Source: Chiloscyllium plagiosum
Taxonomy: Eukaryota
Reading direction: 5' to 3'
Assembly: GCF_004010195.1 (NCBI RefSeq)
Contig: NC_057736.1
Span: 45,014,326 to 45,078,325, forward strand
Length of the DNA stretch: 64,000 bases
Position numbers and translations under genes: made by a program. Shown piece after piece: positions 1-64,000 of this stretch. The notes beneath the pieces are model-generated. The model searched no databases. It had not been told where the DNA came from and saw only the letters and a program-made list of their open reading frames with translations. Each line of letters opens with the position of its first letter. The stretch's first letter is position 1.

Positions 1-507
1 GGTGCCTTAGGTTGCTGAGAAAAATAAGGACTAAAGTTGAAGAGACCCAGTTTTTAAATCTAGGTGGTGCCAGCAGATTGGAGAATTAGAACTGTTACAT
101 TCATGTTCAAGAACGGGAAGAAATCTAGTAATTGCAAATGAATGCATGGGGCAGAGAACTTCAAGTGATAATAATCTGAGACAAAATTAATTGGTACCTT
201 AAAATGTGGTCTAGTAAAGGCACATTGGGTTGAATCTTCGTTTATGTTTTGGCTAAGTCAACTTGAAATAAATTTTTTGAATGCATTCTCACCACAAGAC
301 TCAAATAGATTTCTTGCTGTTATCTTATTGCTTCTCACTCCATGTGATTCCCTCAACCATTTCTAGCCCTATCTTATCACAAGCCAATTGGTATAACTTG
401 CACTTGTCAGATATCTGCTGAAAGTCCGGTTTTCCTTGAGTTTGTTCCATTTATAAAAACTTGTTCTCAGATGCTGCTCTGCATGATCCCTGAAATTTGC
501 CCCCTAC

Positions 508-1110
508 ATGGCAGGTAGGAAGAAATGTTTGCCCCATTTTGTAGGCAGGGACCGGGAGGTTGTCCTGGATGGTGTGGGGTAGATGTGGGTGTTTCACATT
601 CCCCAGGATCAGCAGCAGAGGCTGCAACACCAGACTCTGTCACACTAGACTCTGCCAGCCTGGTCTATGGTTGCCACCTCAGTTAAAGTAATCTCAGCCG
701 TCTGGAGAAATGTCAGGCACTGTAGGAAGAAGATGAATGTCTTTCCACTCCACCAGCATATTTCTTTCTGATACCCCTCACTCATTCTGTCTCTGCTACT
801 AAACCCACCTCTTATGTTATACTACTCTCACTATTGTCTGTAACATCCTCCCCCACACTCTCTCACCCACTCAACCCCCAACAGCACTAACCTTTGCATG
901 CCACCTGCATTGCTTATGCATTTGCACATGACACCTCCCACCTGCACCAAAGTAACTATTGTGCCACTGTCTTTCATTGTCCTAATACCTGACTCTTTCT
1001 CATTGCGGGGGTAAAATAGCTCTATTAGGAGAAAAGAGCCAAGACAGGTAATGGGCTGCCCAACATTTGGCTTCTCACCTCTTGTGTGGAGAGGATCCTG
1101 CCTGAGCAAT
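508..1110 (+). pseudogene. Harbinger-type Myb/SANT-like (NAIF1/MYPOP-like) ORF relic
   Basis: From ATG 508: MAGRKKCLPHFVGRDREVVLDGVG*...QTLPAWSMVATSVKVISAVWRNVRHCRKKMN. After a C-rich, intron-like gap: EKRAKTGNGLPNIWLLTSCVERIL (TGGG-like motif). Resembles Harbinger DNA-binding ORFs; in-frame stops present. Confidence 0.65.
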
Positions 1111-1656
1111 CTCCGTTTATGCCCCTGAACTGGAATTGGAGGCTGCCCTTGATTTTCTGCTCTGGAACCCTTTGAGTGAATGCTATCCTTGGTATGTCTG
1201 AGGCCTGCTGACAACCATGCTAAGCTTTTTGCCTTTGTGTATGTCATAAATAGCAAGGCAAGACATAACTAATATGAGCTGATATCCCTGGTTGAGGGGA
1301 AAAGCACAGAAAGGCAAGGAGTTACATCAGAACATAAGGTCTAGGAGTAGGCTGTCCAGCCCTTCGAGCCTGCACCACCATTCAATAAGATCATGGCTGA
1401 TCTTTTCGTGAACTCAGATTAATTTACCTGCGTTCTCACCATAACCCTTAATTCCTTTATTGTTAAAAAAAAAATCTACCTTAGCTATGACAATGTTTAC
1501 TGAGGTAGTGGCAAATACTTCACTGGTCAGCGAATTCCATAGATTAACAATCCTCTGGCTGAAGAAGTTCCTTCTCAACTGAGTCCTAAATTAGTTCCTT
1601 ATAATCTTGAGGCTATGACATCTTGTCCTAGCTTTACCTGCCAGTGGAAACATCCT

Positions 1657-2348
1657 TGAAACTTTATTGCTGGAACAGCACAGCAGGTCAGGCAGCATCC
1701 AGGGAACAGGAGATTCGACGTTTCGGGCACAGGCCCTTCTTCAGGAATGAGCAGAGAGTGTTCAGCAGGAGAAGATAAAAGGTAGGGAGGAGGGACTTGG
1801 AGGAGGGGAGTTGGAAATGTGATAGGTGGAAAGAGGTCAAGGTGAGGGTGATAGGTCGGAGTAGGATGGAGGCGGAGAGGTCAAGAAGAAGACTGCAAGG
1901 GTGGTTGGGTTGGTTCGTCCGGGTGGCCCAGAGGTGCTCTCTGAATCGCTCCGCAAGTAGGCGGTCTGTCTCCCCAATATAGAGGAGGCCACACCGGCTG
2001 CAGCGGATGCAGTAGATGATGTGGGTGGAGGTGCAGGTGAATCTGTGGCGGATATGGAAGTTTCCTTTGGGGCCTTGGAGAGAAGTGAGGGGGGAGGTGT
2101 GGGCGCAAGTGTTGCACCTCCTGCGGTTTCAAGGGAAGGTGCCGGGAGTGGAGGTTGGGTCGGTGGGGTGTGTGGATCTGACAAGGGAGTCGCGGAGGGA
2201 GTGGTCTCTACGGAAAGCTGATAGGGGAGGGGAGGGGAATATATCCTTGGTGCTGGGGTCTGTTTGGAGGTGGCGGAAGTGACGGCGGATGATGCGCTGT
2301 ACATGGAGATTGGTGGGGTGGTAGGTGAGGACCAGTGGGGTTCTGTCC
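1657..2348 (-). mobile_element. Penelope-like element fragment (GIY-YIG region plus hammerhead-bearing terminus)
   Basis: Minus strand encodes YIGETDRLLAERFREHLWATRTNQPNHP. Flanked by 12-bp direct repeat TGGAAACATCCT (1645-1656, 2349-2360). Confidence 0.85.
1713..1748 (-). ncRNA. Minimal type-I hammerhead ribozyme motif
   Basis: Minus strand ATTC-CTGAAGA-AGGGC-CTGT-GCCC-GAAACGTC-GAAT: stem I ATTC/GAAT, CUGANGA core, stem II, GAAA, palindromic ACGT stem III, GUC site. Confidence 0.85.
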
Positions 2349-2463
2349 TGGAAACATCCTCTCTACTTCTATCTTATTTATTCACTTCATGATTTTGCAT
2401 ATCTCTATAAGACCCCCTCCCACCCCCCCATTTTTCTGATTTCCAATGAATATAATCCCAATC

Positions 2464-2643
2464 CAGTCCAAAGATGTGCAGGTCAGGTGAATTGGCCATG
2501 CTAAATTGCCCATAGTGTGTATTAATCAGAGGGAAATGGGTCTGGTTGGGTTGCTGTTTGGAGGGTTGGTGGGGACTTGTTGGGCCGAAGGGCCTGATTC
2601 CATACTGTAGGGTAATCTAATCTAAAAAATCTAAAATCTAATC
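2464..2643 (+). mobile_element. HE1/V-SINE-like SINE, 3' half
   Basis: CAGTCCAAAGATGTGCAGGTCAGGTGAATTGGCCATGCTAAATTGCCC core and (TCTAA)n tail; matches other copies in the window. Confidence 0.85.
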
Positions 2644-5600
2644 TACTCAGTCTCTCCGCATAAGCCTTCCTCCTCAAGTTTGGAATTAACCTAGTGAACC
2701 TCCTCTGCATCCCCTCCAGTGCCAGTACATCCTTTCTCAAGTAAGTAGACCAAAACTGCACACAGTACTCCAGTGTGGCCCCACCAGCACCCTGTACAGG
2801 TGCAACACAACCTCTGCTTTTAAACTCAATCCTATTAGCAATGAAGGAAAAAATTCTATTTGCCTTCCTAATTAGTTGTTTTACCTGCTGAGCAACCTTC
2901 TGTGATTCATGTATAAGGACACCCAAGTCCTTCTACATAACAACATGCTGCAATGTTTTACCATTTACTGTTACTCCTGCCAAAATATATGACTTCACAT
3001 TTATTAACGTTGTATCCATCTGCCAGATGGACTTACTCAATGTATCTATGTTCCTCTGCAAAGTTTCACAGTCCTCTACACACTTTGCTCTGCCACTCAC
3101 CTCAGTGTCATCTGCAAATGTTGACAAATCATAGATTCTGTGAGCATCCAAGTAGGCTCAGAATGAGCAATATGGTAGTGTACAAAGAATCCAGAGATGC
3201 ATCTTTGTTCAGTCATGAGCTGGGTGTGTGTCCATGTGACCACAGATTCCTTACACAACGATTGCAATGATAGTTGCCACTGAAGCCTGAGGTATAGGTT
3301 TGAAGTGCAAATGCATCCTATTAGTGGATTGGAAATATGGAATGTGGGTTCTTAAAGTTCGGCGCATGTCAAGTGCAAATATCTGTCAGCATATGGTGTG
3401 CGTGGTTGATATCCATAGGAGTGCGCCCCGTAATGTTAGTGCCTCCTCCCAACATAGAGGCCCTTTGGAGCAAACAGTGTCCAGGCATCTTCTCTGATTT
3501 CCATAACAAGATTTCTCAGCCTTGCTTATTTGTTATTAGTAAGATAGCTGAATATTAATGAGGCAAGTTGTGCTGTTCATAAGATATTTAATGACCAGTA
3601 ATTCCTCCTTGATTGACAAGTCAACACTTACCACTTGTCCTCTTACCTTTCACTTATCGAAAAAAAACTCCTGCAATCTTCTTTTATGTTGCTAGCTATC
3701 TTACCCTCATTTTCTATCTTCTTCCTCCTTATTGCTTTTTCTGGTTGCCTTCTGCCAACTTCTAAAAGCTTCCCAATCCTCTGGCTTCCCACTAATCTTC
3801 ACCATCATTGTTTGCCTTTTGTTTTGCTTTTATGCTTCCCTGTCTTCCCTTTTCAGTCATGATTGTCTCATCTTCACCTTAGTTTATTTGTTCTTCTTCC
3901 TTGGGAAGAATTTCTGCTGTGCCTCCTGAATTACCCCTAGAAATTCCTGCTACTGCTGTCCACTGTATTCCCAGCTAGGTTCCCCTTCTAATCAACTCTG
4001 GCCAACCTCTCTCTCATTTGGAGCAGGTTGGCCAACCCCTGCTCCTATTTCTTGTGTTCTTATGTTTGTGTCTTTGTAGTTACCTGAACACCAACTATAA
4101 TACAGTTGTATCTGATTTCAGCTTCTCCTTATCAAACTGTTGCGTGAATTTGATTATATTATGGTCATTGTCCCCCATTAGATTCCTTCACCTTATCCTT
4201 CTCCTTTTTATTATTTACCATATTTTTGTGATTGAACAGTAGCTCTTCAAGGAATTGTAAACCACAACTCTAGGCCTGAGGACTGTAAAATCACATTGTA
4301 ATGGGTACAGTTAGAAGAGATGGACTCACCCCTGACTTTCTGGCCAGTGGATGAACCACTGCTTTCATGTTAAATCTTAGCCTTTGGGTACATGTACACA
4401 GATCTTTAAAGGTGGCAGACCAAGTTGAAAAGACTTCCTGGGTTTCTTTACTTTATTATAAGAGGAATGGAGTACAAAGGTAAGAAAGTTATATTAATCC
4501 CTGCATTTTTACATGATGCTTGCAGTCTGCTGAAATACCATGTTCAAATCTGAGCATCTCAGAGGAATTTGTATAATAATGTATGGGATTATGCGAGAAT
4601 TTGCAGAGGAATGACACTAATTGCATAGGTCTATCAAAGTACTGGCCCAGGTGTGATGGGTCAAGGAGCCTCCTTCTGGACTGCATCATTCTATTATTCA
4701 GTGATTTTCCCACTACTTTAGTTGAATCTGGAAAATAAAATTTTGCAAATGAGAGCAAAAAATAGATAATACATTCATTGTAATATACTGAGTAAGTACC
4801 ACCTTAGTCATAGTGAACTTAATTTTTAAATTTTCCTTTTGTGTATAGCGGCAGGATGCCGCATGCTATCCCTGTTTTTGTTATTTAAGAAAAAGAAATA
4901 AACTGACTTTGGATTTCAGTAATGTTCCAGAATTCCACCTTATGTTTGCCAAAATTGTATTCGCTTTCACTGAAGCTTAACATGAAAACTTCTTGTACTG
5001 TTCCATAAATAATACAGCCTGCAGTCTAGGCATTGATCCAACATAGTCAGCTTTTACTGCTAATGCATTCTATTGCTTAAAGGTGTGGCCACTGCATATT
5101 CATCTTCTTTCAACCAGCAGCCAAATTGGCAGCTTTCTGGTACAGTAAAGTGGAAGTAGGAAGGAATCAGAAAGAATCTGAAACTATCAGTGAGTTGAGA
5201 GACCAGTAAGACAATTCTGGCCTGGCCTGATGAACATCACCACTACCTGAATGTATTCAGTGCCTACGCCAAAACCAGAGCATGTGAGCAGTATTTAAAG
5301 GAGGTTAAACAAGAGTCTCACCCATCAGTTGTAGAGGGGACTGGAGAGTCCTTTGTTGCCACCTGTTGGGAAAGACACCAAATTAAGTGCCTCTGTCTCT
5401 TCGTGCCACCCTCCTCTTTTGATGGAAGATTGTTTCATTATTTCATTGAGAGTGCTTTGAAGGGAGAAATTGTTCCCAGCTCCGGGAGTCCACAAGCGAA
5501 CTCAGGAGGGTTTGCTTGTCAGGCTTCTGCGTGGTGAGCTCTCTGCCAGCTCCAGATGAATTACAGTCATTCTTTAAAAAGTGATATTAGACTTGAAACA

Positions 5601-7229
5601 TTAACTCAGTTTCTTTATCCACAGATGTTATCAGACCTGCTGAATTTCTCCAGCACACTGCATTTATTTTAGATTTCCACTATCCATTTTGCTGTTATTT
5701 GAGGTCTGAGATTGTCCCTTCAAGTAACTCTCAGCTACTTTTCCCCAAGCTCAGTGTGAACCTCAGGTCTGTGTTTACTTAAAATGGAGTGTTAATTCAA
5801 AATGGAAATCTCAGTCAGTGGTGTGTTAATACTACCAAAGATCTAGTTTTCTTACTTCCTCTTCCCAAGCATGTTTTTTTATTGCTCATTAATTTTTCTA
5901 CAAAAAAAAGCTCTAAAGGATGTAGCAAGAAGAAAAATGTCCTTACCAAGACAGAGTTAGTATTGAGTAATCTTTGTGTGTTGTTCAAAGCCTTAAAACT
6001 AAATTAAAATAATGGTCATTGCAACAATTGCTCAATGATTATGTCTCCTTAAATATTCTGTCTTTTTTTTTTGGAAGTTATTTTTCATTTAATATGAAGT
6101 TTTCTTTTAAATTATCTAAACAATTATTAGTGCTTGAAATGAGAGATCAAAGATGTCGTGGAGATCAGCTAGCACAAAAAAAAGTATGTCTGTAGCTATA
6201 TCTGCAGGCCCTAGCACATCTATTTAGAATCAATCAAAGGGAACTGCTGCTGTATACAGTGGATGAGCAGAGAGGTAATTGAAGAATTGTGTAGGACCAC
6301 TTGTAATTGAATTCTGGCAATGGATTAGTATGCTTGCCACCACTCAAGATCACCATTTTCTTGAATTGTGCCTCCTTTTAGATAGGTTTATCTCGAATCT
6401 TGCATTGTCAATTCACTTGCATCAGGTTAATTACTAATTAATTGTTCTGAGTGGCCATATTTATGTCAGGATAATTCTGGAGATTAGAATTTAAGTTATG
6501 TATGTTATAAATTACCATACTCCTTTAATTTTGTCTTGTATAGATTATTTTTATTTGTTCAAAACAGTGGAATATTGTGGCATTATTATCTCAGCAAGTA
6601 TTGGGCATTGTCTACTTTTTAAACAAGTTACTAATCCCTATCTTACCATAAATTCACTGGTATGGTCCAGGTTTATAAGCATAGGATACATAAAATCAGA
6701 GTTGAATGTATGGTTCCAATGTTTGCGTGAGATAAATTAGTTTTGATTCATTAGTATCAATACTGGAAAAAGTGGGAACTATTTTGTTCAGATGGTTCTC
6801 ACTTGAACCATGCTGGTACCACAGTACCAGTAAATCCAAAAGCTTGGGTTGAAGAGAGGTTTTTCGTGTGAAAGGAGATTCAGAATGTTAAAAGGAAATG
6901 GCAAGGGAGTAACAGTGGGGTAGCAATTTGAGTCATAGTGAGCAAATTATGACAGTAAGGGACAGAGCATATAATAATTAGTGACTATCAAATTGGTTCA
7001 GAGTAGGGAAAAATGGCCTTAAGCCAGCAGAGGAGATGCAGGCTTTGGCTGAAGGGAGATTTAGAAATCTGAGGATAAAAAGTCAGCAAAGTATTGTTAA
7101 AAACAAGCAGAGTGGGCAGGATGGGTCAGGTAATTTAGTAGTAATAGAGTAACCATGAGATTATTGTAGTAGAAAGAAAATTGGAATCGTCTGAATGTTC
7201 AAAGCTATGCAATATGACTTTTAAAAAAA

Positions 7230-7581
7230 AAATCCTTCATGGGATGTAGGTGTCACTGACCAGGCCAAAATTTATTGCCCATCTCTAGTTGCCCAGGGAG
7301 CAGTTAAAAGTCAACTACATCGCTGTGGACTGGGGTCACATGTAGGCCAGACCAGGTAAGGACAGCAGTTTATTTCTCTAAAAGGCATGTGTGAAGCAGA
7401 TGTTTTTTTTTCTGACAATCAGCAATGGTTTTGAGGTCTCTTAGACTTTTAATTTCCAGATTTTTGAAAAAAATGCAAATTCTACTTTTGGCCATGCAGA
7501 ATACAAACCCAGATGCCCAGAATAATATCCGGGTCTCTAAATTAATGATCCAGTGATGAAACCACTTGGCGACTGCCTCCC
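7230..7581 (-). mobile_element. Deu-SINE/SacSINE1-like tRNA-derived SINE
   Basis: Minus-strand tRNA-like head GGGAGGCAGTCGCCAAGTGG. The 3' tail (GATGGGCAATAAAT...CATCCCATGAA) is shared with LINE ends at ~11650 and ~50425. Confidence 0.6.
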
Positions 7582-8099
7582 CTACAATATGATAGAGGAT
7601 ATGGTGGTACAAATAGAGATAGACGTTTTTGATTGTATTACTGAGACGTGAGTACAAGTTGACCAAATTTGGGAAATAAATATCTTAGGGTACACAATAT
7701 TTCAAATAGATGGACCAAATGAAAAAGGAGGTCTCATTATCCTGATAACACTGTAACATAAGGAAGTTACATTCGTAAGTACAGATCTTGGATCAGAAAA
7801 TTTGGAATCAAAATTAGTATGGGTGGAGATTAGAAATAACAAAGAACAGAAAATGTGGGTAAGCATGATGCTATGACTCCAGCTAATTGTAATACTTGAC
7901 AATTAATATGTCAAAGTGAAACATAGCTTGCTAGACCATTGCAAATTGCATTTTTTTTTGCAGTTCGTCACTGGGATGGCATCGCTGCCCCTATTCAAAA
8001 TAAGCTGCCAAGTGACAATTTGACTCATTCTAATCAGGGCATTACCCTGAATAATAAAATAACCTATTTTGCTACGTTGAAATAAATGTAGCATGTATA

Positions 8100-8933
8100 C
8101 AGGGGAACCTCGATTATCCAAATATCAATTATCTGAATTTCGGATTATCCGAAGAAGATCTCAAAGTCCTGATAGAAACATTACACCAAAGACGTGTTTC
8201 CAACACTGATCGCGTCTTTTGTTTACAGTGATTAAACTCGGCTTACTGAAATGCTGCCGAGAACAGTCCTGGACATCGATGGGAGCCCAGGCACCGTCAC
8301 CAAATGACTGAACACCCGCCCTCTCTCTCCCCCCACAATTTCCCTGGAGTTCTACGCAAGAGTGTACCCTAAACCCCCCTTCCCCAGATAACATCTCCAA
8401 CATTGTCCTGTACAGGGCAAAGGTGGAACATGTCAAAACGTTGCAGTAAAAAGTTGTGTCCACGTGTGTGTCCATGACTGTTTGTAGAGACCCACCCCCA
8501 AAGGCAGCAGCAGTTTTACTGTTGGTGTCCAGTCCGGCTGCCCCAAAGAGGTGGGGGGAGGGGTGTGCGGATGGGGGCAGGGGCAGGGACGGGGTTCGGA
8601 TGGTGGGTGGAGGTGGACGGGGTTGGGGGAATGGGGTGTTGGGCTGGGTTGGGGGAAGGCGGATGGGGTTGGAGGTCGGATGGGGGTCAGTGTTGGAAGT
8701 GGTTGGAGGGTGGATGGGATTAGACAGGGTTGCGGGGTAGTTGGGGGGCAGGCGGAGGGCGGGGTTGGGGGGCTCGCATGCAGTGAACTGCTGCCTCATC
8801 TCCTGAATGGGGAGCAGACTTAACAGAAAACCCTGAGCCCCAGAGGAAAGGCATTGAATCAATTAACCAAATAGTCAATTATCCGAGCAAAATGGTGCCC
8901 ACCCATCTCGTTTTGATAATCGAGGTTCCTCTC
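8100..8933. mobile_element. Non-autonomous Tigger/pogo-type DNA transposon with G-rich core
   Basis: TA|CAGGGGAACCTCGATTATC ... GATAATCGAGGTTCCTCTC terminal inverted repeat of ~19 bp; no transposase. Confidence 0.75.
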
Positions 8934-9412
8934 ATATTCTTCCATCGGCAAATAATAAGACCATGAGTATTAATGTATGTAGTTTCTAGTATACACTAGC
9001 AAACTACACTGGCAGACATGACTATCTTGCATTTGTTGTCAATGTAATTCTTCATGCACTCAGGATTATTTAGTAAATGTTGTCCACTTGCAGGAAAGCT
9101 TTTAATATTGGATGCTGTTTTGTGAGTTTTACAAATGCTGCTATGCCTAGTACGTTGCTTGTTACGAACAGCTGAAACATTATGCTGTTTGATATAATCC
9201 GCCAGTCTTTGGGATATATGACCTACATAACTGGCATCGCATTTGCACTGAAATTCATATACATCGTTGATTTATGTAAAAGATAGAACTGATTTTGGCT
9301 AGATTTTATGAGTTCCAGACAGGACATTAATATCTAAGTGTGTTCTTTTTCTCAGTAGTACTCGTTCTGTGCTATTAAGTGACTCATTATGTAAGAACAC
9401 TGTAAGAACTCG

Positions 9413-10515
9413 AGTCATAGAGCACGGACACAGGCCCTTCAGCCCAATTCGTTCATGTTGTCCAGGTTTTGTAAACTGAACTAGACCCATTTGCCTGTGT
9501 TTGGCTCATCTCCCTCTAAAACTTTCCTATCCATGTACCTGTCTAAATGTCTTTTAAATGTTGCAATTATACACACCTCTACACTTCTTCTGGAAGTTTT
9601 CTCATAGGGGTACCACCTTCTGTGTGAAAACGTTGCCCATTAGGTCCCTTATAAATCTTTCCCCTGTCACCTTAAACCTATACCCTCCAGTTTTGGACAC
9701 CCCTACCCTGGGAAAAAGACCTTGATACTTCACCTTATCTATACCCTTCATGATTTTATAAACATCTAAAAGGTCACCCCCTCTGCCTCCTACATTCCAA
9801 GGAAAAAACGTCCCAGCCCATCCAGCCTCTCCATATAACCCAAACCCTCCAGTCTCAGTAACATCCTTTTTTTGCACCCTTTCCAGTTTAATAACATCCT
9901 TCCTATAGCAGGGTGAACAGAATTGTATATAGTACTCCAAATGTGGCCTCACCAATGTCTTGTACAGCTGTAATGTGACTTCCTAACTCCTGTACTCAAT
10001 ACTTTGAGAGATGAAGGGAAGCATGCCAAACGCAGCCTTCACCATCCTGTATACCTGTGATGCCACTTTCAAGGGACTATGTATCTGTACCCCTGTGTCT
10101 GTCTGATCAACAACACTTCCCAGGGCCCTACCATTAACTTTGCTAATCCTGTCCTGGTTTGCCTTACCAAAATGCCACACCTTTATGGTTTATTAAGGTT
10201 AGATCACATGGGATCTAGGGAGAGCTAGCAAATTGGGTACAAAGTTGACTCAATCATAGGAGACAGAGGGTGGTGGTAGAGGTTTGTTGTTCAGACTGAA
10301 GACCTGTGACCAACCGTGTGCTGCAAGAATCAGTGCTGGGTCTACTGTTATTTGTCTTTCATATAAACAATTTTGATAAGAATTTAGGAGGAATGGTTAG
10401 TAAGTTTGTGAATGGAATCTAATGTGGGAATGTAGTGGACAGTGAGCAGTACAACAGGATTGTGATTAACTGGGCCAGTGGGCGGAGGAGTAACAGATGA
10501 AGGTTAATTTCAAAA
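9413..10515 (-). mobile_element. CR1 LINE 3' part with inverted 5' segment (10185-10515)
   Basis: Minus ORFs VRPHLEYYIQFCSPCYRKDVIKLERVQK and WHFGKANQ. The plus-strand piece carries the immediately upstream RT region. Confidence 0.8.
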
Positions 10516-11312
10516 ATCAGAAATAAAGGTTCATCTCTTGTACCCTTAACGACCATCTTCCAAATACTCAAACCACAGCAAAAGGTCACCCTGTTTTCAC
10601 TTTGTATATACCTTATTAAGTTGGCTTGATACTTCCTTTCATTCTGCAAACTCTTTCATTCTCTCAATGCTATCTTTTTTAGTTAGTCTCTTCATGGGCA
10701 CTTAAATTTCAATGCCTTTTCATGCGTTCTGGAAAGTCATGCATTCAATAGCTTTGTAAGATGTTTCCCTCTCAAACACTTCTAAAACCTGTTGCTTGAG
10801 CTTTTCTGTGACTAAATTGTAACACACTCAAAACTTGTTTTCTTCTACCTTGAATAATTTTGGGACTTATAAACTGGACTGCTTATGATGCAGGCCTTTT
10901 CTCTCTGAATGACATGCTTTTCTCTGAAAAAATAAAACTTGCCCACTCACTGACTTTCTGCATTATGCTTTCTAAAAGAAAATACATTTCTCTCACTGTT
11001 TCTGTGTTCCATCTGATTGATAGGCAACAGATCAATTTTCCTTCCTGTCTTCTACTCCAAGTTTTCTAAACCATTGACCTATTCACCTCTTCTAATTTAG
11101 CAGTATGGAGATGCTGTGTTAATCTTCTGCTGAAAAGGTTTGATCATTATATACTGCTCAGTGATGTCTAGTTTGGGTTTCGCCAGGGTCACTCAGCTCC
11201 TGATCTCATTACAATCTTCGTTCAAACATGGACAAAAGAGCTGAATTCCAGAGGTGAGGTGAGAGTGACAGACCTTGACATCAAGGCCAAATTTGACTGA
11301 GCGATTCAAGTA

Positions 11313-11617
11313 GGCAGCACGGTGACTCAGTGGTTGGGGACTGTGCCAGGGACCCAGGTTCGATTCCAGCCTCAGGCGACTGTCTGTGTGGAGTTTACAT
11401 ATTCTCCCTCTGTCTGTGTGGGTTTCCCCTGGTGCTCTGGTTTCCTTCCACAGTCCAAAGATGTGCAGGTCAAGGGAATTGGCTGTGCAAAATTATCTGT
11501 AGTGTTAGGTGCATTAGTCAGAGGGAAATAGGTCTGGGTGGGTTACTCTTCGGAGGGTCGGTGTAGACTTGTTGGGCCAAAGGGCTGGTTCCACACTGCA
11601 GGGACTCTAATCTAATC
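11313..11617 (+). mobile_element. HE1/V-SINE-like SINE
   Basis: tRNA-like A/B boxes (GGTGACTCAGTGG, GGTTCGATTCC), conserved core, TCTAA tail. Confidence 0.9.
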
Positions 11618-13111
11618 GAATTATCACCACCGTCTGAAGAACAATTAGGGATGGGCTATCAATGCTGGTCAGCCAGCAATGCCCAAATCCCAGAAATGAA
11701 TAAAAATTTTAAAAAAAACTGTTGTGCTGCTGTCTTGTCCTTGTTATTAAATAAATGCATATTATATTAATTAGGACTTGCAGAAAATGACATTATAAAT
11801 CATGAAAATGTAAAAGAAGGGACAGATATTTTGAAGAATTTCTGCAGTGTTTTGATGAAAACAAACAAAACTGATTTAACAGAAGAGATCAGCATCCAGG
11901 GGTAGTTGATTTCACGTAGGATTGTTGTAGCTTAGTAGAAAACCATGACTAAGCAAATATACAAATTCAAAGTGGGTTACTTAGCCCTTGCCTTTTTATT
12001 CAATAATAATCTGATTATTCCATATTCCTTATTTAATGTTTAAATATTAAATATTTTAAAATATTTAAATACAGCAAACCTTTTATTATCTAGCACCTAT
12101 GTTGGTTGATCAAGAAATCCACATAATCAATGTAAAAACACACACTAAACAATAGAAACATAATGCAGGGGGTAAATACATCACTGTTAGATTGTATTTA
12201 CAACGTAAATCGTTTAAATACTAATACCACTTTCCCTGAAATAAAACATTTTGGCAATGAATCTTCTCATCAGTACCCTCAACTGACTACTCGGACAACA
12301 CAGAGGTCGTGATAATACTGTAAAGCTCTGGTATTTGAAGTATATAATTTTTGCCGGTTCATAGAGTGTTGGTTAAAACGAAGTTTGATGTAATTTGCTT
12401 CCATTGCTTTTTCAGGAGCAAAGTCATAGACTCACGACCTACTGAGCAAAAATAAATTATAAAGGGCTTTATGGGATAGTTACTGAAAGGTTCTTTCCCC
12501 TGACTGGGGACTCTAGAAAAATTGTGCAGTCCCAGAGAAAGTGGTTGCTCATTTCGGACTGAGGAAAACTGTGTGTCACTCACAGAGTTGTGAACCTTTG
12601 GAGTTCTAGGTCAGAGGATCATGGATGGTTCATCACTGGATATGGTTAATGCTGAAATTGGTAATTTTTTTGTTTCTTGGGGAAATAAAGAGTTATAGAG
12701 CAAGCATGAAACTAGAGTAGAAGCCCAAGATCAGCCAATATTGTAATAAGTAAAGAAGGAAGTTCAACAGATTTTTTTAATAACATGGTGGTGTTTAGAG
12801 TGCACAGCCAAAGTGCAGAATCACTATGTCATCCATGCAGCTAGTCTGAAGCTGGTTTGTGTTATTAATTAACTGCATAATGTGTGTTGAACAGGTTTGC
12901 TGCATTGGGATTAGTTGGTATTTCTGTAGCACAACATTACTGAATGTTTTTAGCCTCTGTATGTATGCTTTTCAGCTGGGCTGGCATGATCTGCTAAGTT
13001 GTTGAATTGTGTTAAACTTGCATGACTGGTTTCTAACTGAACTTTAAAAGAATGCAGTATTCTGTGGATTTATTTGGCATGCTTTGGAGCAGATGTTACA
13101 AAAGGAACTTA

Positions 13112-13436
13112 GCAAGTTTTGAGAAGATTTGTAGCTCAGGTTGGATGTAGGTTTGCTCGCTGAGCTGGAAGGTTCATTTCCAGACATTTCGTCACCCAAC
13201 TAGGTAACATCTTCAGTGGGCCTTCAGACAAATGTGTTGAGTTAATGTCTCAATGTCTAACTCATTGAGTAGACCCCATCTACCACCCCTTGAGAAAAAG
13301 AGAGGAAATGACATCACCACAGGAAATTACATCACCGACCCAAAGAAACCCAAATATATAAATAGAAAACAGGAATTATCAACAGTGCTTCACCTGGAGG
13401 GCAACTGAAGATGTTACCTAGTAGGGTGACAAAACA
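13112..13436. mobile_element. Penelope pseudo-LTR fragments in inverted arrangement, two hammerhead motifs
   Basis: Minus motif 13180-13219: CCA-CTGAAGA-TGTTACCT-AGTT-GGGTGAC-GAAATGTC-TGG. Plus copy 13405-13435 has GAAA mutated to AAAA. Confidence 0.75.
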
Positions 13437-13444
13437 CCCTACTA

Positions 13445-13760
13445 GGGCGGCACGGTGGCACAGTGGTTAGCACGGCTGCCTCACAGTGCCAGAGACCCGG
13501 GTTCAATTCCCGACTCAGGCGACTGTGTGGAGTTTGCACATTCTCCCCGTGTCTGCGTGGGTTTCCCACAGTTCAAAGATGTGCAGGTCAGGTGAATTGG
13601 CCATGCTAAATTGCCTGTAGTGTTAGGTAAAGGAGTAAATGTAGAGGAATGGGTGGGTTGCGCTTCGGCGGGTCGGTGTGGACTTGTTGGGCCGAAGGGC
13701 CTGTTTCCACACTGTAAGTAATCTAATCTAAAAAAAACTAATCTAATCTAATCTAAAAAA
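13445..13760 (+). mobile_element. HE1/V-SINE-like SINE, near intact
   Basis: GGGCGGCACGGTGGCACAGTGGTTAGC head, B box GGTTCAATTCC, (AATCT)n tail. Confidence 0.92.
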
Positions 13761-14754
13761 GGATTATCTTCTACAGATTAGTATTTTTCCTCAAATTTTT
13801 CACTTTTATCCACATATGAGGCTGGGTCTTCTGCTCTGGAGCTAGACAATGATCTGCCATCAATTGTTTCTGATACTTCTCTATGGTGCTCTTGAGAGTG
13901 AATGAATATATTCCTCCTGTACGTCTATCTGTACTCCTACACACCAAGGATTGTTTTACTTAAACTGGCTGAAAACTTGCAGCATCTGTTCTTTCAGCTT
14001 AGATCAGATCTTTTTAGAAAGAAAATTCTAATTTCATACAAACTTTAGAGATTTGCAGACTGTACTTTTGAGTCCAAACTACAAGCAAGAAGTTAAATCA
14101 ACAGAAATGCACTGAACATAGAACAATATCCCGATACAAAATGGTTTCTGTACTCTATTTCACCCACCTGATATGGCACTGTTTCATGTACGAAAACTAT
14201 GCGATTACTTTTGCTCATACAGTCTTTCGAAGTTCTGCATTTGTTCTTCAGTTATGTCTTAAGTAGAATTGAATAGTGGAGCATCCACATTTTTCCAGAT
14301 TTACAGTCCTCTGAGACAAGAAATGCCTCCTCACTTCAGTTCTTGTGGATTGATCCCTTATCAGGAAGCTGTGCCTCCTTGTTCTAAGAAACAAGCTCTA
14401 TTGTTATGTATATTTAAGACAGGGCTAAACAAATATTTAATCTCAGAAAATCAAGGGATATCAAAGTGATGTTGAGGCAATAATGATTATATTAAATAGC
14501 AGTGCATCCTTAATAGGTGACATGGTCTACTCCTGTTCCTGTGTTCATATCTTCACCCCTGCATTTTAATTGTTTTTACATTTCCTCTAGCCATTCTTTT
14601 TTTAAAGCAGAGTGAGACTTTCATGATAGCTATGTTAATAACGTCAACTGTAAAATTGATGGTAAGGTTTCATAAATGATCACATTTTGGAACGTTCTGA
14701 AATTATTTCTCTTTCGAGATATTAACCAAAAAAATCATGTGCAATGTTTTCTGC

Positions 14755-15527
14755 TGTTACGACATGGAGGTGAGCCCCTCTGTTAATTAAACCAAACACC
14801 CAAAAAAGCTTATTCGCCTCATAATCTGTTAAAATATGAGTGACAGAGAACTCCAAAATTGCACTATTTAAAGAAAATAATATCAGTTTATTCTTTAACT
14901 GTAAAAGTGAACATTGAACAGCAACTATTTACAACTCTTAAGTCCTCCTTTCTCTTAACTGCTTATTATCTGCCTCCAACTCTATAACGATATGCTCTTC
15001 CAATAAGATGCTTATTAAAATTACATCAACTTAATTTCAAAACCACACAGTCGTTTTTGCCTTCTGTGACTTCACTCTTCCAGCTGCTGAATTCCTGGGT
15101 TTGTCTTCTTTGTTTTTGCTGTGAGTACGTTGATAGAGAGTGTTTCCCAATTTCTTGGAGAGCAAGATGTTAGCCCCTCTTACATTTCTGTCTCAACGGC
15201 AGTTACTCTCTGGCCTATTTTCAAAGGGTCTGCATTTTATATACCCCCCAACATTGGATAATCTCACTGGTTTGATGTTGGCAAAACAATAAATTCAAAC
15301 TCGATTGGGTTTCAATATTCTGGGGTATAATTTAAACTAATTGGTTAAATCTGAATGGTTATCAAAATGCTGGTATTCAATTCACAGCCAACTGCGATAT
15401 GCTTTCAATTTTTCAGTATAATCTGGGACTGTTATCTGGTCATAAAAACAGGTGTTTGTAATATCTCAGTTCAGAACAGCATTCACTCTCTCTTAAAGGT
15501 ACTGTGCACACATTCAAATTCATAATA
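14755..15527 (-). repeat. 3' LTR of Gmr1-like element
   Basis: TGTTAC...CATAATA; homologous to 23082-23853 (roughly 80% by eye); adjacent C-rich tract is the minus-strand PPT. Confidence 0.85.
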
Positions 15528-18127
15528 CCAACACCCCTCCCCTCCCCAAGAAAAGAAATGAACCATCAAAATGAAAGGATGGCTTCATTTTTTAAAGTTC
15601 TTAATCCCATTGCGATGAAAAACATAGGTCATCAATCTAACTTATACTTTCCATATTAATTTCTGCACACATTGGAATCTGTCAAATCTTATCTATGCTT
15701 TTTACTTTGAATCTGCGATAATGCAAATACTATTTCATTTTTACGACCCGCAACATATGCAATTTGTAAATTAAAAGTCTGTAACATAAGACAGCAATGA
15801 AATAGTTTCATTTTCTGTCTTTAAATCTTTCTAAGAATGTAAGAGGTTTGTGGTCCCTGTACACAACTGTCTTCGACACGTTGTTCGTCACATAAACATT
15901 AAAATGTTGTCAGGACAGGACCAAACTCAGTAATTCTGTTTCGATGGTAGAGTATTTTCTCTGGTGGGTGTTAAGTTTCTTTGAAAAGTAGCCAGTTTGC
16001 CATTCAATTTCATTTTCATCTTCCTGTAGCAGTTCAACTCCAACTCCTCTATCGCTAGCATTGATTGCAACTTTGAAGGGTTTCAAAAAATTTGGTGGAG
16101 CTGTGGTTAATACTGCTTGTAAATTCTCAAGTACCTCTTGGCATTGTTCTATCCATCAATATTTTGTGTCCATCTTTTGTATCTCTCTTGGCGGTGTCAC
16201 CATAATGCTGAAGGTAGAATCTCCTTAGTCCCAAAATTCGAAGCACCTCTTCGAGGTTGGTCATGGAAATTCCTTGCTGCCCTTTGTCTTTGCATTCTTT
16301 GGGGTCTACCTGCCTTCGTGAATTCTGTTTTCTTTGAGTTTATTACCAGTTTTGCTTCTTGTAATTGTTCAAAGAACTGCCAACTGTACCATGTGATTTT
16401 TCCATCACTTGCTAAAGATCACTACATCATTCAGATAAACTGCGCAATTTGTTAATCTTGCCACAGCTCTGTTTATGAGACTTTGGAATGTGGCTGGTAC
16501 ATTCTTCATTCCAAAGGGCATCAATTTGTCACAATACTAATATGTCATCCCCATGGGAAAACGTGTGAAATTTAGAGTTTTTAATCTGCCACCTTCTTTA
16601 TTCTATGCCCTCTTCAGATGCTGTTTAACTAACTCATCTATCCAATTTAATCTCTCCCTCGCCTCAAATGCATAATCCAAGTGTGAGATATCTGGTTTCA
16701 GTTCTACCAATTTTTCTTTAATTAATTTCAAAGACCCTCTCACTTCATGTCCGAATATTAACTCAAAGGGAGTAAACTGAGTAGATTCATCTGGGGCATC
16801 TCTAACAATACAAATAGCAAACAATACAAATGGGATACCTTGATCACAATCATTCGGGTAATCCCGACAGTACACTATTAACAGTGTCTTGAGAGTCTAA
16901 TGCCATCTTTCCAAAGCTCCCTGGGTTTCAGGATGGTATGCACTTCGTTTAAAGTGCTGTATACCTAAGCTTTCCATGACTTCCTTGAACAGCTTAGCAA
17001 TAAAATTAGACCCTTGGTCTGACTCAATCTCCCTGGGTAGCCCATACCAGGTAAAGAAAGCTATCAATTCCTCCACCCACCTTTTTGCCTTAATACTCCA
17101 TAATGGAATTGCCTCCTGAAATCCGGTAGACACATCCATTATGGTTAGCAAGTACTGGGATCCCACTTTTAATTTTTGGGAGGGGACCTACAAAATCAAT
17201 CATAACCTACTTGAAACATTCTTAGAATGCGGAAATTGGCAACAAAGCTGCTGGTTTTATTACTGCCAGTGACTTACCTCCATTTGGCACGTATGACGTA
17301 TACGGCAAAATTTAACCACACCCTTGTGCTGTCCAGGCCAGCAAAAGTGCTTTTGTACCTTAGCCTGAGTCTTCCCCCCACCTAGGTGATGACCTCCTGG
17401 TAATTCATATTCTACCCATAATACTTCCTGATTGTATGCTACTGGCAACACAATCTGGTGCACTTCCTCCCATTTCTCCTCTGTACTAATTTGCCAAGGT
17501 CTCCATTGTCTTAAGATTCTATCTTTAAAATAATAACCCACAGGAATGCATTCTGATTCCTCTTGTGAATATGTATCAATATATATATATCCTTTATTGT
17601 CTCGTCTTTCTGTTGTAAGTCCATTCGCCTTTCAGGACTAAACAATTCTGCCTGACCCTCTACCTGTTCAGGTTTTTCATGCACCATTATATCAAAACAG
17701 GGTGTCTGCTTACTGAACCTCAACTCCTATCTCTTTAAATTGTGATTCTTACTGTGACTTATGATAGTGGGATCTTATTACTACACAATCTGGAAAAAAT
17801 CCCTGGTTTTCCTTTGACTTCTCCACAATAAAGAGTGTCACTCCCACATTGGATCCTGCTAAATTGTTCCCAAGAACAAAGTGTATTCCTGGAACTGACA
17901 CTTTATCAATCACTCCCACTGTTACTTCCTCAGTCTTGATTTGGCTCCTCAACCTGATCTTACACAGGGGAGCATCTGTCTGTCTATTCTGCAAATTACC
18001 ACTATCTCAGGTTACATGTCAAAAAGAGTGCAAATACATTCATCTCTTACAATTGGAGACTGATTAGCTCCCGTATCTCTCAAAATTGTGACTTCTTTCC
18101 CTTCTTCCCCTGTTCTTCCTGAGTAAA

Positions 18128-18446
18128 GGACAGCGTGGTGGCTCAGTGATTAACACTGCTGCCTCACAGTGCTAGGAGCCGGGTTTGATTCCGGCCTCGG
18201 GCAAATGTCTGTGTGGAGTTTGCATATTCTCCCTGTGTCTGCATGGGTTTCTTCCGGGTGCTCTGGTTTCCTCCCACAATCCAAAAATGTGCGGGTCAGG
18301 TGAATTGCTCATAGTGTTGGGTGCATTAGTCAGAAGTAAATATAGGGTAGGGGAATGGGTCTGTGTGGTTTATCCTTCAGAGGGTCGATGTGGACTTGTT
18401 GGGCCGAAGGGCCTGTTTTCACACTATAGGGAATCTAAACTAATCT
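18128..18446 (+). mobile_element. HE1/V-SINE-like SINE inserted in the Gypsy gag-protease region
   Basis: SINE head and tail present. Removing it restores the minus-strand frame VGKVYSGRTGEEGKEVTILRDTGA. Confidence 0.9.
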
Positions 18447-18566
18447 AAACTTTACCAACAGAGGTGAAGTCTTTATAGAGATTGGGCACTAACTCAATAC
18501 CCAGCTCCTGCCTAGGCTTTGCACTCTCCAGCAGCTCCTTGACTTTGCTTAGGGTTTCCTTTACTA

Positions 18567-21500
18567 CAGGTAGAAGATCCTTTATCCACACATCCAAAAA
18601 CTGAAAAGCTCTGAAAACCAAAGGTCATGAAACAAGCTAGAAAATATCATAAAGAACTAAACATTAAAGGTGAATATCAATACTCAGAAGGTTGGCTGCA
18701 GAAATTCAAAAAGCGTAATGGTGTGAAATACCTGAAAATCTTTGGTGACAAGGCTTTTGCTGCAGTTGAAAATTATATTGATGAATTTGCCAAGCTGATA
18801 TCTGATGAAAGCCTTAGTCCTGGACAAATTTACTTTATTTTTATTTCAAAAATATACTTTATTCATAAAATAATTTGATGGTCTGTACAGTTGGTCATGC
18901 CATACATATGTAAACATTTGCATACAGAGATCAGAATTTATCATGTCATATACAGGTCTGTACGTTTATCAATCATATATCCATATATTTAGCTGAGGCG
19001 TCAGCAGAGCCCAAATGATTGCGTGGGCCCCCTGTTCTTAGGCAGGCAGATGTTACATGGTGGTCTTTCCCCACCGCGCCTTGGCGGCAGCTGCCCCAAG
19101 CTTCAGCGCGTCCCTCAACACGTAGTCCTGGGCCTTGGAATGTGCCAGTCTGCAACACTCAGTTGGGGTCAACTCCTTCAGCTGGAAGATCAGCAGGTTT
19201 CGGACCTCCCAGAGAGCGTCTTTCACTGAGTTGATGATCCTCCAGGCACAGTTGATGTTCGTCTCGGTGTGCGTCCCGGGGAACAGACCGTAGAGCACAG
19301 AGTCTCACATCATGGCGCTGCTCAGGACGAACCTTGACAAACACCACTACATTCCTCTCCAGACGACTTCTGCGTAGGCGCTTTCCAGAAGGAGATGTGT
19401 GACAGCCTCGTTTCCCCTCCCCACACAGCCACTTCGAGGGCAGCGTGTGGTGCAGCTGAGAGTCTGGGCATGCATAAAGGATCCAACAGGCAGAGCCCTT
19501 CTCACCACCAGCCAAGCCATGTCTTGGTGCTTATTGGAAAGTTCTGGCGATGAGGCATTCTGCCAAATGACTTTGACAGTCTGCTCAGGGAACCAATCGA
19601 TAGGATCCACCCTCTCCTTTTCCCAAAGGGTCTCAAGGACACTATGTGCTGACCACTTCCTGATGGACTTGTGGTCAAAGGTGTTTTTCTTAATAAACTT
19701 CTCCACGAAGGACAGGTGATACGGAACGGTCCAACCACTCGGAGCGTTCCGCGGCAGCGAGGCCAGGCCCATGCTTCGCAACACCGGGGACAGGTAGAAC
19801 CTCAGTACGTAGTGACACTTCGTGTTTGCAATCCACGCACACCTTGATGCAGCCACACACAAAGGTGACCATCAGGGCGAGGGTGGCATTGGGTGTATTC
19901 TTTCCCCCGTTGCCCAGATCTTTATACATCGGGTCCCTTCGGACCCGGTCCATCTTTGATCTCCATATAAATTGGAAGATGGTCCGGGTGACTGCAGCGG
20001 CACAGGTTCTGGTAATAGGCCAGACCTCTGCCACGTATAACAGCAATGACAGTGCCTCACACCTGATGACCAGGTTTTTTTCCTGCGATGGAGAGCGACT
20101 GTAGATTCCATCTGCCCAATTTCTGCCTGACTTTGAAGATATGCTCCTCCCAAGACTTGGTGCACGCCCCAGCCCCCCCCGCCCCCTCCCGAACCAAATA
20201 CCCAGCACCTTCAGGCCTGAACAAATTTACAATGCTGATGAAACAGCTCTCTACTAGCGCTATATCCCGAGAAAACAATATGAGCAACGGCTGATGAGAG
20301 AGCACCAACAGGTTTTAAGGACAGATTAACTATTCTTGAGTGTGCCAATGCTGCAGGCACACACAAGGTGAAATTGGCAGTGATTAGGAAAAGGAAACAT
20401 CCGAGATGATTTAAAGGTGTACACAATTTGCCTGTGCATTATTATGCAAACAAGAAATCATGGGTAATCCGACTGGTTCAGTAAACATTTCAGACCAGCG
20501 GCATGAGATCATTGCAGGCAAGGTGGACTGGAAGAAAAGTGTAAAATTTTCTTGTTCCTGAACAACTGCTCTGCATATTCCCCTGCTGAACATCTTGGGA
20601 AAAATAATGTTTTTGGCATTTACTTGCCCCCTAATGTGACATCTGTATTACAGCCTTGTGACCAAGGAATTTTGCGCTCCTTGAAGAGCAAGTATAAAGA
20701 CTATTTTTTAAACTGTATGCTTGCTGCAGTCAAAAGAGAGGTAGTAATTCAAGACTTCCTGAAAGAGTTTAGTGTTAAGGATGCCATTTACGCTGTTGCC
20801 AATGCTTGGAATGATGTTGATAAAGCAACATTAACAAATGCTTGGCACAGACTCTGGCCTACAACAATGTTTTTTTGTAAATGAACCTATACATGAAGAG
20901 TTTGAAGGATTTAATGTCACTGAATGTTACTTACGCACAAAGTTTATCGGACAAAAGTGTAAATAAATTATATCAAGCTGACATTGAAGAAATGCTGAAC
21001 GTTAGCAATGATGTGCCAGTCGTGCATTCCTTGAGCGATGGGAACATTGCTGAAATGGTTTTAAATACAGGTACAGATAAGTCTGAGGATAGTAGTATGA
21101 CGATGATGAGTTAGTGAACACAGTTGAAAAAGTCCCCATTGACGATATGGTGAAAATGTGTGATCAGTTAATTGCTGGTCTTGAACAACATTCATTTATC
21201 AGTGAGCAAAAGATTATGGAAATTTACTCAATTAGAAAGAGTTTGCTTAGACAGAAACCTATGTTAATGAGACAGATGACACTTGAAGAAGTCTTTAAAA
21301 ACATTGCTGCCATAGTGCTGAAGCTGTGTAATTCTAAGTTTTATCGAATGTTTTTGTTGGAATGTTTGTTCTGGAAATAAAATATTATTGAATATTTATG
21401 GTCAATGATGTGGTCAATCAATTTATCAGTACCCTACTCCATAAATAAAGTGTAGTAGTATTTCTAGTCTTTATTTATCCAGCTTAGTGTGAGTACTCAT

Positions 21501-21652
21501 ATGCTTTTGCTGCAGTAGGGTATTTATATTTGATTATGGGGTGCTGCCCTGCACCCTACAGGGGGCGCTACATTAGTTCTGAAAACCAAAAAATTCCAAA
21601 TTCCGAAAAGCAGCTGGTCCCCGACGATTTTGGATAAAAGATCGTGTACCTG
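18567..21652 (+). mobile_element. Tigger/pogo DNA transposon with decayed CENP-B/DDE_1 transposase
   Basis: TA|CAGGTAGAAGATCCTTTATCC ... GGATAAAAGATCGTGTACCTG|TA TIRs. Peptides YSEGWLQKFKKRNG, PEQIYNADETAL, FLNNCSAY, YLPPNVTSVLQPCDQGI. Confidence 0.92.
18834..20215 (-). mobile_element. 5'-truncated Tx1/L1-clade LINE inside the Tigger transposase
   Basis: ORF2 C-terminus (LKVLGIWFG, IFQFIWRSKMDRV, HQDMAWLVVRRALPV, CPRSGC..HLLLEC-like zinc finger); AATAAA plus A-rich tail. 15-bp TSD CCTG(G/A)ACAAATTTAC at 18819-18833 and 20216-20230. Confidence 0.92.
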
Positions 21653-23041
21653 TACTTCCACAAATCCCCACTGGCTTAGCTTCTTTTACCACAAGTTTTC
21701 CCCTTGTACCTTTCTTCAACAACCAGCACTGTGATCCTATGTGTCCCACCTACTGGCAGTGAAACCACCTTTTCCCAGTGTCCTTCTTAAACCACCTGCA
21801 CAGAAATCTTTTGTGTCCCACCTGAGGCTTTTCACCCTCTTGGGTTTCTTTTTTTACCTGTGGTAAACTATTAATAGCGTGCTCTACTCTTTGTTTTGTA
21901 GTGAAGGATCTCTCCTTCTCCAAATTTCTATCCCTCTCCGGATGAAATTCCTGCTGGAAGCTAACTTTTGCCTTATCAACCAATGCGTATTCATCTGTCA
22001 TCTCTGCCGCCCATCTCACTTCTTGAATGTTCTGTTCTTCCACATGAATTCTTATCATCTCTGGAAGTGAGTTTTAAACTCCTCCAGCAGAATAATCTCT
22101 TAGAGCCTTATATGTCCTTAGTATTTTTAAGACCTGCACCCATCTATCAAAATTACTATGTTTAATTCTTTCAAACTCAACATAAGACTAACTGCTGTCT
22201 ATGCGCTTCTGGTACCAATTCATAAGCACTCAAAGTAATCTTTTTTACATCTGCATAATCTCATGATTCCTCATCTGACAGTGCTGTAAATACCTCACTA
22301 GCTCTGCCTACCAGCTTAGTCTGAACTAACATTACCCACAAGTTCTCTGGCCACTCCATCTGCTTAGCCAATATTTCAAATGAAATAAAGAGGGCTTTGA
22401 CATCTTTCTCATCAAACTGTGGCAATATTTTAACACTTGTATACATCACTACATCCTGTTAACTTGACTTTACAGATTAATTCGCAACTTCTGAAGTTCA
22501 AATTCTCTCTCCCTTCCTCTTTCTCTTTCTCTTCTCTCTCTCTCTTTGCTCAGCTGAGAACCTTCTCCCCCTTTCTTTTTCCTTTTTCTCTTTCTCTCTC
22601 TTTTTGCTCAGCTAAGAATCTTCTCCCTCATTCTTTATCTTCTAACTCCAGTTGCCTCATTTGCAATTTACGTTTTTCTAACTCTACTGCACTTGCCTGT
22701 TTCTCTAATACACCAAAGTGCTTGACCAACTCTATTACAATTTCAGCTTTCCTTTTGTCCTTGGTTAAACCCAATTCTAAGCTATTTGGTAATTCTAAAA
22801 GTATGTCCTTCCTCTGTCTTTCTAAACTTTCTTGGCAAATTTGGGAAGCATCCTCAAACCCCAGAACCTCTTTAGCAATCTTAAGAGCCATTTCCTTCAC
22901 TTTTAATTTAACTAACCGCAGGTAACCGAAATTAAACAAATCTTCTCATCTAAGTTTTATTTAAAGATTTAGGACACTAATCAGCAAGTGTTTAAATCTG
23001 CTTACCTCTTTCACACCCCAAATCAATTCAAATCTGTGCAA

Positions 23042-23059
23042 ATCTTGGATGAGCCCCCC
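23042..23059 (-). promoter_or_regulatory. Primer-binding site, tRNA-Pro type
   Basis: Minus strand GGGGGGCTCATCCAAGAT versus tRNA-Pro complement TGGGGGCTCGTCCGGGAT; separated from the LTR by a C-rich expansion. Confidence 0.75.
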
Positions 23060-23081
23060 CCACTCCCCCCACCACCCAAAC

Positions 23082-23853
23082 TGTTAAAACCCGGAGGTAA
23101 ACCCCTCTGTTAATTAAACTAAACACACAGAAAAGCTCACCTTGCTTCATAATCTATTAAAATATGAATGACAGAGAACTCCAAAATTGCACTACTTAAA
23201 ATAATGGCAATTTGTTTTAACTGTAATGGTGAACGTTAAACAACTATTCACAATTCTGAGCCCCCACCCCTTTCTCTTAACTGCTTATTTCCTGCCTGCA
23301 ATTCTATAACAATATGCTGTTCTAATAAGATAATTACTAAAATCACATAAACTTAATTTCAAAACCAAATAGCCGCTTTCATCTTCTACGTCTTTTTTCT
23401 TCCGGCTGAAGATCTCCCTGGGCGGTGATCTTTCTTTTTATTGCGAGTAAGTTTCATACGAAAAGGCACTTTCAACAGAGTTTTCTAATTTCTTGGCCAG
23501 CAAGATGTTAGCCCCCCATATGTTTCTGTCTTGATGGTAGTTGCTCTCTGATCAATTGTCAACCCCTCCCAACATCAGATTGTCTCATTGGTTCAATGTT
23601 GGCAAAGCAATAACTCCAAACTCAATTGGGTTTCAGTATCCTGGGGCATAATTTAAACTGGTTGTTTTGACAACAAATCAAATTTAACCAAAATTTAGGT
23701 CTCCATTTCACAGCCAAATGTTACATATTTTCAATTTTCCTGTACTCTCTAGGACTGCCATCTTGTCATTTACATAGTTGTTTGTAATCTCTCAGTTCAG
23801 AACAGCATTTACACACTCTTAAAAGTACAGTTCACGCCTTGAACTTCATCACA
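23082..23853 (-). repeat. 5' LTR of Gmr1-like element
   Basis: TGTTAA...CATCACA; homologous to 14755-15527. Confidence 0.85.
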
Positions 23854-24259
23854 TCAATTACCAAAGAAATTTATTGATTGACCCTTTTAACAGTTCTTTC
23901 CAACTCACTCGTAGCAACAATAGTCTTTCATGCCTCCTAAGGGAAGGTTTTAGTGTGTGAAGTTCATCTGTCATGGTGATAAAAATGGCCCTATCAATTC
24001 TAAAACACATTCTGACCCTGGGGTGTTTCCGTATTCCTTGCAATTCTGTATAATTGAAAGTATGACTATTTGATACATTGGAACAATGTAGCTAGCTTGG
24101 CTGATCGTTTGTTTTACTTAAATGAGTAGTCTTTCACTGCCAGTGAACCTTAGCTTTACTACTCAAAACTGTTCTGGATAGACTTACTTCTGAATGCAAA
24201 TAATTAATTAGGCTCAGTGTTTTTGGCTTTCTAATCTCCCTTTTACGAAAAATCCATTT

Positions 24260-24370
24260 GGCATGGTGTTTCGGTGGTTAGAAATGCTGCTTCACAGTAC
24301 CAAGGACCTGGGTTCAATTCCACCTTCGGACGACTGTCTGTGTGTAGTTTGCACGTTCTCCACATATTTC
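24260..24370 (+). mobile_element. HE1/V-SINE-like SINE, 5' part
   Basis: tRNA-like head with GGTTCAATTCC B box; truncated. Confidence 0.75.
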
Positions 24371-24451
24371 CCCATATAGTGTAGGCCAAGAGTTATAGCT
24401 GGGATGAAGGCAATTATGATGCGATGAGGCAAGATTTAGCATGCATAGAAT

Positions 24452-25105
24452 TGCTAAAGTACAGATTTGAGATGGCCCAGCTAATTCCTTATGAACCCAA
24501 CCTGTAAGGCGGTTCGTCCCAGAGATCGTAGTCTTTGGTGGTCTGGAATTAAAAAACTCTTACAGACAGTTTAGTTTAACTTTAATCAGCCCCTTCATTT
24601 ACTAATAGCATCACTGTTACAACATAACATTGACACCTATAAGTCAAGCTAATTGGATTCTATTAATCCAGGAGAGTAGAAATTGCTGTTCTTTCAAGAG
24701 CCCTGGCCAGCTACTCTGTTGTACTATCACAAACAAACTATCTTTACATCACTTTACAAAGGCTGTATTGTCACAAACACAAAAAGTTAACGAAAGTACG
24801 ACATGTTCTGAACTATACAGATAATTGCGAAGGACAATAATTTGGGAGAGAAGTTAATTGATACTGCGTTTTATTCCGCAGTCAGAATTAAATATCCTTT
24901 ATTAATTTCACAAAGGAACAGCCGTGAATGTTATCACTCGTTGTCTTGTTCATACAGGTTTGCTGATGTTAAGGCAAATGTTCTTATTTATCTTATCTTT
25001 CCTGCCATACCATTTTCTAGTATGCAGCAAATGTGTTCTATAATTCATAATTACATTTTAGTCTAAATATTTAAGGACAAACATTTAATGCTGTAAACTT
25101 TCTCA
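24452..25105 (-). repeat. ERV 3' LTR
   Basis: 654 bp; minus strand begins TGAGAAAG right after the PPT; about 90% identical to 31002-31665 by manual count; ATTAAA on the minus strand near 24581-24586. Confidence 0.95.
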
Positions 25106-25118
25106 TTCCATCCTTTTG

Positions 25119-26960
25119 TCATTTCATGACAACTACATGGCTTATACAAGTATAATTAGTCCATTTAATCGAGTCAAGTGCCTCCTCTGGTGAGTCATTA
25201 TCCAGAGGAGCAGAGTCTGAAAGATACTGGATTTCAGCATGGGAATTCAGGCATGGAGGTACAGGAGTAGACAAGGGTCGATTAACCAGATTCCTTTTTG
25301 GCTTAAGCGAAAAGCAATGTACAGTCCATTTTATGCATAAGTGGACAACAATGTATATTCGTAGAATGAGACCAAGGACTATCAGTAAGTCCCCATGATC
25401 CACCCGTACAGCGACCATAGCCAGCAAATAACATTCCATCCACATGAATCAGATGACGGTGTGGCAGGTATCTTTCCTGTGTCTTGATCTACTTTGTTGC
25501 TAACATCTATGTCATCCAAAATGTCCTTTGAGAAATCATCGTTGTAGGTGCAATATTGTGGGCCAAATACTGAGCAAGCGCCTCCTTCTTTCGCAAGGAA
25601 GAAATCTAACACTAGCCGATTTTGAAGCGTCATCATCCGGGTCTCCTGTAACAATTTGTTCACCAGCCTCAGAGTGTGGGCAGTTCAGTTGGCAAATTTT
25701 TCGGTCAAGTGCAAGGTCACTTACCTGATTTAGGGCCATCTTAACACCTCAGCCAGGAATACGATTTCCCAGCAACCTGGAACTCCAGGTTTGTTGATGG
25801 AAGAGGTTGTGTAAATTCCGTTTTATTTTTTTCTCTTTTTTTAGTTCCGTATTGATTCACTTCATCTACTTCAGCTATTTCATGGTGGAGGGTAAAAAGT
25901 GGTAAGGTGTGTACTAGGGCATGACGTCCCTACCACTGTATGGGTAGGCTTTGTTTTCGCATAGCCAATGAAGGTTAAAAGGAGTTTCAAGAGTGCACTT
26001 CTGTGAGTGAATGACTAGTCCACTCAGCAAGAGCTGAATCTTGTAAACAGTGTGTGCTATCAAACATTCAGTTGTCCAAGCATATTAATGGATGGAGAGT
26101 AGGAATACAAGCAGTGTCTTTGGTAATATTTTTACATAGTTTTTGTTTCACTTGCCCCATGTCGTGGGTACCGGAAAGTCTTTCAACGTATCATTCTAAC
26201 AGTGGAACAATGTTAACGTTGAATCCTTTAGGTTTGTTAGTCCACTTCGTACAGCAACGCGCTTCTTCTACCAAATGGGTTTTTTCATCACAAATGAGGG
26301 ATTGCATAAGTGGGTGAGTCCTATTTACACACTGTACATCAGAATGATGGAAGAGTGAGCAGATAACACATGGATCGGGGGTTTAGTTTGAATAAATAAA
26401 CCATTAATAACAGAAGGAGGATTGGGAGTGTAAAGTATTTTTGGTCTTTCTTCATTTTTCCAGCTTATCTTGTTGATTATAGTAGCTACTGAATACAGGA
26501 AACGTGTGAAGGTATTTCTATCAGTGGCGATAGTTCGAATAGGAGAGGATTCCTTTGAGAAAGTATAGGTGGTCAGTCTCATGACAATAGGTGACAGGAT
26601 TTGGTGATTTTGGTACTATGTGCTCAATACTGCAATCTTTATGGTTCATTTTCAGAGGGGAGCAGACAAACATTTCAAAGTTTTCAGTTGAGGGAGCGGA
26701 TGAGATTATAGAATTGTGACTGGCATAGAAGTGCTGACACAATGTGAGTAATTTGAATGAGTTTCAGCTGGGCAGCTGCACTCATGACTTTCAATGACAT
26801 TAGTACAGGTTTCAGTTATACAGTCACATTGGAATTTTTGCCGGTCTAAGATATCTCAGATGAGTTGGTTACATCTGGGAGCATGTACTTTGGTTGGGTT
26901 TTTATCGGATGCATGTATCAGTACTAACACTAAGACTGTGAGGGGGATACAAGCTTGCAA
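25119..26960 (-). pseudogene. env: Gamma-type envelope (SU-TM), frameshifted
   Basis: HWLCENKAY SU motif; basic cleavage site KIKR (25818-25829); immunosuppressive domain LQNRLVLDFFLAKEGGAC followed by CX6(Y)C; hydrophobic TM anchor; tail ends at the PPT. Confidence 0.88.
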
Positions 26961-26984
26961 TGTCCTTTGCAGACCATGTTGAAC

Positions 26985-28060
26985 ATCCTACCTTTACTGC
27001 AGTTTCAGTCGTCAAAAGAACTTGATAAGGACTTTTCCAGCAGGGGCCCAATTTTTCACGGTTAAAGTCTTCAATAGTACGTAGTCACCAGGGTTGATGT
27101 CTTTAAATGTTGGAGCTCTTTCTTCTTCCTTCCTTGGTACTCGATAGGCTTCTTTGACCTGTTGATGATAAGACTGCAATGCTTTGGTTAGCTTAATCAG
27201 ATATCTGTGCATTTCTTCTACCATGACATACACGTCAACAGGGTGTTGGGCAGTTAATGGTGCAGACCAGGGAGTCCTCAGGGACTTTCCATAGATCAGT
27301 TCAGCCACCGAGAATCCCGTCTTATTCTGTGTCATGGTTCTCATATTAAAAAGGGCAATTGGAAATACTTGCAGCCAATTAAGGCCTGTACCTTCTACCA
27401 ATTTGCTTAGTTAATCTTTTAAGGTACATTGGCTCTTTCTACAATTTCTCCTGTTCAGGGATGGTTGGCACAATGGAATTTTTGATTCATATCCAAACTC
27501 TTACATAGTGCCTTGTTTAGTTCCGCACAGAAGTGGGGGCTATTATCAGAAGAGACCATTACTGGCATTCCAAATATGGGTATGATTTCCCTTGGTAGAA
27601 TTTTACAAGTAGTTGTTGATGTGCAGTCAGTACAGGAATAAGTTTCAATCCATTTTCTAAATAGTTCGATTATCACTAAGCAATACTTGTAACAATGACA
27701 TTGAGGTAACTCTATAAAATCTAACTGGACAGTGTCAAAAGGTGCACTTGACAAGGAAGTTTCAGCCGGTGGACACTTTACTCCTTTCCCAGGATTATGC
27801 ATTTGACAAATTAGGCAATTTGCAACTGTTTGTTTTGCTCTTTCTTGCAGGTGGGGATTCCACCAAGTTTGGAGAATTCTGTCCGCCATTCCCTCCTTAC
27901 CTACATGCGTGTGGGTATGAAGATAATCAACTAGAATAGGCAAAAGTGAGTTGGGTAGACATGTCTGTCCTACTGGCGTAACCCAAAGCTTATTGTAACT
28001 ATTTACATAACAACCATGGTCCATCTATTTTTGTTTTTCATCATCAGAGGCGTCCCACCG
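26985..28060 (-). pseudogene. pol: Retroviral integrase
   Basis: HTHTHVG...CLICQ zinc finger; QLDFIEL; SSDNSPHF; HCANHP; GPY/F-like WKSPYQVLLTTETAVKV. Confidence 0.92.
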
Positions 28061-28139
28061 ATTGGTCCGTATTTGCTCTAGGTCAGGCATGGTCGGGTTG
28101 TCAGGAGAAGAAATAGGAGAGCCTCCCTTTCGTTTCCTA

Positions 28140-29020
28140 TTTGTCATTTGAGAAACAATGTCTTTTTGCTCAAAAGCTGATTTCTTAGCAGCCGCATCAG
28201 TGGCATTGTTGCCTTTAGTGACATCGAAAGCATCAGGGCAGTGAGCAGAACATTTGATAATTGCCAGTTGTGAGGGAAGTTGATTAACAACATAGGCAGC
28301 ATTGAGGAGAGGGGATCCTGATAAGGTAAGGAAGCCATGTTGCTGTCAGAGTTGACCAAAATCATGGGCACATCCAAAAGCGTAGTGGGAATCAGTATAG
28401 ATATATGCTGACTTACCTTTAGCAAGTATACAAGCACAGGTGAGAGTAAGGAGCTTGCTGGACGGAACAGGGTAGCTTGACAGAATAAGATTCTATTGTA
28501 TGAACAAAGTGACAATCGCATATCCTGACATGCGTTTGCCCTCTGGAGAAATAGAAGAACTATCGACATAAAGTGTAAAGTCAGGGTTAACAAGAGCCCG
28601 ATCTGTAAGATCAGGATGTGGTTTAGTAACAAGCTCATTTTTGAGAACATAATCATGGGGAGGATCAGGCAATTCAAGAGGTTCTCCCTGCAGAGATATG
28701 GCAAGGTTAATGTTGGAGCAGTATTTATAAGAGAGAAGCCGATTCTGAAGTAATGAAATCTCATAGCGATTGAGACAAACCGTAGTGAGTTGTTGAGTAC
28801 GTTTAGAGATAATCAAGGATGTTGCAGGATGAGAGTTACAGACTTCTACATTTTGATGTCAAGTTATATTAGAGGCAGCCACTACCACAGTATGGATGGC
28901 TGAGAGAATATGGGTGCAGGAAAGCATACTCTGAACAACGGGTCAAGCTTAGTTGAATAAAATGCAACAGGGTGTCAAGTGTAATCATATTGCTGGGCGA
29001 GAACAGCTGTAGCACAGGTG
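28140..29020 (-). pseudogene. pol: RT connection domain plus RNase H
   Basis: CATAVLAQ...HPVAFYSTKLDP, TLYVDSSS, YTDSHYAFG, AIIKCSAH, GNNATDAAAK; no upstream LPQG/YxDD region. Confidence 0.88.
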
Positions 29021-30466
29021 TCAAGGATGAGAAAGGGTTTTGTGCTGTAAAAGGGGCAACCTGCCGAGATCTGTGGAGAGGGCGACCAAGAGGTTGCCAG
29101 TTGCTTCCACTCTGGCATTCAACCAGGGGCTGCTTTGGGAAAGGGCAGTCCTTGGATCAATGTCCTGGTTGATTACAATTGAAACAAACATGTGGTTTTT
29201 GTGGGATGCTCTGGGGTGGAGGAGGCGATGAAGAGTAGTGAGAGGAAGTATAGGGAGTAAGGGCATCATGGACTGTTGGGGAATATACATAGGAGGACCC
29301 CAAGGTTCATTGGGATGTTGTGAATACACGGTACCAGTCCTACTGTCCTGCCATACTGGATGATAGTACGAGGATTCCATTTGATAGCCTGGCTGACCTT
29401 GCAGATGGAAAGGTCTGTTTTGAATCCTGGATTTAGGTTTAGCCCCTGTAGTTTGGGCAAGTTCTGTCTTGACCTTGCCGATGGTAGCCTAACTGGTGTG
29501 ATCCTTTAATTCCTATAAGTAACAAACCTCTCGGCTGAATTGTGCAACCTTGGCATCTTGCCAGTGGATGGTAAGAGTTTTAATAGCTTTCTGTACATGA
29601 TCAGGTAAGACAGTCATACAAAGGGCATTAAATTGGGGTGATCGCCTTAGTGGGTAGTTATAATTACTACAGTAGGTGCCACAGCATTCCTTAAAATGGG
29701 TAAGGAACTCTTCAGCTCCTTCACCCAAGCTGGGTTTACATGTTAAGAGTTCACCCACATCAACTGCATGACGCATTGCTTGATGGAGACAGGTAATAAT
29801 CCAATCTGATCTGTTAGGTTCAGCCTGGTGTCAGACTACAAGCTGGGTATGATTATTACATTGACAAATTTCTAAGAACCTCAGCCCATTTTTCAGGCGA
29901 AAGGGTGTACTTTATGAGGTGAGGTAGGTCTTGGGAGGCTGCATTATAAATGGTCCTATTCCTATTAATGTAATTAACAAATCCCTCAGGTTTCTTTCCA
30001 TAATCTGGAGCCTTATTGATAATGCTTGAGAGTTCATGAGGTTTCCATGGTTGATAAAGATCCACAAATTAGGCTTGTCCCAAATTCAGAGCCTGTGGTT
30101 AGGAACTCTTCTTTTTGGGAAATTTCTCTTTGGCCCTCCCACATCAGGGTGAGTGCAGGGACTGATATTAGGTCCCGAAACTTTGATTGCAATTCTTCAA
30201 TGTCTTTGGGATTTATTAGTATAGGGGCAGTGGAAATCAAAGGAGTCCCTTCAGTGTTCCCTCCACGTTTTAATTTTAATTGACTCCTAGTGCAGTGGGC
30301 TACAGGTTCGTGGTAAGCTGAATCCTTATTTAACTGGAGGAAGGGCATGGGCCTTGGCACGTTCGTCATCAGAATAGAGAAGGGAGTTCAGGCAAATTTT
30401 TGTTTTAGTGTTTTCGCCTTGGCTGCACTGTGGGTGTGATTTGATCTTATCTAGAGTTACACCCAT
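29021..30466 (-). pseudogene. gag: Retroviral gag (frameshifted)
   Basis: Candidate start MGVTLDKIKS; PVAHCTRS; capsid-like YQPWKPHELSSIINKAPD; zinc knuckle CFNCNQPGH*SKDC at 29145-29186. Confidence 0.82.
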
Positions 30467-30633
30467 ATATATCCTACCTACTTTAGATTGTCACAAAACT
30501 ACTGATTTACAGCGGCTCCAACCCCAAAAATAAACACACAACACCGACATAAAACACAACATGTAGTCACCAACGAACAAATGTGCATTCAAACCGAATC
30601 TCAAAGGGTTAAACTTTCTGCAAGCTGTATGGA

Positions 30634-30637
<4 letters not shown>

Positions 30638-30675
<38 letters not shown>

Positions 30676-30703
30676 ACTCACTCACTCACTCACACACTCA
30701 CAC
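30638..30703. repeat. (CT)n(CACT)n microsatellite in ERV leader
   Basis: Directly visible. Confidence 0.95.
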
Positions 30704-30980
30704 ATTTTAGAAGATAACAACCCAACAACGAACAGCAAGACTAATTATTTCTGCAAAGCATTCTCGGCATTCTAAAACCCTTACAGTTTCTGTTTTTAAT
30801 ACCTATTTAAACAATCTCATTTAAGGTTCCGTCAGGGTACTGAGAGAATGAAATGTGGGAAGCCAGATAAAGATGCAGACCGAGAGCAATCAAGGTACCT
30901 TGTAGGCCCATTGGTCTCAAGTCTGACCCTTAAGTGAGGCTCCTCTTTTCCAGTTTCACTCAAACGTATCCTTTGTCGGA

Positions 30981-30998
30981 ACCCTGCTCATAGTGCCA
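30981..30998 (-). promoter_or_regulatory. ERV primer-binding site, tRNA-Ser type
   Basis: Minus strand TGGCACTATGAGCAGGGT, 3 nt after the 5' LTR; resembles vertebrate tRNA-Ser 3'-end complements (TGGCGCTGTGAGCAGGAT, TGGCGCAGCGAGCAGGGT). Confidence 0.8.
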
Positions 30999-31001
30999 AA
31001 T

Positions 31002-31665
31002 TGTTAAAAGTACAGATTTGAGATGGCCCAGGGAATTCCTTATGAACTTAACCTGTAAGCCTTTCTTATGGTTCGTCCCGGAGATTGTACTCTTTAGTGG
31101 TCTGGAATAAAAAAAATTCTTAAAGACAGTTTAGTTAATTTTAATCATCCCCTTCAATTACTAATAGCATTACTGTTACAACATAACATTGATACCTATA
31201 CGTCAAGCTAACTGGATTCTATTAATCCAGAAGAGTAGAAATCGCTCTTCTTTCAAGAGCCCTGGCCAGCTACTCTGTTGTACTATCACAAACAAACTAT
31301 CTTTATATACCACTTTACAAAGGCTGTATTGTCACAAACGCAAAAAGTTAACAAAAGCACTGCATGTTTTGAACTAGACAGATAATAGTGAAGGACAATA
31401 TTTCGGGAGAGAAGTTAATTGATACAGAGTTTTGTTCCACGGTCAGAATTAAACATTGTTTATTAATTTCACAAAGGAATAGCCGTGAATGTTATCACTC
31501 GGTGTCTTGTTCATACAGATTCACTGATGTTAAGGCAAATGTTCTTATTCATTTTATCTTTCCTGCCATACCATTTTCTAGTGTGCAGCAAATGTATTCT
31601 ATAATTCAAAATTACATTTTAGTCTAAATGTTTAAGGACAACATTTGAGGCTATAAACTTTCTCA
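31002..31665 (-). repeat. ERV 5' LTR
   Basis: 664 bp, TG...CA ends, direct repeat of 24452-25105. Confidence 0.95.
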
Positions 31666-33049
31666 GGATGGGAAAGGAAACTGCAAGGGATGGGCACAAT
31701 TGAAACATGGAGCTTGTTCAAGGAACAGCTATTGTGGATCCTTGATAAGTATGTACCTGTCAAGCAGGGAGGAAATGGTTGAGCAAGGGAACTGTGCTTT
31801 ACTAAAGAAGTTGAATCTCTTGTCAAGAGGAAGAAGGAGGCTTATGTAAAGATGAAAGGTGAAGTTAGGGCACTTGAGTGTCACACATTAGCCAGGAAGG
31901 ACCGAAAGAGAGAGCTAAGAAGAACCAAGAGGGGACATGAGAAGTCTTTGGCAGGTAGGATCAAGGAAAGCCCTAAAGCTTTCTATAAGTATGTCAGGAA
32001 TAAAAGTAGTAAGATTAGGGCCTGTCAAGGACAGTAGTGGGAAGTTGTGTGTGGAGTCCGAAGAGTTAGGAGAGAAGCTAAAGTGAATATTTTTTGTCAG
32101 CATTGCCAGAAAAAGACAGTGTTATAGAGGAGAATACCGAAATACAGACTATTAGACTAGATGGGATTGAGGTCCATAAGGAGGAGGTGTTAGCAATTCT
32201 GAAAAGTGTGAAAATAGGTAAATCCCCTGGGGCGGATGGGATTTATTCTAGGATTCTCTGGGAAGCTAGGGAGGAGAATTGTACAGCCTTTGTCTTTGAT
32301 CTTTATGTCGTCATTGTCGACAGGAATAGTGCCAGAACACTGGAGTTTAGCAAATGTTGTTCCTTTGTTCAAGAAGGGGAATATAGACACCCCTGGAAAT
32401 TATAGACTAGTGAGCCTTACTTTGGTTGTGGGTGAAATGTTAGAAAGGATTATAAGAGATAGGATCTATAATCTTCTAGAAAGGAATAATTTGATTAGGA
32501 TAGTCAACACGGTTTTTTGAAGGGTAGGTCATGTCTCACAAAATTGAGTTCTTTGAGAAAATTACCAGACAGTTGGATAAGGGTAAAGCATTTGATGTGG
32601 TGTATATGGATTTCATTAAAGCATATGATAAGATTCCTCGCGGTAGGCTATTGCAGAAAATATGTAGGCATGGGATTGAGGGTAATTTAGCAGTTTGGAT
32701 CTGAAATGGGATTTTGTACACTACATTAGTTATGCTCATGCTGGGTATCGGGTCCTTCGTTTTGGTGAGTTGTTGTCTGAGAGTGGCTGTTGGTTTGTGT
32801 GCTGTTATAAGTCCTAGTGGTCGCAGTAGTCTGGCTGTCATTTCAGAGATGTTCTTGATGTATGGTAGTGTGGCTAGTCATTCGGGTTGCGGCATGTCCT
32901 CCTTCTGTTGTCTCTCCCTTAGGCATCTGTTGATGAAATTGCGAGGATATCCGTTTTTTGCGAATACCTTGTATAGGTGTTCCTCTCCCTCTTTTTGCAG
33001 TTCTGGTGTGCTGCAGTGTGCATTCCTAGACGTGAGGGTACTTTTTGTT

Positions 33050-33089
33050 GCAAACGTTTCGTCCTCTGTCTAGTTGACATCCTCAGTGC
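33050..33089 (-). ncRNA. Minimal hammerhead ribozyme motif
   Basis: GCA-CTGAGGA-TGTCAACT-AGAC-AGAGGAC-GAAACGTT-TGC. Confidence 0.7.
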
Positions 33090-33518
33090 TTGGGAGCCTC
33101 TTGTGAAGCGCTTCTGTGGTGTTTCCTGCGGCATTTATAGTGGCCTGTCCCTGCTGCTTCCGGTTGTTAGTTTCAGCTGTCCGCTGTAGTGGCCGGTATG
33201 TTGGGTCCAGGTCGATGTGTTTGTTGATGGGGTTTGTGGATGAGTGCCATGGTTCTAGGAATTCCCTGGCTGTTCTTTGTTTCGCTTGCCTTTTAATGGT
33301 AGTGTTGTCCCAGTCGAATTCATGTTGCTTGTCGTCAGCGTGGGAATTCCTAGAAGCATGGCACTCATCCACAAACTCCATCAACAAACACATCGACCTG
33401 GACCCAATATACCGGCCACTACAGCGGACATCTGAAACTGACAACCGGAAGCGGCAGGGACAGGCCACTATAAATGCCGGAGGAAACACCACAGAAGCGC
33501 TTCACAGGATGCTTCCAA

Positions 33519-33558
33519 GCACTGAGGATGTCACCTAGACAGGGGACGAAACGTTTGC
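33519..33558 (+). ncRNA. Minimal hammerhead ribozyme motif
   Basis: GCA-CTGAGGA-TGTCACCT-AGAC-AGGGGAC-GAAACGTT-TGC. Confidence 0.78.
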
Positions 33559-34289
33559 AACAAAAACTTCCAGCTCGGCGAACAGAACCACAGCATGGTA
33601 CAAATTCTTAACTGATCTACCTAGACAATCATCCTAAAATTACCCATTTTCCCCAAGCCAGCATTTAAATGTGACAGGCAAAAGATTAGTAGTGGAGGTT
33701 AGATATTAGGTTAAAGATGGAAAGAGAAAAAAAAATAGTAAGCCACATTGTGGATTTAGAGTATTTGAATCTCAGACTAGCAGTTCCAATATCTGAATGT
33801 ACTCAACCCCTCTGAGTAGCTCTATGACAGTTGGGTGATGAAACTTAAGCTTTTGAAAGAGTTACTGAGTTGGATTGTTTCCTTCATCTGGGCAGTCTCG
33901 TCATGATACACTAATAATTAGACACTCATGATACGGTTCCTCACTGAAAACAGTCTTTCAATTCAACCTATACTGCTCCACTCACTGTTATGTGTTCTTT
34001 GCTTCAAGCAGTGTCCCTGTGGTTCCTTACCAAGCAGGTATTCACAATGTGTCTCCTGTCGAGGAGCAATGCTTCCTTGGATCTTACTGCTCAAGCTGTA
34101 GCCATTGACTAAACACACAGGATTGCGGAGTTTGGCTTTACAACTCCAACCCCTCAATTTCCCCTCCAGATTGTAACTTTTCTTCATTGGTCATGTTTGC
34201 ACCTGTTGTGATATCAGAGGGTTATATTCCCTCTCAGCTTTGTTTGGTGTTGTGCAGCATGGGTGTGACTGATCACGGACAGTCCTCAA

Positions 34290-34752
34290 ATACGCAGAGA
34301 AAAAATGAGGTACGAAGGTAAACTGGCCAAAAATATAAAGGAGGATAGTAAAAGCTTGTTTAGGTATGTGAAAGGCAAAAAAATGGTTAAGACTAAAATT
34401 GGGCCCTTGAAGCCAGAAACAGGGGAATGTACTGCGGGGAACAAAGAAATGGCAGAAGAACTGATTTGTTACTTCAGATCTATGTTCACTGGGGAAGACA
34501 CAAAACATCTCCCTGAGGTAACAGTGGCTGAAGGACCTGCACTTAAGGGAATTTATATTTGCCAGGAATTGGTGTTGGAGAGACTGTTAGGTCTGAAGGT
34601 TGATAAGTCCCCGGGGCCTGATGGTCTACACCCCAGAGTACTGAAGGAGGTGGCTCGAGAAATCGTGGATGCGTTGGTGATTATTTTCCAGAGTTCGATA
34701 GATTCGGGATCAGTTCCTGTGGATTGGAGGGTGGCTAATGTTGTACCACTTT
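34290..34752 (+). mobile_element. CR1 LINE ORF2 internal fragment
   Basis: KSPGPDGLHPRVLKEVAREIVDAL, WRVANVVPLF. Confidence 0.88.
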
Positions 34753-35034
34753 TTCTAAATTCCATTTCCCACAGAATGTTTTAATCTGGCTTGATTGCGG
34801 AATAATTGGTCAACCAATCCATTTAATAAAAATAACTTTTTCACATATCGAACTCTGAGGCATGGCCAAAGATGTAAACAATGCAAATCAAAATGCGTCT
34901 CTTTCTTTACAAAGTCTGCAAGAATATTTATTTCCTTAGTGTGTCTTGGATTCTTTTAAGTTTTACCCACAGAAAATTTTCCAACCCCAGCAATATGTTA
35001 TGTCCACTTATACGTCCAAGTCTGCACTTTTTAA

Positions 35035-35996
35035 AGAACAATGCAGCACAGGAACAAGCCCTTGGCCCTCCAATCCTGCAATGACACCTTTTGCCCTTTC
35101 ATACTAAAACTGTCTTCATTCACAGGATCTGTATCCTTCTATTTCTTTACGGTAAAGAGAGTGGTAAAGGCGTGGAATGCCCTACCTGCGAATGTAGTCA
35201 ACTTAGCCACATTAGGGATATTTAAACAATCCTTAGATAAGCACATGGATGATTTTGGATAGTGTAGGGGGACAAGCTGAGAATAGTTCACAGGTCGGTG
35301 CAACATTGAGGGCCGAAGGGCCTGTTCTACGCTGTATTGTTCTCTGTTCTATATTCTATTCCATTGCTATTCATGTTATCGTCCAGGTGCTTGTCAAATG
35401 CTGCCGTTGTGTCTGCCTCCACCACCTCCTCCTGCAGCACACCTCAGGCACTCACCACCCTCTGCCTGAAAAACCCACCTTGCACTCCTCCTCCAAAATT
35501 GAGGGAGTGCAGTGTAGGTTCACGAGGTCAATTCCTGGAATGGCGGGACTACCTTACGCTGAAAGACTGGAGCGATTGGGCTTTTATACCCTTGAGTTTA
35601 GAAGACTGGGAGGGATCTGATTGAGACTTATAAGATTATTAAAGGATTGGACACTCTGAAGGCAGGAAACATGTTTCCGCTGATGGGTGAGTGCCGAACC
35701 AGAGGACACAGCTTAAAAATACGGGGTAGATCATTTAGGACAGAGATGAGGAGAAACTTCTTCACCCAGAGAGTGGTGGGTGTGTGGAATGCTCTGCCCC
35801 AGAAGGCAGTGGAGGCCCAGTCTCTGGATTCATTTAAGAAAGAGTTAGATAGAGCTCTCAAGGATAGTGGAATCAAGGGTTATGGAGATAAGGCAGGAAC
35901 AGGATACTGATTAAGGATGATCAGCCATGATCATATTGAGTGGTGGTGCAGGTTTGAAGGGCAGAATGACCTACTCCTGCATCTATTGTCTATTGT
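35035..35996. mobile_element. Cluster of CR1 3' ends (well-preserved plus copy 35497-35996)
   Basis: RTRGHSLKIRGRSFRTEMRRNFFTQRVVGVWNALP and (CTATTGT)n tail; older fragments in both orientations upstream. Confidence 0.85.
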
Positions 35997-36363
35997 CCCC
36001 AAGTTCAATTCCCCAGTGATTGTGTGGGTGGAAGGGGAGTGGGAGCTAATATAAATTGTGAACCTTATACAGAGTCCCAGCCTTTTCTGATAAATTTTAA
36101 AATTTAATGTCTGAAGTTAATTATAGAAGCAAAAGTTAGAAAGAATAGACAAGGTTGCAGCAGCACACTTTACCTTATATTCTCAAATCTATCTGATGCA
36201 GATGCATCTGTCTGTAAAAGTATCAGTGGGAGTAACAGCACATCGTAATTGTGGAAATAAAGTTACATCTTTACACTGAGGATAGGCTGCATCATATTGT
36301 ATGGCACTACTGCTGTGATGAATGAGATAGACTTTTGAACAGATTTTAGTCCGGTCTTTCGTG

Positions 36364-36683
36364 AGATTAGATTAGATTAGATTCCCTACAGTGTGGAAAC
36401 AGGCCCTTTGGCCCAACAAGTCCATACTGACCCTCCGGAGAGTAACCCACCCAGACCCATTTCCCTCTGACTAATGCACCTAACAGTAGAGGCAATTTAG
36501 AATGGCCAATTCACCTGACCTGCACATCTTTGGACTGTGGGAGGAAACCGGAGCACCTGGAGGAAATCCACGCAGACACGGGGTGAATGTGCAAACTCCG
36601 CACAGACAGTAGAGGCTGGAATTGAACCAGGGACCCGGGTGCTGTCAGGCAGCAGTGCTAATCACTGAGCCACTGTGCTGCCC
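36364..36683 (-). mobile_element. HE1/V-SINE-like SINE
   Basis: (AGATT)n tail on the plus strand; reverse complement of the 13445 copy. Confidence 0.92.
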
Positions 36684-36719
36684 TGTGGACCATCAACTAC
36701 AGCAGAATTTTTCTGAGAA

Positions 36720-39480
36720 TAAATTACAACTGTTTGCTCCAGCACATTCCCACTATCATTACCGTCAAGCTGCTGGATCAACCTGGTTCAGTGAAGACTG
36801 CGGGAGGCAGTGCTCGGAGCAGCATGAGGCATATGTTAAACCGAGTTGCTGACCTGGTGAAACTACAAAACGGAACTACTTGCATACTAAACAGCAATTA
36901 AGAAACAAGTAGTAGACTGATCAAAGCAATTCTACAACAAATAGATCAGATCTAAACTTTGCAATCCTACCCCATATATTGTGAATAATTGAGGACAATT
37001 AAACAATTTACTGGAAGAGGAGGCTGAACAAATATCCCACCCTTAATGATGGTGGAGCTCAGCACACCAGTGCAAAAGGCAATGCTCAAGCATTCGCAAA
37101 AATCTTTAGCCCGAAATGCTGAGCAGATAATCTGTCTTGGCCTCCTCCAGATGTCCCCAGCAAATCTTCAGCAAGTTTAATCCACCGTATCTGACATTCA
37201 GAAACATTTGAAAATGCTGGCTACTGTGAAGGCTGTGGGCTCTGTCAATATTCTGGCAATGGTGCTGAAGATTTGTTCCCTATTTGTTGTTGCAGCCCTA
37301 ACCAAACTTTCCAGTTCAGCTGCAACACTTGCATCTACCTGACAATGTAGAAAAATGCCCAGGTATGCCCTGTAATAAAAGGAGGACCAATCTAGCACAG
37401 CCAATTACCACCCCAACAATTGACTCTCAGTCAACTGTGAATTGATGGAAAGTGTTAGATAAGGCCAAAGGTATGAGAATCAATATGAGATCTTACAGTG
37501 GACAAGAACAAGTTAACTGCAAGTTTGACAGAAGACATTGTAGAAAAGTGATTCTGTAAGGTAAATACGTTACCACTTCCAAGTTCAAGCTGCAATTAGG
37601 AAGAATGAACAGGCTGACATTTCAGCTGCCGTGAAAACTAATCGGGGGTTAAGTTACCTAAGAGAACATAAAAAGGAGAACGATTTGCAGAAACTAAAGG
37701 AATTCAACAATTGGTAGCTGTGCATGTAAAACCATTTGGAATTGGACAATTTTCACCTGCAATTCCTAATAAGGAAATTGGAATGTCAACTTGACAAGTC
37801 TGACCTGTATGAAAAGCAGCCGAGAAACTCCAGAGATTCACGACTGCAAAGAGGTACCCTACCTTTAGGAGGCATGATAAAAACATAGAGAAAAAGTTGC
37901 AGCCTGGCCAGTTGCCAACTCTCCTGGATAATAACATTCAGGGCTAGGTACAGAATTCAGGTGGCTGTCCCTAGTAGTTACAGGTGTGTGTCATTTACTT
38001 AAGTACTTCAGAAATTGAGTTCTAAGTGCTTCTGCAGTATCTTTACCTATGTATATACTGTTGTCTTTCAAAAACAGGCAACAAAAGGGTCATCGACAAT
38101 CGTAACAAGCAGTATTTGCTTCACAATAACGGGCTTGTTGATGCTAAGTTGTAATTCCCACAGGACAACGCGCCTCCTGACCTCATCAAAAACATAGACA
38201 AAAGAACTTAACTTGAAAGGCGAGGTGAGAATGACTGCCTGTGACCATAAGGCTGTATCTGTCCAAGCATGGCATAATGGAACTCTAGCAGAATTAGTTT
38301 TTATTGGGAATTGGGGCAGGGTGGGGAATAGAGAAACTCTGGTTTCTCCACGCCTGGTTGGAGTTAGATCGGGCTCAGATGCAGATGGACAGTGGTTGTT
38401 GGAGTTAAGTCATCAATGCTTCAGGACATAGTGATCAAGTCTTTTTTAATATTTAATCCATTTTTCTAATCAACCTGTTCAAGATATTATTACAGACCTC
38501 TAGAGCAGGTAGGACTTGAACCCAGGCCTCCTGGTCTGGATAGGGGCATTACTATTGTGCCACAAGAGGATTCTTCTTGTATTTTAGTATCCTAGGCTCA
38601 AACATTTTCAGCTGCTTCATCAATGAGCTTTTTTACCCCTCCTCACCCCCATCATAAGATCAGAATGAGGGAAATTCATTGATTGATACGAAACATTACA
38701 CATTCGTAACTGCTCAAACTAAAACAGTCCATTTTGAAATGCACCAAGACCTAGATAATATCCAGACTGAGCTGAGCAGCGGCAAATAATTTTTGCACCA
38801 GGCGATGACCATCTTCAACAAAGAATCTAACCATCATCCCTTAATATTCAAAGCATTATGACGGTTGAATGCTCTACTAGAGACTGAAGGGGTAAGCTAT
38901 ATAAATACATTGGCTAAAATAACACAGTAGTGACCAGGAATCCTGCAATAAGTAATTCACTTCCTGACTACCCAAGACCTAACCACCATTTACAAGATAC
39001 AAGTCACAAATGCGATGGAATATTTCTCACTTGCCAAGAAGAATGCTGCTGTAGCAACATTCCAAAAATTTCACATCACCTAGGATGAAGCAGCATTTTA
39101 ATTAGCACTACAAGCATTTCACTCCCGACACCAGTGATGTTCAGCAGAGTCAGTGTGGACAATTTACAGGATGCATTGCAGATATTCATTTAGGCTTCTT
39201 CAGCAGCACACCTGTGACCACCAGTCTTAACAAGCACCTTAGTAGTAAATACTTGGGAGCACAATCTACAAGTAACCTTCCTAGCTATGTATCCTGACTT
39301 GTAAATAAGTTGCTATTCCTTCACTTCTGGCTCAAAATCTTGGAACTCTTCCTTTAATAGCATTGTGGGTCCAGCTGCACCAAATAAACTATAATGGTTC
39401 AGGAAAGCAGCTCATTACCCCTTTCTCAAGCAAGGACTGCTGAATGCTGGCAAAGCTAGAGAAGCCTGAACCCTGAATGA
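36720..39480 (+). mobile_element. Old CR1/L2-clade LINE, fragmented
   Basis: Homologous to 47600-50470 (GPDNI/VLKTCAPEL and SNPANY-like segments, shared 3' tail). Confidence 0.7.
38462..38570 (-). mobile_element. Short (~110 bp) tRNA-derived SINE
   Basis: Reverse complement of the units at 42521 and 58387. Confidence 0.7.
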
Positions 39481-39577
39481 ATAAACTAGAAATTATTGCA
39501 AGAGGATTTGAACGTGAAAATAAGAATGTTATCCTTTAGGCATGACCACATTTGTGTACTATGTACAGTTTCAGTGT

Positions 39578-40655
39578 CATAGAATCATAGAGATGTACAG
39601 CATGGAAACAGACCTTTTGGCCCAACTCGTCCATGCCGACCAGATATCTCAACCCTAATGTAGTCCCACTTGCTAGCACCCAGCCCATATCCCTCCAAAA
39701 CCTTCCTATTCATATACCCATTCAGATGCCTTTTAAATGTTGCAATTGTATTAGCCTCCACCACTTCCTCTGGCAGCTCATTCCATACATGCACCATCCT
39801 CTGTTTGAAAAAGTTGTGTCTTAGGTTTCTTTTATATCTTTCTTCTCTCACCCTAAACCTATGACCTCTAGTTCTGGACTTTCCCACCCCAGGGAAAATA
39901 ACTTGTCTACTTACCCTATCCATGCCCCTCATGATTTTATAAACATCTTTAAGGTCACCCCTCAGCCTCTGATGCTCCAGGGGAAATAGCCCCAGCCTAT
40001 TCAGCATCTCCCTATATCTCAAATCCTCCAACCCTGGCAACATCCTTGTAAATCTTTTCTGAACCCTTTCAAGTTTCACAACATCCTTCCGATAGGAAGG
40101 AGACCAGACTTGCATGCAATATTTGAAAAGTGGCCTAACCAATGTCCTGTACAGCCCCAGCATGATCTCCCAACCTTTCGTCAATACTCTGACCACTAAA
40201 GAAAAGTATACCAAACGCCATCTTCATTATCTTATCCACCTGCGAGTCTACTTTCAAGGAGCCATTAACCTGCACTCCAAGGTCTCTTTGTTCAACAACA
40301 CTCCCTAGGACCTTACCATTAAGTGTATAAGTCTTGCTAAGATTGCTTTTCCAAAATGCAACACCTCGCATTTATCTAAATTAAACTCTATCTGCCACTC
40401 CTCAGCCCATTGGCTCAACTGATTAAGATCCTGTTGTAATCTGAGGTAACCTTCTTCGCTGTCCTCTACACCTCTAATTTTGGTGTCATCTGCAAACTTA
40501 CTAACTATACCTCCTACTTTCACATCCAAATCATTTATATAAATGACGAAAAGTAGTGGACCCAGCACCAATCCTTGTTGTACTCCATTGGTCACAGGCC
40601 TCCAGTCTAAAAAAACAACCCTCCACAACCACCCTCTGTCTTCTACCTTCAAACC
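39578..40655 (-). mobile_element. CR1 LINE 3' kb nested in an older plus-strand CR1
   Basis: GVQQGLVLGPLLFVIYINDLD, KFADDTK, 209-aa C-terminal ORF, (CTATGA)-type tail. Confidence 0.92.
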
Positions 40656-41824
40656 AGATGAGAATGTCAATGCATTGGAGGTAGTCTAGAGGTTGTTTAC
40701 TAGACTGATACTTAAAATAAGCAGGCTATCATCTGAGGACAGATTGGGCTTATTCTGACTGAAACTTCGAGTGAGAAATGATTTGCTTGAGGTATTAGGT
40801 TCTGAATGGACTTGTCAGGAAGAATAAGGAAAGGATGTTTACTCTAATGTGTGTCCAGAATGCAGAATCAGTGTTTAAAAATTAGGTGTTTTTTAATGAC
40901 AGAATTGAAGAGAACTTTTTTTTCTCTCTCTCACGTAAGATTATGCAAATTTGGAACAAAGGCAGAAGTTCCTGGGAAAACTCAGCAGGTCTGGCAGCAT
41001 CAATGGAGAGAAATCAGAATTAAATTTCCGGGTCCAGTGACCCTTCAGGCACAGATAGTGCCAGAATTTTTGTTTTTGTTTCTGATTTCCAGTAACCTCA
41101 GTTCTTTTGGTTTTATTCAAATTTAGAACTCTGCACCTCAGAAGACAGTGGATACAGCAAGATTGGAATGTTTTTCATGTGGAAGTAATCAAATCTTTGA
41201 TTCTTATGCCTAATGAGCACTTGTCAAGAATTGTTGGGAATATGGAATTTGTTTCACAAACCAATCAGCCATGATATTCTTAGGGGCAGAACAGAAATGA
41301 GGGCCTAAATGGCCGCCTTAAACTCTTAATTTTCATGTTTATATGAAGATGATTTGTACCATCTAGGCCATTGTGTCACATTTAGGACTTAGTAGCAATG
41401 TATTCTTGGATGGACAGCCTGATGATTGTGGCAATAATATATATGCTAATTTTTTTTATATCCATCAGTTAAGGATTGTCAAACAGGCGAAAGTATGAGT
41501 TGAATTTTTCATGAAAATAGTAATTCTTCTCATATAAAAACATGATGGTTTTGGAGTTGGAAAGAAAGAGTTGATTTTCTATTTATTATCTTCCATTTTA
41601 TCATTTATTGGAAAAATTCTGAGTATTTCAATCAAAGGTTACTTGCTGATTCTCAATTGTTTGTGATTTTAATTTAAGAAACAATCTAATAAGTCTGACT
41701 TCTTTTCGTTTCAAGTGCTGATAATTTATATGTTTGTTCTCTAGTAGTTCCAGATATATTCCTAACCATCCTGTTCAGGGTGGTACTTGAACCTGGGCCT
41801 CTTGGCACAGGGGCAAGAACACTA

Positions 41825-42340
41825 CCATATTTAGAATACCATGTCCAATTTTGGGCCCCACACCTCAGGAAGGACATACTGGCACTGGAGCGTGTTCAGC
41901 GGAGATTCACAAGGATGATCCCTGGGATTGAAGGCCTGACATATGATGAATGGGTGAGGATCCTGGGATTGTATTCATTAGAATTTAGAAGGTTGAGGGG
42001 AGATCTATCAGAAACTTACAAGATAATGCATGGCTTAGAAAGGTGGGCGCTGGAAAGTTGTTTCCGTTAGGAGGGGAGACTAGGACCCATGGGCACAGCT
42101 TTAGAATTAGAGGGGGGCAATTTAGAATGGAAATGAGGAGACATTTCTTCAGCCAGAGAGAGGTAGGTCTGTGGAATTCATTGCCACGGAGCGCAGTGGA
42201 GACCAGGACGTTAAATGTCTTCAAGGCAGACATTGATACGGGGAGAGTGCGGATAAGTGGCGTTGAAATGCCCATCAGCCATGATTAAATGTCCGAATGA
42301 ATTTGATGGGCCAAATGGCCTTACTTCCACTCTTATGGTC
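41825..42340 (+). mobile_element. CR1 LINE 3' end
   Basis: LEYHVQFWAPHLRKDILALERVQRRFTRMIPG, HFFSQREVGLWNSLP. Confidence 0.88.
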
Positions 42341-42507
42341 ACTGCACCCAAGATGCTTTTGTCTGCTAGTTCCATTGTTTGTGTGTTAGAAAAAAAAAGA
42401 CTGCTTTTGTTGCAGGGGCATACTTAGTGGGGATTGATTTGCTTTTTTTTTTCGCAGAACTAGAAGTATAACGCAGCACTGCTGTTTCCATTCACCTCCA
42501 AACTATT

Positions 42508-42793
42508 TCAAATCTTAACAGGGCTCTTGTGGCCCCAGTGGTAGTGTTCCTACCCCTGCACCAGAGAGGCTTGGCTTCAAGCCCCACCTGCTCCAGAGGT
42601 GTGTCATAGCATTTCTGAACAGGTGGATTAGATAAATAGGTTAATTTTTAAAAAATAACAAAATTCAAATCTTATTCGAGGGTTCTTGTGGCATAGTGGT
42701 AGGATGAACCAGGAGACATGGGCTCAAGTGCCCACCTGCTCCCAATCAAAATATTTCTGGAAAGGTTCTTGAGGAACATATCGTCAAATCTTA
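42508..42793 (+). mobile_element. Tandem pair of short tRNA-derived SINEs
   Basis: Two GGG(C/T)TCTTGTGG...CCCACCTGCTCC units delimited by three copies of TCAAATCTTA. Confidence 0.75.
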
Positions 42794-44725
42794 GCTGTAG
42801 AAGTATGTTCTCTTTTCATGGTTATAAGAAATACAGAATTTGTAGTTTGCTAAGGGAGAACCTACCTAATTTCTCTTGTTACATGCATTTCCATTATCCC
42901 CATGCAGCAGTGTGACTGATTGGTAATTAGGGCTTTCTGGTGTAGTTTTCAGTGAGGCTTCAGCCGATAGAATAGGAGAACTGTTGTATTAAGAGCCACA
43001 TTACTCTAAGATGTGTGAATTGGTGGCCAACAAGTGTATCCAGAATCATTGGCTCCTGCATGCTATGAATTATTGCTTACTGAAAGTAAAGATTTAGTAG
43101 ATGAAGCAGGAAGAACCTCTTATGCTTTGATATGTGAAGGGTATACAGAAGAAGGGAACATGGAACAGGATAATCCAGTGTATGAAAGAGAAAATTTCCT
43201 GGGGCTTTCAGTTAATAAAAACTGACAAATTAAATAGTTATTTTACACCTGTTTTTTTCCTTCCCACATCCATCCTTGCCCAATACTTTACTTCAAGCTT
43301 GTCTGTTTCCTTCAGGAGTACATTCCCCTGTGTTAGTCATCTATAAGGGTAGTATTCTGAAATCTGTATGGCTTAATTTGTTTTTTACTTTCTAGAATAA
43401 TGTTCGTCAAAGATTGGCTACAAATCATTGCACTCTGTCTATGAATATTGTTTAAAAGCAACAACATTTGTTTATATTTGTGCTTTTATCTTTGTAAAAC
43501 ATCCAGAGGTGATCCACAACAGCATAATCAGACAAATATTGACAGAACTATAGAAGAAGTTATTTGAATAGGTGACTATTATAAGTTTGTTGGAAAATGG
43601 GTTTTAAAGAGTCACCTATGAGAGGTGAATAAGAGATAGAAAGTCCAAGAGATATAGGGAAGAAATTCCAGAGTTTAGTGTTTATACTTTTGAGGCATGG
43701 CTGTCAGTCCTATTTGGAAAGGACCAAGGCTCATACAAAGGCTAGATTAAAATCAAGCAAGCAGTGGACCTGAACGTTAACTCTGATTTATCTCCATAGA
43801 TGCTGCCACACCCGCTGAGCTTTTCCAGCAATTTCTGTTTTTGTTTCTGATTTGCAGCATCTGCAGTTCTTTTGGTTTCTGTACCTGTTTGGATATTTTT
43901 GAGTGAAGTGGCCTTTCAGGGTAAAGCAAAATTTGATGCATCATACTCAGTTGCACAGGGAAGGCGTAAAAAGTGTGGGAATACAAAACTTGTCCGAGAT
44001 TCAATTATGATGGAACACTATTCACATTTTCAGATGAGTTCACCTCCAAAAGCTTTCAAAAAGCTGAACACAAACTAGGGGAAAACAGCCAATTTGATTG
44101 TCAACCCATTTACCACGTTAACCATTCATTTGCTCCACCTTCAGTGTCGCTTGTTTAAAATCCTGGAATTTCTTCCCTAACAGCATTTTGGGCATGCAGG
44201 CACCAAATGAACCATACTAGGACAAAAAAGACACCTACACCTACATTCTCAAGGGCACCTAGGGATTGTCCTAAATGCTGGTCCTGATATCCATGAATGA
44301 CGAAAGAGAAAACACTGATGGATGGTGATGGCATTATCCACCATATAAGGGGTGCATTGTGGTAAATGATCATTGTTTGACAGTATCTTCTATATTCATG
44401 ACGTTCTATAAATTTGAAGAAGCAGGGCCACAGAAGCATGAAGAAACCATTACTTTTATATTTCTCCTATAAACCACATATCATCCTGACTTTGAACTCC
44501 ATCGTCGTTCTTTTACTGTTGCTGGGTCAAAATCCTAGAACTTCCCTCGTACATCAAGATGAATTACAGCTTTTCAAGAAGGTGGCTTTCTCAGTCAGTT
44601 AGGGATGGAGAATAAATGGTAACTTTCCCAGTAACATGCTCGTCCCATAAAAAGATAACTTAAATCTCCCCTCCACTATCTGCTGGTTTGTAGACTATAT
44701 CTGTTAGTGTAACAGATTTTATACA

Positions 44726-44914
44726 CAGGTTGTTCTGCTCTAACGTGCATTTCATTAATATGAATGTGCTGTAGCATGATTGATGAATTGGGGATACTGT
44801 TTCTAAAGTGCAAACTTTTAAAACTGTGTTGGCTGTAATGCTGTTTCTAAAGCACAATTTTTCTATAATGCAGGGTTGCACGAGAACGCAACCATCATGT
44901 TGTAGAACTATCTG
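44726..44914. mobile_element. Tigger-like MITE
   Basis: CAGGTTGTTCTGC ... GTAGAACTATCTG|TA imperfect TIRs. Confidence 0.55.
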
Positions 44915-45249
44915 TATGTCCAAATGGTTCTATTTCTGTCCTGTTGGTAGCGATTTTGTTTTTTTTTTAACTACCATATTATTCAAAATAAGTACAGCTG
45001 TTCTATTTTTCTTGTTTTTCATCTCCATCTTTGTTATGCCCTACAATGTTTAATTTTCGGTCCTAATTTTTCGATAGAAAGTCTCAATAATCCCTATTAT
45101 CTTTATTTTCCCTCAATGCATGATTACCTCCAGCTTTCCTGTTTAATTATACAGAATGCATTACTTTCTAGTCATATTAGTTCATTTTTAATAGGATTTT
45201 CTCTCACTTTTGTTTAACCATTTTTGGACTCATCAATATCAATAGTATG

Positions 45250-46400
45250 ACATGTTCACAAGACATGATGATAGATCATAAATGATTTTAAAACAATTGG
45301 AGAGGCCTACTGAATGGGCAAGACCAGTTTAGTTAGAATACAATGTGGGGTTGCCCACTTTAGTTGGAAAATCAGATCTGCAGACATTCCTTAAATGTTT
45401 AAAGATTAGGGAGTGTAAATGTAAAAAGAAACTTGGGTGCCCTTGCAGATAACTGAAGACTAGCATGCAGGTGCACCAAGCTAATTGGAAGGCTAATGGA
45501 ATGTTAGCATTTTTATTACAAGGGGATGTGAGTATAGATGTCATGAACCTTTGTTTCAAATAGGATAATGGTTTAAGCACACCTAGAGTAGTGTGTGCAG
45601 AGATTAGATCTCCTTTACCTCAAAAGATGCTATTGACATGGGGGAATGCAATGAAGGTTCACCAGCTTTATTCCCAGGATGGCAGGACTGTCCTTGAAGA
45701 AAGATTGGGCAAACTGAACCTGTTTCTCTTGAGTTTCAATAAATGAGAAATCTCATTGAAACCAAGAAAATAATTGAATGGATAGTCAGGTGAGATAGAG
45801 GCAGAATGTTTGCCTTGTGCGGGGAGTCCAGACTTATCAGGCACCATTTTAAAGTAAGTTAAGAGAATTTCTTCTCCCCCAAAGGTTGCAAACTCTTTAG
45901 AATTCTGTATCAGTGAGTGGTACGGAAACTCTGTCACTGAGTATGTTTAAGGTTGAAAATAATGATTACTATGGTGGCTCAGTGGTCAGCACTGCTGCCT
46001 CACAGCACCAGGGTCCCGGGTTTGATTCCAACCTTGAGTGATTGTGTAGAGTTTGCACGTTCTCCCCGTATCTGCATGGGTTTTCTCTGGGTACTCTCAT
46101 TTCAGGTGCAGGCTAGGTGGATTGGCCATGATAAATTGTCCATAGTCTTCAGGGATGTGTAGGTTGGTAGATAAACCATGGTAAATGCAGAGTTATAGGG
46201 TAGATGGGTGGGTCTGGGTGGGATGGCCTTCAGAAGTTCGGTGTGGACTTGATGAACTAAATCGCCTGCCTCCACACTGTAGGGATTCTGTGATTCAATG
46301 GTGTTCTAGTATTGGGAAATATGTGGGTACAATCATACTTAATGGCAGGGCAATTTCAATGGACTGAATGGTCTGCTGCAGTTCCTATGTTCCTCCAATC
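45250..46400 (+). mobile_element. Decayed CR1 3' part with SINE insertion (45970-46293)
   Basis: Degenerate CR1 RT C-terminal DNA; SINE head GGTGGCTCAGTGGTCAGCACTGCTGCCTCACAGC. Confidence 0.75.
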
Positions 46401-48359
46401 CTAAAAGCTATAATTAGTTAAGCACATGGATTTTAAAATGGAAACAAAAAAGCAGATCACATTGTAAATTGACTACAATTTCTAGACAGAACTCAGACAT
46501 CATCTTCTTATAAAACCACACCCTTGTATTGTGTTGACCGCATAAAGTGTCGACAAGAGGAAACAGATCAGTAGATGAGATGACTGTCTCTCCCAGTTCT
46601 TAACAAGGAAGAGCTATTAAACACATTATGCTTGATGTGGAGCTAATGGCTGACTGTTGATCACTTCCAAATGAACAATGGTGCTTGCCAAAAAGTCAGA
46701 AAACAGTTGTGAGGCATGGAGTTTTCCCAGCAAGTGAACAACAGTAAGAAGCAGAGAATTTGGCGAAGATGAAGAAAAGAGTTTGTCGGCATTAAGGCTA
46801 AATGGTAGTCTTATTAGGGAGTGGCAAGCATGAATATCATTATTACCGAATGTCACCTCAATTATGTACAGGTTGCCACACCCTGAGGTATGAGTGAGAA
46901 ACTAGCTGGTGCCAGTTCCCCACTTGAAAGTCAGAACCTGACAGCTGCAACACCGGCATCCTTTGCTGTGACAGGAAGAGAGGCAGTTTGTCATGCTTGC
47001 CAGCACTGACCAGTCATAGAGGCTGACATATTGCTTTATGACACTGTCACTATCAGATTGTATGGCAAATGTACTTTTTGTGTTTCAATCAAATGGCCAT
47101 GTATGAAATCTAAGACGATTAGTCCTTAGTCTGGTTAAGAAGGCTGTCAGTCAGTCGGAGGGTGCTGCTACATTTTGTAAAGGGCATTGTCCAATCTCAG
47201 TCCATGGGGATAGCCATGGTCATCCAAGTGCTTAGTGTCCTTACAGTTTTGGGATTCAACCATGGTGAGTCACACAGTTTGAGTGCAACCAGTCCAGGAA
47301 TTACTAGTAAATCAGACAGGAAGTCGTAAAAAAGTCAGTTGAGGGGTTGCTGCATCCTCAATCAAGAAAGATAATGAGATATCCTAAGTGAGTGAGTAAG
47401 AAACACAGATAGTAGGAAAGGTTACTAGTTTGGGGATTGTGGGTGAGTGAGATCCATTGAGGGAAGATGTTGCATGCAGCAGTGAGTGTGCTAGACCATG
47501 ACACTGGATGGGATGTGGGCACAGTGACAGTGTGTGGGTGGGTGTGTGTGATTACAGAGAGAAGATGATGGCACTTACCCAGACAAAGCATACAAGGTCA
47601 ATAATTTTATTGTTAAGCATTCCTTCAAACCGTGGAAAACGCATTGGCCAGTATGGCTACATCAGACCAAGGTGGCAGCGTCAGCTGCAATGGTCTCCTC
47701 TGGCCTCCTCCATTTGTCCCCAGCATTACAAATACCAGTCTTCAGCCAATTCGATTCACTCCACGTGATACGATGAAAGGTTGGAGATACTGGATACTGT
47801 AAAGGCTATGGTCCCTGACAACGTTTGGCAATAGTACTTAAGACTTGTGCTCCAGAATGTGCCAATCCCCTATCCCAGCTTTTCTAGTACAGTTACATCA
47901 CTGGCATCTATGTGACAATGTGGAAAATTGCCTAGGTATGTCCTGTACATAAAAAAGCAGGACCAATCTAACCCAGCCAATTACTGCCCTATCAGTCCAC
48001 TCTCAATCATCAGTAAAGTGATGCAAGGTGTCATCAACAATACTATCAAGAAGTTTCTGCTGCGCAATAACCTGCTCAATGACACCCTGTTTGTGTTCCA
48101 CTAGGGCCATTCAGCTGCTGACCTCATTACAGTTTTGGTTCAAAAAGAAACAAAAGAGCTGAATGGAGGTGAGTTGAAAGTGACTGCTCTTGACTTACAA
48201 CCGAGTATTTCATCAACAAGTCCAAACAAAGCTGGAATCAATGCACATCGGGGCAAGCTGTCAGCTGTTTGGAGTCACGCCTGGCACATAGTAAGATGGT
48301 CATGGTTGGTAAAAGTCAGTCATCTGAGCTCCAGGATATTAGAATTAGAGTTCCTACAA

Positions 48360-48681
48360 TGTGGATACAAGTCCTTTGGTGCAACATGTCCACACCGACC
48401 CTCCGAAGAGTAACCCATCCAGACCCATTCCCCTACCCTATATTTACCCCTGATTAATGCACCCAACCTACACATTCCTGAACACTGTGGGCAATTTAGG
48501 ATGGCCAATTCACCTAATGTGCACATCTTTAGATTGTGGGAGGAAACCGGAGCACCCGGAGGAAACCCACGCACATACAGGGAGAATGTGCAAACTCCAC
48601 GTACAGTCACCTGAGGCTGGAATTGAGCCCAGGTCCCTGGTGCTGTGGGGCAGCAGTGCGAACCACTGTGCCACCGTGCCA
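48360..48681 (-). mobile_element. HE1/V-SINE-like SINE, followed by a Penelope pLTR piece (48688-48785)
   Basis: Reverse complement of the SINE consensus; the adjacent segment is the reverse complement of 13115-13195. Confidence 0.85.
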
Positions 48682-49285
48682 TCCTGAATGGTGACGAAAT
48701 ATTTGAAAATGAACCTTCCAGCCCAGCAAGCAAAATTACATCCAGAACCTCAACCTGAGCTACAAATCTTCTCAAAACTCACGAACCCAGTTCACTCTTC
48801 AGCAGCAAACTTGAGTCTTAAAAGAATGTATTGATTAGATTGATGTTTCTGGTTTAGCGGAGATCTGAGAAAGAACTTTTTTCATCCAGAGGCCAGCAGA
48901 TGCAGGAATGTACTGCCCGAGAGGGTGGCGAAGGCAGGCACTCCCAGAACACCAAAGATGCATCGGGATGGACACCGAAAACGCCAAGGGTCTGGCAGGC
49001 CACGGACAATCACAGCCAAACAGAACAGCAAATAAACTCGTGCAGTCTGGTGCCTACAGCCTGGCACTGACATGGTGAGCCAAAGGGCCTGGTCCTGTAT
49101 GGTATGTCTCATGAATTTAGGGCTTAAACGTACAAATGCACCCATATCTCTGCAGGAGTTCCTCAGGGTTGTGTCCTAGGCCCGACCATCTTCAGCTGCT
49201 TTATCAATGACCTTCTCTCCATTTTAAGGACAGAAGCAGGGATATTCATCAAAGATTGCACAATGTTTGGCACCATTCATGACTC

Positions 49286-49373
49286 CTGAAGAAGGGCTTA
49301 TGCCCGAAACGTCGATCCTCCTGTTCCCTGGATGCTGCCTGACCTGCTGCGCTTTTCCAGCAACACATTTTCA
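49286..49373 (+). ncRNA. 88-bp hammerhead-containing insertion with 16-bp TSD
   Basis: CTGAAGA-AGGGC-TTAT-GCCC-GAAACGTC-GA; flanked by GCACCATTCATGACTC at 49270-49285 and 49374-49389. Confidence 0.85.
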
Positions 49374-49842
49374 GCACCATTCATGACTCTTCAGATACAG
49401 AAGCAGTCCACGTTCAAATGTAACAATATCTGGACAATATCCAGGCTTGGGCTGACAACTGGCAACTAACATTCGTCCCACACAAATGTCAGGCTATGAC
49501 TAATAAGAGACAATCTATCCACTGTCTCTTGACATTCAACAATATTACGATTACTGAATACTCCACTATCAACATCCTGGAGTAATCATTTATCAGAAAC
49601 TCAACTGGACCTGTCACATAAACATTGTAGCTACAAAAACAGGTCAGAGGTTAGGAATACTGGGGTGATAGTGTGAAGGAATGCTCCCCGCTTTTCTGGA
49701 AGAGTGCAGCTTCAACTCCAACACTTAAGAAACTTGACACCATCCAGAACAAAGCAGCCCATTTGATTAGTACCACATCTGCAAGCTTCCATTCGCTCCA
49801 CCATTGATGCTCAGTAGCAGCAGTGTGTACTTTCTGCAAGAT

Positions 49843-50001
49843 ATCAGCCATGATGTGGTGCTGCCAGTGTTGGGCTGGTCTGGACAAGGTCAGAAGTCAT
49901 ACGACAGCAACTTCACCTGACGAAGGAGCAGCGCTTCGAAAGCTTGTGATTTCAGACAAACCTTGTGGACTAAACCTGGTGTCGTGTGACTTCTGACCTT
50001 A
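49843..50001 (+). ncRNA. Hammerhead motif (49914-49948) within an inverted-repeat-bounded insertion
   Basis: CAC-CTGACGA-AGGAGC-AGC-GCTTC-GAAAGCTT-GTG; 21-bp inverted repeats at 49886-49906 and 49980-50000; TSD TCTGCAAGAT. Confidence 0.8.
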
Positions 50002-53000
50002 TCTGCAAGATCCTCAGCAGAAATTCACCAAAGATCTTCAGATAGCATCTTCCAAATTGTAACATTTAAAAGACATTTGGATGGGTATATGAATAGGAAG
50101 GGTTGGAGGGATATGGGCCAGGTGCTGGCAGGTAGGACAAGATTGGGTTGGGATATCTGGTTGGCATGGACGGGTTGGATCGAAGGGTCTGTTTCCATGC
50201 TGTACATCTCTATGACTCTACTTCCATCTCCAAGGGCAAGGACAGCAGATAACATGGGAACACCACCACCTTCAAGTTCCTCTCCTTACCACTCACTGTT
50301 CCTTCAGTGTTGCTGGGTCAAAGTCCTGGAATTCCCTCCCTAGTGACATTGTGGGTCAACTGACAGCACGTGAACTACAGTGATTCAAGAAGGCAATTTA
50401 CTATCACCTCAAGGGTAACGAGGGATGAGCAATAAATGCTGGCTAGCCAGCAATGTCCCTTCCCCAAAAAAAGAATTTTAAAAAGTGTTGGGTAAGAGGA
50501 CAACAGTGCTGTCCTTTCACCCTGGAATTCCAGATCTTGGACAGTGAAGCAGGTTTCAAGTTTGCCCATCTCAGCCACGTTATTTGGAACTGCGCAACAA
50601 CAAACTGTGGGAAGTCCCTGGCATGCAGTGTTTGAAATAGTGTACAACTGAGGTTTACTTATTGGACTCATGGCTTGAACACGTGAGCACTTCTGAATCT
50701 TCTGAGTACAAGATAAAATGAGCAATGCTGTGAAGGGAGGATACAATGTATGAGAACAGTCACCAGGCATCATGATAGTAAACCTTCCACGAAACTCCAT
50801 AAAATATTGGAAAATGTAGTCCATTGAAAGCATCTCATTAAGTTGAAACTGATTCAATCAGGAACTCAGTTATAATACCAAAACATTCGATCTTTGGGGA
50901 AAAGAAGATTTAATATTCTAAAAAAAGCCATATTTCAATCTTAAGGATTTACTGCCTGTTAACATTGGTGTGCTAAGAATCTAAGAACTGCTAAATTCCT
51001 GTTTGCTCTTAAAACCTAGTTTCCCTGAAGTTGACTCTTGATAGAAAAATATTCTCCAGCCTGAGCTAAGTCTCCTTTGGCTCTCAACCTCTTCAAACCC
51101 TTAATTCCAAAAACAATTGCATACTTGCTTAGAAAGTGGACCTAGTCTGTATGCAAACATCATCGTGTTGCACCTTCATAATCTACAAAAGGAATTCACA
51201 AATGTTCAGCCATCTGCAATCACCTGAACCCCAGATCCTTCAAAAGGAGCCTTCACTGGCCACTGACTTTCCAGACTCAGTCAAAACTCACAAGTTAGTG
51301 TTCATGTTAACTAAGTTTTGCATTGTTCTTGATTATAAACTTTCTACTTCTACTCTGTTTGCTTCCTTTCACTCTTGTCTGTATTTGTTGAGACAATCAT
51401 CCCCTGGATTTGAACGCATGAATAAATCATACTTTGTTTTGAACGTTAAAGTGTTTGTTTGTTTGTCATTTTAAAACTGAACTTTACAAACAGAGGTCAT
51501 ATAGACCGGGGCCTATTTCATCGGGGAAAGGAGATTAAATTAAAAAAAACACCTCTGCTTATGGTCAGAAGAGGGGAATAATGATTTCAATTTACCGGTC
51601 CATCAATTCTTCCCTACACATTCCTTCCTGTTTTGTTCAAATTTTAGCTGCTCATCTTTCTTGTAAAACCATCTTCCACCTATTGGTTTAAAGGCTTTAC
51701 CTTTTCATTAAATACCATTTCTGCTCAAGTCTGAATGATGTCCTAATCTTGATGTGTGGTTCATTATCTGTGGAGTTGCGAGCTATATAGTCATCAGTGA
51801 ACATTTCCCCGCTCTGATCTTGAGCTGGCGGTAAAGGTTTTGATGAAGACGCTGAAAGTAGTTGATACCAGGACACTATCCTGGGGAACTCATGCAGCAG
51901 TATCATGAGACACCAACCAGGAGAGATGTTTTCTCCCCCGCCTTCCTTAAGTTTCCCTTTGTTTAAGTTTTTCAAGCTTGATGCCTCTCATTCAAATATT
52001 TTCGTAATGTCAGGGACAGTCAATCTCATTTCACATCAGTGATGAAGCCGTTTTGTTCATGTTTGAACCAAAGTTGCATTGAATTTTGGAGGCAAGTGTC
52101 TCTGGGGTCCCAAACTGATTTTTGAGTTTTTTTGCTGAGTAGGTTACCACTTAATCACACAGTCAATGATACTGTCACTACTTTGGTGATTAGACTGGGC
52201 AGGATCTTCCCAGCCCTGAATGACGTGGAATAATGGTAAGTCATTTGTGAAAATGTGGTGAGAAAGAAATAAGAATCTCAATGGTGGTGGGAGGAGAAAC
52301 AGGTCTGGTCCTACAGCCAGGTTTTGAATAGTGAAATAACAATCTTGCTCGTGAGCAGCAAGAGACTTAATTTGCGTGATACCATTACCTAGTCTTGCCT
52401 CATTGGTAAACATTTTCCTATTTTCCCTTGTTCCTGAGAGAAACTCGACAGCAACAATTCAATGACTCCATCTTACCACTTACTCCCCCAGGCCTCCATT
52501 ATGGACAACAGTCCCTTACATCTTACATTATGCTCCATGGGCTGCAACCACCCATACATCCCATTCAAGGAAATTGGTGTTGGACATATGCCACCTTACC
52601 ACACCTTTATGGCACATCTCTGATCTACTTAGAATCCAGCTGTCCACTTCAATGTTGCTTCTTTGAGCATGCTAGCACTTTTCATTGTAGTGCTGCTGCC
52701 AGGAAAGTTTAGCCTCATGGGCAGGCACTCATCTTATGGTTTGACCAGGGTCCATTTTAAGATTTCTTGCTTGCTCTCCTTGAGCACACCTTTTTTTTTC
52801 ATTGGCTTGGATGCTTGTAGCATATCTGTTCTCCGTTGCCTTTTTATTTATATTTGACCTCTCAGTCTGAGTTTTAAAGCTTACACTATTTCCGTCTTGC
52901 CTTGCCTTTTAGCCCAGACACGAAGGCACTCAGTTTGTAGTGATTGTGAGCAATGGTCAGTTAAATGTTAGAATATGTTGTAATATGATGCCATGCTACA

Positions 53001-54399
53001 GCAATTTAAACTTGCATGTATCTGCAGCTTACAAAAAAAAACACAGGCATGTGCTTCAATCAAAGCTGTGAGCATACCTCAAAATCTAAGGGGAGTATTT
53101 CTCAGTCAGGTCAAGATAATCTGTCTTCAGTCAGAGGTCTTGGCATAAGAGGTCAAGGCTATTATCTGCTATCAGTTCAGGGGCTTGAGCATTGTCAGTC
53201 AGCCATTTGGGACATTCAAGGTCAGGAGATCCATATCACCGCAGTCCAGGGGAAAGGCCACAATCAGTTCTGCAGGTCCAGTGCAACCATAGTAAGTTAG
53301 TTGGGGAGCTGAATAGGGATCAGACAAAGATACAGTCACTCATCAGTTGCTTGGGTAAAGGCCACAGTCATAATTCAAAGAGGTGTGTCCAAATGTATGA
53401 AAGTTAAGTACTGATGGGCTTGACAGAGGACAAGGAAGAAGGGGACATGGAGTTTTAAGGCTGAGTTTGTGATTCACTATGCTAATTTAGTACCTACATT
53501 GCCTTTCATTCGCATATGAATCATAAATGAACAATGGAAAATGACTGTGACCACACCCAGAGTGGGCCGAGTGAGTTTTTTTTCTGCCTGAGCTTGTGAG
53601 GTCTACTTGTAAGCAATGTAAAGCCCTTCAAAGGGCAGTTGTATTAATTGCTCATAATAATGATAAAAGCTGAAGCCATCAGCAATCATACTACCCTTTG
53701 TGTGAAACACACGCATGCTCAACTGTGTGGGGTACAATTCTTAGTCACCAAGCAGTCTTGACCATGTTGTTGCAGACTGAACATCATCAGCTTTGTGAAG
53801 CAGAAGTAATCACCGCTGTACCTAAAAGTGGAACCAGTGAGTGATAATTCACGATTCCCAGATCTTGTAAACTGCAAAGCTAACTTTTGTCTCACGTTGA
53901 ACTATAAAAAGACAATAGGACTGTTTTTTCGTTAGAGGAACACCATACTCAGATGAGGGGTGAGGTTGAGAAGACAGGATTTTCATGGTAACTTGAGTCA
54001 GAGCAGGAACTGAACTTATGTCAGAGGACCTTTTTGTAGAGGCATATCATGGCACTCCATCTCCTATTGTGTGGAGGAGTATGCTAAATTGTCATTTGTG
54101 AGCAATGCAAATGTTGACAACTCACATTACTAAGGACCTGTTGTTATAATACCCACTGGGGTTCACTGATAGCATGATCAACAGGTCCAGCCACAGCATG
54201 AGTTATCATTGCTATTGTGCAACAAAGGCGCAGAGAAGTTGAGGAAGATGAGATGCACCAACAAGCTTAGAACCAGCAGCATCCTCCAGAGTTGAAGATG
54301 TCCTCAGGATGTGCAAGAAGTGCAGGAGACTCAGTCTATTGTCCTAAACCCCTCTCCTACAGCTGATTGCAGTGCAATATTACTGCAGATCAAGGATAT

Positions 54400-54900
54400 T
54401 CTGAAATCTTTCACAGAATGACACTAACTGCTGTGTGAGACCTGCGAACTGAAGGAGTAGGTGACCATCCTTTCCTGGGTCATTAAGGTGACAGCTACAC
54501 CTTCACGCAACTAGAGGCTTCCAAGGATCCACTGGGGACCTGCATGAGATCTCTTAACCTTCAGTCTACAATGTACCAATGCTGTTACTGAAGCATTTTG
54601 TACCAGAGTGCACTGCTTCAGCTCAGTTCCTCATGATGTGGTCAATGCTGCAGCCTGCGTAATAGGCTCTGTCAACATAGTTGGTGCTCTCAGGTGCCAT
54701 GACATCAGATACTGTGCACATGTCACATTCAAAGCGTCATATCATAACGTAGCTGATTTCATAACCAAACGAAGATTCATTCTACAGACATAGAAGGTAC
54801 TTGTGAGCATCAGTACCACTTTGTCGCATGGGCCAGGTACTCGGCAGCTGCCATAATGCCTATATTCAAGGAAAGGATACCAGATCGGGATGATAAATGA
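54400..54900 (+). pseudogene. Harbinger (HARBI1-like) transposase relic
   Basis: VIKVTAT, ATRGFQGSTGDLHEIS, NAVTEAF, YCAHVTFKAS (cf. IDCTHVAIKAP), FITKRRF (cf. FINRKGF). Confidence 0.7.
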
Positions 54901-55969
54901 GAGAAAAGGATTGCTCTCTGCAACCATAGCCTCTGACTGAGTCTTGACTTAGATGTAGAGATGCTTATCCTTCAACTCGGGCCATCATGGAGGTCTTCTA
55001 TCATCTGTCTTTCCCTGATCTCAGCCAGGGTGGGGATGATTGTTGAACATCCCCCTCCTATTGGTTGTTTAATTACCCACCACTAATCATGACGACATCT
55101 GGCAAGACTTCAGAGCTTATATCTCATTCTTAAGTTTCTGGCTCTGTTTATCGCCCGCTATTTGGTATGCATGTAACATGACATATGCATGCAGGTGATA
55201 AGCATCAACTTACAATTTCTGGAGATCTTCTGTAGTGTAGCACCCTCTAAAGGCACTCTGTGAGTTGCATGGGTTTCTGTGTTACTATTTAACCAATCAG
55301 TTGAAAAATTGTCACTGAGACAGTTAGTTTCAATTGAAATCTATAATTTACGTTCATTGTAATGTCATGTTCAGAATTCAGAATGAAATGAGTCAAACAA
55401 TGAGCTTTTTTTTAAACAAAGGAATTCCATGCATATAGAACTAAGTTTTTAGCAGCAGGGAATAAGACTTGAGTATTGTTGAAAAAGATACATTTTGTAT
55501 TACGTTATCAATTGGCTATTTGTATACCTGAGACAAAGGTGCAATAAAGATGAGCAACAACGTAGTTTGACTTGTAGGTAAGCCGTCTATTTAATTTCTT
55601 CAAGGGTGCATTAAACACAAGGTTGTGCCAGTTTTAATTTCAAACATTGATTGACGCAAAGGCTTAGTCTCATGATTGCAGGGATATTAACTGCAAGGTG
55701 AGATTGAACAGGTTTGCAATAGGGTGGTTAATTAAGCTTTGTGCTTGTTTTGAAGTGCGTTGATTTCTTTCATTTTTCAATTTAATCTGTTTATGCTGCT
55801 ATGTTGCTTCAGTAGATGACTGTGCCATAAGCAGTACCTATTTAAGACACACCTTCACCATAAACTCATGCGAGTGGTTTTGCAAATTAATAAAAAATGC
55901 CAATAAATATTTAATGAATCTCTAGCTATGTGTTCTCTGAAAGTGAGGAGGTTGTTCTTGCACATGGTT

Positions 55970-56440
55970 TCAATTTTGTTGCCCCAATATCCTACATCCA
56001 CCAGGAAGAGGTATTTGCTAAATTTGAACTCCTCTATGCCCGGTGACCTATCTATCTATATATCCACAAACTGATGTCCAATAAAGACAGTGTATCCTTG
56101 AAAAGATGCAAAGCAGACCTCGTGCATGGATATCATGCAATTCCAAAAGACCTATCCAATTTTAACACACAATGTGAATACAATGAGACCTCAAATGCAC
56201 ACCATTCTTAATGATAAGTCCAAAGTTTTATCCATTAGGCCTGTTGCTTAGCGTGATTGGACAACCTTCTACAAAAGCAAGTTTAAAACAATGCTGGTTG
56301 AACTTATATAAGAGCAATCACTGCTGGGTGATATATATAGCAAAACCATCCTCTCTGTGTCTACTTATGTATGAGCTGCCCAAGCCACATAAGTGCTGTC
56401 CCTTTACGACCTTTGTGTGTGATCAGCCTTATACAGCATA
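55970..56440 (+). pseudogene. Decayed Penelope-like RT N-terminal fragment
   Basis: EVFAKFELLYA and MYELPKPHK (cf. YGLPKxHK..PLRP). Confidence 0.45.
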
Positions 56441-56597
56441 AATCAATCAAATTGTTGAATGAATTGTTACAATCACTTTTCAGCAGCGAAGGATGTTCTA
56501 CCATTTGCAGAAACTATACGGGAATTGCATATTGATTGCAGCACAGATTATGTGCTCATTTGACATTGCTCTTCAGAAATGAACTACTCAAGGAAAC

Positions 56598-56915
56598 TCA
56601 GTCGTTAGCACTGTTGCCTCGCAATGCTAGGGAACCAGGTTCAATCCAAGTTTTGGGTGACTGATTGTGTATGGAGTTTACACATTCTCCCTGTGTCTGC
56701 TTGGGTTTCCTCCTGGTGCTCTGGTTCCCCCTCTCAGTCCAGTGATGTGCAGGTTGCGTGGCTTGGTCATGCTGAATTGCCCAAAGTGACCAGGGATGTG
56801 TAGGTTAGGTGAATTAAGCATGGAAAATGTAGGGATTGAGTCTGGTGAGATGCTGTTTGGAGAGTCAGTGTGGACTTGTTTGACTGAATGGCCTGTTTTC
56901 ATACTTAAGAATTCC
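56598..56915 (+). mobile_element. Diverged HE1/V-SINE-like SINE
   Basis: Degenerate head and core. Confidence 0.8.
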
Positions 56916-57851
56916 ATGATTACTTCTATGAAATCGTAGACAATTGCACTGAGTACTGTATCATTGTGATCTGGACCCATCACTAATGTCTGAATTCATT
57001 AATCTTATGAGTTTAGTTCATGCAGTCTTAGAGGGCCAAAGGACGTGTTAGAGTGCTGTACTGTTCTTCGCAGTTATACTGGCAGAATGGAGAAGGAAAT
57101 TGACCTCCCTACAACGCTGTGCATTTTTCCAAGTGGATGAGTCTGTACTACCCCACGTGGCAATCTCTGACCAGTCTGCTACAGCTTAGTGTTTTGGCCT
57201 CTTCTACTGGTCTTAGGGGGAAGAGGATGCCCACCATGGCATCATCCCATCCATTAGGACCTCCAATTCTCTGTTCACAAAATGGAATGACAGTTCTACT
57301 TTCTCTGTCATGTCTGGGGCAAATATCTGGAACCCTGCTGGCCAATGACCGTACTTGTCTGGGAGCAAAATGGCTTTTTAAGGATGGCACTAGTTAGAGA
57401 TGCCAATCCATTTGGGGATAGCGAGGAGTGGCGAGTTTTTTTGGGTGCAGCAAGTGGTAGAATTGATAAATAATGGCAAGATATTTAGTTAATGAGGTGT
57501 GTTTGTAAAATGCTAAGGGGAAATTCACAAGACTTTGTGCAGAGAAACACTCTATGAAACTCAATAAAACTGATGCTTAGCCAAGAAAATTCTAAGAATT
57601 TGTCAGTTATCACTATTTGCATTGTACTGCCTTACTTTCTACTCTTTCACAACATTGTGAACATCTTATCCATCATTGTGAACATCTGACCAATATTTGA
57701 ATTTTGTTATACCTTTTCCTGTATATCCCTAATTGCCACATCCTTCCAATCATTGAATCCTCTCTGGAATATGTCATATGAGTATAAGATCTGAGCAGTT
57801 AGTCTTTGAATGTGATACCTGTATGGGTCGTAATCTCATTATTGTCACAGA

Positions 57852-58122
57852 TACCCTACAGTGTGGAAGCAGGCAATTCAGCCCATCGATTCTACACCAA
57901 AGAGCTTCCCACCCAGAACCACCCTACTCCTGTAACTCTACATTTCCCATAGCTAACCCATCTGACCTGCACATCTTTTGACTGTGGGAGCAAACCAGAG
58001 CACCTGGGGGAGCAGACACAGGAAGGACATGCAAACTCCACACAGTCACCTGAGGGTAGAATTGAACCCGGGTCCCTGGTGCTGTGAGGTAGCAATGCTA
58101 ACCACTGGGCCACCGTGCCACC
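57852..58122 (-). mobile_element. HE1/V-SINE-like SINE
   Basis: Reverse complement of the SINE consensus. Confidence 0.85.
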
Positions 58123-58244
58123 TATTATTATTATTACTTAGTTCTTGATCCACCATATTTTATGACTCGGAACCCTCAAATCAACACAAGATACAAAGTG
58201 CTTTGTTTACTCCTATCAGCTACCCTGAGTCTGATATCTTAATG

Positions 58245-58516
58245 TTCACTCTGATTAAGAAGGCTTTTGTGGTACAGTGGTAGTGTCCCTACTTCTAGAC
58301 CAGAGGATCCGGACTCAAGTCCCATCTGCTCCAGCCAAATTACAATGTGACTCAGCAGTTGATTAAAAAAACTTCACTCTGATTAAGGACCTCTTCTGAC
58401 AATAGTAGTGTCCCTACCTCTAAGCCTGGAGGTCCAGGTTCAAATCCACACCTGCTCCAGAGGTGTGTAATACATTTCTGAACATGTTGATTAAAAAATA
58501 TCTTCTCTCTGATTAA
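58245..58516 (+). mobile_element. Tandem pair of short tRNA-derived SINEs
   Basis: Two units delimited by three copies of TTC(A/T)CTCTGATTAA. Confidence 0.78.
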
Positions 58517-60793
58517 ACATGATGAATGAACTTTGACAGTTTAAATGTCATGTTTGACAAGTACAGTCTTGCCATCATGACCTTTTTGCCTTGCTAGTGT
58601 GTCTCCATTTACAACAGCCCTATCACCAAATCTCCTGACTTAAACTATGTCTCAGATGGCAATCTCAAGGCTTGTTTTCACTGTCGCTGGGTAAAAATCC
58701 TGGGATTTCTTCCATAATCACTCTGGATGTTCCAGCACAACTTTGATTGTAGTGGTTCCAAAAAGCAGCGCACCCTCACCCACTTTGGACAAGTTGGTCA
58801 TGCGTAATAAATGATACCTCGCCAACAATGTCCACAGCCCACAAATGAATTTTTTAAAAATAAAATGTTCTTACGCAAAGCCTCATTGACACCTCGCTGA
58901 ATTTTATTTAAGGCCTCAATCTTGAAGAAACCTTGTCTCCTTGCATTCAAATACACGAAAAAAGTGGAACATGTGCTTTAAAAACAGAAAAAGTGTGAAC
59001 AGAACATTTGCAATTTTACTCACAGTATCAGATTGGGTGCTTAACAATTTAGTCATCATTTTAAATCTAGTGGTTTTCCTTTCTGTGGCCCAGTCGAAAG
59101 ATAGGTGCATTTTTAATGTATATCTCTGTGGATTAAGCAACTTCCACTTCATCTAACTCTGCTCTTATAGGTGTCTCAACCCTTCTCCCACCTTCTTCCT
59201 GTCATAGGTCTGTAGTCATGGCACCATACTGGGGTCACAATGGGAAAATGTTTTGTAAAAACACATATATATGAAAATGCTTGGGAATCACTGTCATACA
59301 TTAATTCAGATTATATCTTCTAACCATGTGCAAGTCATTCTTTGCATTATCAACATATCATTTTTAAAATTACATATCAGAAATATATAACGGGGGGGGG
59401 GGTGTGGAACACTCAAGATATGGGGGAGTGTGTAGTACAGCATTGGAAGGCTTGGTGGATTATGGGAAGGAGTGTTAGTGGCAGTGACCAACACCATGTC
59501 CTTGACAAGTGAGCGTAGCAAAGTTTGGAGGAACAGGATGGGCATCATTAAGCTATAATGCTGTGTCAGGGTTAGGCAGGCATGCCCTGACAGGCATTAG
59601 GACTGAGATGTGTGTATTGGTGTCAATGGACGCCTCTATGGGCCATAGAGCCTTCAGAATGGAACCCAAGCACACCCCACACCCTTCTTAATATGTTATC
59701 AGTATGCCAATTCATTGCTTTAATTGGCTGCCTGCTTCCACTTGGTAGATGGCCAAGTTGGTATTATTCCTGGTTTAGATACTATTCTATGGCAGGAACA
59801 AGTTGGGTTCCCCTCTTCATAGTTAAAAAATCACACACTACCAGGTTATAGTCCAACAGGTTTATTTGGAAGCACTTCATGCCACTGTTAAACTACCTGT
59901 CTAGCCTCCAAGTATGTCTCTGGAGGGCTGGTTAAATTCAGGCCATAACTATTACACTGCCAAGCCTGAAATAATCTGCCAACCAAAAACAAAATAATTA
60001 CTTACAAAAACCATAAATTATTGCAAAAGCTCATCACGTCTAGTAACATTTGTGGAGAAAATCTGAGGAAGAGTCACTCAATCTGAAAAGTTAATTATGA
60101 TTTCTCTCCACAGATGCTTCCAGACTTGCTGAGCATTTCAGCAATTTCTGTTTTTGTTTCTGATTTACAGCATCCACAATTCTTTTGCTTTTTATTCAAA
60201 ATAATTACTTGATGCCTTGACTCTTGTTGTGACATGCTTCCATTTCTGTGTATGTGTATATGGCCAATGTTGACTAGTATTCTAAATCTGCCAATATTGT
60301 TTTTTTTCAAGATGCTGCTTGGCTGTGCATGTTTTGTGAAAGCATAAGAAATGCTTTGGTAACTGAAGGTAGCCTTAATATTGTCTCAGCCTTAATATTT
60401 GCTGCATTGTCAGCCCTTTGACACTTGTGCTTGTATCAGATCCTTATTTATGCACCTTTAAATGGCATTTTTAGCATTGTTAATAGATTGGAATAAATTT
60501 GTAGAACAAAAGTATGCATCAAATCAATTATCCTCATGAGCATGCTATATTTAAGTAAAAATCAACATGATACAGCATTTGAATATTGGTACCGAAGATA
60601 ATCTGTTAACTAAAATATATTTCACGTTCAATTGATTTTTACATTAGAGTTATTTTCTGTGTTGAAATAACTCTACAGAGGCTGGTAGCCTGTCACCAAG
60701 TCATCCTTTATTTACATGTGGTGAGTCCTTGACATGATCCAGCTCCCTCTGAGCCAGCCCTCAGAGTGAACAGGATGTATGACACTGGTTTAT

Positions 60794-60801
60794 TTTTTTT
60801 T

Positions 60802-60833
<32 letters not shown>

Positions 60834-61793
60834 TCNNNNNNNNNNNNNNNNNNNNNNNNNNNNNNNNNNNNNNNNNNNNNNNNNNNNNNNNNNNNNNNNN
60901 NNNNNNNNNNNNNNNNNNNNNNNNNNNNNNNNNNNNNNNNNNNNNNNNNNNNNNNNNNNNNNNNNNNNNNNNNNNNNNNNNNNNNNNNNNNNNNNNNNNN
61001 NNNNNNNNNNNNNNNNNNNNNNNNNNNNNNNNNNNNNNNNNNNNNNNNNNNNNNNNNNNNNNNNNNNNNNNNNNNNNNNNNNNNNNNNNNNNNNNNNNNN
61101 NNNNNNNNNNNNNNNNNNNNNNNNNNNNNNNNNNNNNNNNNNNNNNNNNNNNNNNNNNNNNNNNNNNNNNNNNNNNNNNNNNNNNNNNNNNNNNNNNNNN
61201 NNNNNNNNNNNNNNNNNNNNNNNNNNNNNNNNNNNNNNNNNNNNNNNNNNNNNNNNNNNNNNNNNNNNNNNNNNNNNNNNNNNNNNNNNNNNNGTGCCAC
61301 AGAACAAGCAGTTGGGCTGGGAGTCCGTGAACCACCGCAACCTGTGGTTGCAGGGGACTGCTGCGTGCAGCACCCTCCACCCCAGATCCCCGAGAGAAAG
61401 GGGGAGGACTCCCGCATAGAGAGCCCTCCACTGGGGATCCCCACCGCCCGGTGGCAAATGGGCACGCCAAGGCCTGTCCGGACGGTGGATGAGGGAGAAG
61501 AGGTGGACGGTGTGCAGCAGCAGTCTACACAGGGCTCTTCTTTTCACCTCCTTAAACGAAACAAAATTAAAATTTCGGAGGCGGCTCAGGTTGTGGGGCA
61601 CAGGCTCCCGCGGGAAGTACGGGACCTTGGGGCCAATGTGAAATTCCGTCCGGGCTGGGGTGAGCGCGGACGGGATCCCACCGCACACCTGCGCGTCCTC
61701 CAACTGGTGCACTGTGTCGGGTCCGAGCACTGCCGTTTTAAGGCGTCGGTTGGCGGTGGCCACGTACCGGACGTCTACCGCTGCCCTGCTGGC
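60794..61793 (-). mobile_element. GC-rich Tx1/L1-clade LINE 3' fragment spanning the gap
   Basis: LGDLGWRVLHAAVPCN...CLFCG (zf-RVT); T-rich tract 60793-60835 is the poly(A) tail; flanking repeat TATGACAC(TC)TGGTTTAT. Confidence 0.82.
60836..61293. other. Assembly gap (458 N)
   Basis: Run of N. Confidence 1.
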
Positions 61794-64000
61794 TATGACA
61801 CTCTGGTTTATATCTGTCAGTCAGGGCTCCCTGATTGGACCAGATTAACAGCCCCAGTCATGGAACTCTTATTCAGTTAGGTTACCTGGCTCACCTGGTT
61901 GCAATCACTACATAGCTTTCCCTCTGACTCCGAAGACATAGGCCAGTCCTTTTTGTAGCTCGCCTTGGATGTTTTAAGGGCAGTGTGTAGCACACAGTAG
62001 CTCACCTCTTGTGCCTAGAATGTCTCAGAAGCAATTTGTTGTCTTCAAGTGGCTAAAGCATTGAAATGGCGACATCTACTGTATTCGTCTTGGATTCCAA
62101 GGTGTCTTCAATACTTGATGGAGAGGGTTAACTACAGGTTCCAGAACAGTCAGAAAGACAGTCGATGAGCCAGACATGTTTTGCGTGTTTGCAGCTTTCG
62201 TATCATCCCAGTGCTTGTTCAAGACTGTTGCACCTACATGAACTTTAAATGTCACTGGTCCTAACCTTGTGTCAATCTTGCCTGTTACGACGTAGGGCCA
62301 CTCCCGTGGCTTCTACACCAAACTTTGTTGCCTGGAGACCACTGTCTCTCTTGCTTAGTGGAGTCTTGGGTCCAGCATTTGCATCCCTGATGTTGTTTTA
62401 CCCTCCTCCTCCTTCTTTTTCTTTTTAAGTTCAGAGGAGAAAGATTTTAAAAGGCATGAGAGCAAAAGTTTATACACAGGTGGTGGTTCGTGTGTGAAAT
62501 GAACTTCCTGAGGAAATGGTGGATGTGGGTGCAATTACAATGTTAAAAATCATTTGGATAAGTATATAAATAGGAAAGGTTTGGAGGGATATGGGCCAGG
62601 AGCAGCCAGGTCGGATTAGTTTAGTTTGAAATTATGTTTGGCGTGGCCTGATTGGACTGAAGGGTTTGTTTCCATGTTCTATGACTTTATGATGATAGCT
62701 GTTTCATTACTTCTCTATGTCTTGGCTACGTGACCATTTCCAAGGCTGACTCTTTTTTAAAGGTTGATGCAAAGGTGCCTGGATGGAGGCCAGGTTACGT
62801 AATAATTCACCAGGCCAAAGAAAGACCTAATGTCCAGTACAGACATAGGAGTCAGGGCATTTTGATTGCCCTTACTTAATCTTCCAATGGGTGTAACCCA
62901 ATCTTGTTGACTTTGTAGCACAAGTAGATCACTTGAGGTGACTGGAACCCACATTTTTCCCTTCTAAGGTGAATGCCCACCTGAGAGAAACATCTAAGGA
63001 ATATGTCCAAGTTCTCTAAATGCTTCTATTGGTCTTCCCTATTATCAGCATATCAACCTTGTAAAATGTTCTCCATCATCTGCTGAAAATTGAATAGGCC
63101 CATATATTGGTAAAACCCTTATGGGCATTAATTGCAGAACGCTTCTGGGAATCTTCATCTAACCACAATTGCAAGTATGCATAGCTCATGTCCAGCTTCA
63201 TGAAGGCCACCCCCCCATTCCCCCCACCCACTTCCCCGCTTAGTGTATACATCCTCTGTGTGAGAGATTGGGTAGTCTACGAAAAGCAATTTACCAGTTG
63301 TTTAAGCTCCCCACAAAGATGAACTGACCATTCTAGTTTTGCAATCAATACTACTGGTGTTGCCTTTTCTGCAAACTGGACTGGTTTGATGATTCCTTTG
63401 CTTTCCACTCTTCTGATTTCAACCCTTAAGGCACTAGGTACACCTTGCAGAATTGTGGAATTGCTTCTAGGTCAACATACAAGGTGGCCTTGATTCCTTT
63501 GATAGTCTCTAGATCTTCCTAATAAAGCTCTGGATATTTAATTAGGGCTTCATTCAGGCAGCCACTTTTTAATCCAAAAATGTTGAGCCAGTCTAGGTGA
63601 CTCTTTTTTAACCAATTTCACATCATCAAGCTTGAGTCTGAACCTTTTAGTAAAAGCAGTGGTATCTCAACCAGCTGCTTCTTGTATGAGACTGGAACTG
63701 ACATTATACCCTTAATCTGTAAAATTCCCCGGCATAGGTTTTCAGTCTAGCCAAGGTCTTGTGCAAACTTAAGGGTTGGAGTCCAGAGTGAATTTTGTTC
63801 AAGACTGGTTCTGCAATCAATGAAATGGCCTCACCAACATCGACCTCCATTAGAACCGGGTGATCATTTAACCAAATGTTTATTTTGATTGTTTCTGATG
63901 TGGATGTTGCTGAGCAATTTAACTGTTCATGGTGTGCACCTCCTGGATACTGAACTATGTGTTCTCTTACTCAGTCTAGGAGACTCTTTTGCTGTCTTGA

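Follow-up and report, generated by a model that had tools for sequence, protein, structure and literature searches.

A class I provirus of Chiloscyllium plagiosum that passes from the gag zinc knuckle into the reverse transcriptase connection domain: one deleted copy or a deleted subfamily

Complementation in trans is described as a standard route of growth for endogenous retroviruses, or ERVs (PMC8922424). The closest described system, IAP 1Δ1 of the mouse, has a 1.9-kb deletion across gag-pol and relies for its movement on gag and pol provided in trans; it is described as a class II, env-less, active element that occurs at many loci and has an in-frame gag-pol fusion (PMC6466679). In the gamma-like canid family CfERV-Fc1(a), common deletions and stops, including a deletion in env at 8 proviruses, are reported as marks of spread by complementation (PMC6407205). 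Mouse VL30 and ETn are presented as defective ERVs spread by a helper (PMC6466679), and chicken EAV-HP is believed to be helper-dependent (PMC4607243). Epsilon-like ERVs (CmiERVs) are known from the elephant shark (PMC4422223; PMC4977317). In a search of titles and abstracts, with supplements and most subscription journals outside it, no shark ERV lineage without protease and reverse transcriptase (RT) was found.

The element described here is a 7.2-kb class I ERV that runs from 31665 to 24452 on the minus strand of a 64-kb window (the whole stretch of Chiloscyllium plagiosum DNA that was analysed). Like IAP 1Δ1 it is a two-LTR ERV with a deletion at the gag-pol border, of about 1.8 kb here and about 1.9 kb in the mouse; unlike IAP 1Δ1 it belongs to class I, has kept env, is dead and out of frame, and has a junction known from one locus. 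The CfERV-Fc1(a) deletion lies in env, whereas the shark loss lies in pol and at one locus. For EAV-HP, VL30 and ETn multicopy helper-dependent spread has been reported, whereas for the shark element it is a hypothesis to be weighed below. The features of the element, in the order of its transcription and with the target site duplication (TSD) at either end, are as follows.

31666..31669, plus strand: right TSD copy; the host LINE open reading frame, presumably of CR1 type, goes on beyond it to about 32700
31002..31665, minus strand: 5' LTR, 664 nt, TG...CA
30981..30998, minus strand: primer binding site (PBS)-like 18-mer with a TGG start, 3 nt past the 5' LTR, recognised from its letters
30467..30980, minus strand: leader, delimited from sequence and containing a (GA)n/(GAGT)n microsatellite at about 30640-30700
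29033..30466, minus strand: gag, broken, with a likely start MG at 30466 and a putative end; tblastn matches to catshark and skate ERV proteins
about 30065-29280, minus strand: capsid-like part, within the broken gag
29186-29145, minus strand: one CCHC knuckle (zf-CCHC, E 4e-7), containing a stop
29016..29061, minus strand: junction zone, with the breakpoint somewhere within; protease, RT fingers, palm and thumb, and the start of the connection are gone
28600..29022, minus strand: remainder of the RT connection, broken (tblastn and Pfam)
28170..28580, minus strand: RNase H, broken (Pfam and solved-structure matches)
26974..27960, minus strand: integrase, broken, with HHCC zinc finger, core and MLV-type C-terminal domain
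25130..26930 (limits approximate), minus strand: gamma-type env, broken, with the immunosuppressive-domain region near 25627-25575
25106..25117, minus strand: polypurine tract (PPT), 11 of 12 purines, adjoining the 3' LTR
24452..25105, minus strand: 3' LTR, 654 nt, TG...CA
24448..24451, plus strand: left TSD copy, with one mismatch to the right copy

The cis signals retained are both LTRs, the PBS-like site, the leader and the PPT. The sequence-only reading had listed LTRs, PPT, PBS and TSD as present; the LTRs and the PPT stand, the TSD stands with 3 of its 4 letters matching between the copies, and the PBS is only PBS-like, an 18-mer that we take to resemble the 3' end of tRNA-Ser. The element interrupts a LINE-like open reading frame, which from its translation we take to be a CR1-type LINE (it has no Pfam match), and the two flanks are in frame when one 4-bp copy is counted, so the imperfect TSD is considered real. 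Three DNA sequencing runs have loose ends just behind 24448 that look, by eye, like the right flank. The LTRs are identical at 594 of 651 aligned columns, with 36 transitions and 21 transversions (K2P 0.094). At 1e-9 per year this divergence would date the insertion to about 47 Myr, and at the rate that PMC4422223 assumes, to about 210 Myr; for its age "old" alone is safe.

Several other features lie in or near the flanks. The parts of the host LINE reading frame that flank the provirus are at 24360-24451 and 31666-32700 on the plus strand, and just left of the provirus, near 24255-24340, is a copy of a tRNA-derived SINE. At 33037-33571, adjoining a LINE fragment, there is an inverted repeat with arms of 236 nt that are 93% complementary and a spacer of 63 nt. 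A second, unrelated degraded integrase core, 31-33% identical to ERV proteins, is found at 16738-17163 on the minus strand.

The two TG...CA LTRs, the PPT, the 4-bp TSD, the single CCHC knuckle, the MLV-type RNase H and integrase C-terminal domain, and the gamma-type env transmembrane subunit (TM) with its immunosuppressive domain are all marks of class I. The best solved-structure matches of the RNase H are the RNase H of MLV and XMRV, and the env TM matches filovirus GP2 (E 2e-10) and, more weakly, syncytin-1 and MLV p15E (E 0.004-0.02). In the RNase H-integrase tree that the sequence-only reading had proposed, and that stands in for an RT tree because the element has no RT, the element groups with seven ERV proteins of cartilaginous fish (sawshark, horn shark and skate) with support of 100/99; the tree has 36 rows, namely the window and those 35 of 156 hits that cover at least 330 query residues, and as neither an epsilon nor a gamma anchor is named in it, a grouping with ERVs of cartilaginous fish is all that it gives. 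The nearest RNase H-integrase relatives, at 40-43% identity, are proteins of Leucoraja (P0005, P0155, P0157, P0158), Heterodontus (P0006), Pristiophorus (P0003, P0011) and Scyliorhinus (P0002), and the gag of the element is likewise homologous to that of cartilaginous-fish ERVs. The best of the 150 listed relatives, at 42% identity, is the 1,225-residue skate protein P0005, which has protease, RT, connection, RNase H and integrase, and three of the seven tree partners have the protease active site; the skate ERV proteins hold both protease and RT, whereas the element is without them. The element is a class I ERV that, to judge from these homologies, descends from viruses with complete pol. In P0005 an extra segment with two HxT-like motifs (seen by eye) lies between protease and RT, at residues of about 125-255. 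No protein of the element's own family was found, as none of the 174 proteins with a match reaches 50% identity over at least 60 residues; the protein searches returned two longer and two near-length matches and 150 listed representatives, none of this family.

The absence of protease and RT was borne out by a six-frame Pfam search of 25100-31004, in which zf-CCHC, RNase_H, Integrase_H2C2, rve and MLVIN_C were matched and neither RVP nor RVT_1 appeared at E up to 1, and the protease-RT parts of six related pol proteins matched nothing in the whole 64-kb window at E<0.01. The knuckle had been said to run into the RT connection after about 125 nt, and the distance found is 122 nt (29145 to 29022). 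At 29022 a weak Pfam match to RT_RNaseH_2 (E 0.036) begins at profile position 39 of 100, and tblastn with P0005 supports the same connection segment. P0005 aligns to the window solely from residue 593-609 onward (the start of the Pfam match is at about residue 609), and therefore about 600 codons, or about 1.8 kb, are absent. The letters from 29061 to 29022 were considered as either a remnant of the protease N terminus or the start of the connection domain. The element contains no N letters, the sole N run of the window being at 60836-61293, and the protease-RT gap is confirmed as a real structure of the provirus.

The reading given about an even chance is that one deletion in this copy of a dead class I provirus removed protease and RT, and the indirect evidence leans slightly toward it, the alternative named in the sequence-only reading, over the helper-dependent lineage that the same reading had raised. 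The parent virus would have had a complete pol. Either a complete provirus would have inserted into the host LINE, where the 4-bp duplication is seen, and lost about 1.8 kb in one event later in the germline, or the deletion would have come about by template switching in the reverse transcription that founded this copy. The junction would then exist at this locus only, with RNase H, integrase and env kept for no other reason than their position outside the deletion. In favour of a one-copy deletion, the nearest long-pol relatives have protease and RT, siblings in the same family show many different deletions, and the connection remnant and the zinc knuckle of gag stand in different frames today, with no in-frame gag-pol fusion to be read. 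From the LTR indel rate about 0.6 indels are expected in the 122 nt since insertion, and a post-insertion indel could account for the frame offset. Against a one-copy deletion, the break falls neatly at about the end of gag, and two further points, the stop counts and the high-depth contigs, are taken up below.

Part of the stretch is contained in 20 sequencing runs of 8 studies and three organisms (A, B and C), none of which contains half or more of it, and four of the 24 listed runs (three DNA, one RNA) were compared with 24345-30620 at 80% likeness. The three DNA runs gave 2,741, 2,543 and 3,553 contigs, with all 30 bins covered. In run X1 of organism A the 25 internal bins have a median summed depth of 1,074 (counted by hand), which is no copy number, and two pieces 99% identical to the window have depths of 18-21; the family is multicopy, with roughly tens of copies. 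Among the siblings listed most differ from this copy by 10-16%. Contigs of depth 533-662 also occur in run X1, one of which, listed as a piece, differs by about 10% from this copy, and organism A seems to carry a near-identical, probably younger subset of the family; this depth class is absent from what is listed for organisms B and C.

Internal deletions are common in the family. There are 246 joints, and most of the 15 listed are near single-copy depth; a further table shows skips from gag to integrase with differing ends, 27614 to 29261 in organism A, and 27592 to 29262 and 27484 to 29043 in organism C. The first two of these (runs X1 and X20) are nearly the same deletion, found close to single-copy depth in each of two organisms, and probably represent one older locus common by descent. 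The organism C contig that passes from gag (29043) to integrase (27484) does so through 21 other letters, whose minus-strand translation LICRLL resembles GRDLLCRL, a motif at the protease end of skate relatives; such a motif is found there in 6 of the 22 relatives that have a protease active site, including the three skate proteins, and nothing of the LICRLL type occurs in the three minus frames of the window. The resemblance, noticed post hoc in one contig and equalled in its match to the missing part of P0005 by 2 of 400 random 21-mers, suggests that the family once had a protease. A family with protease is predicted both by a one-copy deletion and by the reading considered next, because a deleted subfamily needs a helper.

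In that second reading, which is a serious possibility and somewhat the less probable, a single deletion event in an active copy founded a non-autonomous subfamily that was copied by the Gag-Pol of full-length siblings, its genes being passengers; RNA with LTRs, PBS, leader and PPT would have been packaged, reverse transcribed and integrated in trans, as in IAP 1Δ1. All of the cis elements that this would take are present, and the spread of common defects by complementation has been described for IAP 1Δ1 (PMC6466679) and canid ERV-Fc (PMC6407205). Near-identical subsets exist within this multicopy family, and one skip near the end of gag is of high depth. This is a joint in run X1 from 29103 to 29261, of depth 433, that skips the knuckle region, the letters between being not known; a joint of depth 88 in run X13, from 29068 to 29285, has the zinc-knuckle region skipped or replaced. 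Such skips may be a common lesion amplified in a subset of the family, and together with the high-depth contigs they count against a one-copy deletion, as common lesions may have been amplified. Two joints, one in run X1 with a side of 70 and one in run X13 with a side of 36, would both end at 29033-29034 provided that their short side is the lower; this would hint at a fork where gag ends, which is expected under both readings.

A second copy with the junction, as a trans-copied subfamily would provide, was found neither in proteins nor in viral or metagenome contigs nor in the listed contig pieces, and all of these are weak negatives. No protein of 80-258 residues is a candidate for the junction peptide. 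The integrase query confirmed no sibling locus in viral and metagenome contigs, and a degenerate connection-motif pattern had 0 matches there; these collections are not shark genomes and carry little weight. None of the 24 contig pieces listed (of 9,124) bridges the junction, a list too thin to count, and none of the 24 loose ends listed (of 2,002) lies at it, most being in the high-depth flank, LTR and leader bins and thus uninformative. The depths of the junction bin (1074, 284 and 1121) are like those of neighbouring bins, joined and unjoined forms being indistinguishable by depth. Also against a trans-copied subfamily, the siblings carry other deletions than this one, and no fusion of the kind that IAP 1Δ1 has in frame is readable today.

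The decay of the retained genes bears on all of these readings. The sequence-only reading had called gag, RNase H, integrase and env present, and all four were found, yet every one is broken by stops and frameshifts. Of the 505 codons of the RNase H-integrase frame 5 are stops (simulated 2.1, 95% range 0-6), and of the 156 of the capsid frame 3 are (simulated 0.8, range 0-3), in a simulation that takes half of the LTR divergence as input and ignores CpG decay and LTR conversion. Both exceed the simulated mean and come close to the upper limit of the range, together 8 against about 3 expected, and one of the 8 observed stops sits in a locally shifted stretch. Being inside the range, the counts are compatible with decay after insertion; the mild excess could point to decay before insertion, which would favour a trans-copied subfamily and stand against a one-copy deletion. 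By these counts neither the RNase H-integrase nor the capsid frame is better preserved than neutral decay predicts, and since the stops are at or above the neutral expectation the retained genes have decayed no more slowly than neutral DNA would. Transcription of the locus left no sign in the one RNA run sampled, about 2% of which was read: 263 reads fall on the stretch, 3 of them at least 99% alike, and none over 28335-30434.

These results make it very improbable that the element represents a true satellite, a shark class I lineage that lost protease and RT once, at the end of gag, and kept spreading with both enzymes borrowed while its own gag, RNase H, integrase and EGF-bearing env were kept under selection. 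The domain order, the still readable D, D and E motifs of the integrase core and the nearly full-length env agree with such a lineage, but every retained gene is broken, none shows a sign of selection, and what is left of the connection domain is truncated and in another frame than gag. In the Gag-Pol precursor of a helper, protease, RT, RNase H and integrase come joined, and because all four are supplied together there would be little to select for in a satellite's own enzymes. The more curious side feature of the element is the start of env (26709-26855, minus strand), which is cysteine-rich with a weak EGF-like module: all five Pfam families listed for it are of EGF type, the best being EGF_3 (E 0.045) and all falling below the cut-off, and its single solved-structure match is a weak one to fibrillin (E 0.77).

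Least probable of all is an assembly error, in which copies of the family were collapsed and a complete provirus lost its protease and RT. The multicopy state and the want of a bridging piece among those listed could be cited for it, but neither an N nor a repeat pair is present at the junction, two 99%-identical pieces in run X1 flank it, neither bridging it, and collapse is unlikely because of the 10-16% by which most listed siblings differ.

A one-copy deletion and a trans-copied subfamily are both already known kinds of event. Only evidence of selection on the retained genes would surprise specialists, and none was found. If one deletion in this copy is the true history, the element is a case of ordinary ERV decay. 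If the deletion was instead copied in trans, IAP 1Δ1 would have its counterpart in cartilaginous fish; a junction common to several loci would make the element an example of what RT-based ERV screens miss (PMC8922424) and would mean that helper-dependent ERV amplification, as in mice, canids and chickens, extends to cartilaginous fish.
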